A stretch of 64,000 nt of DNA from an uncultured SAR324 cluster bacterium (GTDB lineage: Bacteria; SAR324; NAC60-12): assembly GCA_905182865.1 (NCBI GenBank), contig CAJJCY010000003.1, forward strand, positions 586,054 through 650,053, written 5' to 3'. Below the pieces are notes generated by a model. The model saw nothing but the letters and a program-made list of their open reading frames with translations. It made no database searches and was not told the origin of the DNA. This document shows positions 1 to 64,000 of the stretch, piece by piece. The first letter of the stretch is position 1. Each line of letters starts with the position of its first letter. The position numbers and the translations under genes were made by a program.

Positions 1-665
1 GCATGCGAAACTCCGTATCCAGCCTGCGCGATCAGACTTGATACTTCCTGTATGCCGGTGCCGGACGCACCTATGATTCCAATGGCTCCTTGTGGGATCT
101 GGTTGGCAAAGGCAAGAGGTACACCACCGATGATGGCGGTCCCACAGTCTGGTCCCATGACCAACAACCCAGCCGCAACAGCTTCACGCTTGAGCGAGAC
201 CTCTTCGGAGAGCGAAACGTTATCACTGAACAGCATTACGTTCAGTCCAGCACGAAGGGCCTTGCGCGCCTCGGCTGCAGCAAAGTCCCCCGGAACTGAA
301 ATCAGGGCAAGGTTTGCAGCGGGCAGAATGTCTTGTGCCGAGCGCAATGTTCTGGGACGCAAAGTGGTAGTCCCCGTATGGCCAACCGTAGGCCGTTCCA
401 GCAGGATCTCGGCCTTGGCCAGAGCACTTGCCGCAGCGGTTTCATCCCGTGCCCTGACAGCGAGTATAAGATCTCCCCCAGTGGCTTTGCGGCTAGCTCT
501 TGCCAGAAGTTTGGCGTTATCGAGAAGGTCGAGGTTGGAAGGGGTTCCAATCATGAGGGCGGCATCCTCAACCCCGTCAAGACGAGTGATGGAGCGGGAA
601 ATCTGCATTAGTATCACCGAGTCAAGAAACAGTCCAGCACAGACGCGGTTCACAATTTTACTCAT
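1..665 (-). CDS. fdrA: FdrA/AllF-family protein (succinyl-CoA-ligase-like fold; oxamate carbamoyltransferase subunit family). N-terminal 221 codons only; the 3' end runs off the window.
   Basis: Not in the ORF track because it is truncated by the window edge. My translation of the minus strand from ATG 665-663 gives MSKIVNRVCAGLFLDSVILMQISRSITRLDGVEDAALMIGTPSN...ANLALISVPGDFAAAEARKALRAGLNVMLFSDNVSLSEE...LLVMGPDCGTAIIGGVPLAFAN...GIIGASGTGIQE, open to position 1. These blocks match E. coli FdrA as I remember it (DSVSLM, ANLALISVAGEY, LLVMGPDCGT, GASGTGIQE). ATGA start/stop overlap with the upstream gene. Confidence 0.8.
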   Translation of the reverse strand, partial: MSKIVNRVCAGLFLDSVILMQISRSITRLDGVEDAALMIGTPSNLDLLDNAKLLARASRKATGGDLILAVRARDETAAASALAKAEILLERPTVGHTGTTTLRPRTLRSAQDILPAANLALISVPGDFAAAEARKALRAGLNVMLFSDNVSLSEEVSLKREAVAAGLLVMGPDCGTAIIGGVPLAFANQIPQGAIGIIGASGTGIQEVSSLIAQAGYGVSH

Positions 666-1936
666 CTTACCCCCAGTCGAGTCGCCAGTGCTTTCAGAGC
701 CAGTTCAAAACAAGCCAGAGGTGCTTTTACGACACCTGCTCCGACCTGACCGATTCCCGGTTTGCGGTGAGCAATGCCAGTGTTAATTGTTGGAGTAATA
801 CCCGTTTCCACCACCAGACGTATGTCGATTCCGGTCGGCACCCCCTGATAATCAAGAGCTGGAATTGTCCATTCGGGGTTTTGTGTGAGCGTAATCTCAC
901 CCATGGTGCGGGTAAAATCGGCTGCAATGGACGGTGTTCCCGCACCGACGAAACCAGCAACGGCTGGAGCCGCTGCCATGGCAAACCCTCCAAGCCCGAT
1001 TGTCTCGACAATGGTGGAGTCCCCCATGTCAGGATTGGCATCGTCGGCACTAAATCCAGGAAAATAAAGACCCTCTGGCATTTCCACTGGAGCGGTGAAC
1101 CATTCATCGCCAAGACCACTTACGCGAATACCGAAGTCGGTACCATTACGGGTCATCGCGGTGACAACGCTGGAGCAGTCGATGTCACACACTGGATCCA
1201 TGATCGCCTTACCCAAGGCCATGGCCAAGTTGAGAAAGAACTGGTCATTTGAACCGATGAAGGATAGCATTTCGGCCAATGCGGTGCGATCATCCACGGT
1301 TCGTGCAAGGTCCGGGGCTAACGTCCGTAACAGCAGGCTTGAACAACCAAGGTTACGCTGGTGCATCTCATCACCCATGGTGAGCCCACGGGCGACCAGT
1401 GGTTTGAGCTCGATCCCCTTACCAGCACGAAGGGCGACACCGAGTGCCGGACCCAGTGTATCCCGTAGCCAGCCCAAACGCTTTAGCACAGATGCATCGT
1501 TTCCACCGAAACGCATCACCTTTCCAAGTCCCTCGTTGATGGTGCAGAAAGCATGGTTTCCGCTAGCTCGGTTCTCCACCACCAGCACCGGCTGGCTGAG
1601 TGTGGTCATACCTGTCATAGGGCCAACCGCACCAAAATCATGGTTTGGATTAAGACTAAATGCCCCAGACTCAGCCAATTGTTCTGCCTCGGCAAGGTCT
1701 GTGGCCCAACCCTCAAAGACTGCAATGCCAGTGACAGCTCCACGCATTGGCCCGCACATGTTTCCCCAGTCGATAGGAGGACCGGCATGAAGAATCATGC
1801 CCTCCTGAAGTGCTGGGATCGCCTCGCTTGCCGGGACCACGTCAATCAGTACCGGTTTGGCTTCGAGTATCCGACGGATGGCCTCCGCATTGGCCTTACG
1901 TATGTTCGAACCCACTTTCTCCGATGTAGTCATCAT
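662..1936 (-). CDS. ylbE: DUF1116 (YlbE/AllG-family) protein
   Basis: 424-aa ORF with ILHAGPPIDWGNMCGPMRGAVTGIAVFEGWA and SLNPNHDFGAVGPMTG blocks typical of DUF1116 as I recall the family. It sits directly upstream of fdrA-like with 4-nt ATGA overlaps at both ends, and is linked to carbamate kinase as in E. coli fdrA-ylbE-ylbF-ybcF. Confidence 0.8.
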   Translation of the reverse strand: MMTTSEKVGSNIRKANAEAIRRILEAKPVLIDVVPASEAIPALQEGMILHAGPPIDWGNMCGPMRGAVTGIAVFEGWATDLAEAEQLAESGAFSLNPNHDFGAVGPMTGMTTLSQPVLVVENRASGNHAFCTINEGLGKVMRFGGNDASVLKRLGWLRDTLGPALGVALRAGKGIELKPLVARGLTMGDEMHQRNLGCSSLLLRTLAPDLARTVDDRTALAEMLSFIGSNDQFFLNLAMALGKAIMDPVCDIDCSSVVTAMTRNGTDFGIRVSGLGDEWFTAPVEMPEGLYFPGFSADDANPDMGDSTIVETIGLGGFAMAAAPAVAGFVGAGTPSIAADFTRTMGEITLTQNPEWTIPALDYQGVPTGIDIRLVVETGITPTINTGIAHRKPGIGQVGAGVVKAPLACFELALKALATRLGVR

Positions 1937-2154
1937 TCATTCAGCTTAGAAAGGAGGTTCGCCAGTTCTACATCTCCACGTGCAGGAGGTGACCAGTCCA
2001 CATGCACCACTACTGTTCCCTGTTTCGTAAGTTCATCAGCAAAGGATGCGAGTCCAAGATTTATAACTTGAGGGGGACCATTCAGGAGAGACTGCTGTAC
2101 CGTCTTTTCCTTAATCTGGGCACCACTCTTCTGTTGGTCGGATGCTTTGTTCAT
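1933..2154 (-). CDS. Small protein resembling the C-terminal tail of FdrA-family proteins
   Basis: 73-aa ORF. Both ends overlap neighbouring genes by 4 nt, indicating translational coupling. PQVINLGLASFADELTKQGTVVVHVDWSPPARGDVELANLLSKL resembles the E. coli FdrA C-terminus as I remember it (VAVINIGLRSFALELQSASKPVVHYQWSPVAGGNKKLARLLERL). Confidence 0.5.
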   Translation of the reverse strand: MNKASDQQKSGAQIKEKTVQQSLLNGPPQVINLGLASFADELTKQGTVVVHVDWSPPARGDVELANLLSKLNE

Positions 2155-3386
2155 TGATTGTAGACCTTGTAGGCAGCATCCACCCCGGCACCTGGAGGTG
2201 CGGCGAAACCGTTACGCCGCATCACAATCTCAAGCGCACTGAGACAACGCAGGATGTTGGCCTTGTGACACACATAGCCCATCGTGCCAATTCGCCAGAT
2301 TTTTCCGCGTAAAGGACCGAAAGAAGTCCCGATTTCGAGGCCAAAGTCATCCAGTAACTGTTTCCGTACTTGCTCTCCGTCTCCAAGCGCATTTGGGATA
2401 AAGACTCCAGTCACGTTGTCCATCCGGTAACGTTCGTTTCCAAAGAGTTTTAGATTCATGGCTGTGAGACCTGCGCGAAGGGCTTGACTGGTGATGCGAT
2501 GACGGGCAAAACCCGCTTCTAATCCTTCGCGGAGAACTTCCTGAGCGCATGTATGGGCAGCGTAGAGCATAGAAGTAGCCTCGGTGTGATGATTGAGACG
2601 CTTAGAACTCCAGTAATCCATCAGCATTGCAAGGTCAAAGTAATTCGACTGCACGATCACTCCATCAGCATCGGAGGAATCCTCGGATCGGATACCAGCC
2701 TCGACATGCTTGCGTGCGTTCACGATTTCAGCAACGCGGTCGTTGATCGTGAGTGGTGAGGATCCTGGCGGACCTGAGAGGCATTTCTGTAACCCTGCTG
2801 TGACTGCATCAAGACACCACTTGTCAACCTCGATCGGCATACCTCCTAATGTTGCAGTTGCGTCCACGTAAACGACTGTGCCAGCCTCGCGGCATAAAGG
2901 GCCAATCTCATCTAGCGGCTGTGCCATAGTTGTTGACGTGTCCCCATGGACCAAAGCTACAAAACGCGGCTGGTGTGTGCGGATTGCATCGGCGATCTGC
3001 TCAGGTTCAAACACCGTTCCCCATTCAGTTTCAATGTTGATCACTTCCGCTTGGCAGCGTCTCGCAATTTCTGTCAGGAGGTGGCCAAAACGACCGAAAA
3101 TCGGGACCAACACCCGGTCGCCGGGTGATATCATTGAACTTAGACATGCCTCAATTCCCGCACGGGCTGTGCCATTGACCAGGAATGTCCATTGGTTGCG
3201 AGTTCGGTATACCTGCCGATAGAGCGCCATGACTTCGTCCATATAACCGGTGAACTGGGGGTCGAACTGACCTAGCATCGGCAATGACATGGCTCTCAAT
3301 ACTGCTGGGTATACATTAACCGGTCCAGGGCCCATCAAGAGGCGTTGTTCTGGTTCCAGCGTTTTGAGTTCTAAATGGTTCATCAA
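2151..3386 (-). CDS. Class V aminotransferase (serine/alanine-glyoxylate type). Candidate ureidoglycine-glyoxylate aminotransferase (PucG-like).
   Basis: 411-aa ORF with an AGXT/SPT-like sequence (LLMGPGPVNV..., GDRVLVPIFGRFG, HGDTSTT, VDATATLGG). The operon context is ureide catabolism. Confidence 0.75.
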   Translation of the reverse strand: MMNHLELKTLEPEQRLLMGPGPVNVYPAVLRAMSLPMLGQFDPQFTGYMDEVMALYRQVYRTRNQWTFLVNGTARAGIEACLSSMISPGDRVLVPIFGRFGHLLTEIARRCQAEVINIETEWGTVFEPEQIADAIRTHQPRFVALVHGDTSTTMAQPLDEIGPLCREAGTVVYVDATATLGGMPIEVDKWCLDAVTAGLQKCLSGPPGSSPLTINDRVAEIVNARKHVEAGIRSEDSSDADGVIVQSNYFDLAMLMDYWSSKRLNHHTEATSMLYAAHTCAQEVLREGLEAGFARHRITSQALRAGLTAMNLKLFGNERYRMDNVTGVFIPNALGDGEQVRKQLLDDFGLEIGTSFGPLRGKIWRIGTMGYVCHKANILRCLSALEIVMRRNGFAAPPGAGVDAAYKVYNQ

Positions 3387-3436
3387 CTTGTTCTAATACT
3401 AAGAGATTGGAAATTCAATGTGGCTGTTTTTAGCTT

Positions 3437-4402
3437 CTACTGATCTGGAAAGATATGGGTGCCTGCTTTGCCAAGTAGTGCAGGCATTGCTTCATCAAGA
3501 TGCGCTATGGTCGCACGTTTTCCTCCACCTTCGATAAAACGAATTGCCGCTTCAATTTTAGGTCCCATACTACCCGCAGGGAACTGTCCTTCTTCAAAAT
3601 ATTTTTTTGCTTCTGAAACGGTGATTTGACCCAGTTCCTGTTGTTCCGGTTTTCCGAAGTTTATCGCAACTTGAGAAACAGCTGTCAGGATCATGATATC
3701 CTTGAATCCAAGCACATTTGCCATGTGGGCTGTAGTCAGGTCTTTGTCGATAACTGCTTCAACTCCACTTCGCAAGCCTTGACTGTTGCGGACAACCGGA
3801 ACACCGCCACCTCCGCCTGCAATAACTATAGTACCATTACTTGATAAGGATTCAACAAGAGAAATATCACAAATATGTTTGGGTTTTGGAGAGGCAACTA
3901 CCATGCGCCAACCACGTCCTGAATCTTCTTTCATCGTCCATCCCATTTTTTCTGAAAGATCTTTGGCTTCTTTCTCGTTGTAAAAATAACCCACGGGCTT
4001 GGTTGGATTCTTAAATCCAGGATCATTTGCGTCAACTTCAACCTGTGTCACCAGACCAACGACATGACGCTGGTTTCCGACTTTCCTCAAGGCATTTTCG
4101 AAAGCCTGCACCAGAAGATAAGCCGTCACACCCTGCGTGTTGGCTACGCAAATATCCAAAGACATTGGTGCAACCTGTTTATGGGCTAGGGCTTGACGCA
4201 TCAGGACCTTGCCAACCCCGGGGCCATTACCATGGGTAATTATCAACTCGTTTTCAAGTTCTAACAGCGGTAACAAAACATCTGCCGTTTCTTCAGCAAT
4301 GGCAACCTGTTCTTCAGATGTACCTTTTATTCCGGCCGGGTGAATCGCATTGCCGCCAAGAGCAACAATAATTCGTTTGGGAAATTCTTTGTTTGAATTC
4401 AT
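3437..4402 (-). CDS. arcC: Carbamate kinase
   Basis: 321-aa ORF with IIVALGGNAI, ITHGNGPGVG, IAGGGGGVPV and AVIDKDL, which are canonical carbamate kinase motifs. Confidence 0.9.
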   Translation of the reverse strand: MNSNKEFPKRIIVALGGNAIHPAGIKGTSEEQVAIAEETADVLLPLLELENELIITHGNGPGVGKVLMRQALAHKQVAPMSLDICVANTQGVTAYLLVQAFENALRKVGNQRHVVGLVTQVEVDANDPGFKNPTKPVGYFYNEKEAKDLSEKMGWTMKEDSGRGWRMVVASPKPKHICDISLVESLSSNGTIVIAGGGGGVPVVRNSQGLRSGVEAVIDKDLTTAHMANVLGFKDIMILTAVSQVAINFGKPEQQELGQITVSEAKKYFEEGQFPAGSMGPKIEAAIRFIEGGGKRATIAHLDEAMPALLGKAGTHIFPDQ

Positions 4403-4428
4403 GTAATAACGCCTAAATGGTATTGATT

Positions 4429-5430
4429 TTATTGAATAACAAAAACATTGAACAATTCGGATATTTCCAGTGCATCAAGGTTTGCATCCAGAGCCAAAGA
4501 CAAAAGCAATGCTGATTTTTGCGGATTAAGCAAACCTGACGGAAAAACTTTTTTACTTTTGACAGGAGTCATGGTTTCCGCTAGAACTGTAACCTTTGAC
4601 ACCCGAGAAGAAACGACGACAGTGCATCCAGAATTTGCCGTTTCAGCGACTATTCTATTCAGGTTGTCAGGCATTGTACCACCTCCAAATCCTGCCACCA
4701 CCAATCCTTTACAAGCATTTCCCTCAAAATCGGCAAGTGGCTGATCTCCGCAACCAGCACGAAGTAAAACAATATCTACAAACGGCAACTCGTCATCATT
4801 CCGCAAATGGTTGTGGAATCGTCCCACTAGCGGAGAAAGATTTGGTGATCCGAAAAGCAAAAGGCTTTCACCGACAATCTTTCCTATCGGCCCACCGGGA
4901 TAAGCATGAAAAGAATCTAGTGCCACAGAATCAGTTTTGATGATTTGCCATCCGGGAATCACCAAACCGTTCATTACTACAAGCAATCCATGACTTTGAA
5001 GTTGCGGAGAAGTGGCTGCAAGAACCGCTTGAAATATATTCGCAGGGCCGTCTGCACTAAGTGCGGTGCTGGGACGCATGGCTGCAGTTAAAACTACCGG
5101 TTTTTTTGGTTTGCACACCAAATCAAGAAAAAAAGCTGCTTCTTCAAGTGTGTCGGTTCCGTGGGTAACAACAACGCCGTCAACTTCTGAGTCTGCTGTT
5201 AACTCCTCAATTCTTCGGGCCAGTATTCGCCATTGGTACGGTCCAAGATTTTCAGAACCCGTGGCAAACATGGTTTCTGAATTAACATCAGCCAATCTTT
5301 CCAAACCATCAATTGCTCCGACAAGTTCGGAAGCATCTACGCGCCCGGACTCATAAGCCGCATCTGTTGCCGTAGAACCAGTTCCGGAAATCGTTCCACC
5401 GGTGCCTATAACATGAATTTTCGGTTTGAT
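4429..5430 (-). CDS. L-asparaginase-family amidohydrolase (type I-like), probably with a non-canonical ATC start
   Basis: The track ORF starts at TTG 5304 and contains HGTDTLEE. The same frame stays open upstream to TGA 5448-5446 and encodes (I)KPKIHVIGTGGTISGTGSTATDAAYESG, which carries the catalytic TGGTI motif. There is no ATG/GTG/TTG upstream of that motif. An AGAGG (complement of 5436-5440) lies 5 nt before ATC 5430-5428. Confidence 0.7.
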   Translation of the reverse strand: MKPKIHVIGTGGTISGTGSTATDAAYESGRVDASELVGAIDGLERLADVNSETMFATGSENLGPYQWRILARRIEELTADSEVDGVVVTHGTDTLEEAAFFLDLVCKPKKPVVLTAAMRPSTALSADGPANIFQAVLAATSPQLQSHGLLVVMNGLVIPGWQIIKTDSVALDSFHAYPGGPIGKIVGESLLLFGSPNLSPLVGRFHNHLRNDDELPFVDIVLLRAGCGDQPLADFEGNACKGLVVAGFGGGTMPDNLNRIVAETANSGCTVVVSSRVSKVTVLAETMTPVKSKKVFPSGLLNPQKSALLLSLALDANLDALEISELFNVFVIQ

Positions 5431-5463
5431 AGTAACCTCTTTTCAACTGTCGTTTACCGTGCT

Positions 5464-6483
5464 TCAAACACCGCAGATATTTGCCAATAAGGACATCCGG
5501 AGAGGCACAGAAAATCCTATCTGCTTGAAATAAAGTTCGTGTTCACTGGCATCAATCGCAAAATCAAACTCACCTTCGTTTCGAGGGAGGGAGTGCATCA
5601 GGCCAACAGTCTTGCCGCTTTTTTGTTTTATTTTCTGAAGTCCTTCAAGAGTGAAGTAGAATTCAGCCATTTTTTTCAAGAAATCATCTCGTCCGGGATC
5701 CCCCTTTTTCACAGAACAACCGGGAAGATACAGGAGATCAACTCCTTCATCGGCAAGCATTTCTTCGTGCTGCCCAATAGTCAAATCGTTAACTTCGGTG
5801 AAATTGGCGTTCATTGCTTTCAACTTTTCGCGGATGACTGTAGGTACTCCCAGACCTGTAGTCCCTGAATAAATAAGTTTGGCTCCCATACGTGCCAGTC
5901 CAAGCCCGAAAGACTGGCCGGATCGCGCTCTTGACAAATCAGGTGTAGCGATCATGACGGTCATTTCTTTGAAATCGCCTCCAAGGGCACGATATGCCGT
6001 GTACATGTCCAGTAGCCCCTGAGTCGGGTGGGTTACGTTACCGTAACCTCCACTGATGATTGGCGAAGCATCGCTTCCCAATTGCTCTATGGTGTCAATA
6101 ACGCCTTCATCAGGATGGCGCAAGACGATGACATCTGCGTACTGAGAGGTCACTCTAAGAGAATCATAAAGGGATTCCCCCTTTGCGGCAGCAGAACTGA
6201 CCAAAGGATTGGATTCTGTAATGACATTACCACCCAGCCGAAACATTGCCGTTTCGTGACTGAAACGTGTACGGGTACTTGGTTGAAAAAACTGTGTGCA
6301 GAGTATCTTCCCTTCAAGCAACGGGATACGGTTACGCCAAAATGGTTCAAGCATTTCTGCTGTCTTGAAGATGTTTTCGAGTTCTGTAGACGAATAATCG
6401 TCAATGAAAATTAAATGCTGCCCTTTGATACCGGTTTTCTCAATTTGCTTAAAAGTATCATCCTTAATAAATGTAAGTGTCAT
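5464..6483 (-). CDS. Aspartate/ornithine carbamoyltransferase-superfamily enzyme of unknown second-substrate specificity
   Basis: 339-aa ORF. It has the carbamoyl-phosphate motifs QPSTRTRFSHE and THPTQGLLD, and a C-terminal HSLPR (ATCase has HPLPR). The ATCase aspartate-binding block after D(I/V)LYMTRVQKER reads DLLYLPGCSVKKGD here. Confidence 0.8.
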   Translation of the reverse strand: MTLTFIKDDTFKQIEKTGIKGQHLIFIDDYSSTELENIFKTAEMLEPFWRNRIPLLEGKILCTQFFQPSTRTRFSHETAMFRLGGNVITESNPLVSSAAAKGESLYDSLRVTSQYADVIVLRHPDEGVIDTIEQLGSDASPIISGGYGNVTHPTQGLLDMYTAYRALGGDFKEMTVMIATPDLSRARSGQSFGLGLARMGAKLIYSGTTGLGVPTVIREKLKAMNANFTEVNDLTIGQHEEMLADEGVDLLYLPGCSVKKGDPGRDDFLKKMAEFYFTLEGLQKIKQKSGKTVGLMHSLPRNEGEFDFAIDASEHELYFKQIGFSVPLRMSLLANICGV

Positions 6484-6522
6484 AGTTTTCTATCTTAAAA
6501 AAATTAGAAATAAAGTTATTGG

Positions 6523-7293
6523 TTAGATATCCGCATCACGGTTCATATCTTTGCTGTAGATGTACCATAGCGGTTCACGCCCGGTGGTATAGGCAGCTTG
6601 CTGGGTGAACGGTCCAAACCAGATAAAATCTTCCTTCTGCACCGACAACCATTCATCACCAAGCAAGTAAAGACCTTGTCCGCCAAGCAGATAGGCACCA
6701 TGTTCCTGAACATGAGTTTCCACGAAAGGATGACAGCCGTCAGGCATAAATTTGAGCGTATGCATATTCATGTCGAACTCCAGATCATTGGGCAATAAAT
6801 CACGCAGAAATACATTGTCCATTTCATCATAAATGTTCTCTTCAATCTTGTTGATGTCTCCAAAAACGATCCATGGTTTCAGGTCACCCAAAGGGACATA
6901 ACGTTGTTTGTACAGTAGAACACGAACTGACTCAGAAGACGAGTTTTCAAATTCAATGCCTGTATCCGGTGGTGCAAACGCATAACCTCCGGCCTTTAAT
7001 TTTTCGGTTATGTCTCCGACACGAACCTTAAGTTCACCGTCCCCATCCATTACAAACAGGAAGGTCTCAACTCCTGGAGCCTCAACGAATGGAACTAATG
7101 TTTTTCCTCCTGCTTCAACGCTTCCGACATACTGTACAAAGCTTGCGCCGTGTTTTGGTGAGGCGATAATCGTAAGTTTGCATCCCTCAAAACCGGGGAT
7201 GGAATTAATAACCCTCCCTTCTGGAGGAATGATAGTAAAGATTCCGGGTTTTATAACGGCTCGACTTTCAAGAAATCCTTTTGGGTACGGCAT
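6523..7293 (-). CDS. allE: (S)-ureidoglycine aminohydrolase (bicupin, YlbA/AllE family)
   Basis: The 256-aa ORF has the length and two-cupin layout of AllE/UGlyAH (…FVETHVQEHGAYLLGGQGLYLLGDEW…), in a ureide-operon context. Confidence 0.8.
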   Translation of the reverse strand: MPYPKGFLESRAVIKPGIFTIIPPEGRVINSIPGFEGCKLTIIASPKHGASFVQYVGSVEAGGKTLVPFVEAPGVETFLFVMDGDGELKVRVGDITEKLKAGGYAFAPPDTGIEFENSSSESVRVLLYKQRYVPLGDLKPWIVFGDINKIEENIYDEMDNVFLRDLLPNDLEFDMNMHTLKFMPDGCHPFVETHVQEHGAYLLGGQGLYLLGDEWLSVQKEDFIWFGPFTQQAAYTTGREPLWYIYSKDMNRDADI

Positions 7294-7471
7294 ATTATTT
7301 TATCCTTATATTTGGTTTATGTCCCTCAACAGAAAAAAATATTTAAAGGACTGTGGTTTACTTTATATTAATGATTTGCGCAATTATCATGGTCTAAAAA
7401 GGTAGACTTCACATTCCGAATAATAGGTTCTATTAGCGTGATAACTTGAAATTCAGGTATCAAAAAATCCA

Positions 7472-8110
7472 TTAATTTGGAATAGCATCAAGGAATTCCT
7501 GGTAGTAAGGTCGTCTAAATTCCTTGAGAAGGTGTTCAAGTTCAGAAAGCGGATCTTTGTTGTCATCCACTCTGAGATGGCAAAATGGAAAGGGTTGATT
7601 TTTAATCGTCAATAGTGCAGCCGATTGCCTGCCACGAACATCTCCTCCGACAGCTTCTCCTGCTTTAAGTGCTCGCAACAACCTCTCCTCAATTGGTTCG
7701 TCCTTCTTAGATTTTATTACTTCAAAGCATGCTTCTAGTACTTGTTCCCCCACGAGCATATTTCCCGCCAAGCTGAAATTTTTTCCACATTTATGTCCTG
7801 ACCATTCTACAGTATCTTTGCCTGTCCAGGCCCAAGCATTCCCTGACACGTCTACACCATGCAACTGTCTTGAATCTTTGGCGGGATCTTCTTTTAAAGC
7901 TGCCAAAAGCGAATCCTTCAGGGAATAACCGCTAGCCATTTTTTCCAATCCTTTTAACCCCAGATATGGATTGGTTGCCGCTTGCGTCGCTATTGCCCCT
8001 ATACCTGACTTTAAGTGTGGGACAAGTGCTCCTACAGCAAAATGACATGTAGCCACAGCAACTCCTAGTGTTTTCGACTTTGGATCACACATTACGATAG
8101 AGAAAGTCAT
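7472..8110 (-). CDS. DUF1028-family protein (Ntn-hydrolase-like fold)
   Basis: The 212-aa ORF begins MTFSIVMCDPKSKTLGVAVATCHFAVGALVPH..., the characteristic DUF1028 N-terminus (M-T-F-S-I) as I recall the family. It is the first gene of the minus-strand ureide operon. Confidence 0.7.
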   Translation of the reverse strand: MTFSIVMCDPKSKTLGVAVATCHFAVGALVPHLKSGIGAIATQAATNPYLGLKGLEKMASGYSLKDSLLAALKEDPAKDSRQLHGVDVSGNAWAWTGKDTVEWSGHKCGKNFSLAGNMLVGEQVLEACFEVIKSKKDEPIEERLLRALKAGEAVGGDVRGRQSAALLTIKNQPFPFCHLRVDDNKDPLSELEHLLKEFRRPYYQEFLDAIPN

Positions 8111-8605
8111 TTTTTTTCTAATTGGAATTTAGATATATTATTACCAGTGTCCCAAGGAAAAATTAATTATTCTCAGTAACTATTTGAAAACACAAATTTG
8201 TATGCAGTTTATGTTTAGTCCTTGAGGCTATAGTCAAAAAACGGCTAGAAATAGAGACTTCACCATACAATATTCTCAAGTTATTGAGTCTTCTCAGTAT
8301 TTGAAAAAACATTAATTCAGTTGCTTGATAAATAAATAATAACTTAAGGCAATAACTTAGGGACATTAGAGAGAATTTCAACTTTTTTAAGATGATTCTA
8401 AGCTTTTACAAAATTTTAAGAATCATCATATCATCTATTAATACAAAAATATTTTAAATTAAAAACTTGTAAGGCAATTTAATTTTTATGATAATATGCC
8501 TAAATTTTATTATAACCTTATTACTGGAGCTAAAAGGTAAAATTATATATATTTAATTCAAAATATAGGAATCTCTATTTTTTAACTTTTTTCAGGAGGA
8601 TTAAG

Positions 8606-10152
8606 ATGAAGATAATTAACTTTAAATCAACGCTTATCATGCTATATTATTTGCATGTTTTTGTCATCTTTTGCTCAAGCAAAAGATATTATTTGGGCTC
8701 GTTATGGTGATATTGATACACTTGACCCACATAGAGCCACGAGCACTTTGTCTTTACAGGTGTGGGGCCTTATTTATGATACCTTGCTGGCGACTGACAA
8801 GGATGGGAATGCCGTACCACACTTGGCTAAGTCTTGGGAAGTCTAATTCAGATGGGACTGAATATACTTTTGTCGCTGAATAAAGGGTCTAAGTGTCATG
8901 ACGGGACCGCAATGGATGCAAATGATGTTAAATATACTGTAGAAAAAGCTTTCAGTAAATCTAGTCCAAGTTTGACAAAAGGCAGTTGGGGGCCAATTAC
9001 TAAGGTTGAAGTTCTCAATCCACTAACTGTAAGCTTCCATCTTAAGACACCATTTGTTGCACTTATTTCATTTCTTGCTGACAGTTTTTCGTCAATTATT
9101 TGCGACTCTAATAAAGGTAAATCAGGTTTTGGTACAAGCGCAGCGATTGGATCTGGGCCATGGAAATTTGTCTCATGGACCAAAGGCGACAGGATAGTTT
9201 TAAAGAAAAATCCTAATTTTAAGAATTTTGGTAAATTGCCAAAAAATCCAGGGGCCCCTTATATGGATGGTCTTGTAATAGCGGTAGTTCCTGAACCACA
9301 AGCACGTCTGGCGGCACTCAAAACCGGTGAAGTACATATAGCTGAACCACCATTTGATGATGTCCAGGCCCTTAAGGATTCTGGAGCGCTTAAAATTATG
9401 GTTGCAGAAAATACTGGACAAAATGTTTTTTGGGAATTTGCTGCACACAGGCCACCTTTCAACGATAAACGTGCTCGATTAGCAGTAGGCCATGCCACAG
9501 ATCCAGAAACAGCTATTAATTTGATTTATGGTGATCTTTCTATGACGGAGGCGTGCCCAGTTTCTAGGGGCGTTTTTGGTAATGACCAAGAGTTTTGCTT
9601 AAAGTATAGGCCAAATTACAATCCTGAAAAAGCCAGGGCATTGCTAGCAGAAATTGGATATGGTCCAAGCAATCCACTTGAAACAACAATGATTGTATGG
9701 ACCGGTGGTAATCGCCCAAAACTTGCTGAAGTTTTTCAATCACAACTTGCTGAAGTGAATATAAAAGCAAATATTGAACCATTATTGGTTCTATAATGTA
9801 ATTTTGAAAAATGAAAATAAAACAAGTAAAAATGTTGAGCATGGATATGATGACATGGTCATGGTACGATCCTGATATCCTTTATGCTTTGTGGCATTCT
9901 CCGGGCGCTTATCGGGGATATACTACACCAGGACTTGATGCGATGTTAGAAAAAACTAGAGTCTTAAGCAATAAAGATGAACGAAAAGCGCTTGTTCAAG
10001 ATGTATTCAAGCATCTTCTCGAAAATGGTGTTCACATTCCTCTTTATACTCCTGGGTGGGAATGGGTTTTTGCAGTCCGACCGGAGGTAAAGGGATTCAT
10101 TGTTGCCCCTTTTGTCTATCCAACGTTCAATGATGTTAGGATAGAGAATTAG
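8606..10152 (+). pseudogene. Family-5 (Dpp/Opp/Nik-type) periplasmic substrate-binding protein, disrupted by at least 5 frame changes
   Basis: GGAGGA at 8595-8600 precedes ATG 8606 (MKIINFKSTLIMLYYL...). The coding signal then hops frames: near 8650 (…FLSSFAQAKDIIWARYGDIDTLDPH), near 8844 (…AKSWEV|NSDGTEYTFV), near 8872 (|LNKGSKCHDGT…), near 9785 (…NIKANIEP|…NVEHGYD) and near 9845 (|MDMMTWSWYDPD…). Each hop is +1. Confidence 0.75.
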
Positions 10153-10168
10153 TTTATAAATTATACTT

Positions 10169-10204
10169 GAACGGGGTCTGGAAAACAGCCCCCGTTCATT
10201 TTTC
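10169..10204 (+). terminator. Rho-independent terminator candidate after the binding-protein gene
   Basis: GAACGGGG (10169-10176) pairs with CCCCGTTC (10190-10197), with a 13-nt loop, followed by ATTTTT. Confidence 0.6.
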
Positions 10205-10331
10205 ATCTTCTAAACCCACCTTTACATTTCAATTACAAAGGTTGAATAAATAGCCCTTTTTACCTAATAATTGATGATTAAACATTAATCCTGCATTAAT
10301 TTTATAAAAAATATTTTCAAGACTTGAAATA

Positions 10332-11243
10332 ATGATTCGTTTCCTCTTAGGAAAAATTGTAATGGCTTTTCTCACTGTTTTCATTACAACCATGATTGAA
10401 ACTTCATATCATGGTAATCCAAACCTAAAACCAGTAGGATATCAACACGATTTTACTCCTGAACAAATTGAAGAGGTACGTCGTAATCTTGGACTCGATA
10501 AACCAATTTATGTTCAATATTTCATGTATATTGAAAAGCTATTTCAAGGAGATTTAGGTTATACCATTCGAGGTGGACAACCGGTTATTCAAGTCATTTT
10601 TCAAAGGTTACCAAACACAATTATGCTCGCATGTGCAGCAATGATTATTGCTATTGGTATTGGCTTACCGATTGGTTTTTTTGCCGCATACAAGAAAGGC
10701 ACAATTTGGGATACATTTGTAATGATTATTGCTATTGCAGGTATTTCCATGCCTCATTTCTGGTTAGGATTAATACTTCTTTTCTTCTTTGCAGTGGAGC
10801 TTGGGTGGCTTCCAGTAAGTGGTAGTGGATATATGAATCTTATCCTACCTGCCTTGACTTTGGGCCTATCAAATGCAGCTATTATTGCACGTTTAACTAG
10901 GTCATCCATGATTGATGTAATGCAGCAAGATTTTGTACAGACTGCTTTGGCTAAAGGACTTCCTAAAGGGCTTGTTTTAAGGCGTCATGTTTTAAGAGCT
11001 GGACTAGTACCACTAATCACAATGATGGGTTTGCAATTTGCCTTTATGATGGGAGGTGCAATAGTAGTTGAAAACATTTTTTCGTGGAATGGGGTTGGAA
11101 GAATGGCTGTAGAGGCAATTTTTCAAAGAGATTACCCAATCATACAAGGTTTTATCCTAACTTTCGCAGTGGTTGTAGTAATTGTATCAATATTTTTGGA
11201 TACTATTTATGCTTTTATTGATCCTCGAATTCGAAGGAGCTAA
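10332..11243 (+). CDS. ABC transporter permease (DppB/OppB-like)
   Basis: 303-aa ORF. It is polytopic, with a LGLDKPIYVQY block and the binding-protein-dependent permease layout. Confidence 0.85.
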   Translation: MIRFLLGKIVMAFLTVFITTMIETSYHGNPNLKPVGYQHDFTPEQIEEVRRNLGLDKPIYVQYFMYIEKLFQGDLGYTIRGGQPVIQVIFQRLPNTIMLACAAMIIAIGIGLPIGFFAAYKKGTIWDTFVMIIAIAGISMPHFWLGLILLFFFAVELGWLPVSGSGYMNLILPALTLGLSNAAIIARLTRSSMIDVMQQDFVQTALAKGLPKGLVLRRHVLRAGLVPLITMMGLQFAFMMGGAIVVENIFSWNGVGRMAVEAIFQRDYPIIQGFILTFAVVVVIVSIFLDTIYAFIDPRIRRS

Positions 11244-11257
11244 AGGGAATATCCAAT

Positions 11258-12130
11258 ATGTCTGAAAAATTGAAGAGCGAAGAGTTAAAGACTAAAAACC
11301 AATCATTTTTCATAAGGCTATTGTCTACACCTAATGGTTTCATAGGCTTAACGATTGTCATCATACTTATACTATCTGCAGGATTTGCCGATTTTTTGGC
11401 TCCTTTTTCTCCAACAAAAATGATGGTTGGGAACCGATTCCTTCCTCCGAATTTAGAATTTATTTTGGGTACAGATGAGTTTGGAAGGGATATGGTCTCT
11501 CGTATTTTATTTGGTAGTCGATTGACCTTGATGATTGGCGCCATAGCAGTTGGGATTTCTATGACAACCGGAATAATGATCGGCCTTTTTGCCGCTTATA
11601 AGGGTGGTTGGCTAGAAATTTTACTGATGCGAAGCACAGATATTCTTTTTTCGTTTACAGAAACGCTTATTGCTCTTTCTTGTGTTGCTGTTTTAGGGCC
11701 AAGTTTAACCAATGCTGTTATAGCCGTTGGTATTGCGGGGATCCCATTTTATGCTCGGACCTGCTATTCTGCTGCTTTAGTTGAGAAATCCAAACCTTAT
11801 TTTGAAGCAAGTATCGCATGCGGAGCAAGTCATTCTAGACTTGTTTTCATGCATCTGTTACCAAATGTTTTACCTACAATGATTGTTATTTCAACTTTAG
11901 GTGTATCTACTGCAATTTTGGCAGCAGCAGGCTTAAGTTTTCTTGGACTTGGCGCTCAACCTCCACTTCCTGAATGGGGGTATATGCTTGCAGGTTCAAG
12001 AGATTATATTAACCGTGCACCATGGTTAATGACTATACCAGGTGTTGCAATTGCCTTAACAGTTCTTGGTTTTAATCTTTTAGGTGACGGATTTAGAACA
12101 GTTCTCGACCCTGTAGAAAGGCAGAGATGA
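11258..12130 (+). CDS. ABC transporter permease (DppC/OppC-like)
   Basis: 290-aa ORF with ILGTDEFGRDMVSRILFGSR, typical of DppC/OppC. It overlaps the ATPase start by 4 nt. Confidence 0.85.
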   Translation: MSEKLKSEELKTKNQSFFIRLLSTPNGFIGLTIVIILILSAGFADFLAPFSPTKMMVGNRFLPPNLEFILGTDEFGRDMVSRILFGSRLTLMIGAIAVGISMTTGIMIGLFAAYKGGWLEILLMRSTDILFSFTETLIALSCVAVLGPSLTNAVIAVGIAGIPFYARTCYSAALVEKSKPYFEASIACGASHSRLVFMHLLPNVLPTMIVISTLGVSTAILAAAGLSFLGLGAQPPLPEWGYMLAGSRDYINRAPWLMTIPGVAIALTVLGFNLLGDGFRTVLDPVERQR

Positions 12131-13804
12131 ATGAGTCTATAATTCTTTCAGTTAATAACTTGAATGTTAGCATTAAATCTAAAGGAATCGTATCTCAAAT
12201 TGTACATGATTTGTCGTTTGATGTTAACAGAGGTGAAATTTTATCCATAGTTGGTGAATCTGGTTCAGGAAAAAGTATGACGGCTAAAGCTATTTTGGGA
12301 TTATTACCTGAAAATAGTTCTGTTAGTGGCAAAGTTATGTTTCAGGGTCGCAATCTACGCGACTTGAACGACGAACAAGATGCGCAAGATGTCCGGGGTG
12401 CAAAGATTGGTATGATTTTTCAAGAACCTATGACTTCTTTAAATCCAGTATTTACATGCGGAGATCAAGTAATGGAAGCAATTGTTCTTCATCAAAAATT
12501 AAATACTAAAGATGCTAAATTATGTTGGCATCCGTGAGCCTGAAACTCGGCTTGGGGCCTATCCGCATCAGCTTTCAGGTGGTCAGCGGCAACGCATTAT
12601 GATTGCCATGGCCCTTGCCAACCGCCCGGATGTCTTGATTGCCGATGAGCCGACAACGGCTCTGGATGTGACTATTCAGGCGCAGATTTTAGAATTATTG
12701 GCTGAGTTGAAAGTCTCAGAGGGGATGGGTCTTTTGTTCATCACCCATGATCTGGCGATTGTGCGCCGGATTGCCGATCGGGTCTGTGTGATGAAAGACG
12801 GTGAGATCGTCGAGACTGGCAGCACGGCAGCGATTTTTGCAAATCCGCAACCCTATACAAAATCTTTACTGGCAGCTGTACCGCGTTTAGATGTTAAAAC
12901 ATTTAAAAATGAATCTTTTACGAAAACTTCAACAATTCCATTAGTAACAATAAATCGTGTATCTAAAACGTTTACAAATAATAAATATTTATTCTTTGAT
13001 GGTTGGAAAACTAATGCTCTAAATGAAGTAAGTCTTGAAATTAATTATGGAGAAACAGTTGCTTTAGTTGGGGAAAGTGGCTCTGGGAAATCAACACTTG
13101 GGAGAGCAATAGTTAAACTAGTAAATATAGATTCTGGAAATATTGTAATTGATAGTTCAAATATTAATTCACCAAATTCTAATGATTTACGTAAGCTCCG
13201 ATCAAATGTTCAGATAATTTTTCAAGATCCCTATTCATCGCTTGATCCCAGATTTTCAGTCGGTAGAAGTATTGCAGAACCAATTCTAATTCAAAAAAAA
13301 TGTAGTCGATCAGAAGTAAAAGATAGGGTGTCAATTCTTTTAAAGAGTGTTGGTTTAAATAATGAAATGGCAAGCCGTTATCCACATGAATTTTCTGGAG
13401 GTCAACGTCAACGTGTAGCTATAGCAAGGGCTCTTGCATCTGAACCGAAATTTATCGTAGCTGATGAGCCGACATCGGCTCTAGATGTAACCATACAAGC
13501 ACAAATACTTGAACTATTGATTAACCTTAAAAAAGAGCTTCATAAGACAATTGTTTTTATTACTCATGACCTTGATGAGGCAATCCGGATCGGACACAGG
13601 ATAGCAATAATGAAAGACGGTATAATTGAACAACTAGATACTGTTTTAGGAAATCCTCATAACGCTTATACAAAATCTTTACTTGACGCGGCGCCTTATC
13701 CCGATCCGGAGAAAAGGAAAAAATTAAAAAGAAAAAGTGATTTAAAATCATTTAATACGGGGCCACTAATTGAAATATCACACAATCATTGGGCAGCATC
13801 ATAA
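12127..13804 (+). pseudogene. Fused double-ATPase (DppD+DppF-like) ABC component, split by a +1 frameshift near 12500-12515
   Basis: ORF 12127-12537 carries Walker A (GESGSGKS) and ends …HQKLNTKDAKLCWHP*. ORF 12512-13804 continues in the next frame with (I)LKMLNYVGIREPETRLGAYPHQLSGGQRQR…, then a second full ABC domain (GESGSGKST … FSGGQRQR … ADEPTSALD). Confidence 0.75.
12526..12888. other. GC-rich patch inside an AT-rich ATPase gene (compositionally foreign segment)
   Basis: Hand counts: 12601-12660 = 37/60 GC, against 23/60 at 12241-12300 and 14/60 at 12901-12960. The peptide ALDVTIQAQILELL is encoded twice in the gene with different codon usage: gatgtgactattcaggcgcagatt in the patch, and gatgtaaccatacaagcacaaata in domain 2. 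Confidence 0.7.
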
Positions 13805-13922
13805 AATAGTGATTGATTCCTAATTCTGTCCTTGTTTTAAGAATTATCAAATTTTTTAAAATTGTACAGCAAAAAACAATGTTAAACAGGATCATCCAAG
13901 TATTTATTACTTTCTCCGATAA

Positions 13923-13949
13923 GCCGATGGAGTTTTCAACTCCTTCGGC
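13923..13949. terminator. Hairpin between convergent genes (possible bidirectional terminator)
   Basis: GCCGATGGAGTT-TTC-AACTCCTTCGGC forms a 12-bp stem with one mismatch. There is no clear U-tract on either strand. Confidence 0.35.
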
Positions 13950-13986
13950 AGTTAGATAACGTTGTAAATTATGTATATTAAATTAT

Positions 13987-14895
13987 TTAATTTGTTGAGT
14001 GGTGTTTGTGCCAGTGTCGGGCTATGTCGATGCGGCGGCACAGCCAGACATCAGCATGGCTGCTTACATAATCAATAAATTTTTCCAAAGAGGCGGTGCG
14101 TCCGGGCCGACCGGTCAGTCGGCAGTGCAATCCGATACTTAACATTTTTGGGGAGGCTTCACCCTCGGCATATAGCACATCAAACGCATCCCGAAGATAT
14201 GCAAAAAACTGCTCTCCTGAATTAAAACCCTGTGGGCTGGCAAAGCGCATATCGTTGGTGTCCAGAGTGTAGGGAACCACCAAATGAGGATCTCCTGCAG
14301 GGGTTTCTACCCAGTAAGGCAAATCGTCCGCATAAGAATCGGCATCGTATAAAAACCCTCCGACTTCCTGTACCAAACGCTGAGTGTTGGAACTAGTGCG
14401 CCCGGTGTACCAACCCAAAGGTCTGCTCCCCGTAACACGGGTATGGATATCAATGGCTTTTGCCATATGTTCACGCTCGATGTCTTCGGGTATATTTTTG
14501 TAATCAATCCAGCGATAGCCGTGAGACGCAATTTCCCAATCGGCTTGCAGCATGGCCTCAACAGCTGCCGGATTACGTTCCAGAGCCATAGCGACACCGA
14601 AAATTGTCACTGGAATATTCCGGCTTGTGAAAAGACGATGGAGTCGCCAAAATCCGGCCCTGCTTCCATATTCGTAGATTGATTCCATGCTCATGTGTCG
14701 TGCACCTGTGAAGGGTGGCGCGCCGATGATTTCGGAAAGGAATGTTTCGGATGCAGGGTCTCCGTGGAGGATACAGTTTTCTCCTCCTTCCTCATAATTG
14801 ATGACAAATTGGAGGGCAATCCTGGACTTCTCGGGCCACTCAGGATGTGGAGGTTTTTGGCCGTAGCCAAGCATGTTGCGGGGATAATGTTCCAT
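13987..14895 (-). CDS. puuE: Allantoinase, PuuE type (polysaccharide-deacetylase fold)
   Basis: 302-aa ORF with RNMLGYGQKPPHPEWP…IALQFVINYEEGGE…ASHGYRWIDY…LSIGLHCRLTGRPGR, matching PuuE as I recall it. Confidence 0.85.
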   Translation of the reverse strand: MEHYPRNMLGYGQKPPHPEWPEKSRIALQFVINYEEGGENCILHGDPASETFLSEIIGAPPFTGARHMSMESIYEYGSRAGFWRLHRLFTSRNIPVTIFGVAMALERNPAAVEAMLQADWEIASHGYRWIDYKNIPEDIEREHMAKAIDIHTRVTGSRPLGWYTGRTSSNTQRLVQEVGGFLYDADSYADDLPYWVETPAGDPHLVVPYTLDTNDMRFASPQGFNSGEQFFAYLRDAFDVLYAEGEASPKMLSIGLHCRLTGRPGRTASLEKFIDYVSSHADVWLCRRIDIARHWHKHHSTN

Positions 14896-14992
14896 GTTAT
14901 TTCAAAAAAATAATTAGCTATATTTGGATTCCAAAATACAAAGATAAACTTAAAGTCACTTACAACATAAAATTTAATCTCTTATAAAATTT

Positions 14993-16198
14993 ATGGACTC
15001 CTATATTATCGAATGGTTAAATCTGGTTGTCCGCTGGATTCATGTAATTACAGGAATTGCCTGGATTGGTGCTTCATTTTTTTTCAATTGGCTGGACAGT
15101 CAACTCATTCCGCCGGAAAATCCGCAACCTAAAGTGGAGGGCGAGTTGTGGATGATACACAGTGGGGGTTTTTATCAATTGAAAAAAACGATGATCTCAC
15201 CCTCCGAAATCCCAAGAGTTCTGCATTGGTTTAAATGGGAAGCTTATTCGACTTGGATCAGCGGTATTTTCCTGCTCGGAATTGTGTATTACACTGGTTC
15301 CGGAGTTTATTTGATTGATTCAGAAATCGCAGATTTAAGTTATGGAATGGCGGTTAGTATCAGCTTGGGAACGATTTTGGTGTCTTGGTTAATTTATGAT
15401 TTTATTTGGGCTTCTGCTTTGAGTGAGAAAGGCTGGATTATAGGGATGATTTCCTTTTTGCTTTTGTTTGGAATTATCTGGTGGTTTCATCAATGGTTTG
15501 GCTCACGTGCCGCTTACATTCATGTCGGGGCGGTCATGGGAACCTTAATGGTGGGCAATGTATGGCGGCGTATCATCCCCTCACAAACCAAACTGGTGGA
15601 AGCAGTCAAAGCTGGGAAAACTCCGGAAGCTTCTCTGGGAATAAAAGCAAAACAACGCTCTTTACATAATAATTACATGACCTTGCCTGTCGTGTTCATT
15701 ATGATCAGCAACCATTTCCCAAGCACTTTTGCGCATTATTATAATTGGGCGATTTTGATAGCGATAATAGTGATTGGAGCCACCGTACGCCACTTCTTCA
15801 ATCTCAAAAATAAAGGGCATTTGAATGTTTGGATTTTGCCAGTGGCCATGGCAGCAATTTTTGCACTTATTTATGTGACGAAACCGGATGCCACGATTTC
15901 AAATTCACCGGACACGGTTACATTTGGAACAGAGCATATTCCGTATGCCCTGGTGCGCACCATTTTGGATCAGCGTTGTGTGAGTTGTCATTCTTCAAGG
16001 CCTACCGATGACGTTTTCAGAATTGCTCCCAAAGGCATTATGTTAGATAATAACGAAAGAGTTCATGCACTGGCAACCCTCATTAAAATTCATTCAGTTA
16101 CGACAATTGCTATGCCGCTAGGAAATAAAACCGGAATGACACACGAAGAGAGGGTTATTCTTGGAAGATGGGTTGACGAAGGTGCATCCATCAAGTGA
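14993..16198 (+). CDS. puuD: Membrane urate hydroxylase PuuD (cytochrome c-containing)
   Basis: 401-aa polytopic ORF. N-terminus is WLNLVVRWIHVITGIAWIGASFFFNWLD, and the C-terminal domain has a CVSCH haem-c motif. Confidence 0.8.
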   Translation: MDSYIIEWLNLVVRWIHVITGIAWIGASFFFNWLDSQLIPPENPQPKVEGELWMIHSGGFYQLKKTMISPSEIPRVLHWFKWEAYSTWISGIFLLGIVYYTGSGVYLIDSEIADLSYGMAVSISLGTILVSWLIYDFIWASALSEKGWIIGMISFLLLFGIIWWFHQWFGSRAAYIHVGAVMGTLMVGNVWRRIIPSQTKLVEAVKAGKTPEASLGIKAKQRSLHNNYMTLPVVFIMISNHFPSTFAHYYNWAILIAIIVIGATVRHFFNLKNKGHLNVWILPVAMAAIFALIYVTKPDATISNSPDTVTFGTEHIPYALVRTILDQRCVSCHSSRPTDDVFRIAPKGIMLDNNERVHALATLIKIHSVTTIAMPLGNKTGMTHEERVILGRWVDEGASIK

Positions 16199-16242
16199 AT
16201 TAAAATCTTTATACAATCAAAATAATTTCAAAGGAGTAACTA

Positions 16243-16587
16243 ATGAGTCCTATCACTACCCATGTACTTGATACCTCTCAAGGCTGTCCGGGAGCAAATA
16301 TACGGATACGCTTAGAACAACAACAATCTGACAAAACCTGGCAGGAAATAGCGTCTGGATCGACAAATTCTGACGGGCGGATTGCGAATTTGATTCAGGA
16401 AGATGAGATGATTAATTCGGGAGTTTATCGGATGCTTTTTGAGACAGGTCCCTATTTTGAGCAGCAGGGAACAGCTTATTTTTATCCAGAAATTGAAGTT
16501 CGTTTTTTACTCAATCATACGGAGCAGCATTATCACATTCCGTTGCTGTTGAGTCCGTTTGGTTACAGCACATATCGGGGAAGTTAA
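16243..16587 (+). CDS. uraH: 5-hydroxyisourate hydrolase (transthyretin-like)
   Basis: 114-aa ORF with ITTHVLDTSQGCPG and HYHIPLLLSPFGYSTYRGS. The C-terminal YRGS is the HIUase signature. Confidence 0.9.
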   Translation: MSPITTHVLDTSQGCPGANIRIRLEQQQSDKTWQEIASGSTNSDGRIANLIQEDEMINSGVYRMLFETGPYFEQQGTAYFYPEIEVRFLLNHTEQHYHIPLLLSPFGYSTYRGS

Positions 16588-16623
16588 CAGTAACGCAGAA
16601 ACTGGTATTTCTCACAAAATAAA

Positions 16624-17130
16624 TTATGCGTCTCTCAGCATTTTATTAAGCCGCAAATTTGTAATTTTCATTTGTTCACCAGTTGCAATCTTTAGTTCTG
16701 TTTCCGGAGAATTCTCCAGCCGAGTCCGGAGCAGTTCCAGCATTTCCGATGCGCTTTTTCCCGTGGCGCAGACGATAAATATGTAACCGAATTTTTCTGC
16801 ATATTTTTGATTTTCGGTTTTCAATTTCAATTTTGTCTGCTCATCTGCGGACATCATTCCGGCTTGTTCTTTGCTCGTCCAGCTTTCCGTATTTTTTGCA
16901 TTATCCGGAGGTTTACTGGCACCAATTTTTGGATGAGCAGCAAAAGCCTCCAAATAATCGACTTCTCCCAAATCAGACCAAATTTGACCTGCCAACTCCA
17001 ACAGATGTGATACTGACTTGTAAGGCCGAACTGCTAACATTTTTTCAGTCCATTGGCTGGAACTGCAACATTTAAGCAGTTCAATATGTGCCTGTTTGAT
17101 ATCACAATGGTTCAAATCTTCTAAATTCAC
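16624..17130 (-). CDS. uraD: 2-oxo-4-hydroxy-4-carboxy-5-ureidoimidazoline (OHCU) decarboxylase
   Basis: 168-aa ORF with EAFAAHPKIG…SKEQAG…YAEKFGYIFIVCATGKSASEML, typical of UraD/PucL. Confidence 0.85.
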   Translation of the reverse strand: MNLEDLNHCDIKQAHIELLKCCSSSQWTEKMLAVRPYKSVSHLLELAGQIWSDLGEVDYLEAFAAHPKIGASKPPDNAKNTESWTSKEQAGMMSADEQTKLKLKTENQKYAEKFGYIFIVCATGKSASEMLELLRTRLENSPETELKIATGEQMKITNLRLNKMLRDA

Positions 17131-17188
17131 GAAGTTCCTTTAGATAAAAAATGTGCTGTGCTGTTTTAAATAATTTTTCTGGAAAAGA

Positions 17189-18163
17189 TTAAAAAAAGAA
17201 GGTGGAACTTAGTTCCCAATGGTTTGCAATAGGGGCGTTTTGTCCGTCAAGTGGGCGAGTGTAACCCAGGCGGACTTGCCATGGAGTAGAGAGTGGTTTT
17301 TGCTCAAGGTCACTCAGGTTACCGTAACCGAATTCAAAATTTATTTCTTTAAGAAAAGCAGCATTAGATTTACCTGTTGGCAAACTGCTCTCTGCCTGTT
17401 GGTAATAATGCAGTTCTGTGCCGGCAAATATATTTTGCCTCTCAATACTCCAGTTGTAGAAAAGGTCTGCGCGATTCCCTGCAGAGTAATATACTTTTTC
17501 TCCATCAAGTGTTTCACGTTTGCCAACCAGTTCATTTGTACCTTCTATCCTGAATGCATTCCGAATCCCGTGTGTCAGAGGATACCAATTAAATTGAAAA
17601 TAGGCACCTACTGAGCCATGGCCCTCTCCGGTTGAATTTGTAGAAATACCGCGGGGAGTCCCAGTTGTACCTGTAGGCAGTCGCAAAGTGTAGCCGCCGC
17701 GATTATGCCAGGTCGTAGTCGTAACTATATCTTTGGCAAATATAAGCTTGATATCACCAGGTCCACTTAGATTTTCTGAAGCCAAATTTTCGAGAACTTT
17801 CTGCTGAATAGCTGTAGCAGATTCAATTTTGAGAGTAGAGGTTTGTTTTTTTTGCAGTAAAGGTATAATTGCCTCCAGCATCCACTTTTCAGTAAGACCG
17901 TATGCAATACGGATTTCAAGTCTCTGCTCTTCACGCTGCAACTTACCAACGACCGAATCTCGCCATTCTCTGTCCCAGAGCATGAGTTGCTGCAAAGGTG
18001 CTTCTTCTCCATAACCATTAAAAGCTCGATCGTAAACTGGGGTATGCTGCAAACGCATTTCGACCTCCCAGACTGATTTCGGTAAGCGGCTTTCAAGCTC
18101 AATGGCGTGTGTTGGCGTTGGAATCAGGAATACTGTAACGAGAATTAAAAAATAATACTTCAT
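17189..18163 (-). CDS. Outer-membrane beta-barrel protein of unknown function
   Basis: 324-aa ORF with a signal peptide (MKYYFLILVTVFLIPTPTHA), alternating beta-strand-like pattern and a C-terminal …STFFF. Its start overlaps the maf stop. Confidence 0.6.
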   Translation of the reverse strand: MKYYFLILVTVFLIPTPTHAIELESRLPKSVWEVEMRLQHTPVYDRAFNGYGEEAPLQQLMLWDREWRDSVVGKLQREEQRLEIRIAYGLTEKWMLEAIIPLLQKKQTSTLKIESATAIQQKVLENLASENLSGPGDIKLIFAKDIVTTTTWHNRGGYTLRLPTGTTGTPRGISTNSTGEGHGSVGAYFQFNWYPLTHGIRNAFRIEGTNELVGKRETLDGEKVYYSAGNRADLFYNWSIERQNIFAGTELHYYQQAESSLPTGKSNAAFLKEINFEFGYGNLSDLEQKPLSTPWQVRLGYTRPLDGQNAPIANHWELSSTFFF

Positions 18164-18795
18164 GTGTACACCTCATGTTGAGTATTTTCTGCAAAGGAAA
18201 TCCAGCCATTTGCTGTCAAGTTTGGAATTATGCATTCAATGGGAAATCCTACAACATTGCTGTATGACCCGGAGATTGATTCAACTAAAATTGCACCTAA
18301 ACCTTGGATTGAATATGCACCAGCTTTATCAAAAGGTTCTTTGGAGTTAAGATACCACTCAAGCAGGTCGGCATCTAATTTTAAAAAACGGACTTCCGTA
18401 CAAACAAGATCTGTTATTTGATTTCCGGAAGAGGAATCTAAGATTGAATATCCGGAAAAAACCTGATGTGTCTTTCCACTAAATTGAGTCAGCATTGTCC
18501 TAGCATCCTGAATTGATTGCGGTTTACCCAGTATTTTACCATCAAAATAAACAATAGTATCTCCTGCGAGGATTATGACATCTTCTGCCAGTTTTGAGTA
18601 TGTCCTTTGTACCTGCAGGGCTTTTTCATTGGCCATTCGTTTGACAAAACTTTTTGCAGACTCACTTTTCTCTGGTGTTTCATTAATTTTTGGAGTGTGA
18701 CAGTCAAATTGGAGGCCATATTTTTTCAAAAACATCTTGCGACGAGGTGAAGAAGAGGCCAGACACAAAGGGCGATGCTGTAAGAATTGAGACAT
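18160..18795 (-). CDS. maf: Maf-family nucleoside triphosphate pyrophosphatase
   Basis: 211-aa ORF with LASSSPRR, LAGDTIV and KAGAYSIQG motifs. Confidence 0.85.
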   Translation of the reverse strand: MSQFLQHRPLCLASSSPRRKMFLKKYGLQFDCHTPKINETPEKSESAKSFVKRMANEKALQVQRTYSKLAEDVIILAGDTIVYFDGKILGKPQSIQDARTMLTQFSGKTHQVFSGYSILDSSSGNQITDLVCTEVRFLKLDADLLEWYLNSKEPFDKAGAYSIQGLGAILVESISGSYSNVVGFPIECIIPNLTANGWISFAENTQHEVYT

Positions 18796-18877
18796 TTTAT
18801 GAGAGTTTAAAGCAGATTGTTTATAAAGTTGCAGACGATGCAGGTAATTGCATTCATTCCTGTCTGGAATCAGGATT

Positions 18878-20764
18878 TCAGTTGAAGGCCATTTGAAGAC
18901 GTGTACGGAAATTTAAATTTTTTGACTGGAAGTTAGTTTGCACTGTGTTTTTAGATTTTGGTTTGTAAATATTGTCGATGTAGTAGCTAAGTATTTTTCG
19001 AACAACTGGAGCAGCAACTCTTGAACCGCCACCACCGTGTTCAACCAGTGCTATCACTGAAATTTCCGGATCTTCCGCTGGCCCAAAAGCTACAAACCAG
19101 GCATGGTTCTGAAATTCTTTTTTTAGCTTTGCTTCATCGTCAAGTGTCTCCATGGTTTTGTGACTGATAACCTGTGAGGTTGCAGTTTTTCCAGCAACAG
19201 TAAATTCTTCAAACTGAACTTTACGGGCAGTTCCACCAGCTTCATTTACCACTGCAACCATTCCCTTGCGGATTAAGCTCAAATATTCTTTGTTTAAAGG
19301 TATTTGTTGAGGTGCCGTTCCTTCATCTTCCAAAAAAATCCTGGGTGGGATCCATATTCCGTCATTTGCAAGAATATTAATCATATTAATTACCTGAAGT
19401 GGCGTAACAATAATAAAACCCTGCCCGATTGACATGGAAGGGGTTTCACCACCATACCATGGTTCGTTTAAAACTCTTTTTTTCCAACTGCTGCTGGGAA
19501 TTAATCCGGCTTTTTCATTCAAGAGCCCAACTCCGGTTAATTTTCCCAGGCGGAACAGACTTGCGTATTTATGCAACTCATCAACTCCTGCTCCCATTCC
19601 AGTATTATAGAAGAAGACGTTGCATGAACCTTTAATTGCGTCATGCAGTGTAACTCTTCCATGGCCCGTTTCCTTCCAGCATTTAAATGGATCACTGCGT
19701 CCTTTAATATGAAAAAACCCATTACAGACATATTCTGTTTCAGGAGTAATAGCACCCTTTTCAAGTCCTGCATAAGCTGTGACTACTTTAAAAATTGATC
19801 CGGGAGCATAAAGACCTTGAATAGCTTTGTTTTCCATAGGATGTTGCGGATTTTCCAAGAGACGTTTCCAATTTTCTGGATCTATTCCTCCTGAAAACAA
19901 ATTTGGATCAAAATCAGGAAAACTTGCCAGGGCAAGAATTCCGCCGGTTTTTGGATTCATGACAATTACCGCACCGCTTTCACCTTTCATGGCATCAGTT
20001 GCAACTTTCTGGAGACGGACATCCAGGCTCAAAGTGATATTTCTCCCAGGTACAGAGGGAACAGGTTCTCCTAAAACCCGCAGTTCCCTCCCCATATGAT
20101 CAACTTCAGCCTGTCGGCCGCCATCGAGTCCAATCATGTGATCGTTCTCAAGAAGTTCTACTCCTGAGTGACCAACAATCTGGCTGGAACTCCGTTTCTC
20201 TGCCGGCAATTCTGACCAATCTTCCTGGACAATTCCGACATAGCCGATAAGATGAGATGCCAATTCTTTTTGTGGATAAAACCTGCTTGGACGGACCACA
20301 ACAGAAACACCTGGAAAATCATCCTGAAATGTTTCCAGATGCATGGCTTTTTCATATTCCAAGTCTTCTACAAGTATAATCGGCCTAAACTGAGCCAAAT
20401 CCTGATTGGCATCAATTTTTTCCTTTAGTGCAGAATAGGAGATATTGAGAGATCCTGAAACTTTGTGCAAAGTTGTTTCCAGATTTGGTGTGTCTTCTCT
20501 TATCAGGAGCAGTTGGTAAGCAGGACGGTTTTCGGCCAGTAAAACTCCATTCCTGTCATAAATATTTCCACGCAAAGCAGGTTCCGGAACCAGACGAATG
20601 CGGTTGCCCTGAGAAAATTCGAGATATTTTTCGCCCTGAGAAATTTGCAGATACCAAAGACGCGAAGCCAGCATGGAGAAAATCAAAATTACGACTCCAC
20701 CTAAAATAATTATGCGAATCCTAATCTGATCCAACTCTTCAAAATTAGGAGGATTCAGTTTCAT
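18878..20764 (-). CDS. mrdA: Penicillin-binding protein 2 (elongasome transpeptidase)
   Basis: 628-aa ORF with an N-terminal TM segment, SxxK (GSIFK), SxN (SCN) and KTG-like (GKTATS) motifs. It follows mreC-mreD. Confidence 0.9.
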   Translation of the reverse strand: MKLNPPNFEELDQIRIRIIILGGVVILIFSMLASRLWYLQISQGEKYLEFSQGNRIRLVPEPALRGNIYDRNGVLLAENRPAYQLLLIREDTPNLETTLHKVSGSLNISYSALKEKIDANQDLAQFRPIILVEDLEYEKAMHLETFQDDFPGVSVVVRPSRFYPQKELASHLIGYVGIVQEDWSELPAEKRSSSQIVGHSGVELLENDHMIGLDGGRQAEVDHMGRELRVLGEPVPSVPGRNITLSLDVRLQKVATDAMKGESGAVIVMNPKTGGILALASFPDFDPNLFSGGIDPENWKRLLENPQHPMENKAIQGLYAPGSIFKVVTAYAGLEKGAITPETEYVCNGFFHIKGRSDPFKCWKETGHGRVTLHDAIKGSCNVFFYNTGMGAGVDELHKYASLFRLGKLTGVGLLNEKAGLIPSSSWKKRVLNEPWYGGETPSMSIGQGFIIVTPLQVINMINILANDGIWIPPRIFLEDEGTAPQQIPLNKEYLSLIRKGMVAVVNEAGGTARKVQFEEFTVAGKTATSQVISHKTMETLDDEAKLKKEFQNHAWFVAFGPAEDPEISVIALVEHGGGGSRVAAPVVRKILSYYIDNIYKPKSKNTVQTNFQSKNLNFRTRLQMAFN

Positions 20765-21261
20765 GCTGTATCACCTATGAAATGTTTTTCTCCCCAAATT
20801 ACACTTTGAAGAATAAATGGGGTTACCAGTCCATGTAAAACGGCAAGTGGAAGAGTTGAGGTCAACATTAGAGAAGACTGGTTAAGCTCAGTTTCTAGCA
20901 TGCTCAGAATGGATAGAGATATCCAACCCTCCAGGATTGTCATAACTGAGACAGCAAGGCTGAGTGCAAAAAAAGTATTTGCGTAAAATAATTTAATTAA
21001 CTGACGGGCAAGTAACAGGGTTACAAAAAAAGAAATTCCATAAAGCCCTATGTAACCATGCGAAAGTGCATCTAAGATAATTCCCGCAAATACACCGAGA
21101 AATGACAGTGAAATTGAAGAATGACGGAATGTCAGCAAAAGCATGAAAATAAGCATCCAGTTTATTTTTAAACCGACTGGTTGAAAATAGTGGTTGAAAA
21201 CGATGTTCATCAAGACACCGATTAACAAAATTCCTAAAGAAAGTGAGAATAATCGCATCAT
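20761..21261 (-). CDS. mreD: Rod shape-determining protein MreD
   Basis: 166-aa polytopic ORF between mreC and mrdA, with 4-nt overlaps on both sides. Confidence 0.75.
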   Translation of the reverse strand: MMRLFSLSLGILLIGVLMNIVFNHYFQPVGLKINWMLIFMLLLTFRHSSISLSFLGVFAGIILDALSHGYIGLYGISFFVTLLLARQLIKLFYANTFFALSLAVSVMTILEGWISLSILSMLETELNQSSLMLTSTLPLAVLHGLVTPFILQSVIWGEKHFIGDTA

Positions 21262-22112
21262 TCAACCATGGATTCAAATTCGTCAGACAAATTAGAATCA
21301 GTTATGGAAGGCAAAATAGCAAATACCTCTTCTATTTGATTAAAGTCAACAGCACTATCCAATCTTGCAGTTTTGAATAGTTCATGGGATTTGTGTTGTA
21401 TTCCACTAACCCAGCCAATTAGAATTCCTTTAGGATACAGATTCCCAAGACCACTGGAAATAACGCGATCTCCAATTTTAATTTTGGCATGCTGATTAAT
21501 CTGCCGCATTTCTATTCCATCGTGAGTTCCATATATCAAACCTTTAACACGATTACGTTGGATCAAAGCAGGTACACGGCTGCGGTGGTCAATAATCAGT
21601 TGTACTGATGACTGATAAGGTGATACAGACTGGATACGGCCAACCAGTCCCTCTTTGCGGATAACAATGAAGTTGCGCTGAAGCAATTGGTTACTGCCGC
21701 GGTTTATCAAGCGAATTTGATGATTGTTGTCGGCAGACTCTCCAATAATCTCTGAAAATATTTCCTTTCTGGCTTTATTTTGTGCAAAGAGCAGTTGAGA
21801 CCTCAATCTGAAAAACTGAACAGAATTCTCAATGTGCTGATTCAGTCTCCCTTCCATATTCAGCAACTCCTCTTTGAGCATATTATTCTCTTCATTAACC
21901 TCTATAAGATTTATGTAAGAATTCCAGATATTTTTTATAGTTGATACGACTGACTGCACTGAGGTCTGCACGGGGTATGTTATGGTTTGTACAGCTATTT
22001 GAAACCTGGATGTACCGGGCTTGTTAAATGTCTGATACATTAGGAAAAATAGAACGATGAAAGTAGCAATGATGAAAATATAAAGACGAAATGAACTGAT
22101 AAACTTGAACAT
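21258..22112 (-). CDS. mreC: Rod shape-determining protein MreC
   Basis: 284-aa ORF with an N-terminal TM segment, a coiled-coil, and MreC blocks (VIRKEGLVGRI…, GLGNLYPKGILIG). Confidence 0.85.
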   Translation of the reverse strand: MFKFISSFRLYIFIIATFIVLFFLMYQTFNKPGTSRFQIAVQTITYPVQTSVQSVVSTIKNIWNSYINLIEVNEENNMLKEELLNMEGRLNQHIENSVQFFRLRSQLLFAQNKARKEIFSEIIGESADNNHQIRLINRGSNQLLQRNFIVIRKEGLVGRIQSVSPYQSSVQLIIDHRSRVPALIQRNRVKGLIYGTHDGIEMRQINQHAKIKIGDRVISSGLGNLYPKGILIGWVSGIQHKSHELFKTARLDSAVDFNQIEEVFAILPSITDSNLSDEFESMVE

Positions 22113-22171
22113 ATTTTTATTAACGAGTGCTTTTTGTCAGTCTGTGACTGTGGAATAGTATTCTTAAAACT

Positions 22172-23461
22172 TCAGACAATTTCCCTTAGGAGTACTACGG
22201 GTTTCAGCATGTAGTCTGCCTGATTTATTTCCTCTAGAGCTTTGAGAATCAAACCTTCAGTACAGTTCTGGAGTGTCAATGTGAAAATCACGATTTCTTC
22301 CCCTTCTTTACCAATACGGTGGTACTGCGGCAACTGCTCTAAAGCATATATGTTAATTGAATGCCGTTCAAAGATACTACCGTAGTGACCGAATATTCCC
22401 GGGTGGTCCCGAACTTCAAAGCGTAATGTGTGGCGAAATTGTATGTTGTCCATCGATTCAATCTCTAACTTTCTGGAACCTGTGGGTTGAGGAAATGGTT
22501 CGGGGTGACTTTGAACTTTGTTCAAATCCGAAACAATCGCTGAGGCTGTCGGAAGGCTTCCTGCGCCTTTTCCAATGAGGGTGATGTCTTCTGTATACTT
22601 TCCTGTGAAAGTTACTGCATTTGTTGATCCGGATATTTTAGCCAGAATATCATCTTTTTTAATCATGAGAGGCAAAACATAAACTTGAACTCCTTGATCA
22701 CTGAGGCGAAGATTTGCGATCAATTTAATGCTCCGACCCATTCGTTCAGCATATTCAAAATCAGCCAGTTCCAAGTGATCAATTCCCTCCAAATTTATTT
22801 GCTCAGGCGCAAACCACTGACCAGTAATTAAATAAGTCAGAATTACGAGTTTGTAACGGGCATCAATTCCCTTGATATCGTTTGTCGGATCCTGTTCTGC
22901 AAATCCTAATTCCTGAGCCTGTGAAAGTGCAGTCTCAAAAGAAAGGTTATTGCATTCCATTTCACTTAGAATGTAGTTTGTTGTACCGTTCAGAATTGCC
23001 CGGATACTCTGAATATCCTGTACTTGCAGATAATCTTTAAGTAACCGCAAAACTGGAATTGCTCCAGCCACAGCCGCTTCAAAAAGCAAATGACGTCCGT
23101 TTTCTCTCGCGACTGTCATCAGTTCAGCACCGTGAACTGCAATCAAATCCTTATTTGCAGTAACGACATGTTTCCCGTTCTTTAAGGCCTTTGTGATCAG
23201 TTCACGGGAAAATCCGCTTCCTCCTATGGTCTCAACAATTACATTAACCTGTGAATCAGCAAGTAGTTTTTCCGGGTTATCATAAAACAATTCCGGTCTT
23301 TTTTCGAACCATGGCCGGGCAAATTTTCCCTTAGTATCACTTTCCAGAATTCCCACGAGATTAATGGTTGCATCAGGTTCTTTGCTATGTTGTTCTAAAA
23401 CGTGTGCGACACCACTGCCAATTGTACCGAACCCGGCAATTGCTATATTTAATGCTGACAT
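22172..23461 (-). CDS. hom: Homoserine dehydrogenase with C-terminal ACT domain
   Basis: 429-aa ORF with IAGFGTIGSGV, VVTANKDL and ILNGTTNYILSEM. Confidence 0.9.
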   Translation of the reverse strand: MSALNIAIAGFGTIGSGVAHVLEQHSKEPDATINLVGILESDTKGKFARPWFEKRPELFYDNPEKLLADSQVNVIVETIGGSGFSRELITKALKNGKHVVTANKDLIAVHGAELMTVARENGRHLLFEAAVAGAIPVLRLLKDYLQVQDIQSIRAILNGTTNYILSEMECNNLSFETALSQAQELGFAEQDPTNDIKGIDARYKLVILTYLITGQWFAPEQINLEGIDHLELADFEYAERMGRSIKLIANLRLSDQGVQVYVLPLMIKKDDILAKISGSTNAVTFTGKYTEDITLIGKGAGSLPTASAIVSDLNKVQSHPEPFPQPTGSRKLEIESMDNIQFRHTLRFEVRDHPGIFGHYGSIFERHSINIYALEQLPQYHRIGKEGEEIVIFTLTLQNCTEGLILKALEEINQADYMLKPVVLLREIV

Positions 23462-23490
23462 CAGTTTGATTCTTTTATTGTTGAATATTA

Positions 23491-24906
23491 TTAGTTAACA
23501 GAAGAGATTTCTGCAATTGCATCCATTTCAACATCTGCTCCTTTTGGCAAATTACTTACTTCTACACATACCCGTGCGGGTTTAGAATCATCAAAATATT
23601 CTGAGTATATTTCATTTAACTCACCAAATTGAGCCAGATTTTTCATGTAAATTGTTACTTTCAGTACATGTTTCAATCCCGAACCTCCTGCTTCCAGAAT
23701 TATTTTAAGATTTAAAAGTACCCGGTGACATTGTTCTGCAAACGAATTGCCAACCATTTCTCCACTCTCAGGATCAACGTCCTTAAATATGAAAAAATTA
23801 CCTTCTTCGTCTTTACCTAACTTCATACGGGTGCAGGCGCCTTTGATGTTTTGATAATTGAACGTGACATTATTTGGTTTACTCAGAAAATTATTTATCA
23901 ATTTTTCAATATCACTACCAAGATCAGTTTTAGATTTAACTTCATCTCTCAAATAAATTTCGTTATATTGATTTATATTACCAAAAAATAAAGTTTTGTT
24001 GCCATTAATTATCATTGGCTTGTCAGTATACTTTGCTGACCACTGGCACAAAGGTTCTTTGTTTTCAAAACACTTATTCATTGCATGGATTGCGAGTGGA
24101 TGGAAAATATCTACACCTGCATTATCCAGTAATGTCAACATTTTATTAAGATCTTTGGGCTTGAATCCATCATCAATTTTATCAAAGATGGAAAAGTAAT
24201 AACTAAGTGGAATTTTGATAGAATCACGGTTCTTGATAGAGTTAACTACATCCAGTGCCAGTTGCACACGATTCTCAATTTTTGCTGAACCATATTCGTC
24301 ATCACGATTGTTAAGTTTTTTACTACAACATTGATCCAGCAATTGTTGTTCAGTTCCATTTATTTCAATAAAATCCATACCGGCTTCTTCTGCCCGTTCA
24401 GCAGCATGCACAAAATTGAGTACAATTTCTTCAACATCACCTTGATCGAATTCACGGCTGATGTCAAAATCTCGACCAAAATTCATCATAGAAGGCCCCA
24501 CAGGCTGTTCGTCACAAGTACTTTCAGAAGTCTGTGCACCTGCATGACTGAGACGGATTCCGATAGTGGCACCCTCTTTTTTTACACCCTGGGCTAATTT
24601 TTCCAAACCCTCAAGATGCTCTTCATTTGAAATTCCCAGCTGGTTGACGTGACTTCGCCCCTGCTTTGTCACATAGGCAGACTCCACAATTATCGTACCT
24701 GCACCTTGCCGTGCTAAAGAACGGTAGTGTTTGATTATTGCCAGTGTTACTTTGCCATGTACATCCGCGTGATCGTCCACTGTTGGCGGTGCAAGGATAC
24801 GATTCGGGGACTGAATTCCTTTAACTTTAAAGGGCTGAAAAACGGAAGCGATTTTTGACTGAGCATTTTTTTCTGAAATTGAACTAGATTTTGATACGGA
24901 AGGCAT
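23491..24906 (-). CDS. Fusion protein: degenerate Old-Yellow-Enzyme-like TIM-barrel domain plus C-terminal RidA/YjgF domain
   Basis: 471-aa ORF. The N-terminal ~300 aa are OYE-like (FQPFKVKGIQSPNRILAPP…, IGIRLSHAGAQ, …RDDEYGSAKIENR). The C-terminal ~120 aa are RidA-like (…VLKVTIYMKNLAQFGELNEIYSEYF…PARVCVEVSNLPKGADVEMDAIA). Confidence 0.7.
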   Translation of the reverse strand: MPSVSKSSSISEKNAQSKIASVFQPFKVKGIQSPNRILAPPTVDDHADVHGKVTLAIIKHYRSLARQGAGTIIVESAYVTKQGRSHVNQLGISNEEHLEGLEKLAQGVKKEGATIGIRLSHAGAQTSESTCDEQPVGPSMMNFGRDFDISREFDQGDVEEIVLNFVHAAERAEEAGMDFIEINGTEQQLLDQCCSKKLNNRDDEYGSAKIENRVQLALDVVNSIKNRDSIKIPLSYYFSIFDKIDDGFKPKDLNKMLTLLDNAGVDIFHPLAIHAMNKCFENKEPLCQWSAKYTDKPMIINGNKTLFFGNINQYNEIYLRDEVKSKTDLGSDIEKLINNFLSKPNNVTFNYQNIKGACTRMKLGKDEEGNFFIFKDVDPESGEMVGNSFAEQCHRVLLNLKIILEAGGSGLKHVLKVTIYMKNLAQFGELNEIYSEYFDDSKPARVCVEVSNLPKGADVEMDAIAEISSVN

Positions 24907-24936
24907 TGCTGTTTCTATGTGTTGATTGTTAAATGA

Positions 24937-25263
24937 TTAACGCTGTGCTTTTTCTTCTAAGCCAGATTGACCGAACCGTTTTTTCAGTTCTTGTGAAATA
25001 TCTTCTATTGTAATCCCCTGATATCCCATCAGGATTAGCAAGTGAAACCAGAGATCGGTAATTTCGTGTATTTGATCTTTCCTGTTCTCGTTTTTTGTGG
25101 CCAGAATTACTTCGGCAGATTCCTCACCGATTTTTTTTAAAATGGAATCTATACCTTTGTCCATCAAGGAAGATACATATGAATTATCCGGAGAGCAATT
25201 TTTTCGGTCCAGGATAACATCATAAACCCTTTGAAACATTGTTGCGGATGTTCCTGTTTTCAT
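24937..25263 (-). CDS. hisE: Phosphoribosyl-ATP pyrophosphatase (monofunctional HisE)
   Basis: 108-aa ORF with KKIGEESAEVILA…EITDLWFHLLILM. ATGA overlap with the upstream regulator gene. Confidence 0.85.
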   Translation of the reverse strand: MKTGTSATMFQRVYDVILDRKNCSPDNSYVSSLMDKGIDSILKKIGEESAEVILATKNENRKDQIHEITDLWFHLLILMGYQGITIEDISQELKKRFGQSGLEEKAQR

Positions 25264-26723
25264 TTTTCAATATCTCTTTGATTCCTGAGACCCAGCGTTT
25301 CGATTTTTTTACGTAATGTGTTTCTGTTTATTCCCAAAATTCTGGCTGATTTTTGCTGGTTCCAGTTAGTTTGTTCAAGGAGTAATTTCAGCAGGGGTCG
25401 TTCTACCTGAGGTAGTACTTCCGCCAATAGTGAATCTTTGTCGAATTCAACTGCATCCCGAACCAGTCCTTCCAGTTTTAAAGATGCAACCTCTTCAAGA
25501 CTCTCTCCATAATCTGTTACAGGCTGAGGCCTGAACAAATTTTTTGGCAAAGAATCCAACATTATTGTGCCAGTGACATTGATTATCATCAAGCTCTTGA
25601 CAGTATTTTCCAATTCACGGATGTTTCCCGGCCAGTTATAAAGAGCAAACACACGCATCACTTCGGGTTCTACTGTTTTGCTTCCGACAGCCATTTCTTT
25701 GCTTCCCTTCTCCAGAAAATGTTCAGTTAAAACTGGAATATCTTCCCGTCGTTCACGCAAGGGAGCAATATTAAGCGGGAAAACATTCAGCCGATAATAC
25801 AGGTCAGTCCGGAAGTTTGAATTTTTAATCAAATTTTCCAGGTTCTGGTGGGTGGCAGTAATCACTCTCATATTTGTCGTGATTAGCTCTTGCCCCCCAA
25901 CTCGTTCAAATTGTTTTTCCTGCAAGACCCTCAAGAGTTTACTCTGGAGCCTCATCGGCATGTCTCCAATCTCGTCCAGAAACAACGTTCCCTGACTGGC
26001 AAGTTCCAGTTTACCACGCTTGCGTTCGGTTGCACCAGTAAAAGCACCTTTTTCGTGACCAAATAATTCTGATTCCATCAACTCAGAAGGAATCGCAGCA
26101 CAGTTAATTGCAACAAATGGTTGACTGGAGCGTAAAGAATGCTGGTGAATGGATCGTGCAATCAGTTCCTTCCCTGTTCCGCTTTCGCCTTGAATGAGTA
26201 CTGTCAAATCTGTAGCTGCGACTCGACCGATTGCCTTATATAGGTCACGCATCACTTTGCTTTGACCGGCCAGTAAATCGTCTGCTTTTTTTCCAGATTT
26301 TATTCTTTTAGTTTCCGGAGTACTCAGCGGAACTCGAAGTGCACGTTTTACCAGTTCTTCAATTTCATCAATGTTAAAAGGCTTGGCCACATAATCAAAA
26401 GCACCGGCTTTCATTGCTTCAACTGTGTTATACATCGTACTCTGACCGGTCATTACAATAGTCAACAGAGACGGAAATTCTTTTAAAATTTCCCGGGTGA
26501 ATGAAAGACCGTCTTTTCCGGGCAGGTTAATGTCAACAAAAGCGAGACGGATCGGATGTTTCTGAAGGAGTGGTCTTGCTTCCAAAACGTCTGCAGCCAG
26601 ATGAGGAATATAGCCGGCTTGTGATAAAGTGCGTTCCAGAACCCAGCGGATACTATGTTCATCATCTAAGACCAATATTTGAGATGATTCTTTGCTTTGT
26701 TCAATTATCTCCTGTTTGGACAT
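25260..26723 (-). CDS. Sigma-54-dependent response regulator (REC + AAA+ + Fis-type HTH; NtrC family)
   Basis: 487-aa ORF with a receiver domain (VLDDE…FVDINLPGKDG…KPF), GESGTGKE, GAFTGA and a C-terminal HTH (ARILGINRNTLRKK). Confidence 0.9.
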   Translation of the reverse strand: MSKQEIIEQSKESSQILVLDDEHSIRWVLERTLSQAGYIPHLAADVLEARPLLQKHPIRLAFVDINLPGKDGLSFTREILKEFPSLLTIVMTGQSTMYNTVEAMKAGAFDYVAKPFNIDEIEELVKRALRVPLSTPETKRIKSGKKADDLLAGQSKVMRDLYKAIGRVAATDLTVLIQGESGTGKELIARSIHQHSLRSSQPFVAINCAAIPSELMESELFGHEKGAFTGATERKRGKLELASQGTLFLDEIGDMPMRLQSKLLRVLQEKQFERVGGQELITTNMRVITATHQNLENLIKNSNFRTDLYYRLNVFPLNIAPLRERREDIPVLTEHFLEKGSKEMAVGSKTVEPEVMRVFALYNWPGNIRELENTVKSLMIINVTGTIMLDSLPKNLFRPQPVTDYGESLEEVASLKLEGLVRDAVEFDKDSLLAEVLPQVERPLLKLLLEQTNWNQQKSARILGINRNTLRKKIETLGLRNQRDIEK

Positions 26724-26790
26724 AGTTTATATTTTTGTTTTTTGAATCCAAGCACGGATAACAATTTGTCATGCCGTCGGAAAAAGTCCT

Positions 26791-27720
26791 TCAGGAATTT
26801 TGTATGCTCTTGGAGACGGTATTCAGGAAACCATCTGGCAGTAAATCCTCTTTTGCTAGGAACTTAAACAGGCTCAACAATGATTCCCGCATACTCACTA
26901 AATCTTCTTCCAGAGGGTTAGCGTTTTCCAGGAACCATTTTCCCAGGAAATTTTTGATCAACTCCGAGTCCCATTCTGAAATGGGTGGTGGCTCAAAATC
27001 AACCAGGAAAACCTCCAAATCCTCTTCCACTTGCTCTTGTTTCTCAGGAGGCACTAGTTTCATAAATTTTTTATAAACATCTGTTTCGATTGCTGGTGTC
27101 CGTTCTTCCGGTTTTTCTTCATCCAACAGTTCTCCATCTTCTTCTAAAATAGAATCGTCTTTTTCTGAACCTTCCATTTGTTTGGTAAGCTCCTGAATAA
27201 AATCATGATTGCGTTTTTCAAACTCTTCCATTGCTGCAGGCAAACTGTTTAGATCCAGTTTTTCTCCTTCTACTGCTGAACGTGTTTTCAGGAAAAGTGC
27301 AATTAGTACTGGGTTAGAAAGGTGTGGAATTTTGTCACTGTTCTCAATTTGATGACGGGTTGCTTTTGCCAAAACAGATTTAATTGATTTTTCAGAATGT
27401 GCTGATTCCAACTGTTCAAGTCTCTGGTCAAGATCTGCAATAAACTCTTCAGTCAGAAGTTCCAATATTATTTCTATTTCTGTTTTTTCACTTTCCAGCA
27501 ATGTACGGAGTTTCTCCTCACCCATATTTAAATCGGTCAGTTCCGGTTCAAATGCCAGCGTGGGTAAAGTATTCAGGAGTTGTTCAAGTTGTTGTGGAGA
27601 GCCTCCTTGTTGAGAGTTTTTCTTGGGCATTGCTTTGCGGCGCCGGATCATTTTCTTTTGACGCTTTTCCTTTTGACGCTTTAGCATCCCTGTTTTTTTT
27701 TGTTTTCTTTTTTTAGCCAT
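26791..27720 (-). CDS. Hypothetical protein: Lys/Arg-rich N-terminus, strongly acidic remainder
   Basis: Long ORF with no family I recognise. I prefer ATG 27720 (MAKKRKQKKTGMLKRQKEKRQKKMIRRRKAMPKK…) over the track's TTG 27741. It lies directly upstream of the NtrC-type gene. Confidence 0.55.
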   Translation of the reverse strand: MAKKRKQKKTGMLKRQKEKRQKKMIRRRKAMPKKNSQQGGSPQQLEQLLNTLPTLAFEPELTDLNMGEEKLRTLLESEKTEIEIILELLTEEFIADLDQRLEQLESAHSEKSIKSVLAKATRHQIENSDKIPHLSNPVLIALFLKTRSAVEGEKLDLNSLPAAMEEFEKRNHDFIQELTKQMEGSEKDDSILEEDGELLDEEKPEERTPAIETDVYKKFMKLVPPEKQEQVEEDLEVFLVDFEPPPISEWDSELIKNFLGKWFLENANPLEEDLVSMRESLLSLFKFLAKEDLLPDGFLNTVSKSIQNS

Positions 27721-27743
27721 TTTAAATAGACAAGTTTTCAAGT

Positions 27744-27759
27744 TGTGAAATCAATCACA
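27744..27759. promoter_or_regulatory. Perfect palindrome TGTGA-N6-TCACA (also reads as TGT-N10-ACA); candidate activator binding site
   Basis: tgtgaaatcaatcaca, in the divergent intergenic region. It is centred ~50 nt upstream of the -24 element at 27800. Confidence 0.5.
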
Positions 27760-27799
27760 CATTATTGCAGAATTATCAAATAAAATCACGTCAAATTAG

Positions 27800-27815
27800 T
27801 GGCTTGTTATTTGCT
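27800..27815 (+). promoter_or_regulatory. Sigma-54 (-24/-12) promoter candidate
   Basis: TGGCttgttatTTGCt has GG and GC separated by exactly 10 nt and matches TGGC-N7-TTGC(T/A). It lies ~90 nt upstream of ATG 27906. Confidence 0.65.
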
Positions 27816-27905
27816 CGCTTCTTGTTTAGTTTGACAGGATCAAAAAACAATACATTTACTTTCAACAGAGAAGTCCAAAATTCTTTCTAATTGCAGGTTA
27901 GTTTA

Positions 27906-29486
27906 ATGAATCAGATTCGAAAATATTGGCTGGGACTAATAATGATTGGTGGATTAGCAGTAATTGCCGTTGCAGGTGGTGACGTTGGAAGTTCACCAAT
28001 ATTCCCCATTCCACTCGATTCTTATGGAGATGCAGACCTGATTAAAAGTGGAGATATTTTCGCTGTTCTGGGGAACCGTATTACACATACACCGTTTAAT
28101 CTGTTTGCATCACTTATTTTTTTGTTTGCTATTATGCATACATTTGCTGCAGTAAAAATCACCGGCATTGCAAAAAAAATGGAACTTACTCATGCTGAAC
28201 AAATGAGAAAGTCGGGTAAATCTGAGGAAGAAATAGAACATAATCCACCAGTTCTAGCTGAAATGCTGCATTTTTTTGGTGAAGTAGAAGCAATTTTCGG
28301 AATTTGGGTTATCGTTTTGGCAACAGTAATGATTTCTTTTTATGATTGGTCCACTTTCAAAATTTATATAGCACAAACAGTAAATTACACTGAACCAATG
28401 TTTGTAGTGGTCATTATGGCCTTGGCTGCAACACGTCCGGTAATGCAGTTGGCTAAACAAATCTTGGGTAAATTTGCCGCTATCGGCAAGAATTCTCCAG
28501 GTGCGTGGTGGTTGTCTATTTTAACTTTAGCTCCAATATTGGGCTCATTCATTACAGAGCCGGCGGCAATGACAATAGCTGCTATGCTTTTGGCTGAACA
28601 GTTTTACCGACTTAAACCTTCCAGTAAACTTGCCTACGCTACAATCGGGCTGCTCTTTGTAAACATTTCGGTTGGTGGTACTCTTACCAATTTTGCCGCC
28701 CCTCCTGTACTGATGGTGAAAACACCCTGGGACTGGACCTCTTCATTTATGGCACTCAACTTTGGCTGGAAAGCAATATTGGGAATTCTCATTTCAAACT
28801 TAATTTATTATTATGCGTTTAAAAAAGAGTTTTCCAAGTTTGCATCCGCATTTGAAGCAGAAGCAGAAATGGAAAAAGATTCAGAGCGTCATGAAGATTC
28901 TATCCCAATATGGATCACTGCAGTACATCTTCTTTTCATGGGCTGGACTGTGTTCAATGCACACTATCCACCACTTTTCATAGGGGGATTTTTGTTCTTC
29001 CTTGGTTTTGCAATGTCAACCAAAGCACATCAAAGCCATATCAATTTGAAACCACCCCTACTGGTAGGATTTTTCCTGGCGGGTTTGGTAACACACGGTG
29101 GAGTTCAGGCTTGGTGGATTGCTCCTGTTTTGGGTTCCCTGGGTGACTTGCCGCTAATGGTGATGGCTACTGTGCTGACAGCATTCAATGATAATGCGGC
29201 AATTACATACTTGAGCACTTTGGTCCCGGACTTTGCTATTTCAGCAAAATATGCGGTGGTTGCCGGAGCTGTGACTGGAGGGGGATTAACGGTGATTGCA
29301 AACGCTCCTAATCCTGCAGGCCAATCCATTTTGTCAAAATTTTTCCCCGGTGGAGTGAATCCTGCCAAGCTTGCTTTGGGAGCAATCATTCCCACGATCA
29401 TTATGGGATTGGCCTTTATGGCTATTCCGCAAGATGTCAAGGACCCACAACAAGGTGGAAGTCTCAAAGTAGAAGCCACTCACTGA
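27906..29486 (+). CDS. Polytopic membrane transporter, paralog 1. Ion-transporter-superfamily-like; possibly the DUF1504 'putative Na+/H+ antiporter' family.
   Basis: Long hydrophobic ORF. I prefer ATG 27906 over the track's TTG 27891. Conserved blocks are shared with paralog 2: SFITEPAAMTIAA, AYATIGLLFVNISVGGTLT, FAAPPVLMV, FNDNAAITYL, VIANAPNPAGQSIL. The family call is from memory only. Confidence 0.55.
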   Translation: MNQIRKYWLGLIMIGGLAVIAVAGGDVGSSPIFPIPLDSYGDADLIKSGDIFAVLGNRITHTPFNLFASLIFLFAIMHTFAAVKITGIAKKMELTHAEQMRKSGKSEEEIEHNPPVLAEMLHFFGEVEAIFGIWVIVLATVMISFYDWSTFKIYIAQTVNYTEPMFVVVIMALAATRPVMQLAKQILGKFAAIGKNSPGAWWLSILTLAPILGSFITEPAAMTIAAMLLAEQFYRLKPSSKLAYATIGLLFVNISVGGTLTNFAAPPVLMVKTPWDWTSSFMALNFGWKAILGILISNLIYYYAFKKEFSKFASAFEAEAEMEKDSERHEDSIPIWITAVHLLFMGWTVFNAHYPPLFIGGFLFFLGFAMSTKAHQSHINLKPPLLVGFFLAGLVTHGGVQAWWIAPVLGSLGDLPLMVMATVLTAFNDNAAITYLSTLVPDFAISAKYAVVAGAVTGGGLTVIANAPNPAGQSILSKFFPGGVNPAKLALGAIIPTIIMGLAFMAIPQDVKDPQQGGSLKVEATH

Positions 29487-29744
29487 TTATAGTATTGTTT
29501 CAGTGAAGTGCAGAAATTCTGAAAAACACTTACCTTTTTGTTAAATCCCGATTTAAATGTTAAATTTTTATTGAACATGCATGAAAATAATTGATAGGAT
29601 CACTTTGTCGTAGTCTGACTGTTTGAGTTTTATAACTTAAGAATTACCAAGAAAATAATTTCACTAGGTGGTAGAAATTAAATCTGAATAAATTTTGTTA
29701 AGTATGCAATTTATCGTTTAATAAACCTCTCACGAAGGAGATCT

Positions 29745-31388
29745 ATGAAAAAATTTATAAAAGGACTCTTAACTGCCGGAATTTTGGTCCTAATTAGTAC
29801 AGGTGTAAATGCTTCTAAAGGAGAGGATTCAACTCCCTTTCCTGTACCTCTGAGCTGCTACTCTGAAGATTATGGTTCCCCTAATTTTTTAGCGGAGAGG
29901 TGTGATCAGGTTCACGGATCTGAAGGCTTCCGGGATCCGGAAGGAGCAAGTATTGTTGAGATACTATCCCATCGCATTAGTGCAAATCCGTTCAATTTAG
30001 TTGTATCATTGATTTTTCTGATTGCCATTCTGCACACATTCATGGCCAACAAGTTGACGGCCAAAGCACACCAGATTCATGAAGAGCATGATGAGCGGAT
30101 GAAAGCGGCTGGTGCTTCTGGAGAAGAAATCAAGCATGACGTTCCTTTCAAAGCAGAGCTTTTTCACTTTCTGGGAGAAGTTGAAGTTGTGTTTGGAATG
30201 TGGGTCATTGCCGTGTTGTTTGTCACAATCGGATTTTTTGATTGGGCGACATTTAAGAATTACATGGTCTACGACCGAGTTTTCATTGAGCCAATGTTTG
30301 TGGTTGTAATCATGGCAATTGCTTCCACGAGACCGGTTGTCAAGGTTTCAGAACAGTTACTGGGTCTTGCAGCCGGTTTAGGAGGTCACAGTAAAGCAGC
30401 CTGGTGGTTCTCAATCCTGCTGATTGCTCCCCTGCTTGGTTCTTTTATCACCGAACCTGCTGCAATGACGATTGCCGCTCTTTTATTGGCCAACCAATTT
30501 TACAAGTATAAGCCGTCTTCCGGATTTGCCTATGCCACGATTGGTCTGCTCTTCGTCAATATCTCAGTTGGTGGTACACTGACCCATTTTGCTGCTCCGC
30601 CGGTACTGATGGTTGCCGCACCCTGGAACTGGGACATGAGTTTTATGGCCAGTAATTTTGGCTGGAAGGCAGCTTTGGGTATCCTCATTTCCAATGTGAT
30701 TTACTTCATTATCTTTCGTAGTCAGTTTGCTAAAATGGGTAAGCAGGATGAGGTAGAAGCAAGCACTAATTTTCATACACCGGAAGTGCAGACACTAAAA
30801 CCTGGTCAGATCAGTCACGAAGAATTCGAAGCCAGGTGGTCTGAAAGAGAAGTTCCAATTCCGTGGTGGGTCACTCTGGTTCATATATTTTTTCTAGCTT
30901 GGACAGTATATACTGCACATTATCCGGCATTGTTTATTCCAGGCTTGCTATTTTTTCTGGGATTTTTGTCGCTCACTGCAACGCATCAGAACAAGATGGA
31001 ACTCAAGGGACCGATCATGGTTGGTTTTTTCCTTGGAGGCTTGATCATTCACGGCGGCCTGCAGGCCTGGTGGATTGCTCCAGTATTGGGCTCGCTGGCG
31101 GAACTGCCTTTGATGTTGACTGCAACTGTTTTGACTGCTGTCAATGACAATGCGGCAATTACTTATCTTGCGACTTTAGTACCGAACATGGCCGAAGCTT
31201 CGAAATATGCGGTTGTAGCTGGGGCAGTCACCGGTGGAGGATTGACGGTGATTGCGAACGCCCCTAACCCGGCGGGACAGTCTATACTTGGACGCTTTTT
31301 TGAAAATGGCGTAAATCCTTTAAAATTGTTGATTGCTGCTCTAATTCCTACGATTATTATGGGAATTTGTTTCATGGTACTTCCATAA
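29745..31388 (+). CDS. Polytopic membrane transporter, paralog 2 of the upstream gene
   Basis: 547-aa ORF, colinear with 27906-29486 along the whole membrane domain. GGAG RBS at 29737-29740. It has a signal-peptide-like N-terminus and a longer, Cys-containing extracytoplasmic segment. Confidence 0.55.
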   Translation: MKKFIKGLLTAGILVLISTGVNASKGEDSTPFPVPLSCYSEDYGSPNFLAERCDQVHGSEGFRDPEGASIVEILSHRISANPFNLVVSLIFLIAILHTFMANKLTAKAHQIHEEHDERMKAAGASGEEIKHDVPFKAELFHFLGEVEVVFGMWVIAVLFVTIGFFDWATFKNYMVYDRVFIEPMFVVVIMAIASTRPVVKVSEQLLGLAAGLGGHSKAAWWFSILLIAPLLGSFITEPAAMTIAALLLANQFYKYKPSSGFAYATIGLLFVNISVGGTLTHFAAPPVLMVAAPWNWDMSFMASNFGWKAALGILISNVIYFIIFRSQFAKMGKQDEVEASTNFHTPEVQTLKPGQISHEEFEARWSEREVPIPWWVTLVHIFFLAWTVYTAHYPALFIPGLLFFLGFLSLTATHQNKMELKGPIMVGFFLGGLIIHGGLQAWWIAPVLGSLAELPLMLTATVLTAVNDNAAITYLATLVPNMAEASKYAVVAGAVTGGGLTVIANAPNPAGQSILGRFFENGVNPLKLLIAALIPTIIMGICFMVLP

Positions 31389-31403
31389 AAAGGATTTTCA
31401 TGC

Positions 31404-31438
31404 ACAGCGGTGCGGGATTAATTCCCGCACCGCTGTTT
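31404..31438. terminator. Strong GC-rich hairpin between convergent genes (bidirectional terminator candidate)
   Basis: ACAGCGGTGCGGGA (31404-31417) pairs with TCCCGCACCGCTGT (31423-31436), with loop TTAAT, followed by TTT on the plus strand. Confidence 0.7.
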
Positions 31439-31467
31439 AGAGAATCATCTGATTATTTTTACTTAGC

Positions 31468-32034
31468 TTAAAGGTGCTTGTAAAAGTGCAGGCCTATAGA
31501 CGGACTGGAGGTCTTAATGAATAAATTATTTTCCAGGCTGATTTGTCTTTGAGCAATCTCAAAAGCCAGCCCCAGAATTTCAAAAGGAAACTCCCAGCCG
31601 ATCCCTAAATATCCTCCATTTCCTTTTAACTCACCAAGAGATCCCTGGGTTTTCAGTTGGTTTTTTGAAATACCCCAGCGCAAAAAAAGCCCCCCATCTC
31701 CCTGGAGTGGATCATGTTTGCCCTCCAGTCCCAGCTTCCAGAGTTCCATACGTTGTCCTCTGCCGATGCTTTCTGATTCTCTCGCAAAATCAATATACAT
31801 CAAACCAAGTGCCAAACCAAACGCGTTTTCATAGGGCTCTTCCAGCCAAAAATTAATTGTCGGTCCAATTCCGGAAGTTGTTTCATTTTCAATCTGGTTA
31901 CCGTATTTTAGCGTTACAGTATCAAAATGCTCACGGGCTCTTAGTTTCCACTTTTGTGCACTGACTGTTTCAGTCATGCAGAAATAAATAAATAACAGCC
32001 AAAAAATAAATTTATAGTTATTTTTGATAATCAT
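31468..32034 (-). CDS. Small outer-membrane beta-barrel-like protein (hypothetical)
   Basis: 188-aa ORF with a signal peptide ending …ETVSAQK, amphipathic strand pattern and aromatic-rich ends. Confidence 0.5.
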   Translation of the reverse strand: MIIKNNYKFIFWLLFIYFCMTETVSAQKWKLRAREHFDTVTLKYGNQIENETTSGIGPTINFWLEEPYENAFGLALGLMYIDFARESESIGRGQRMELWKLGLEGKHDPLQGDGGLFLRWGISKNQLKTQGSLGELKGNGGYLGIGWEFPFEILGLAFEIAQRQISLENNLFIKTSSPSIGLHFYKHL

Positions 32035-32431
32035 GATTTTGCATCTTATCTGTCAATAAACCATTTCAACTATTTTCAAGTGTTGTCAATCCAATCTCAC
32101 ACCATTTGTGCGACTTCAGAAGTCTGGAAGAATATTTATAAATTTCAAGGACAGCACTGACGATGCCGGATCCCATTTATTTTCAGGGTCTTCACATTTA
32201 CTTCATTATTATGAAGAAAGAATTATCAATAATTATAACAACGGCTGAACTTTAAAACGAGCTCTGCTATTCAATTAAAGCTCCTGACGTTTCAGCTCTC
32301 CGGAGAGTATGGTTAAGTCTGTCGAAGCAAGGACCAACGGTAAAAATGGCAAAAATATTTTGCGCCTTTTTTAGATTTCAATTAAAATTAGGGGTTAAAA
32401 TATTTTTTTGAACCTTATTCTTGAATCATAA

Positions 32432-33592
32432 ATGAACTACTCCGGTAATGTACATGAGATTAGCTTTGATGAAAAGCAAATCCTGCTCATCGGTACCGCA
32501 CACATTTCACAATCAAGTGTAGATGAAGTGAACTCTGTCATTGATCAGGAAAAGCCGGACACAGTTTGTATTGAACTCTGTTCTTCCCGACATCAGGCGA
32601 TGCTGGATAAAGATCAATGGAAAAACATGGACATTTATAAGGTTGTTCGTGAAGGTAAATCCTTTTTACTATTTGCAAATTTGATCATGACTGCCTTCCA
32701 AAAACGCTTGGGTTCTCAGCTAGGAGTAAAACCTGGTGCAGAAATGCTTGAAGCAGTAAATGCTGCAGAACGGGTCGGAGCGGAACTGATTTTGGTAGAC
32801 AGGGATGTTAAAATAACACTGCAGCGTACCTGGCGGGGGATGACATTTTGGGGCAGAATGAAAGTCTTGAGTCAACTTCTTGCCAGTTTGTTTGTACGTG
32901 AAGAAATCAGCAAGGAAGAAATAGAAAAACTCAAGGAAAGCGATGCACTTTCTGAAGCAATGCAGATGCTGGCAGAACAGTCTCCTGAAATGAAACGTAT
33001 TCTGATTGATGAAAGAGATCAGTTTATGGCAGAAAAAATAAAACTGGCTCAAGGTAAAAGGATTGTGGCAGTAGTTGGGGCCGGACATGTAAAAGGACTG
33101 ACGGCAGAACTGGAGCGGGAACATAATTTAGCTGAATTAGAGACAGTGCCTCCTCCTGGAAAAATTGGCACCTGGCTCAAATGGGGTATTCCAGCCTTGA
33201 TTATGGGGTTGGTTGCTTACGGATTTTTTACTGTTGAAACGGACGTTAGCATTGAAATGATTCAGCGCTGGTTTTTGATCAACGGCTCACTTTCAGCACT
33301 AGGGACTGCGCTTGCATTTGGTCATCCAATAACAATTGTAACTGCATTCGTGGCAGCACCCTTTACTTCTCTCAATCCTGCTGTTGCTGCAGGTTGGGTG
33401 GCAGGATTAGTTGAAGCATTTATACGTAAACCTCAGGTACGGGATTTTGAAAGCCTTGCAGATGATATCACACATTTGAGAGGTTTTTGGCAAAATAAGA
33501 TCACCAGAATTTTACTCGTAGTCATGTTCGCAAATTTAGGCAGTGCAATCGGCACATTTGTGGGAGGATTTGCCATTGCGTCTCTCCTTTAA
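32432..33592 (+). CDS. TraB/GumN-family protein with C-terminal membrane domain
   Basis: 386-aa ORF with ILLIGTAHISQSSVDEV and VVGAGHVKGL blocks typical of the TraB family. The C-terminal segments are hydrophobic. Confidence 0.75.
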   Translation: MNYSGNVHEISFDEKQILLIGTAHISQSSVDEVNSVIDQEKPDTVCIELCSSRHQAMLDKDQWKNMDIYKVVREGKSFLLFANLIMTAFQKRLGSQLGVKPGAEMLEAVNAAERVGAELILVDRDVKITLQRTWRGMTFWGRMKVLSQLLASLFVREEISKEEIEKLKESDALSEAMQMLAEQSPEMKRILIDERDQFMAEKIKLAQGKRIVAVVGAGHVKGLTAELEREHNLAELETVPPPGKIGTWLKWGIPALIMGLVAYGFFTVETDVSIEMIQRWFLINGSLSALGTALAFGHPITIVTAFVAAPFTSLNPAVAAGWVAGLVEAFIRKPQVRDFESLADDITHLRGFWQNKITRILLVVMFANLGSAIGTFVGGFAIASLL

Positions 33593-33624
33593 TCCGGAAG
33601 CAGAGATATTTCATGTGCAGACAC

Positions 33625-35142
33625 TCATGTAACAATTGGGTGAAAAATGCCTTCGGGAGTTGCCTCAAAGCACAATTCTCTTTGCAGGCAGTTTAAATGA
33701 TCATCTGCGGAGTGTGTTACGTAAAGTATTTGTGTTGTTGTGTTTTTTCCAACCAGGTCAACTAGTTCTAAAACGCGGTTCCGGTTTGTACGATCCAATC
33801 CCTGGCAGGGCTCATCAAGAATGAGTAAAGGTGGAGATTTTATCATTGCTCTTGCAATTAAGATAAGTCGTTGCTGTCCATACGAAAGACGCGTGAAGTC
33901 AAGATCAGTAAGATTTGTAATTTCCAGCAGTTCCATCAAACTGAGTGCCCTTTCTGTTTGTGTTACAGATGCTGGCTGATAATAACCGATTGAATCAAAA
34001 AATCCTGAAAGTACCACTTTCAACGCATTAACAGGTTGCCGATAACGTACCTGAAACTCAGAGGAGACAAATCCTATTTTCTGCTTGATGTCCCAAATGC
34101 TTTCACCTGTACCACGACGACGCCCAAAAAGATAAATTTCATTTGCATAAGCCTGTAGATTGTCTCCGCAAATTAAACTGAGCAAGGTTGATTTTCCGGA
34201 TCCATTTGGACCCACAATTTTCCAGTTTTCCCCCTGCTCTACTGACCAGTAAAAATTTTTCAGCACCACTTTTTCACCATAGTGAACATTAACGTTTCTC
34301 ATCCGGATAAGACTGTGCTTTCTATCTTTTTCAGTTACTGATTCAAAGAAGTCAGTTGAAATTGGGTTTCCATTTATTTCTGTAGAATTTTCGTTCGTTT
34401 TTAAGTTAGTTTTTAAGTTAGTTTCTTTGTGATCAGCTTTCTCATAAAGGCCCTCCATCACTTCCGTAATCAAAACTTGCGAGCGCAAACCTTGAGCAAA
34501 AATTTCTCCATATTTCAAACAAAGAACATGTGTGATTTCCGGAACTAATTCCTCAAAACGGTGACTGACTAACCAGACTGCTAATCCGTTTTTAATAAGA
34601 TCTGAAAGTGCTCCTTTAAGCCACAGAACCGATTCTGTGTCCAAACCTTCAAAAGGCTCATCAAGAATCAACAATTTTGGTTCAGAAAGCAGGGCTTTCC
34701 CAATCAAAGTTTTACGAGTTTCACCATTTGAAAAGGAGCGCAAAGGGTTCCCCAGTAAGGACGAAAGTCCAAGTTGTTTTGCAATCTTGAGAAGTGATTC
34801 CGGATGCTTCCCTTCCGGATCCATGACTTCTTGTCCGGTTAAAAAATGTTCTTCATTTCCGCTGTATTCTTCGTAGCGGTCTTTTTTTTCCTCTTGGGCA
34901 ACCAAGAGTTTTTGCTGCTCAAGTGAAACATGTGCGATTTTACCAAAATCCTCAATTTCCTGGTGACGTTTGATGGTACCACAATATGGAATTTGCCCCA
35001 GTACAACTTTTATCAGAGTTGATTTACCAGCGCCGTTTGGACCTAGAATCGCCCAGCTTTGTCCGAATTCTGTGGACCAGAAAATGTCTTTGAGAATTTG
35101 CTTATCCCAGAGTCGGTTGGAAACGTTTTTGAGAGAGAGCAA
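33625..35142 (-). CDS. Double ABC ATPase without a membrane domain (ModF-like)
   Basis: 505-aa ORF with two Walker A sites (GPNGAGKST, GPNGSGKST), signatures FSNGETRK and LSYGQQRL, and two Walker B sites (ILDEP). Confidence 0.75.
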   Translation of the reverse strand: MLSLKNVSNRLWDKQILKDIFWSTEFGQSWAILGPNGAGKSTLIKVVLGQIPYCGTIKRHQEIEDFGKIAHVSLEQQKLLVAQEEKKDRYEEYSGNEEHFLTGQEVMDPEGKHPESLLKIAKQLGLSSLLGNPLRSFSNGETRKTLIGKALLSEPKLLILDEPFEGLDTESVLWLKGALSDLIKNGLAVWLVSHRFEELVPEITHVLCLKYGEIFAQGLRSQVLITEVMEGLYEKADHKETNLKTNLKTNENSTEINGNPISTDFFESVTEKDRKHSLIRMRNVNVHYGEKVVLKNFYWSVEQGENWKIVGPNGSGKSTLLSLICGDNLQAYANEIYLFGRRRGTGESIWDIKQKIGFVSSEFQVRYRQPVNALKVVLSGFFDSIGYYQPASVTQTERALSLMELLEITNLTDLDFTRLSYGQQRLILIARAMIKSPPLLILDEPCQGLDRTNRNRVLELVDLVGKNTTTQILYVTHSADDHLNCLQRELCFEATPEGIFHPIVT

Positions 35143-35207
35143 AGGAAATTACCGAGTTTTGAGAGTTGGATGTTGGGTTTCGAAATGAGATGGATTCTCA
35201 ATACTGT

Positions 35208-37061
35208 TCAGGAATTGTGGTCGTTTTGCAGTGCCCACATTTGTTGATAATAACCTGGACGTTTAATCAGGTCAGCATGCTGTCCCTGATCCACTATTTG
35301 TCCTTCATCAAGAACCAGAATCAAATCTGCATGTTCCATTGATGTAACACGATGGGAAACGATAAGCAGGCTTCCTGCCAGGGCTTGTTGATTATTAATC
35401 GGTTTGAGGAGTTTGTGGATTTCTCTCAGCAGATGACGTTCTGTTTCATAGTCAACTGCAGAAAGCACATTGTCTAATATCAGCAGGTTACAAGGTTCCA
35501 TCATTGCCCTTGCCAGGCTGATTCTTTGTTTCTGTCCACCGGAAAGCATGATTCCTTTTTCGCCGACCACAGTTTTTTCCTGTTTTGGAAAACGTGCAAC
35601 TTCCTTGTCAAGAGCTGCTGAGTACAAAATTTTCTGAAACAATTCCCTGTCATCGGAAACCTCATTTTCCAGAGCAAAGTTGATATTATTTTCTGCAGTA
35701 TCTGAAAATAAAAATGGTAACTGAGTGACAGTTCTGATACAGGTACGGACATCTTTGTCGCTGAGAGTTGCGAGGTCCTGGTCTCCTAAATAGATGGAGC
35801 CCTTGCCCATGTCCAAATAACGATTCAAGCCGTTGACAAGGGTCGATTTTCCAGAACCAATTCTTCCGAGTACGCCAATTACCTGGCCTGGCTGGATGGA
35901 AAAATTTATGTGCCTTAGTACATCTTTCTTGCTCTCAGGGTAGTGGTAACTTAAATTATTTACTTTCAGTCCTCCTTCTGCAAAAAGAGATTTAAGTTTT
36001 TTCTCCGGAAGTGAAATAAGGTTTGCACGAGGCAGGTCCTGTTGCAGAACAGTCTGGATGCTGGTCAGTCCAACGAGACCCTGCTGAAACATTGTTGTTA
36101 CCCAGCCCAACCCCATCAAAGGAAATGTCAATAATGCAGAATATGCAATAAAAGCAGTTAACTGACCAATGGTGAAGCCTTCTTCGATTACCATGATTCC
36201 ACCAACAAGTAATACCAGAAGTTTTAAAAAATGCTCTAAATTACTTAACATCGGCATCACAAAAGAGCGGGTCCAGGCAATTTTCATTGAACGTCGAAGC
36301 ATGTCCTGATTTTCTTTCTCAAAACGCCTCGTGCTCCATTCACGCATTGTCTGGGTTTTAATCAAGTCTATTGCCGAGAGAGATGAAACAGTAAAACCTG
36401 AGAGACGCTGTAAGCTTTCCATACGGGCCCTCATATTACGCACCAGCACATTCATACCAAGACGCACTACTGTAAAAACAATGATAATTGGAATAATGCA
36501 GTAAAGTGTGAGATTTGGTGAGAGTTGCCACATTTTAAAAGGTGTCATTGAAAGTGCTGTTATGATATTGAAAGCCTGCATGAGGCCGAATCCGCAAATC
36601 ATACGGACTCCAGTGATATCATTATTGATGCGGGAAATTATATTTCCTGAAGGATTTTTATCATAATAATTTTTTTGCAGGGCCATTAATTTTCTGAACA
36701 TGTCATTTTTTATCTGACACTCTATGGCACGTCCGGGATTAAAAAAAAGAATCCTGGAAAGTGTCCGCACCACCACCATTACAAGTGCTAATCCAAGCAT
36801 GATAAACATATATTCCCACAATAAATCCTGCCTTGACTTGAGATCATTATTTAACAAATCAATACTTAAACGCACATATTCAGGTATACTGACAGCAATC
36901 CAGTTGGTACCTAAAATAGCAACCACTCCCAGAGAATAAGAAAACAAATGCTGCCGGATATAGTAACCAAGCAGGGTAAATTTGCTGCTGGTTTTAGGCG
37001 GCATTTTCAATAACGGAATGAATGAGGATTCACCAAGTTGAATTGACTGGGCTGAGGACAT
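35208..37061 (-). CDS. ABC exporter, fused permease-ATPase (MsbA/multidrug type)
   Basis: I prefer ATG 37061 (MSSAQSIQLGE…), 4 nt after the mltG stop. The track's longer ORF overlaps mltG. It has a six-TM domain followed by GRIGSGKST, LSGGQKQR and ILDNV. Confidence 0.85.
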   Translation of the reverse strand: MSSAQSIQLGESSFIPLLKMPPKTSSKFTLLGYYIRQHLFSYSLGVVAILGTNWIAVSIPEYVRLSIDLLNNDLKSRQDLLWEYMFIMLGLALVMVVVRTLSRILFFNPGRAIECQIKNDMFRKLMALQKNYYDKNPSGNIISRINNDITGVRMICGFGLMQAFNIITALSMTPFKMWQLSPNLTLYCIIPIIIVFTVVRLGMNVLVRNMRARMESLQRLSGFTVSSLSAIDLIKTQTMREWSTRRFEKENQDMLRRSMKIAWTRSFVMPMLSNLEHFLKLLVLLVGGIMVIEEGFTIGQLTAFIAYSALLTFPLMGLGWVTTMFQQGLVGLTSIQTVLQQDLPRANLISLPEKKLKSLFAEGGLKVNNLSYHYPESKKDVLRHINFSIQPGQVIGVLGRIGSGKSTLVNGLNRYLDMGKGSIYLGDQDLATLSDKDVRTCIRTVTQLPFLFSDTAENNINFALENEVSDDRELFQKILYSAALDKEVARFPKQEKTVVGEKGIMLSGGQKQRISLARAMMEPCNLLILDNVLSAVDYETERHLLREIHKLLKPINNQQALAGSLLIVSHRVTSMEHADLILVLDEGQIVDQGQHADLIKRPGYYQQMWALQNDHNS

Positions 37062-37065
37062 GGGG

Positions 37066-38148
37066 CTATAATTTCTTTGAGGAAGCTTTTTTAGCTTTGC
37101 GACGCATTGCCTGACGGTTCTTACGGTTTTTCTGAAAATACGAAACTGCCTTATTGTGTTCCCGCAGTGTTTTTGAAAATTTGCTGCTTCCATCCCCGCG
37201 TCCGACAAAATAAAGGAACTTTTCGTCTGCCGGATAAAGCACACTTTGCAGTGATGCTCGACCGGGATTCGAAATTGGAGTAGGCGGCAATCCCTTTTTG
37301 GTGTAAGTGTTATACGGAGTTGGTTTTCGTAAATGCTTTCGAGTCAAATTTCCATTAAAATCACTCAGTCCGTAAATTACTGTTGGATCACTGTAGAGAC
37401 GCATTCTGCGTTTGAGTCGATTATGAAAAACTGAAGCAATCTTTGGTCGATCTGAATCAACTCCAGTTTCCTTTTCCACAATAGAAGCCAAGGTGAGAAC
37501 TTTATACTCGCTCATTCCAATTTCTTTGGCACGCCTCTGAAAATCAGCATTAAAAACCCGCCTGTATTGTGTAATCATTGCTGATAAAATTTGTCGCTCC
37601 GTATCTACCCGCGAAAAAAAATAAGTTTCTGGAAACAAGAATCCTTCCAGAGTGGTCATGTCCGGAATTCCAGTTTTTGCTAATAAATCCGGATCATCTT
37701 TCAGCGACAGGATCACGTCTTTATCTGCAATTTCTGCAAGCTGCAGACGCTCTGCAATTTGTCGATAATTTTCACCTTCAGGAATGGTAATGCGATGCCG
37801 GATGCTTTTCCCGTAAATAAGATACTGCAGCAACTCAGAGGTATTCCAATTGTGTTGAATTTTAAATTCTCCAGCCTGGATTCTGGAATGAACTTTTAAT
37901 TTTTCCGCCAAATAGTCGTAAAGTCTGGGGTAGGGCAGGAGTCCCTTTTTTCTGATATGTGCCGTAACGCTGTCAAAGGTGGAACCTCGAGGGATCAAGA
38001 TAACCGAATTGCCATCTGGAGCACTGCTCATGATGGGGCTATAGTAAATTTGATAAATATATCCTACAACACCAATCAGGCACGAGAACCCTATAATAAA
38101 AAGTCCGGCAAGCAGTAGTTTCTGTTTGTTGGTGATGAACAACTTCAT
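37066..38148 (-). CDS. mltG: Endolytic murein transglycosylase MltG (YceG family) with a Lys/Arg-rich C-terminal tail
   Basis: 360-aa ORF with an N-terminal TM segment and YceG blocks (IPEGENYRQIAERL, LEGFLFPETY, LASIVEKE, YNTYTKKGLPPTPISNPG). Confidence 0.85.
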   Translation of the reverse strand: MKLFITNKQKLLLAGLFIIGFSCLIGVVGYIYQIYYSPIMSSAPDGNSVILIPRGSTFDSVTAHIRKKGLLPYPRLYDYLAEKLKVHSRIQAGEFKIQHNWNTSELLQYLIYGKSIRHRITIPEGENYRQIAERLQLAEIADKDVILSLKDDPDLLAKTGIPDMTTLEGFLFPETYFFSRVDTERQILSAMITQYRRVFNADFQRRAKEIGMSEYKVLTLASIVEKETGVDSDRPKIASVFHNRLKRRMRLYSDPTVIYGLSDFNGNLTRKHLRKPTPYNTYTKKGLPPTPISNPGRASLQSVLYPADEKFLYFVGRGDGSSKFSKTLREHNKAVSYFQKNRKNRQAMRRKAKKASSKKL

Positions 38149-38453
38149 TGAGTTGAAAAATACATATAAATGTGAGTATTGTTAATATTACAATCAATTA
38201 TATCGACAGACAGAACAGAACGCAATACGTTGAAAGCTGGGACTTGACTTTCTGTTATATTGTGAATTCGTGAAATGTTCATTATTACTGCATTTTTGAA
38301 ACAGGCACTGGATGAATGGATTATGTATGCTTCATAAAATTAAACTTGTATTCCATTCGCAATTCATTTAGTATCGTATATTAACTAATTAGAAAGTGCT
38401 CCGAATATGCATGAGCGTTTAAAAAATTTAATAATTTTAAGATTGAGGACTCC

Positions 38454-39074
38454 ATGTTGAATGGACTATTAGCACGCAAGATTGGCATGACCCAGGTTTT
38501 TGAAGAAGACGGAACTGCACTTCCAGTGACCGTTTTGCAATCCGGACCTATGACAGTTGTCCAAAAAAAGATCCTGGAAAAAGACGGTTGCAACCATGTA
38601 CAAATCGGTTTTGAAGAAATACCGGAGCGAAAAGTAAATAAACCAATCAAAGGGCATTTTAAGTCACTGGCTCCAACTCGCATCCTTCGCGAATTTGAAG
38701 TAGAGAATATTGATGAAGTAGAAGTTGGACAGGTATTTGATGTAAGTTTATTTTCTGAAGGAGAAAGTATCACTGTTTCCGGCAACTCAAAAGGTAAAGG
38801 ATTCACAGGAGTTATGAAGCGTCATGGATTTCATGGTCAACCTGCCAGTCATGGACACCGTGGGCACCGAGGTACAGGAAGTATTGGACAGTGTGCAACC
38901 CCTTCCCGTGTATTCAAAGGCAAGAAAATGCATGGTCGCCACGGCAACAGTAAAGTAACTCAACTCGGCTTAAAGATTGTTAAAATTCTTGCAGATGAAG
39001 CAATTGTACTTGTCAAAGGTGCAGTTCCTGGTCCCAACGGCGGACTGGTAACAATTCTCAAGAGCAACCGCTAA
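38454..39074 (+). CDS. rplC: 50S ribosomal protein L3, encoded away from any S10-operon neighbours
   Basis: 206-aa ORF with LLARKIGMTQVFEEDG, SKGKGFTGVMKRHGF, GSIGQCATPSRVFKGKKMHGRHG and LVKGAVPG. AGGA RBS at 38444-38447. Confidence 0.9.
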   Translation: MLNGLLARKIGMTQVFEEDGTALPVTVLQSGPMTVVQKKILEKDGCNHVQIGFEEIPERKVNKPIKGHFKSLAPTRILREFEVENIDEVEVGQVFDVSLFSEGESITVSGNSKGKGFTGVMKRHGFHGQPASHGHRGHRGTGSIGQCATPSRVFKGKKMHGRHGNSKVTQLGLKIVKILADEAIVLVKGAVPGPNGGLVTILKSNR

Positions 39075-39511
39075 TTTATTAGCAGCAAAATGTGGGCGGC
39101 GCTTTCTGTGTCGCCTATCTTATTATAATTCCCCATATTAATTTTAAAGTTTCCGGCTGTTCTGTCGATAACCAACTATGAGGTTTGGATTGCTTTTCCG
39201 TTGGAATGGCAGGGAGAGTTCTGTCTGGAATTCCGTCTGCTTAACTCTATGGGGCGTGGTGTGTCTACAGGGTGGTCCTGATTTATGTTCTTGTAAATAA
39301 TAGATGAATTGTTGTCATAACAAATACAGCGAATTGTTCCAGTTTTGTGAACAATCGCCTGTGAAGAACTGCGTATTGCATGGTGTGGTTTCGCAGTTTG
39401 TGATGGCTTAGTTTATCGAAATGACAGGTTGAAGGGCGGAATTTCCCATTATTATGTGTGGGAAAATATCCATTCTTTGAAGCAGTAAATAGTAATAGAA
39501 AAAAGGGAAAA

Positions 39512-39919
39512 ATGGCATTCAAAACCAAGGTGGTTCTGGTAGTCTTACTTGCAGCTTTGTTGATTGGAGTACCTCCGGGACTTGGTCAGCAGCCTCCTGC
39601 AGACAACAGGGGGAACCTGTATTCCATCTGGTTGAAGCTCTCAATGATGGGACACAACCAGTCTGAGATTGAGGGTATCCTTACCGGAATAACGGAGCAG
39701 CAACTCCAGCGTCTCAAAAATCGCTTACGGCGGGATGTGCTGGAAACTTTGATGCATCACAATCTGCATAATGAAATTGAGTTGAGCAGGACCGAACAGG
39801 ATCTGGGGATGATTCGTGACATAATCAGAACCGAAATACGTTTTGCAGGATTGGAAAACGACCGCCTGCTGCTGCGCATGATCCGTCATAAATTTGGGAT
39901 TGCACTGCAGAATATTTAA
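39512..39919 (+). CDS. Hypothetical secreted helical protein
   Basis: ATG 39512 is preceded by AAGGGA. Signal peptide MAFKTKVVLVVLLAALLIGVPPGLGQQ. There is one LTxxQ-like motif (ITEQQ), which is too weak for a family call. Confidence 0.5.
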   Translation: MAFKTKVVLVVLLAALLIGVPPGLGQQPPADNRGNLYSIWLKLSMMGHNQSEIEGILTGITEQQLQRLKNRLRRDVLETLMHHNLHNEIELSRTEQDLGMIRDIIRTEIRFAGLENDRLLLRMIRHKFGIALQNI

Positions 39920-39948
39920 AGCAAATGACATATTGTATGAGTGTTGAA

Positions 39949-40469
39949 TTATAGTGTGCTCTCTAAAGAATTGGTTAGTATCTTTAATGGAAGTACTTCA
40001 ACATAAGGAATGATCCAGTTCGGAAAGTTGTGGTAACTGAAAAATATTCCGGAAAGGATGAACATTGGCAGGGTCACGTTGTTAATCAAGCCGTTGCCGC
40101 TTTGCGTATTTTCTGCTCGGGATGAAATGAGAACGGCAATTCCGGCAAAAGTTCTGTATCCACTCACAAAAATTAAAGACAACGCCAGCAGACTCCCCTG
40201 AATTGTAATATCAAAAAAAAGTGTACAAAAACGTAAAGCAAAAGCAGTTCTGCGGCACTGATAAACATGCGGTTCAAACCGTGTGAGAGTAGTAGAACTG
40301 ACTTCTTTAGTTGAGTGGCAACCATCCGGCGTAGCAAATTTTTGATACGTAACTCAATTAAATTCCATCCGATTCCCCACAAACATGCATTCATGATGGA
40401 AATGGCCGAAATTCGATTATCTTTGTCTTCGGCTGTCATAACGTAAAGTCCATAAGGAATCATCCGCAA
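39949..40469 (-). pseudogene. ABC-2-type permease relic (C-terminal two-thirds, frameshifted; no partner ATPase)
   Basis: ORF 40173-40469 has …LWGIGWNLIELRIKNLLRRMVATQLKKSVLLLSH…. ORF 39949-40182, in another frame, has …SRAENTQSGNGLINNVTLPMFILSGIFFSYHNFPNWIIPYVEVLPL…. Together they are colinear with YadH-like ABC-2 permeases. Frames upstream to ~40660 are broken. Confidence 0.6.
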
Positions 40470-40658
40470 TGCGGTTTTTTAGCAGTCTCATCCATAAAGT
40501 CTCCTTTTGAGGAAAAAAGAAAAAAGTTGAAACTGAAGTGTTTCTGATAGGAATTAAATTTGTCAAGTAAAGTTGGCGAGACACTTGGGATTTTAACATA
40601 TTGACTTCGGCAGTTTAGCAGAAAACATTCCGCAGCGAACAATACTTTTTGATCGGCG

Positions 40659-41663
40659 TCAATCAGCAGGCTTAAGTAAAATTTTTCCAATGTGGGCACT
40701 GCTTTCCATCAGGCGATGTGCTTCTGACGCATGTTTGAGTGGAAATGTTTGATGGATGATCGGTCGGACAGCTCCGGATTCCAGCAATGGCCAAACGTTT
40801 TTTTGCAGGGCCTGAGCGATTTTAGTTTTTTCTTCAACGCTGCGGGGGCGCAAGGTGGAGCCGGTCAAGGTTACACGTTTGAGCAGTAAGGAGCGAAAAT
40901 CAACTTCTGCTTTGCTGCCCTGCATCAGAGCGATTTGCACTAACCGACCTTCGTCGGCCAGCAACCGGATGTTTTTTGGAAAGTATGGGCCGCCAACCAT
41001 GTCAAGGATCACATTTACGCCTTTTCCTTCAGTCAAGCGTTTGATTTCTTCGGAGAAATCCTGTTCTCTGTAATTAATAGAAACATCGGCACCAAGATTT
41101 TCACAAAACTCACATTTTTCCGAAGTTCCTGCAGTAGTGTAAACAGTCGCCCCAAAGGCTTTGCCGAGTTGAATGGCAGTTGTTCCTATTCCACTGCTGC
41201 CACCATGTACCAACAGACTTTCTCTGGCTTTGAGTTGCCCTCGCTCAAAGACATTCGTCCAGACAGTGAAAAAGGTTTCCGGAATTCCCGCGGCATTTAC
41301 TAGCGAAATTTTTTCCGGTACCGGCAAGCAAATCGAGGCTGCCGCCAGACAATATTCCGCATAACCGCCGCAGGTCACGAGGGCACAAACTTCAGAATTG
41401 ATGGGGGGCTCGTTGACGTTTTGACCCACACTAACTACAGTTCCGGAAACCTCCAGTCCGGGAACATCGGTTGCGCCGGGAGGGGGGGGATAAAGCCCTT
41501 TGCGTTGCATCATGTCCGGACGGTTGACTCCCGCCGCTGCGACCTTAATCAGTACCTCACCGGGGCCTGGTTCCGGAACCGGCATCGAATGCAGTTTTAA
41601 TACTTCAGGATCTCCATGTTTTTCGATCTGAATGTAGTTCATTGATTGTGGTATGTTATTCAT
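40659..41663 (-). CDS. qor: NAD(P)H:quinone oxidoreductase (zeta-crystallin/PIG3-type MDR)
   Basis: 334-aa ORF with VLIKVAAAGVNRPD, GLEVSGTVV and LVHGGSSGIGTTAIQL. Confidence 0.85.
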   Translation of the reverse strand: MNNIPQSMNYIQIEKHGDPEVLKLHSMPVPEPGPGEVLIKVAAAGVNRPDMMQRKGLYPPPPGATDVPGLEVSGTVVSVGQNVNEPPINSEVCALVTCGGYAEYCLAAASICLPVPEKISLVNAAGIPETFFTVWTNVFERGQLKARESLLVHGGSSGIGTTAIQLGKAFGATVYTTAGTSEKCEFCENLGADVSINYREQDFSEEIKRLTEGKGVNVILDMVGGPYFPKNIRLLADEGRLVQIALMQGSKAEVDFRSLLLKRVTLTGSTLRPRSVEEKTKIAQALQKNVWPLLESGAVRPIIHQTFPLKHASEAHRLMESSAHIGKILLKPAD

Positions 41664-41727
41664 GAAAACTCCGAAAATAAAGTAAACTTAGTTAACTGTA
41701 TCAATATGACCCTATTTCTTTTTAAAA

Positions 41728-42270
41728 TTATTTAGTTCCAGATTGAGTTGTGATTTGCTCCAACTTTAACAATTGTTTTTTAATCGGTAACCCGCCGGCA
41801 TATCCTACAAGCTTTCCATTACTTCCAATTATACGATGACAGGGAATTATGATTGACATCGAGTTTGCTCCATTTGCAGAGGCAACTGCTCTGACCGCTT
41901 TTTCATTCTTTATATTTTTGGCCAACTGCAAATAAGTTGACGTAGTTCCAAAAGGGACTCTCAGTAAAGCTTCCCAGACTCTTTTTTGGAAATCCGTTCC
42001 TACCATTTTTAGTGGGACATCAAACTCTTTTCTGTTGCCATGAAAATATTCATCAAGCTCTGCCAGTGTTTTTTCTATAATTTCCGTGTTATTTTCTGCA
42101 AATTTGGCATTTAGTCCTTTTTTAATTCTTTCATCAACGGTTTTTCTCATTTTTCTGTATCTAAAATCAAGCAGACAAAGTTTGCCTTCGAAGGAACCTA
42201 AAATCAGTTCACCAATTTTTGTTTTACAATATTGTATGTTGATAAATTTCATAGTATCAGAAGAGTCCAA
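41728..42270 (-). CDS. ogt: Methylated-DNA--protein-cysteine methyltransferase
   Basis: 180-aa ORF with the IIPCHRII active-site motif and FQKRVWEALLRVPFGTTSTY. Confidence 0.9.
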   Translation of the reverse strand: MDSSDTMKFINIQYCKTKIGELILGSFEGKLCLLDFRYRKMRKTVDERIKKGLNAKFAENNTEIIEKTLAELDEYFHGNRKEFDVPLKMVGTDFQKRVWEALLRVPFGTTSTYLQLAKNIKNEKAVRAVASANGANSMSIIIPCHRIIGSNGKLVGYAGGLPIKKQLLKLEQITTQSGTK

Positions 42271-42288
42271 ACTTTTGAGAGTTTTCAG

Positions 42289-43455
42289 TCAATCCAATGT
42301 ATATTCACCGGAAAGACTATTCGAAATGATAAAAACCAATAACAGTAGTGCTAGTATACTCAACAAATAAAGTGGGATTACTTCAAGTCCAAAGTTTCTT
42401 GCCAGCACACCTGCAATTGAAGGTACCACAGCCACCCCCAAGCCTGCTGCGGCAATCTGCATTCCAATTGTATTGGCCTGATGCCGGAACCCTACACGAC
42501 TTGTTGTACTTGAAACTAGTCCGGGAAATATTGGTGCGATCGCAAAACCGGCCAAAGTGACTCCAAGAATTGTTATTATTTGACTGGAATCTGCCAGCAG
42601 CAGAGCTACTCCGAAAAGTGCGAGAGAGATACTCAGATAAATTAGTTTGCGAACGTCGATCTTTTTAGCGTACCATCCAGCAAAAATACGTCCGACTGTA
42701 AACATTCCCCAATAACTTCCGGTTACAAATCCCGCAACTTCCGGAGCAACTCCACGGGATTCTGTCAAAAGTGAGTAAATCCAAAGCCCTAAACCCAATT
42801 CTACACCTGTATAAAGAAAAAACAATGCCACACTTAAGAGTACCTGAATTGATTTTATAGTTTCACTGAGGGAGGCATTATTCTCATCGTGATCTTCTTC
42901 TCTACTACTGGCTGAAATACCTTCCCACATGTCTTTAGTAAAAAGAAAAATTACGGAAAGAATTACCATTGCCACTGAAACAACAAAATATCCGCTTTGC
43001 CAATGGGATGTTGCGTTTATTCCCATTGTCATTATGAATGGACCGGAGGTAATTCCCACACCAAAACTTGCGTGTAACCACTGCATCATTCTGGTACTGT
43101 GGTATTTGGCGATATAGGTATTTATTCCAGCATCAATTGCACCTGCACCAAGTCCTCCAACTGCAGAAAAAATAACGAAAACCCACCAGAGAGGAGTAAC
43201 TGCATAAACTAGTAATGTACCAGCCATGGCAGCACAACTCAGACTCAGCAGCCCACCTATTCCTAAATGTCGAATCAGTAGTCCACTCAAAAAGCTTGAA
43301 AGCATGTATCCTGCAGTTCCGCAGACAAGAATAATTCCTAAAGCATCAACTGGCAGTTGGAATTGGTGACGAATCCCAGGCCATGCCACGCCCATGAGTC
43401 CGTCTGGTAAGCCCAGGGAAACAAAGGCAAAAAAAGAGATAATAATTAATCCCAT
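42289..43455 (-). CDS. MFS transporter
   Basis: 388-aa ORF with ~12 predicted TM segments in a two-halves layout. Confidence 0.7.
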   Translation of the reverse strand: MGLIIISFFAFVSLGLPDGLMGVAWPGIRHQFQLPVDALGIILVCGTAGYMLSSFLSGLLIRHLGIGGLLSLSCAAMAGTLLVYAVTPLWWVFVIFSAVGGLGAGAIDAGINTYIAKYHSTRMMQWLHASFGVGITSGPFIMTMGINATSHWQSGYFVVSVAMVILSVIFLFTKDMWEGISASSREEDHDENNASLSETIKSIQVLLSVALFFLYTGVELGLGLWIYSLLTESRGVAPEVAGFVTGSYWGMFTVGRIFAGWYAKKIDVRKLIYLSISLALFGVALLLADSSQIITILGVTLAGFAIAPIFPGLVSSTTSRVGFRHQANTIGMQIAAAGLGVAVVPSIAGVLARNFGLEVIPLYLLSILALLLLVFIISNSLSGEYTLD

Positions 43456-43604
43456 AGTTTTTAGTGAGAGTTTGTCTGTGTTTTAATTAACAATTCTGGT
43501 CAGGATATTGAGTGAAATTTGGAGGAGTTGTTCAACGAAAGTGTAGAGAGTTTCCCTGAGACATTTGCCAGAGGAACGATATTTAGGTGCCTGCTGTTTT
43601 GCTT

Positions 43605-44912
43605 TCAATGACTAAATATCCTTTCTTTCATTTTTTGAATTTGGTGCAGGTTCAAGCCTATCAGTATCATGAGCATAGCCTGGACTTCACCGTCCCTGAA
43701 ATTGTTTTCAAAAAAACCGGCAACCATGAATCCGCTTACACCTGCAATTCCAGCCCAGAGCATTGAGTTTTCAAAGCTGTAGGGAGTGGTTCGGTAGAGT
43801 GTTAAGATGCTTTGCCAGAGAAATATAATCAAGATACTAAGGTGTCCCAAAAAACCAAAAATGCCGTAGTTAATCCAAGTTTGCAGATAGATGTTATGGA
43901 TCCCTGTACCGGCGCTGTTGTGGAATCGATGACCTGTACGCTCTGAAATCTTTTCCCTGTAAACGGGCATGATATCTGAGTCATTTCCATATCCTATTCC
44001 CAGCCAGAAATGATCCTGTATCGCAGATATTCCTGCTTCCCACATCAATATTCGATCCTGGTTAGATTGGGGCATAAAGCCACTGATGAAGCGCTGTTGC
44101 AGGGCTTCGATACGATTTGTTGGTGTGCGGTTTTGAAAAGAAGGTTCACTAAATTGTGAGTAAAAATAAGTGCCACCTGCGATAACCAGAATGATGAAGG
44201 CCAGCATAAGTTTAGGTGAAAGTCGAAAAAGTAGAATAGTGATTGCGACAGCCGTTCCCAGCCAAATGCTCCGACCAAGTGAGGCTCCTATACCAAGCAG
44301 TACCACAACTGCAATAATGGCCGTTACAAGTCGGGCAAATGGACTCCAGCCTTTACAAAAAATGAATGAACAAACCAAAGGAAAACAAAGTAGTAAAAAA
44401 CCGCCATACGTCAGGTGGTGCGAGAAATTTCCTTTACCGTGAAAAACGGGACTTTCTGTCGAAGTTCCTGACGAAAAAGGAGTAGTTAATTGTTGCCCTT
44501 CAGGACGCAGCCAGTCTGCACCGGTAAAATACTGAATGATACCGTAAATTGAGATTAACATTACAAATCCAAAGAAAACCGACAGTAACTGTTCTTCATC
44601 AATATCAGCCAATATTACCGCAAGCAATAAGGGCAGCAGCAAGCGCCAATTTGTTCGTAGAGCCATCAGGTGCTCTGTTTCGTATGCATTCAGCAATCCA
44701 GAAAGTACTGCGGCAGCAATGAAAAATAAAATTGACCATAACAGTGGATTCCTGAGTTGTGACATTTGGCGGTACCAGATCCAGCTTATCAGGGTTATTA
44801 AATACAGAGTTGTGATTGAGGCATCAGTAGCGGCAATGCTGAAAGTGCTACAAATGAATAAGAGATAGAGGAAGAATTTATTCCAGTTTTTAGTAGAAAA
44901 AAAACTGTTCAT
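43605..44912 (-). CDS. O-antigen ligase/polymerase-like (Wzy_C-type) membrane protein
   Basis: 435-aa polytopic ORF with a large loop containing …HNIYLQTWINYGIFG…, typical of O-antigen-ligase-domain proteins. Confidence 0.6.
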   Translation of the reverse strand: MNSFFSTKNWNKFFLYLLFICSTFSIAATDASITTLYLITLISWIWYRQMSQLRNPLLWSILFFIAAAVLSGLLNAYETEHLMALRTNWRLLLPLLLAVILADIDEEQLLSVFFGFVMLISIYGIIQYFTGADWLRPEGQQLTTPFSSGTSTESPVFHGKGNFSHHLTYGGFLLLCFPLVCSFIFCKGWSPFARLVTAIIAVVVLLGIGASLGRSIWLGTAVAITILLFRLSPKLMLAFIILVIAGGTYFYSQFSEPSFQNRTPTNRIEALQQRFISGFMPQSNQDRILMWEAGISAIQDHFWLGIGYGNDSDIMPVYREKISERTGHRFHNSAGTGIHNIYLQTWINYGIFGFLGHLSILIIFLWQSILTLYRTTPYSFENSMLWAGIAGVSGFMVAGFFENNFRDGEVQAMLMILIGLNLHQIQKMKERIFSH

Positions 44913-44974
44913 GGCTTTATAAAAATTAACAAATTAGGATACTGTCTTAACAATCTAACTTTCAAACTTGTTTG

Positions 44975-46015
44975 TCAATCTGGCATTGTAGCTAAATCCG
45001 GGACATACATTTCTTCATCCGGACGATCACGTTCCAGAAGTTTTTGCAAGGCCTGAGTACAGGATACTCCTTGATGCAATACTTGATAAACTGCATTACA
45101 GATTGGCATTTCAATTTTGTGGCGCTCTGCCAATTCTTGAATCGAAACCGCGTTACGTACCCCTTCTGCCACCGCACCGCCTGATGGGAAACAGTCTTCC
45201 AGCGAAAAACCTTGGCCCAGTTTTTCTCCAAGATTATGGTTCCTTGAAAGATTCCCGGTTGCAGTCAAAACCAAATCTCCAATTCCGGACATACCCATAA
45301 ATGTTTCTACAGAGCCTCCCATTGCAGTTCCGAGCCGGGACATTTCTGCAACGCCTCTGCAGATTAAGGCTGCCCTTGCATTCAGTCCCAGTTGCATTCC
45401 ATCTGCAATTCCGGAAGCAATCGCAATCACATTTTTAATGGAACCACCCAGTTGTACGCCAACAAGATCAGTACTGCGGTAAATACGGAAGCGATCTGAA
45501 TGAAAGCACTTTTGAAGCAGACTGCCTGCGGTTTCGTCTGCACAGGCCAGCACTGCGGCAGATGGCAAATCTAAAGCAACTTCACGTGCAAACGTCGGGC
45601 CGGAAAGAACTGCTAATTTTGGCAGGTTATCGAGTTCTTCCGCAAATATTTCACTCATCAATGCCAGGGAATGTTGTTCTATACCTTTACTGAGAATGAC
45701 GATGATATGTTCGTCAGTAATTTCTGGGCGCATTTTTTTAGCAATTTCGCGGGTGAAGTGTGAAGGTACAGAAGCAACGAGGATTCTGCAATTCCGCACA
45801 ACTTCGGCCAAATCGGTCGAGGCTCCAAGTGATTCCGGAAGTGGAATGTCCGCTAAAAAAGAGGAATTGAGGTGATTTGTGAGAATATCTTTTCTGGTTT
45901 CTGCTTCACGGCACCAGAGTTGAACGGAGTTGCCGTTGCGGGCAAGCAGTCGCGCCAGGGCTGTCCCCCATGCCCCAGCACCAATTACGCCAATTTTTAA
46001 ACCATCAGACCCCAT
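44975..46015 (-). CDS. gpsA: NAD(P)H-dependent glycerol-3-phosphate dehydrogenase
   Basis: I prefer ATG 46015 (MGSDGLKIGVIGAGAWGTALA…). Blocks include GPTFAREV and GSIKNVIAIA. It overlaps the argH 3' end by 11 nt. Confidence 0.9.
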   Translation of the reverse strand: MGSDGLKIGVIGAGAWGTALARLLARNGNSVQLWCREAETRKDILTNHLNSSFLADIPLPESLGASTDLAEVVRNCRILVASVPSHFTREIAKKMRPEITDEHIIVILSKGIEQHSLALMSEIFAEELDNLPKLAVLSGPTFAREVALDLPSAAVLACADETAGSLLQKCFHSDRFRIYRSTDLVGVQLGGSIKNVIAIASGIADGMQLGLNARAALICRGVAEMSRLGTAMGGSVETFMGMSGIGDLVLTATGNLSRNHNLGEKLGQGFSLEDCFPSGGAVAEGVRNAVSIQELAERHKIEMPICNAVYQVLHQGVSCTQALQKLLERDRPDEEMYVPDLATMPD

Positions 46016-47498
46016 AATTTTGGCAGTTCTCCTGTGCAGCAATTATATTGTTTTGGAGATCAACTAGCGGAGCAGATAGTGAATTAAGTTCTGCAGAAAG
46101 TTCTTCAATATGCAGGCTGGTTTGTTCCGGGGACGGACTACCCTGGTGCTGTCTGAGTTTCAGAATTTTTTGAGGATCATGTAATTCTGCCAAATCTTCT
46201 GCAATTTCTGTTGGATGATTGGATTCTGCCAATGCTTTCATCAATGCAGCAGTTGTGATTTTTGTTTCCGGCGAAGAAAGTTTTACTGCCCTCGCCAGTA
46301 GGTGGTAGCACTCTCGAAAAGACAGGTTTTGAGTCCGTGCTAAATGATCTGCAATATCCACAGAATTAATAAAGTCGGTTTCACACAGTTCCCGCATTTT
46401 TTTGGTATTGATTGTCAAACCTTCGAAGACACCCTGCAGAATGATTGGTGCAGCTTCACACTCCCGTACAAGGTCCATTAATAAATATTTAGTGGCCTGC
46501 GTGTCACGGTTATAGCCGCTCAATCCACCTTTTTGAATTCCAAGCAAGCTTGATAAAAATCCGTGGGCTAGAGTTGCTTTTGATTTAATGACTTCGGCGA
46601 AATCCGGGTTCTTCTTTTGCGGCATGATCGAAGAACCGGTCACATAGTCATCATCAATCTGAAGCAATCCTGAATATGGATGACTTAAAAACATGAGATC
46701 CTGAGACATAATACTGAGGTGATTCATCAGCATTGATCCTGCATGGGCCAGTTGGGCTTCATTTTCCCAACGTGAAACTATGCAGTCCAGAGTGTTGGTA
46801 TCAATCTTTTCAAAAGCCAGCAGTTCAGTTGTGAGTTGTCTGTCAATGGGCCATGATGTACCAAAAGCTGCTGCTGCTCCCAAAGGATTCCGATTAACTA
46901 GTGAGATAGCAAATGCCAACCGTTCCAGGTCACGGCAAAGTCCCTGAACATATGCACACAGCCAGTGACCCCATGTTGTGACCATCGCAGGTTGGTAATG
47001 AGTAAATCCTGGCATTACACTTTCTGTATATTTTTCTGCCTGTACCAACAATGAGGCTGCTAAATTTTTCACAGAATCAAACAAGCTTAAGCCCACATCG
47101 CGTAAATACAGCCGCATGTCACATGCCGACTGATCATTGCGGCTGCGACCGATGTGCATCCGCCCGCCTGCTTCAGTCCCTTGATTTTCTGTTACAAAGG
47201 CTTCAACGTTGATGTGAACATCTTCTTTGGCTGGATCAAGTGAAAAATTACCTGCCGCAACCAGTGTTTCCAGTTTGTAAAGTCCTTCCAAAATACTGCT
47301 TAAGCTTGCTGATGGTATTAGTCCCTGCTTGTGAAGCATTATGCAATGTGCGCGGTTGGTCCAGATATCGTAGGGCAGCAGCAACTCATCTGCCATTGGT
47401 AATGGCTGCACATCCCGTCCTGCGCAGAAAAGGATGTTTTGCTCGTTGGGTGGTTTTTTAAGGTTACTTCCCCAAACTTGTGCTCGTTTTTTATCCAT
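46005..47498 (-). CDS. argH: Argininosuccinate lyase
   Basis: 497-aa ORF with the fumarate-lyase signature GSSIMPQKKNPD, plus TNRAHCIMLHKQGLI and MPGFTHYQPA. Confidence 0.9.
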   Translation of the reverse strand: MDKKRAQVWGSNLKKPPNEQNILFCAGRDVQPLPMADELLLPYDIWTNRAHCIMLHKQGLIPSASLSSILEGLYKLETLVAAGNFSLDPAKEDVHINVEAFVTENQGTEAGGRMHIGRSRNDQSACDMRLYLRDVGLSLFDSVKNLAASLLVQAEKYTESVMPGFTHYQPAMVTTWGHWLCAYVQGLCRDLERLAFAISLVNRNPLGAAAAFGTSWPIDRQLTTELLAFEKIDTNTLDCIVSRWENEAQLAHAGSMLMNHLSIMSQDLMFLSHPYSGLLQIDDDYVTGSSIMPQKKNPDFAEVIKSKATLAHGFLSSLLGIQKGGLSGYNRDTQATKYLLMDLVRECEAAPIILQGVFEGLTINTKKMRELCETDFINSVDIADHLARTQNLSFRECYHLLARAVKLSSPETKITTAALMKALAESNHPTEIAEDLAELHDPQKILKLRQHQGSPSPEQTSLHIEELSAELNSLSAPLVDLQNNIIAAQENCQNYGV

Positions 47499-47597
47499 CT
47501 TTCCTCATGATTAAAACTTTGTTTGTCTATCTTAAGCCGAATCAGAAAAAATGCAAGCAGATCACGCTTGCTATAACAATCAAATACATTCTAAAAG

Positions 47598-47613
47598 TGG
47601 CCCTGAGATTGCA
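47598..47613 (+). promoter_or_regulatory. Sigma-54 (-24/-12) promoter candidate upstream of flgB
   Basis: TGGCcctgagaTTGCa has GG-N10-GC spacing and matches TGGC-N7-TTGCA exactly. It lies 52 nt upstream of ATG 47665. Confidence 0.7.
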
Positions 47614-47664
47614 TCTTCTTCACAAACATTATTAGTTGAATACTATCCAAAAATAAGTAGTTTC

Positions 47665-48081
47665 ATGTCAGGTATGTTTGAAAATAATCTGTTTACATTG
47701 ATTCAGAAGACACTGGACTTTCGTACACAGCGACAGGATTTGCTGACTTCGAACATTGCCAACAAGGACACTCCCGGCTACAAAGCCGAGGATATGGTAT
47801 TTGAGAAAAGTCTTGAAAAGGCACTGCATGCCGAAGAACCAGGTTTGCTCAAAACCACAAATTCCAGGCATTTTGATGGACGTAACACGTCGCCGCTAAA
47901 ACTAGTTCAGGCACAGCGAATTCACAGCGCTTCTCCTTTTCCTGATTTTGACGGAAACACGGTAGATTTGGATCGTGAAATGGCTAAAATGGCTGAAAAC
48001 CAATTGATGTACAATGCCAGTATACGGATGCTGACTCACCAGTTCCGGATGCTCAAAACCGCAATTACACAAGGTCGATAA
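47665..48081 (+). CDS. flgB: Flagellar basal-body rod protein FlgB
   Basis: I prefer ATG 47665 (MSGMFENNLF…), because the track's longer ORF would contain the promoter. Motif: LLTSNIANKDTPGYKA. Confidence 0.85.
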   Translation: MSGMFENNLFTLIQKTLDFRTQRQDLLTSNIANKDTPGYKAEDMVFEKSLEKALHAEEPGLLKTTNSRHFDGRNTSPLKLVQAQRIHSASPFPDFDGNTVDLDREMAKMAENQLMYNASIRMLTHQFRMLKTAITQGR

Positions 48082-48530
48082 TGAGTTTTCAATCCTCTCT
48101 TAACGTGAGTGTTTCCGGAATGGCAGCGCAGCGTCAGCGAGTCAATACTATTTCCGAAAACATTGCTAACGCCAATACTACACGGACTCCGCAAGGTGGG
48201 CCGTATCGTCGTCGTATAGTTACGCTTGCAGCAGTTTCAAATGACAGGACATTTGAACAAGAACTGCGTTCACAGCAACGTTCTCTGGACACTGCTACCG
48301 AGGTAAAGGTGGTGGGGATTTCACAAGACAACAGAGCACCAATTTTACGTTATGAACCGGGACATCCGGATGCAAATGAAGAAGGATATGTGGCCATGCC
48401 TAACGTAAATATAATGGAAGAAATGGTGAGCCTGATGCAGGCTTCGCGTTCCTATGAAGCAAATACCGCTGCTTTTAAGGCCACAAAAAATATGGCACAA
48501 TCAGCCCTTGATTTGGGCCGAAACATTTAG
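48081..48530 (+). CDS. flgC: Flagellar basal-body rod protein FlgC
   Basis: 149-aa ORF with ISENIANANTTRTPQGGPYRR and VNIMEEMVSLMQASRSYEAN. TAATG overlap with flgB. Confidence 0.9.
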   Translation: MSFQSSLNVSVSGMAAQRQRVNTISENIANANTTRTPQGGPYRRRIVTLAAVSNDRTFEQELRSQQRSLDTATEVKVVGISQDNRAPILRYEPGHPDANEEGYVAMPNVNIMEEMVSLMQASRSYEANTAAFKATKNMAQSALDLGRNI

Positions 48531-48598
48531 AGTAGATCGTCGTAGTAATAATAAATAATTACTCAATTTAATTTATTAGATGTTAGATTAGAGGCTTT

Positions 48599-48898
48599 AT
48601 GAATATCAATTTACCATCAGTTGGACCAGCTTTACAGGGGCTGAAGACTGAAGCAGAAAGTCAAAAGCAGTCTGTTGAAAGCGGTTTCAGCCGGACGTTT
48701 GAGAAACTGCTGCAGGATGTTAATCAGCAGCAATTGAACGCGGAAGCAAAACAAGTTGAGTTTCTGGTCACAGACAACAAAGATATTCATGGGACCATGC
48801 TTGCCCTGGAAAAAGCGGACCTTTCTATGCGCCTCATGCTGCAAATTCGTAACAAACTGGTAAGTGCATATGAAGAAGTGATGCGAATGCAAGTCTGA
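48599..48898 (+). CDS. fliE: Flagellar hook-basal body complex protein FliE
   Basis: 99-aa ORF whose C-terminus, …ADLSMRLMLQIRNKLVSAYEEVMRMQV, is typical of FliE. Confidence 0.85.
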   Translation: MNINLPSVGPALQGLKTEAESQKQSVESGFSRTFEKLLQDVNQQQLNAEAKQVEFLVTDNKDIHGTMLALEKADLSMRLMLQIRNKLVSAYEEVMRMQV

Positions 48899-49319
48899 TC
48901 ACTTTACTCCTGTTTTGAATTAAGGCGACACAAAACTTAATACAAAAAAGACAATCCCTCTCTTCCTATAATTTCTATTTTTATTTCCCCCGTTTTTAAT
49001 CTTAAAGAAGCACTTTAGCTCCGGAATTCAAGGGTGTTATTCAAATCTGATCTTAAAGTAGATTCGTCAGTTGACTTAGGTATTAAGTCCGAGATATTTA
49101 AAGATTAACTTTTTTTAGCCAAGTTAAAATATTTACCTGAATCTGCTCTGAGCCTGCTATTATAGTATATTGTAAATAAAAAAAATCTGTTGATTGAAAT
49201 ACAATTATGCTACAATTCAACGGTTAGCAGCTATTAATAATTATTTATGAAAAGGGTTTTTGATGAACTATCTATCTATCAAATTCTCAGAAAAACTGAA
49301 ATTAATTTTCTAAAATAAA

Positions 49320-51138
49320 ATGAATAAAATAATGGAGTGGACAAGGACGCATTATTGTGGTGATTTGAGGACAGAGAATGTTGACCAGGAGGTCGTATTA
49401 ATGGGCTGGTGTCAAACCCGGCGCGATCATGGAGGAGTGATTTTTGTGGATTTACGGGATTACACTGGTATCAGCCAAATTGTCTTCAAAATGGAAATCA
49501 GTGAAACCTCACATGTTTTAGCAGATTCAATTCGTGGTGAGTTTGTTTTGGCAGTAAAAGGAAAGGTTGCACACCGTATAGAAGGCAACGTAAATCCAAA
49601 ATTGCCAACCGGCGAAATTGAAATTATGGTGGAGACTTTGGAAATTCTCAACAAATCTGAAACACCACCCTATGTTTTGGAGAATCGTGAAAATGTGGAT
49701 GAAAAATTAAGGCTCACTTACAGATTTCTTGATTTGCGTGATTCCACTTTGCAGAATAATTTAATGCTGCGTTCGAAGTCCTTGCAAATTGTCCGGAATT
49801 ACTTCATAAGTCAGCGCTTTTTTGAGATTGAAACTCCGATACTGACAAAATCTACTCCTGAAGGCGCACGTGATTATCTGGTGCCTTCAAGAGTCAATCC
49901 CGGACTTTTTTTCGCATTGCCCCAATCACCGCAACTTTTCAAGCAGTTACTGATGATCAGCGGTTATGACCGCTACATGCAGCTTGCCCGTTGTTTTCGT
50001 GACGAAGATTTGCGTGGAAACCGTCAACCGGAATTCACTCAAATTGATTTGGAATTGAGTTTTACTGAACCGGAAGAGATATATAAGCTGACAGAAGGTT
50101 TGATGGTTAAGCTGTTTGAAGAAACCATAAGTGTAAAAGTCGAAACGCCTTTCCAGCGCATGACGTATCAGGAGTCGATGGAAAACTATGGTTCCGATGC
50201 TCCTGATATCCGTTTTGATTTAAAGCTCAAAGATATTTCTGACATTGCCTCTGAATGTGAATTACGTGTTTTCAAACAGGTGGTGGACAAGGGCGGGATA
50301 GTAAAAGCTATTTGTGTACCTGGCGGAGCAGATTTTTCGCGTAAAGATCTCGATGACCTGACAGAATTCGCTCAAATTTATGGGGCAAAAGGTATGGCTT
50401 GGATCAAACGTAACCAGGACGGTTGGCAGTCGCCTATCGGTAAGTTTTTCACTTCCGAACAAAAAGATGCACTGGAAGAGAGAGTCGGTTTAAATGTAGG
50501 AGATCTAGTGTTGTTCTGTGCTGACAATACAAAAGTTGTTCATGATGCACTCGGTAATTTGCGAAAAGAAATTGCGCTACGTCGAGGTTTGATAAACAAC
50601 AGCGAATATCGTTTTGTCTGGGTTACAGATTTTCCTCTCTTTGAGTATAGTGAAACTGAAAAAAGTTTTTCCTCCAGCCACCATCCTTTCACCATGCCGG
50701 ATATAGATGATTTGGAAAAATACGGAGAGCAGTATCCTGAAAAAATCCGCTCAAGGGCCTATGATGTAGTATTGAACGGAGTTGAAATTGGTGGTGGATC
50801 AATTCGTATTCACAACCCAGAGATCCAACAAAAAGCATTCAAGGCTCTTGGCCTGAGTGAAGAGGAAGTTGAACAATAAATTTGGTTTTCTGATGAAAGC
50901 ACTTTCTTATGGTGCTCCGCCCCATGGTGGTATTGCTCTGGGCTTTGATCGTATAATGATGTTTTTGCTAAAAACAGATTCGATACGTGACGTGATTGCA
51001 TTTCCTAAAACTCAAAAAGCCGGCTGCTTAATGACTGATGCACCCTCTGAAGTTGAAACAGAGCAACTTGATGAACTCCATATCAGGGTCAAGGCTTTGG
51101 CTCAGCAGACTGAGAAGTTAGAACTTGCTGAAAAATAA
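49320..51138 (+). CDS. aspS: Aspartate--tRNA ligase (bacterial type), reading frame interrupted by one extra base at 50877
   Basis: ORF 49320-50879 ends …[13 protein letters not shown] 50857-51138, in the next frame, continues …[30 protein letters not shown]… (class II motif 3). Deleting T50877 restores …EEVEQKFGFL…. Confidence 0.85.
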
Positions 51139-51295
51139 TATTTTTCAATTCCAATTCATTGTCATTCTGTGAGAAGCGGAGTGAAGACCAGTAATCCAAA
51201 TTAGATACTTTAAATACTTTGATCAATTTGATCATTGATTTGGATCCAGAATCTAAACAGGGGTGACAAAAACACTTTTTGAGTGAACCATAGTT

Positions 51296-52360
51296 ATGTC
51301 AAAAAAACTAACAATCGGCCTAATTTGTGGAGGTACCAGTGGTGAACATGAAGTATCATTAATTTCTGCCTATAACATTCAAGCTGCTCTTGACCGCGAC
51401 AAATATGATGTACTCTTAATTGGAATCGATAAAAGTGGTGCCTGGTTTTTGGGAAAAACTCCGGAATTTTTGGACAATGTCGATGATGTTCGTCAAGTTA
51501 AGTTCAGAAAAAATTTACCGATCCTCCTTCCTCAAACCGGAAATTACGCAGGCGAAAACCTGACATCAACTGAACAGTCCGGAAACGAGCTAGCTAATGT
51601 TGATGTGTTTTTTCCAATCACTCACGGTAAACTTGGTGAAGACGGTGCATTGCAGGGCTTTCTGGAATTGCTTGGTAAGCCATATGTTGGTGCGGATGTT
51701 TATGGTTCAGCAATTTGCATGGACAAGGATGTGTCAAAACGTTTGCTGTTGCAGCGTGGAATCCCTGTTGCGCGCTACAAACTTATTCGGAATCCGGATG
51801 AGCTGTCATTTGAAGACGCAGTAAGCGAATTGGGAAACACATTATTTGTTAAACCCTGCCGTGAAGGCTCATCGCTAGGTGTTTCAAAGGTCAGAAGCGC
51901 GGAGGAATATCAGGTAGCACTACAGAAAGCATTTTCCGCAGACCGTAAGGTTTTGGTTGAAGAAGCAATTTCTGGACGTGAGTTAGAGTGTTCCGTGCTT
52001 GGCAATGATTCACCTGAAGCAGCACATGTTTTAGGTGAAATTGTGCCTTTGCGTGAGTTCTATTCTTATGAAGCGAAGTATGTGGACGATGATGGGGCGG
52101 AACTAAAAATTCCCGCGGAAATTGATTCGCAAGTTTCACTCAAAATCCGCAAAGCTGCGGTGGAAGCTTTTCTGATTACTGAATGCCGTAGCATGGCCAG
52201 AGTTGATTTCTTCCTGCGTGATGACAATACTTTCATTCTTAACGAAATCAATACCCTGCCCGGATTCAATAATATTAGCATGTACCCGAAACTATGGGAT
52301 GCATCCGGATTAGCTTACCCTGAACTGTTGGACAGGCTTATTGAACTAGCATTGGAATAA
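51296..52360 (+). CDS. ddl: D-alanine--D-alanine ligase
   Basis: 354-aa ORF with GGTSGEHEVSL, HGKLGEDGALQG, LFVKPCREGSSLGV and NEINTLPGF. Confidence 0.9.
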   Translation: MSKKLTIGLICGGTSGEHEVSLISAYNIQAALDRDKYDVLLIGIDKSGAWFLGKTPEFLDNVDDVRQVKFRKNLPILLPQTGNYAGENLTSTEQSGNELANVDVFFPITHGKLGEDGALQGFLELLGKPYVGADVYGSAICMDKDVSKRLLLQRGIPVARYKLIRNPDELSFEDAVSELGNTLFVKPCREGSSLGVSKVRSAEEYQVALQKAFSADRKVLVEEAISGRELECSVLGNDSPEAAHVLGEIVPLREFYSYEAKYVDDDGAELKIPAEIDSQVSLKIRKAAVEAFLITECRSMARVDFFLRDDNTFILNEINTLPGFNNISMYPKLWDASGLAYPELLDRLIELALE

Positions 52361-52414
52361 ACAGTAAAAAGCAGTTCAGAATGCGGTTTTTTTGCTTCAT
52401 CCCATAAAAGTCTG

Positions 52415-52891
52415 ATGCGCCTTCACAAAAATCCACCTCTTAATATTGTTCTCTACGAACCTCAAATTCCGCCCAACACAGGCAATATTGCGCGGCTGTG
52501 CGCAGCCACAAAATGTCATTTGATTTTGCTGGGAAAACTTGGTTTTGATTTAAGCGACAAACAGCTTAAACGTGCCGGACTGGATTATTGGCAATGGGTG
52601 AGTTGGGAGCATTATCCTGATGCAGAAGCTTTTTTTACGACTCTTTCTCCGGAAAATTTTCATTTCCTTTCTGTGCATAACGAAAGACCCTACACACAAA
52701 TTAATCCGCAGGAGGGTGACTATTTGTTTTTTGGTAAAGAAACATCAGGACTGCCGAACGAATGGATGGAACGTTTTTCGGAGCGTTGTTTTACTTTGCC
52801 GATGATGGAAAAAGGTGTCCGCAGTTTAAATCTAGGTTCTTCTGTGGCAGTTGTGGTTTATGATGGATTACGACAATTGGGTAAATTTTAA
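52415..52891 (+). CDS. trmL: tRNA (cytidine/uridine-2'-O-)-methyltransferase TrmL (SpoU/YibK family)
   Basis: 158-aa ORF with VLYEPQIPPNTGNIARLCAAT, FFGKETSGLP and SLNLGSSVAVVVYD. Confidence 0.85.
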   Translation: MRLHKNPPLNIVLYEPQIPPNTGNIARLCAATKCHLILLGKLGFDLSDKQLKRAGLDYWQWVSWEHYPDAEAFFTTLSPENFHFLSVHNERPYTQINPQEGDYLFFGKETSGLPNEWMERFSERCFTLPMMEKGVRSLNLGSSVAVVVYDGLRQLGKF

Positions 52892-53025
52892 ACCATGAGA
52901 GTTGCTGTGTTTTTTTAATAATGTAGAGCAAGAAAAATTTAAATAATTGAACAAATTTCACTCATACAGTTATAATCCTGTTAAAATAAACCATAAAAAG
53001 ATTAACCTTAAATTTGGCAGACAAA

Positions 53026-54099
53026 ATGGAAGAGCAATTTGGTGTAATGGTTTGTGGACACGGAAGCCGTGACGAAGAGGCCGTAAATGAATTTCAGTCG
53101 GTTGCGCGTGGAATAAAGGAGCGTCTTCCGCAATATGAAACAGATTGGGGATTTTTAGAATTTGCGACGCCGGTGATTCGTAACGGACTCGACGCATTGC
53201 GTGAGAAGGGCATTCGGAAAGTACTCGCCGTTCCCGGAATGCTGTTCGCGGCAGGTCATGCAAAAAACGATATTCCTTCCGTACTCAATGCTTATCAGGC
53301 GCAAAATCCTGGGATGTCTATTTCTTATGGACGTGAACTCGGAATTGATCTAAAACTAATTCGGGCAGCAGGTGATCGGGTCGAAGAAGCTCTGCAAAAA
53401 GTAGGGGACCGGATTCCGCGTGAAAAGACCTTGCTGATGGTTATCGGACGTGGTGCTTCTGATCCGGATGCAAATTCAAATGTTGCTAAAGTAACCAGAA
53501 TGCTTTGGGAAGGCCTTGGACTCGGATGGGCGGAAACGGCTTATTCTGGAGTGACTTTCCCGTTGGTAGAGCCTGGGCTTGAGCATGCGGCAAGACTCGG
53601 ATACAAGAGAATAATTGTGTTTCCGTATTTTTTATTCACCGGTGTGCTAATCAAAAGGATTTATCACTATACAGATATAGTTGCAGCCAAACATCCGGAA
53701 ATTGAATTCGTCAAAGCCTCTTATCTAAACGATCACCCTTTAGTTTTGGATGCCTTTGCGGAACGTGTGGAAGAAATTAGAAATGGTGTAAACAACATGA
53801 ACTGTCAGTTGTGTAAATACCGCGAGCAGTTTTTAGGATTTGAAAATGAAGTTGGCCTGCGTCAAGAAAGTCACCACCACCACGTTGAAGGTATTGGAAC
53901 TGGGTTGGCTGGGCCCACAGAAAATCCAGATGTCTCCGCGGATGCTGCTGAACATGAACATTCCCACGAACACGAACACGAACATAACCACGATAATAAT
54001 CACGGGCACGAACACGAACACCATCCCTACCCACACGCCGATCATCCTTTGGGACCGAATACTTTGGAAGAAAATTCTGGAAAATCTGGTGCCGAATGA
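53026..54099 (+). CDS. cbiX: Sirohydrochlorin cobaltochelatase, long form (CbiX-L) with Cys motif and His-rich C-terminal tail
   Basis: GVMVCGHGSRD, LAVPGMLFAAGHAKNDIP and IVFPYFLFTGVL show a duplicated CbiX fold. These are followed by MNCQLCKYREQ and HEHSHEHEHEHNHDNNHGHEHEHHPYPHADH. I prefer ATG 53026 over the track's TTG 53014. Confidence 0.8.
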   Translation: MEEQFGVMVCGHGSRDEEAVNEFQSVARGIKERLPQYETDWGFLEFATPVIRNGLDALREKGIRKVLAVPGMLFAAGHAKNDIPSVLNAYQAQNPGMSISYGRELGIDLKLIRAAGDRVEEALQKVGDRIPREKTLLMVIGRGASDPDANSNVAKVTRMLWEGLGLGWAETAYSGVTFPLVEPGLEHAARLGYKRIIVFPYFLFTGVLIKRIYHYTDIVAAKHPEIEFVKASYLNDHPLVLDAFAERVEEIRNGVNNMNCQLCKYREQFLGFENEVGLRQESHHHHVEGIGTGLAGPTENPDVSADAAEHEHSHEHEHEHNHDNNHGHEHEHHPYPHADHPLGPNTLEENSGKSGAE

Positions 54100-54731
54100 C
54101 AGGCGATTATCTTAGAGATCCGAAAGAAATTTATCGTCAATCTTTTTCAACCATCCGCAGGGAAGCTGATTTATCAAATTTTACGGAAGACATTGCTAAC
54201 ATAGCAGTGCGCTTGATCCATGCTTGTGGGATGACGGATATAGTCAATGATATTATTTATTCTCCGGATGCGGCCAGTTCCGCTCGTGAAGCCTTAAAGC
54301 AGGGAGCTCCTGTTTTGTGCGATGCAAGAATGGTGGCTGAAGGAATTATCAGCTCCCGCCTGCCTGCAAACAACGAAGTACTATGTTGGAATAAGCATCC
54401 GGAGTGTGCTCCGCTCGCCAATAAAATGGGAACTACACTTTCAGCGGCAGCAGTCGAATTTTGGCGTCCACAACTCGCTGGAGCAATAGTAGTGGTCGGT
54501 AATGCACCCACGACATTATTTCGGTTACTGGAAGTACTCGCGGAAGGAGTGGAACCACCAGCCGTTATTTTTGGTTTCCCAGTTGGCTTTGTCGGTGCAG
54601 CTGAATCTAAAGAATTGCTCGTAAATCAATGCAGGGAAAGTATCCCTTTTATGACACTTTCCGGAAGACGTGGTGGCAGTGCAATAGCTGCAGCTGCTGT
54701 TAATGCTGTGGCAAAACATACTGAAATTTGA
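54096..54731 (+). CDS. cbiC: Cobalt-precorrin-8 methylmutase
   Basis: 211-aa ORF with VRLIHACGM, VLCDARMV and VVVGNAPTTLFRLLE. Confidence 0.85.
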   Translation: MTGDYLRDPKEIYRQSFSTIRREADLSNFTEDIANIAVRLIHACGMTDIVNDIIYSPDAASSAREALKQGAPVLCDARMVAEGIISSRLPANNEVLCWNKHPECAPLANKMGTTLSAAAVEFWRPQLAGAIVVVGNAPTTLFRLLEVLAEGVEPPAVIFGFPVGFVGAAESKELLVNQCRESIPFMTLSGRRGGSAIAAAAVNAVAKHTEI

Positions 54732-54805
54732 GGGGGCTCAGTTTAGTCCAAATGTTTTGAGCCGTTTTTATCCGTGGCAAAAAATAATCAATATTCAAAG
54801 ATAAA

Positions 54806-56065
54806 ATGCCTGATATAACTAAAAAATGGCTTCGAATAATTGGGATTGGTGAGGACGGTTGGGATGATTTAGCAGCCGACTCCAAAGAGTTGCTTTATGA
54901 AGCAGAAATCGTGTTTGGCGGTGAGCGGCACCTGAAAATGATTCCTGAAGACTGGGAAGGGGAACGCATCGTTTGGCCTTCACCGATTCGGGATGCAGTT
55001 ACAAAAATCGTGAGTTGGCGTCCTGCTGAATCCGGGAGTGGAAAAATAGTTGCGGTAATGGCGAGTGGAGATCCGTTGTGTTACGGAATCGCGGCTAAGT
55101 TGCTGCGGCATTTGCCGATTGAGGAAATCTGGATCAAACCCGCCTTGACCACATTTTCGCTTATCTGTTCCCGGGTAGGCTGGTCACTTCCGGATGTTGA
55201 GACGCTGACGATTCACGGTCGTCCGGTGGAAATGCTGCATCCGTTTGTGCAGCCCGGCGCAAAATTACTTGTGCTGAACAAAGATGAGGGGAGTCCAAAA
55301 CAAACAGCAAAACTACTTACTGCAAGAGGTTTTGGCAAAAGCCGGATCACGGTTCTGGAACATCTGGGTGGCAGTAAAGAAAGGCAATTTTCCGGAAAAG
55401 CTGATTCCTGGACTCATCCGGAAGGTGCCACGCTTAATGCTATGGCGCTTGAGTGTATTCCAGAAAGTAACGCAACCATTCTCAGTAGAATTCCGGGACT
55501 TCCAGACGAAGCATTTTTTCACGACGGACAACTGACAAAGCGTGAAATTAGGGCTGTTTCACTATCACGTTTGATGCCGGTAGTCGACCAAGTTTTGTGG
55601 GACGTTGGCGCAGGCTGTGGTTCGGTAGCAATTGAATGGATGCGTACAAGCCCTCGCTGTCGGGCAGTGGCTATTGAAAAATCGAAGTCTCGTTTGAAAC
55701 TGATTAAACAAAATTCTCAAGAGTTGGGGGTGCCAATGCTGCAGATAATTTCCGGAAGTGCACCGGAAGTTTTGGGGGATTTACCGGCGCCGGACGCGGT
55801 TTTCATTGGAGGAGGTCTTTCTTCTGGGAATTTGCTGGAAACCTGCTGGAATGCTCTCAAACCTGGTGGCCGCTTAGTCGCCAATGCGGTTACGCTTGAA
55901 GGCGAACAAAAATTGTTACAGTGGCAAAATGAAAATACCGGAAAGTCCGGTGCTAGTGGTGATTTAACACGACTTAGTATTTCTCGTGCTGAAAAAATTG
56001 GGAAATTCCAGGGCTGGAAAGAGATGCGTTCAGTGGTTCAACTTACTATTATTAAAGGTTATTAA
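54806..56065 (+). CDS. cbiET: Fused CbiE/CbiT (cobalt-precorrin-6/7 C5,C15-methyltransferase, decarboxylating; CobL-like)
   Basis: 419-aa ORF. The N-terminal tetrapyrrole-methylase domain has LRIIGIGEDG and ASGDPLCYG. The C-terminal SAM-MTase domain has LWDVGAGCGSVAIEW. Confidence 0.85.
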   Translation: MPDITKKWLRIIGIGEDGWDDLAADSKELLYEAEIVFGGERHLKMIPEDWEGERIVWPSPIRDAVTKIVSWRPAESGSGKIVAVMASGDPLCYGIAAKLLRHLPIEEIWIKPALTTFSLICSRVGWSLPDVETLTIHGRPVEMLHPFVQPGAKLLVLNKDEGSPKQTAKLLTARGFGKSRITVLEHLGGSKERQFSGKADSWTHPEGATLNAMALECIPESNATILSRIPGLPDEAFFHDGQLTKREIRAVSLSRLMPVVDQVLWDVGAGCGSVAIEWMRTSPRCRAVAIEKSKSRLKLIKQNSQELGVPMLQIISGSAPEVLGDLPAPDAVFIGGGLSSGNLLETCWNALKPGGRLVANAVTLEGEQKLLQWQNENTGKSGASGDLTRLSISRAEKIGKFQGWKEMRSVVQLTIIKGY

Positions 56066-56069
56066 TTTA

Positions 56070-56445
56070 AATCCGTCACAGAGTCACAGAGGACACAGAT
56101 TGGGATTAAATAAAATATCAGAACAAATATTTCGGTTCAGCGATAGAAGTTAATAAAATACTTGGTCCCGGACTGCTGGAATCTGCATATGTAGAATGTT
56201 AGTGTAGAGAGTTGGAGACAAGGAATGTCTCATTTGAAAGACAATTACCACTACCTCTGGAATGCAAGGGGAAGCCACTGGATTGTGGGTATAGGCTAAA
56301 CCTTTTGGTTTTAAATACGATTGTAGTTGAGCTTAAAGCTGTCTCATTAATCGAGCCTATCCATGAAGCGCAATTACTCATTTATATGAAATTAGGAGGA
56401 TGGAAGTTGGGATTGCGGATCAATTTCAATGACCCTCTTTTGTAA
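56070..56445 (+). pseudogene. GxxExxY-family (PD-(D/E)XK-like) protein relic inserted between cbiET and cbiL
   Basis: No start codon. Frame A reads NPSQSHRGHRLGLNKISEQIF…. After a +1 shift the next frame reads …YFGSAIEVNKILGPGLLESAYVEC*CRELETRNVSFERQLPLPLECKGKPLDCGYRLNLLVLNTIVVELKAVSLIEPIHEAQLLIYMKLGGWKLGLRINFNDPLL*. There is an in-frame TAG at 56200-56202. Confidence 0.7.
56076..56099 (+). repeat. 8-bp tandem repeat, about 3 copies (TCACAGAG TCACAGAG GACACAGA)
   Basis: Read directly from the sequence. It forms the HRGHR-type leader of the GxxExxY relic. Confidence 0.8.
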
Positions 56446-56482
56446 AATGTAATTATAAGAAGAATTCTTTAAATACTTTATT

Positions 56483-57205
56483 GTGAAAAATAAATCAGGA
56501 ACCCTTTACGGAATCGGTGTGGGGCCAGGAGACCCGGAACTGCTAACCCTCAAAGCTTACCGCCTGATCAACGAATGCGATGTTTTGGCTTATCCGGCTC
56601 CAGAAGTTGGTGAAGGGCTGGCTTTGCAAATTGTAAGTCCGTTGTTGACCAATGATCCAGATTTGTTTCCACTTCGGTTGCCGATTGCAGTCTCTCCTTT
56701 TCCGGCACAACAAGCTTACGATCAAGCAGCAAAAATATTGGAAATTCCGCTGGAATCAGGAAAATCAGTAGCCGTGATTTGCGAAGGCGACCCATTTTTT
56801 TATGGTTCGTTTATGTATTTGTTTGAGAGGCTTGCAAAAAGATTCAAGACTGAAATTGTTCCCGGCGTTTCTTCACCGATGGCTTGTGCGGCTGTATTAA
56901 AAACACCACTTGTTTCACGCAACGAAATTTTAACAATATTGCCTGGTCCTCTTGAAGAAAAAGAACTTGAGCAGCGTTTGTTAGACACCGACTCAGCAGC
57001 AATTATGAAAGTTGGAAGACACCTGCCTAAAATTCGGAGAGTCCTTCGACACTTGAGACTCGAGCATTGTGCGCAATATGTGGAACATGCTACCATGCAT
57101 AATCAGAAAATCATTCCAATTGAAAATCTAGAAGCACAAAAAGTCCCCTATTTCTCAATGATTCTCGTTCACAAAAATACGGGTTACTCAAGCAATGGTG
57201 TTTAA
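56483..57205 (+). CDS. cbiL: Cobalt-precorrin-2 C20-methyltransferase
   Basis: 240-aa ORF with a GTG start. Blocks: GTLYGIGVGPGDPELLTLKA and CEGDPFFYGSF. Confidence 0.85.
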   Translation: MKNKSGTLYGIGVGPGDPELLTLKAYRLINECDVLAYPAPEVGEGLALQIVSPLLTNDPDLFPLRLPIAVSPFPAQQAYDQAAKILEIPLESGKSVAVICEGDPFFYGSFMYLFERLAKRFKTEIVPGVSSPMACAAVLKTPLVSRNEILTILPGPLEEKELEQRLLDTDSAAIMKVGRHLPKIRRVLRHLRLEHCAQYVEHATMHNQKIIPIENLEAQKVPYFSMILVHKNTGYSSNGV

Positions 57206-59161
57206 TGAGTCAGCAAATTGCAGTATTTTTATTGGGAATCAGTGCTTTTCCGGTTGCAAAAAAAATAGCTGAAGAGCTTGGTGCAGAACTCCATGGAAAG
57301 GCAGATCGTATTTCACAGGTAAGTCCTGAACCAGAAGCTGATGTTTTTTTTACTGATGCTATGGAGCATCTGTCGACTTTGTTTAGCGAAGGTGTAGCAA
57401 TTGTCGGTGTTTGTGCTTCAGCAGTTTTGATTCGCGGAGTGGCAGGATGTTTACAAAACAAACTTAACGAGCCCCCTTTGATAGCAGTGGCAGAGGACGG
57501 AAGTGCTGTTGTACCTTTGCTGGGAGGACATCACGGAGCAAATGATTTAGCACATCAAATAGCGAGATATTTTGGGAATATCTCCGGCCGTCACTACTGC
57601 CGGAGATTTACGTTTTGGAATAGCACTGGACGAACCTCCGGAAGGTTTTGTGTTGAGCAATCCGGAAGACGTGAAGCATTTCACTGCCGAGCTGTTGTCA
57701 GGGGAATACGTTTCGTTGACTTCAGGATTCAAACCGGAAACACCTGATTACATGCAGTGTTTTTACAAATGGTTGCAGGAAAGCCGCCTGCCTTTTTCAG
57801 AAAAGGGACCACTCCAGATTTCGCTGAACACCGAGCCAATTTCCGGAAATGCCGAACATTTGGTTTTTTATCCGGCAACTGAACTGTGTGCAAAAAATAT
57901 TGTTGTTGGTGTGGGTTGTGAGCGCAGGACAGAGCCCGAAGAGCTAATTTCACTTGTCCGGAAAACATTGTTGGAAAATGAGATTGCCTCGGAAAGAGTT
58001 GCCCTGGTGGTTTCGCTTGATCTCAAATCAGATGAACCGGCGGTTCATGCTTTAGCTGAATATTTGTCCGAAATATCGGGAGAAGAATGTCCAGCGAGAT
58101 TTTTTGACGCGGTGACTCTGGAAGCACAAACTCCACATCTACAAAATCCTTCAGAAATTGTTTTTAAGGAAGTCGGTTGTCACGGAGTTGCGGAAGGAGC
58201 GGCTCTGGCAGCAGTTGCGGCTTCCGGAAGTCCCTCTTTTACCGGGAAATTGCTGGTGACAAAAAAAAAGTCTGCCAGAGCAACTTGTGCCGTTGCAGAA
58301 TTAGAGGATTTATCTGATACGCAAAAAATAGGACGTGCAAGGGGCACATTATTTATTGTTGGTACAGGCCCTGGAACTCCTGAATGGCGGCTTCCGGAAG
58401 CTGAAAAAATGCTCCGGAAAGCCACCGACTGGGTGGGTTACGGACTTTATCTGGACTTGATTTCAGATTTGCATAACGGTCAGGAATTGCACTATTTTGA
58501 TTTAGGTCAGGAGGAAGTGCGGGTGCGGCATGCCCTGAATTTGGCTGCTCAAGGAAAAACTGTCGCCCTAGTTTCATCTGGGGATCCTGGCATTTATGCG
58601 ATGGCGACGCTGGTTTTTGAGCTGCTTGAAACTGGAAGATCCAGAAATACTGTAAATTCAAATGAGATTGGAACGTCCGTTTCTGGAGAAAATTCTACTG
58701 CGCAATGGCAACGGATTCACGTTGAGGCAACTCCGGGAATTTCTGCTTTGCAGGCAGCAAGCGCTCGGATTGGTGCTCCGCTCGGACATGATTTCTGCAC
58801 AATTTCGCTCTCAGATTTACTTACGCCGTGGGAAACGATTGTACGCCGAATTCGCGCAGCTGCAGAAGGAGATTTTGTGATTGCCTTTTATAATCCGGTT
58901 TCGCAGCGGCGTACAACTCAACTGTCTCAGGCAAAGGAAATTTTACTGAAACACCGACCTGCGGAAACGCCTGTTGTTTTGGCAAGGAATCTTGGACGCA
59001 AAGAGGAACAGTTGAAAGTAGTTTCGCTGGAGAAACTGGATCCTACACAAGTTGATATGCTGACGGTTGTTCTGGTTGGATCAAGTCAAACCCGTTGGCT
59101 GCATCTGCCAAACGGTGAGGTTAGGGTTTATACACCACGGGGTTATGATCAGAAAAAATAA
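57205..59161 (+). CDS. cbiGH: CbiG-CbiH fusion (cobalt-precorrin-5A hydrolase plus cobalt-precorrin-3 C17-methyltransferase), frame interrupted by one extra base near 57577
   Basis: ORF 57205-57747 reads …PLLGGHHGANDLAHQIARYFG, then out-of-frame sequence. ORF 57572-59161 reads GISPAVTTAGDLRFGIALDEPPEG… and later LFIVGTGPGTPEWR…SSGDPGIYAM (CbiH/CobJ). Deleting one A of GGGAATA (57574-57580) gives …IARYFGISPAVTTAGD…. Confidence 0.8.
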
Positions 59162-59200
59162 GTTTCAGGATGAAAAAGTTAAAATAAAAAAATTCACTGC

Positions 59201-59236
59201 ACTAAGAACACTAAGAACACTAAGAACACCAAGGAT
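59201..59236 (+). repeat. 9-bp tandem repeat ACTAAGAAC x3 plus a degenerate fourth unit (ACCAAGGAT)
   Basis: Read directly from the 136-nt cbiGH-cbiF spacer. It creates the artefactual track ORF 59067-59270 (…LRTLRTLRT…). Confidence 0.8.
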
Positions 59237-59297
59237 TATCCTTTGCGGTCTTCTTGTACTTAGCGGCTAAAATCACAAATCAAGAATCATAAATCTA

Positions 59298-60071
59298 ATG
59301 ACAGTGCACTTTATAGGAGCAGGGCCGGGGGCGCCTGATTTGATCACAATTCGTGGACGCAACTTAATCGCAAAATGCGAGGTTTGCCTTTACGCTGGTT
59401 CTTTGGTCCCACAGGAAGTGGTGGCTTTTGCACCGCAGGGAGCGTTGGTGCGTGACACGGCGCCACTGAATTTGGAAGAAATAATCGTGGAAATTAAAAC
59501 TGCGGATGACGCGGGTAAAAATGTAGCGCGTGTGCATTCCGGAGATCCTTCAATTTACGGTGCGACTGCCGAACAAATGCGGCGGCTGGATGAGCTTAAA
59601 ATTCCTTATGACGTTACTCCCGGAGTTTCGGCATACGCGGCGGCAGCGGCGGAATTAAAACAGGAATTGACTTTGCCTGAAATCAGCCAGACGGTCATTG
59701 CCACTCGCACCACCATGCACGCTTCCGCCATGCCGGAAGGTGAGGAACTCTCAAAACTGGGAGCGATTGGAGCAACTTTGGCCATTCATTTATCTGTGCG
59801 AAACCTCAAATTTGTGCAGGATGAACTGATTCCGCATTATGGTGAGGATTGTCCAGTCGTGGTGGCTTATCGGGTGACTTGGCCGGATCAACAGTTCATT
59901 CACGGAACACTGGCTGACATACGTGAAAAAATGCGAAAATCAAAAATCAGCCGCACTGCTCTAATTTTGGTCGGTAGAGTTTTTGATGAACATAATTTCC
60001 GTGACAGTGCTCTCTATGATCCGCAGCATGTTCATGTCTTAAGACCAAAGAAGAAATCAATAAAAAAATAA
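59298..60071 (+). CDS. cbiF: Cobalt-precorrin-4 C11-methyltransferase
   Basis: 257-aa ORF with VHFIGAGPGAPDLITIRG, HSGDPSIYGA and VTPGVSAYAAAAA. Confidence 0.9.
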   Translation: MTVHFIGAGPGAPDLITIRGRNLIAKCEVCLYAGSLVPQEVVAFAPQGALVRDTAPLNLEEIIVEIKTADDAGKNVARVHSGDPSIYGATAEQMRRLDELKIPYDVTPGVSAYAAAAAELKQELTLPEISQTVIATRTTMHASAMPEGEELSKLGAIGATLAIHLSVRNLKFVQDELIPHYGEDCPVVVAYRVTWPDQQFIHGTLADIREKMRKSKISRTALILVGRVFDEHNFRDSALYDPQHVHVLRPKKKSIKK

Positions 60072-60197
60072 ACGTAAATTCTGGAATTTACATTGAGTTG
60101 TTTTGGCTTTTCCATTCGATCAACTCAAATTTTTGTGCATAATTTCCAGCGACAAACCCGTTGTCATCCCAACCTCAAACCTTGAAGCATCAGATCC

Positions 60198-62663
60198 ATG
60201 ATACAACGCCTAAATCTTTTCTTTGAAGTTCTACCGGAAAAGTTGATTCCCTGGCGCTGGTGGGTGTTGCTGTTGTACGTTATTCTTATGTCTTTTCTGG
60301 CGGCAGGGATTCCACGATTCGCCTTCACATGGGCGAATGATGATATGTTCGGCAAAGATGATCCTGTTCAAATTTCTTTGGACAGGATCAAGGACCTCTT
60401 CGGAGGCACGGTGACACTCGGCATGGTTTACAGGCCAGTCGACGGCGATCTTTTTTCAGCTAGAAGTCTGGGGGCTTTGAAGAACATTCATAAGGAATTT
60501 GATGAAAAATCCTCACTTGGTGCAAATGATCCGGAAAATTCTCTGCAGCATCTGTCTAAAGTTGAATCCCTGATCAATACCAGCTTTACTGAAGTAGATG
60601 GAGACAGCATCCGGTTTCGCGACTTCATCGGTGAGGAACTACCTTCAAGTCCGGAACAGAGTGAGTTGCTGTGGGAACAGGCACTCAACGAACCGGAGTA
60701 TCCGCGTGTTATGCTTTCGGACAACATGGAGTATGGAATGCTCGTGTTGAGAACAAACCTCGATGCCGTTCCGCTCCTGGAGGATGAGTTCGATGCACTA
60801 GAAGGTTTTGAGGAAAACGAACTTGAAGGACAGGACGAACAGGAGCAGCAATTTGTCCAGCATGGTCTCAAAGATTATGCAGATTTTGAAAAGCAAGTCT
60901 GGAACCTGCTGAGTGAAGAACGGTTTAACAAGGATCTTGTTTTTATGCATCCCAGTTGGGGTGCATTCTATGAGAACGATGTCTGGGCAGTGGAATATCT
61001 TCGGGCTCTTGTCATTTCGCTCATCATCAGTCTAATGCTGACCTTCCTGCTATTGGGTTCATTACGTGCGGTGATCTGGCCGATCCTGATATTTCTTTCA
61101 AGTATTGTAGGTGTTCTCGGTCTGGCAGGCTGGACGGGTTGGCCCATCGATCTTTCGCTCTACATTGCTTTCGCACTGGTCAGCGTCGCCGCGATTGCCG
61201 ACGTAGTGCACGTAATGTCAGGATACCTATTTTTTCATCATCAGGGACAGCATCACAGAGAAGTGCTGCGCTCTGTCTTCAGTAAAACTGCGCTGGCCTG
61301 TCTACTTACCAGCATAACCACTGCCATCGGTATTTTTTCTCTTTATTTCATCAAATTGCGTGTAATACAGACGATGGGGCTATTAGGCGGTATCGGAGTG
61401 TTGTTTGCTTTTGTGCTGACCGTCTTTTTGCTGCCGGTTCTGTTGAACGGGTTCCCACCGCATCCTCCAAAAAGCAATCATAAGCCCGAAGTCACTTTGC
61501 TTTTGCGGATAGTTAAGCATTTGCTTAATGTGATAGAAAGGATTGTTACGGATTATCCTAAGAGTGTAATTGTCTTTTTTGCTGCTGCAGGACTACTGCT
61601 GATTCTTGGCATAGCCAGAATTGAAATCGACACGGTCTATTCTGAGTATTATCCGCCTGATTCCCCAGTGCGTCGCTCGATAATTCTGATAGACGAGCAG
61701 TTCCTCGGCACTGGAAATATGGAAATCCTGCTCGAAACTGAATCCGAAGGTGTATTTAGAGATCCGGAGGTGCTTCTTGCACTGGAAGAAGTAAAGCAAT
61801 GGATTGAGAAAAGATATCCAGAACTGGTTACTCATAACTGGACGCTGAATAATCAACTAAAACAGACTCACCGCAAACTGAAGGGGAACCACGAAGAATA
61901 TTATACTGTGCCTGACAGTCCTGATCTGGTGTCTCAGTTGCTGGTATTAATTGAAGGAGGAGATTACGAAAACCTTGAACGATTGGTTTCGCTGGATTAT
62001 GCAAATGCGCGGATGAGTATCTCTTTAAAAACGATCGGCTCAAAAAAATCGGTGGAATTGCTCAAGGTTATACAACCTGGAGTTGAAAAAATTCTCTCAC
62101 CACTGAAGGTGCGTTACCCCGAATTCAGGTTTACATTAACTGGTGGAGTTGGAACATGGGCAAGGGTGTTTGACGCGATCAGCTGGTCCCAGATCTACAG
62201 TTTCGGACTGGCATTTATTATTATTTCACTTATTATGTTTGGTATTTTTGGATCACTGAAACTAGGTCTGGTTGCAATTCTGCCGAATACTTTCCCGATG
62301 CTGACTGTGTTTGGGCTGATGGGCTGGCTTGAATTTAATCTTGATATTACCACGCTGATGACAGCACCGATCATCATCGGAATTGCAGTGGACGATACTA
62401 TCCATTTTATCACGCACTATCGATTGTCACTGCTCAAAGGAGCAAGCATTTCCGAGGCGATCCATGCCACTCTCCATGAAGTAGGTCAGGCAATAATTTT
62501 TACAACATTGATCCTGATGTCGGTTTTTCTCTTCTTTATACCGGTGAGTCACGTTGGTGTTTCAAACTTCAGCATTCTCGCTGTGATCGCTGTTTTTTCT
62601 GCTCTTCTCGGAGACCTTTTTTTGCTTCCGGCACTTTGCCGTGTATTGCAGATACGAGTTTAG
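60198..62663 (+). CDS. RND-superfamily exporter (MMPL/COG1033-like, two 6-TM bundles with large periplasmic loops)
   Basis: 821-aa ORF with two hydrophobic blocks (about aa 270-420 and 660-815) in an SSD/MMPL-like pattern (…PIIIGIAVDDTIHF…) and acidic periplasmic loops. Confidence 0.7.
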   Translation: MIQRLNLFFEVLPEKLIPWRWWVLLLYVILMSFLAAGIPRFAFTWANDDMFGKDDPVQISLDRIKDLFGGTVTLGMVYRPVDGDLFSARSLGALKNIHKEFDEKSSLGANDPENSLQHLSKVESLINTSFTEVDGDSIRFRDFIGEELPSSPEQSELLWEQALNEPEYPRVMLSDNMEYGMLVLRTNLDAVPLLEDEFDALEGFEENELEGQDEQEQQFVQHGLKDYADFEKQVWNLLSEERFNKDLVFMHPSWGAFYENDVWAVEYLRALVISLIISLMLTFLLLGSLRAVIWPILIFLSSIVGVLGLAGWTGWPIDLSLYIAFALVSVAAIADVVHVMSGYLFFHHQGQHHREVLRSVFSKTALACLLTSITTAIGIFSLYFIKLRVIQTMGLLGGIGVLFAFVLTVFLLPVLLNGFPPHPPKSNHKPEVTLLLRIVKHLLNVIERIVTDYPKSVIVFFAAAGLLLILGIARIEIDTVYSEYYPPDSPVRRSIILIDEQFLGTGNMEILLETESEGVFRDPEVLLALEEVKQWIEKRYPELVTHNWTLNNQLKQTHRKLKGNHEEYYTVPDSPDLVSQLLVLIEGGDYENLERLVSLDYANARMSISLKTIGSKKSVELLKVIQPGVEKILSPLKVRYPEFRFTLTGGVGTWARVFDAISWSQIYSFGLAFIIISLIMFGIFGSLKLGLVAILPNTFPMLTVFGLMGWLEFNLDITTLMTAPIIIGIAVDDTIHFITHYRLSLLKGASISEAIHATLHEVGQAIIFTTLILMSVFLFFIPVSHVGVSNFSILAVIAVFSALLGDLFLLPALCRVLQIRV

Positions 62664-62682
62664 TAAAGGAAATAATCAGTAT

Positions 62683-63522
62683 TCACGCCGATTTGTTTTG
62701 AACTATCCAGTCTATTACTTGATTCACTTTCCAGCATTGATCAGCGGAATTAATTTCCGGTCTGGCTACCATCAGCACCGGAATTTTAAATTTACGGGCC
62801 GCCTCAATCTTTGCGTAGGTAGAATCACCGCCACTGTTTTTTGTGATAAGTAAATTTATCCCATGCTGCTGGAACAAGCTAAGTTCATTTCCCACTGAGA
62901 AAGGTCCTCGAGCCTGTAAAAAAACTACATTCTTCCAGGAGTTAGGGCTGTTTCCAGACTCAACACTTTCCGGAAGCTCCACAGTACGCACCACAAAATG
63001 ATATTTCCAGCATTGCTGAAAAAGCTCTATGTCTCGATTCCCCGTTGTTAGAAAAATGTTTTGCTTTGATAGTCCGGAGCTCGTTTTTAGGAACTCGGAA
63101 TTCAGATAATCAACCGCGGCTGCCAAATTCGGAACTTCAATCCATTGATCTCCGATATGTTTTACCCATGGCGGACGAGTCAAACGAAAATACGGCAAAC
63201 CAAGTTCCGTTGAGACTGCATGTGCGTTTTCGCTGATTTGTGTCGCATAGGGATGGGTGGCGTTTACCAGGAGTGAAATTTTTTCCTGCAGCAGATATTT
63301 CTGCAATCCCAATTTACTGTTTCGATCGGACTTGTCGCCACTACTGTAAGTGTTCGCAAATCCGCCGATCCGGACTTCACCTGCCGGGAGTTTCGGGTTC
63401 GCCGTGGCTCCCGCCAGTGAGCTGGTGACTGTCAACTGTTCCGGAGAATACTGCTCTACCAGACATTCCGCAAGTTCGTAGGCTTCGCTGGTTCCACCCA
63501 GGATTAAAAGTTTTTCAGGCAT
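62683..63522 (-). CDS. cbiJ: Cobalt-precorrin-6A reductase
   Basis: 279-aa ORF with LLILGGTSEAYELA, LVNATHPYA, LLITKNSGG and KIEAARKFKIPVLMV. Confidence 0.85.
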   Translation of the reverse strand: MPEKLLILGGTSEAYELAECLVEQYSPEQLTVTSSLAGATANPKLPAGEVRIGGFANTYSSGDKSDRNSKLGLQKYLLQEKISLLVNATHPYATQISENAHAVSTELGLPYFRLTRPPWVKHIGDQWIEVPNLAAAVDYLNSEFLKTSSGLSKQNIFLTTGNRDIELFQQCWKYHFVVRTVELPESVESGNSPNSWKNVVFLQARGPFSVGNELSLFQQHGINLLITKNSGGDSTYAKIEAARKFKIPVLMVARPEINSADQCWKVNQVIDWIVQNKSA

Positions 63523-63607
63523 ATAATAGAATTATTCTTGCCACTGATTAAAGCAGAAGATCAAGGATGAAAATTGACTGGGGAGATCAGTATCATCGAT
63601 GGCCTTT

Positions 63608-64000
63608 TTAGTATTTGGTTTCAGCTTCTCCAACGAGTTCACCTTGACGATCCACACCGGACGTTCCGGAAATTACCATGATATTTAATTCAGTTTCTGT
63701 ATTACGCAACGCTTTTCGCACAACAAGTCCGGCTTGTTGTGCGATAACGTCCGCCAACGGGAGTCCGGCTTGTTGCGCCAGTTTAAGTACTTCGTTGGCA
63801 GTATTGGCCGATTTGACCTGTTCATATAATTTATGACTTGCGCCGAGTTTTTTTAGTTGCTCTGCCAACTGTTTAAAATCGACCTGGCTGCGTCCAGAAT
63901 GTAAATCGAGATGCCCCTGTGCCAACTTGGTGAGTTTCCCGAATCCTCCACCGATCGTTATTTTAGGCAAAGGGTTTTTTCGAAAATATTTAAGCAGCCC
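63608..64000 (-). CDS. cbiD: Cobalt-precorrin-5B C1-methyltransferase, C-terminal part (5' end off-window)
   Basis: The frame is open to position 64000 (…GLLKYFRKNPLPKITIGGGFGKLTKLAQGHLDLHSGRSQVD…), giving a CbiD-like C-terminus. Confidence 0.8.
   Translation of the reverse strand, partial: GLLKYFRKNPLPKITIGGGFGKLTKLAQGHLDLHSGRSQVDFKQLAEQLKKLGASHKLYEQVKSANTANEVLKLAQQAGLPLADVIAQQAGLVVRKALRNTETELNIMVISGTSGVDRQGELVGEAETKY

Follow-up and report, generated by a model that had tools for sequence, protein, structure and literature searches.

The NtrC-type sigma-54 enhancer-binding protein encoded beside two PF07399 transporter genes in this genome of a marine SAR324 bacterium is probably the SAR324 orthologue of NtrC, belonging to a genomically dispersed nitrogen control system with glnA as its target. 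On this reading, to which a probability of roughly 0.55 is given, the adjacency of regulator and transporters is inherited, and the motifs on the transporter side do not constitute a dedicated regulon. SAR324 bacteria are abundant in the dark ocean and are uncultured, so that their regulation must be read from sequence. The stretch analysed (the window) comprises 64,000 nucleotides, C3:586054-650053, and was considered together with the remainder of the genome, other genomes of the genus and more distant SAR324 relatives. Contigs Ga0209709_10001037 and MEHZ011496449.1, of this population, are 99.5% identical.

The regulator and its gene neighborhood

The regulator (487 aa; 25260-26723, minus strand) is, from its predicted domains, a genuine and complete REC-AAA+-HTH sigma-54 activator, as the first-pass annotation had described it. 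The domain content is directly observed: Pfam places Response_reg at 16-125, Sigma54_activat at 152-317 (E 3.6e-74), AAA_lid_14 at 323-402 and HTH_8 at 437-475. In the translation are found the Walker A sequence GESGTGKE, the sigma-54 contact loop EKGAFTGA and the phospho-acceptor Asp pattern DD...FVDINLP...T...K of the REC domain, and the C-terminus with its Fis-type HTH has matches to Fis and to the DNA-binding domain of NtrC (1NTC). The best NCBIfam match, over the full length, is TIGR01818 ntrC at 519.7 bits, just below the cut-off of 558.6; i.e. the equivalog cut-off for NtrC (NR(I)) is missed although this is the top-scoring family, and NF008176 also falls below its cut-off (449.4 bits vs 620). 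Only three enhancer-binding protein (EBP) genes are present in the genome, and the second one of the REC type (C1:161721-163217) scores 421.8 with TIGR01818.

The stop of the regulator gene is overlapped by 4 nt by hisE, encoding phosphoribosyl-ATP diphosphatase (24937-25263, minus strand; NF001611, 128 bits vs a cut-off of 99), so that the two are probably on the same transcript, and the hisE-regulator order is retained in relatives. Located 5' of the regulator, likewise on the minus strand, is orf309 (26791-27720), whose highly charged 309-aa product has no family match in Pfam or NCBIfam; regulator, hisE and orf309 are probably co-transcribed. In two relatives (L013 and L017) a further gene lies between regulator and orf309; it was considered as a hidden kinase and rejected, since it encodes a TPR/SLH-like protein. 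On the plus strand follow transporter 1 (27906-29486; conserved ATG start at 27906) and its paralogue transporter 2 (29745-31388), ~55% identical by tblastn. Both are matched over their full length by PF07399 (Na_H_antiport_3) with E ~1e-165 (5.2e-165 and 1.2e-165, respectively). A full-text literature search found no functional studies of this family (PF07399/DUF1504), the substrate of which is uncharacterized.

The regulator, promoter match and transporters had been taken for a self-contained sigma-54 regulon. The distribution of the genes, which is directly observed, argues against this, because regulator orthologues (50-68% identity) occur in SAR324 genera in which the transporter is absent, located on a different contig or 3.3 Mb distant. 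In several SAR324 genera, and in one complete genome among these with its transporter 3.3 Mb off, the gene for the 309-aa protein adjoins the regulator. The position of the regulator beside two PF07399 genes would be inherited gene order and not evidence of a dedicated regulon.

glnA and the proposed dispersed components of nitrogen control

The predicted target of the regulator is glnA (C1:407113), through a -24/-12 promoter and a pair of dyads of the NtrC type. A TGGCTTGGTATTTGCC-type promoter is retained ~95 nt before the glnA ATG in all 11 genus genomes, and upstream of it, around positions -182 and -163 (C1:406929-406964), are two TGCACAA-N3-TTGTGCA dyads; conservation of dyads and promoter extends throughout the genus. 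The composite of strong dyad, promoter and gene occurs in the genome at glnA only. Assignment of glnA as target is thus well supported by motif conservation, and we infer that the regulator binds the dyads.

The first-pass observation that the window contains no histidine kinase is borne out by Pfam, which finds no HisKA or HATPase_c match within it. Moreover, an ntrB-type gene adjoining the regulator, as in an ntrBC operon, is absent from this genome and from 30 relatives. The phosphodonor, previously left without a candidate, may be a soluble orphan kinase with the PAS-HisKA-HATPase layout of NtrB, encoded elsewhere in the genome (C1:236135-237259), which is single-copy and is kept across genus, family and order. 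The genome also encodes an NtrY-like kinase (C3:197680-199908). No EBP gene lies beside the NtrB-like kinase in the 30 relatives, and the genes for this kinase and the regulator are never adjacent; the pairing of the two is a candidate one, drawn only from family resemblance. The other parts of the proposed system would be PII (C4:412368-412697) and a single rpoN. The genome has one rpoN (C2:668644-670300), which is intact in 13 relatives at 552-591 aa, and its frame in this assembly is interrupted in three places by short stretches of unrelated sequence. Since similar stretches are found in mutS and nearby sequence, the broken rpoN frame is likely an assembly artefact.

The proposed system shares a number of features with the enterobacterial NtrB-NtrC/glnAp2 (NR(II)/NR(I)) system: a REC-AAA+(GAFTGA)-Fis-type HTH activator with ntrC as its best family match, a glnA gene with a -24/-12 promoter and upstream TGCAC-N7-GTGCA-type dyads, and the presence in the genome of PII and of a kinase with NtrB architecture. 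However, other features differ; e.g. the SAR324 regulator scores below the equivalog cut-off, ntrB is apart from ntrC here and in the 30 relatives, ntrC sits after the charged 309-aa gene and before hisE, and glnA is unlinked to the regulator.

The -24/-12 match before transporter 1

The sigma-54-like match TGGCTTGTTATTTGCT lies at 27800-27815 on the plus strand, faces transporter 1 and precedes its ATG by 91 nt; its GG (27801-27802)-N10-GC (27813-27814) spacing, as well as the placement of the activator gene ~1 kb off on the other strand (1077 nt from regulator start to match), agree with the first-pass description. If this were a working sigma-54 promoter, the transporter pair would be nitrogen- or signal-regulated, through the adjacent NtrC-type EBP or through that at C1:161721-163217, with turnover of the site within the genus (transporter 1 here, transporter 2 in a sister clade, clade B). 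This alternative is given appreciable weight, at a probability well short of even. The match has the correct geometry and a high PWM score (14.1, seventh among oriented intergenic matches in the genome). Genome-wide, six matches scoring at least 14 lie upstream of genes, vs 1.35 in shuffles and none in reversed or complemented controls, so that a match of such quality is more often real than not. It agrees with the conserved glnA promoter at 14 of 16 bases, the unusual TGGCTTG form being common to both, and of the 22 contigs in the window's species-level clade, 21 carry it unchanged. Conservation ends directly 3' of the -12 element, as would be anticipated where transcription starts, and one of the three EBP genes of the genome is ~1 kb away. 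A scan of 27600-28000 found no sigma-70 consensus promoter facing transporter 1, the single site being inside the orf309 coding region. In clade B a sigma-54-like island, CGGAA(C/T)A-N3-TTCTGCA, precedes transporter 2 in all seven sequences, with GG-N10-GC conserved and spacer bases variable; in total, 9 of 13 lineages have a sigma-54-like site before one of the two transporter genes.

Against a working promoter, the match is broken in most of the genus. GG, GC and spacing are intact in 4 of 11 genomes (G000, G001, G004, G013) and at least one of these is broken in the other seven (G003, G011, G012, G014, G015, G016, G017), as well as in metagenome contigs L111, L116 and L140, the last of which, a 98% relative, has AG for GG. 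On a tree of the transporters, sister taxa differ in whether the match is intact, and neither the transporter 1 nor the transporter 2 site is present in three lineages (L043, L051, L111). No NtrC-type dyad like that of glnA occurs from -600 to +300 of the match in any of 12 loci or near either transporter gene, nor is any other dyad conserved upstream near either promoter, though an activator site of another type may be present. Only 78 nt separate the match from the start codon of the divergent gene, and the regulator is kept where the transporters are absent. Clade B retains TGGCTTATTTTTTGTT without the GC, so that the constraint on this still conserved region there is not canonical sigma-54; a single C/T difference toggles the likeness of the block edge to a sigma-54 promoter. 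In the window as a whole, TGGC-N7-TTGC is found four times vs 2.98 expected, a count that is attained in 32 of 100 shuffles. The earlier proposal that the regulator controls the tandem transporters is accordingly weakened by the non-conservation of GG/GC across the genus and by the lack of NtrC-type dyads near the transporters. The match is, on the directly observed conservation pattern, evolutionarily unstable, its promoter function is doubtful, and we infer that the motif is probably non-functional.

The first-pass model resembles DctB-DctD/dctA-type systems, in which an EBP activates a neighboring transporter gene. It likewise has a gene for a REC-type EBP close to a transporter gene that bears a -24/-12 match; however, the SAR324 locus is without a cognate kinase gene and a conserved upstream activator dyad, its -24/-12 doublets are not conserved, and its regulator persists in transporter-less genomes.

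In other genera a sigma-70-like TTGCCT-N17-TA(T/G)GTA precedes the transporter. A -12 GT replacing GC may retain some promoter activity. A sister-genus sigma-54 candidate, AGGACGTGAAGTTGCT, is shared among closely related contigs; in L121, however, it has GT, and it is uninformative for this reason. Sigma-54-like sites before PF07399 genes are not enriched in other lineages, where the best score averages 5.83 forward vs 5.96 reverse, and sigma-54 dependence as a trait of the whole PF07399 family was therefore rejected. A bolder form of the promoter hypothesis would have both transporters sigma-54-dependent, with the promoter moved within the genus from one paralogue to the other (transporter 1 here, transporter 2 in clade B), and with control exerted by an NtrC module devoid of a kinase, the conserved charged 309-aa protein taking the usual place of NtrB. 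This is considered unlikely; if true, it would provide the first regulatory context, a nitrogen-linked one, for PF07399 transporters, and a clear instance of sigma-54 promoter turnover.

The conserved intergenic block and the TGTGA-N6-TCACA element

If the regulator is instead the NtrC orthologue of a dispersed system, TGGC-N7-TTGC would form the 3' border of a conserved block under constraint for another cis-regulatory reason. This 35 nt intergenic block, TTGCAGAATTATCAAATAAAATCACGTCAAATTAG (27765-27799, no strand assigned), is nearly invariant in the 11 genus genomes, and its core, AAAATCACG(C/T)NAAAT, is retained in two other SAR324 genera. Rfam gives no match on the window at gathering thresholds, and with E values up to 1 allowed there is none in 27650-27950 either. 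A repeated regulon motif was rejected: the genome has a single copy of the block, and in the complete genome G023, whose transporter is at another location, the sequence upstream of orf309 lacks it. Within the block, TCGCATATTATTGCAG was likewise rejected as a sigma-54 site, the GG being missing and the spacing N9.

Upstream of the block is TGTGA-N6-TCACA (27744-27759, no strand assigned), previously described as a perfect 16-bp palindrome. The element is indeed located there, but only its 5-nt inverted arms are complementary; the spacer, AATCAA, is not self-complementary. As an exact classical CRP half-site pair in the intergenic space between divergent genes, it could be thought an operator of the CRP/FNR family controlling divergent promoters. 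This is very improbable. In 15 of the 22 contigs from the species-level clade to which the window belongs, the arms or their spacing are disrupted, a polymorphism that also counts against the earlier view of the palindrome as a regulatory site, and within the genus the element is present in only 2 of 11 genomes, this one and its 95% relative. The best CRP/FNR-type HTH (HTH_Crp_2) score in the genome is 22.7 bits vs a Pfam cut-off of 27, so that none is found at that cut-off. The genome search for further copies, suggested in the first-pass annotation, yields seven exact ones vs ~3.8 expected, three of the seven intergenic; allowing up to one mismatch, the window has three vs 2.61 expected. The arms are judged to be a chance, lineage-private feature.

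Even with an activator gene next to it, a textbook-like -24/-12 match can thus fail a simple conservation test that glnA passes in the same genomes. What results for the nitrogen biology of SAR324 is a genus consensus for the NtrC dyads and promoter and a candidate NtrB partner. For an uncharacterized transporter family it is an unexplained conserved 35-nt block preceding its genes and, in the sister clade, a possible sigma-54 island before transporter 2.

The regulator and the sigma-54 system of the genome

The window (C3:586054-650053) belongs to a 3.23 Mb assembly in five contigs (C numbers) of a SAR324-cluster bacterium whose nearest named relatives are SAR324 MAGs. Independent contigs from metagenomes run collinear with the region at 99.5%. 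hisE (24937-25263), the 487-residue regulator (25260-26723) and orf309 (26791-27720) form a row on the minus strand, and divergent from it on the plus strand are transporter 1 (27906-29486) and its paralogue transporter 2 (29745-31388), both of PF07399. The first-pass annotation of the regulator as a REC-AAA+-HTH activator is borne out by its domains (Response_reg, Sigma54_activat, AAA_lid_14 and HTH_8), its GAFTGA loop and its top NCBIfam family, ntrC (full length, 519.7 bits, cut-off 558.6); the phospho-acceptor pattern is also present. The gene thus encodes a true NtrC-type activator, an orphan and a new SAR324 member of a common class of proteins. orf309 encodes a highly charged protein of 309 residues without family match, Lys/Arg-rich at the N-terminus and acidic in its body, that in several genera of SAR324 remains adjacent to the NtrC-type regulator, also in genomes that have the transporters at another place (G018, G019 and G023). 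The usual neighbour of ntrC is ntrB, and orf309 occupies the place beside ntrC where ntrB normally sits.

It was correctly noted at first pass that the window has no histidine kinase, there being no HisKA or HATPase_c match in it; a candidate phosphodonor is present among the ~7 histidine kinases encoded in the genome. This is a soluble, 374-residue PAS-HisKA-HATPase protein (C1:236135-237259) that aligns with NR(II) over its full length (159.9 bits, cut-off 240), has an NtrB-like H-box and is a single-copy orthologue throughout the genus, family and order, among whose members an enhancer-binding protein (EBP) gene was never found beside it. A second kinase, of 742 residues, has on our own reading an NtrY-like layout and no NtrY match in NCBIfam. 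PII is encoded at C4:412368-412697. Genome-wide there is a single rpoN, alongside three EBPs, namely the window regulator, a second with a REC domain (C1:161721-163217) and a REC-less one encoded beside an aldehyde:ferredoxin oxidoreductase gene.

The rpoN frame (C2:668644-670300) is broken in the assembly, the open frame with the DNA-binding domain being 239 residues long versus 552-591 in 13 relatives. Alignment to the 95% relative reveals three sharply bounded unrelated patches of about 90, 50 and 53 nt, between flanks that are 97-99% identical; the patches stand where the best-conserved motifs should be (region I, the VALNSAGMPRLRISNYY segment and the one that precedes EPKPG) and have no other copies in the genome. 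Because like patches occur in mutS (C2:663084-663159 and 664510-664704) and neighbouring sequence of the same 15.7 kb, the broken rpoN is a probable assembly artefact.

The -24/-12 match and the palindrome before transporter 1

A positive control is provided by glnA (C1:407113), where a -24/-12 element, TGGCTTGGTATTTGCC, sits 95 nt before the ATG, in the same place in 11 of 11 same-genus genomes, downstream of two NtrC-type dyads at about -182 and -163 (consensus TGCACAA-N3-TTGTGCA in these genomes). This is the only strong composite of dyad, promoter and gene genome-wide, and its retention in all 11 argues that the genus possesses a canonical NtrC/sigma-54 glnA promoter, as judged from sequence, and that comparative footprinting detects such a promoter cleanly. 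Divergent from glnA, a second conserved element, TGGTATATTGCTTGCT (C1:406831-406846, minus strand), lies 59 nt before what is presumably, from its translation, a flagellar rod gene (flgF/flgG-like), and is kept in genus genomes with the same arrangement.

The match facing transporter 1 (TGGCTTGTTATTTGCT, 27800-27815) has correct GG-N10-GC spacing, as first described, and TGGC-N7-TTGC occurs in the window at chance frequency (4 matches, 2.98 expected). The gene order regulator-orf309-transporter-transporter is kept in the genus, and alignment of the orf309/transporter 1 spacer shows a nearly invariant block, TTGCAGAATTATCAAATAAAATCACGTCAAATTAG, then TGGCTTATTTTTTG(C/T)T. Among genus genomes the GG, GC and spacing are intact only in the source genome, G001, G004 and G013. 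The site is broken in G016 (TGGATTATTTTTCGTT), G012 (...TTTATT), G003 (TGCC...TTGTT), G014 and G015 (both ...TTGTT), G011 (GG lost) and G017 (spacing N8), and in three contigs from the metagenome scan, L111 (neither doublet kept), L116 (spacing and GT) and L140, a 98% relative (GG to AG). Sisters on the transporter tree differ in the state of the site (G013 versus G012, L107 versus L111); the L111 spacer may derive from a more distant lineage, since its regulator and orf309 are far less like those of the source genome than is its transporter 1. Clade B, the sister clade in the genus, retains the TGGCTT-T-tract without the GC, which argues that the constraint on this stretch is not that of a canonical sigma-54 promoter, and at none of the loci does a glnA-type dyad lie between -600 and +300 relative to the site. 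A conserved sigma-54 promoter is the less likely reading of this match; the likelier one is that it is a by-product of the conserved block.

The 35-nt block itself (27765-27799), nearly invariant genus-wide and single-copy in the genome, shares its core, AAAATCACG(C/T)NAAAT, with two further genera of SAR324. Rfam gave no match to it and no sigma-70 geometry is recognisable in it; the gene it acts on could be transporter 1, or else the operon of orf309 and the regulator on the divergent side.

We give a chance of about one third that 27800-27815 is a working sigma-54 promoter in the source genome. The site scores 14.1 with a -24/-12 weight matrix based on the published consensus, ranking 7th among correctly oriented intergenic matches, and matches scoring at least 14 are enriched upstream of genes (6 observed; 1.35 in shuffled sequence, none in the reversed or complemented controls). 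It has 14 of 16 bases in common with the glnA promoter, is placed at the edge where conservation stops and is invariant in 21 of 22 contigs of the window's own clade; no sigma-70 consensus promoter was found facing transporter 1. Moreover, one sigma-54-like site precedes one of the two transporter genes in 9 of 13 lineages, a distribution compatible with promoter turnover. In clade B it is a 22-nt island, AATTTCGGAA(C/T)ACATTCTGCAT, ~107 nt before transporter 2, kept in 7 of 7 sequences (L044, L045, L047-L050 and L116; homologous to window 29487-29744). Its GG and GC (GG-N10-GC) are invariant, the spacer bases vary and the flanks have diverged; this island may be a sigma-54 promoter of the sister clade, and in the window's clade its homologue has decayed to TTCTTCA or TTCTGAA.

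Contigs L107, L108 and L111, although 88-92% identical in transporter 1, differ more over window 29487-31388, transporter 2 being only ~77% identical and their spacer resembling that of G017; L111 also has a much more divergent regulator and orf309. The pattern points to recombination with its breakpoints around transporter 1.

The palindrome initially called perfect does carry TGTGA-N6-TCACA at 27744-27759, the complementarity being confined to the arms and not extending to the spacer, AATCAA. With at most one mismatch it occurs in the window at chance frequency (3 matches, 2.61 expected). Among 11 genus genomes it is found only in the source genome and its 95% relative, the others having TTTGAAG(C/T)TGATCGCA, and within the window's own clade (91-100% transporter identity) an arm or the spacing is broken in 15 of 22 contigs. 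It is a chance feature. No CRP/FNR-type HTH in the genome reaches the Pfam cut-off.

The regulator and the transporters

The proposal of a self-contained regulon, in which the regulator controls the tandem transporters, fails on the distribution of regulator orthologues, which occur without a transporter or far from one. Family members with orthologues at 61-68% identity have the transporter on another contig or, in the complete genome G023, 3.3 Mb away, and in a sister family, with orthologues at ~50% identity, a transporter is present in 0 of 16 genomes. A sigma-70-like TTGCCT-N17-TA(T/G)GTA precedes the transporter in other genera, and PF07399 genes of other phyla have no excess of sigma-54-like sites before them. 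The regulator is not dedicated to the transporters; the gene that stays with it is orf309, and often hisE as well.
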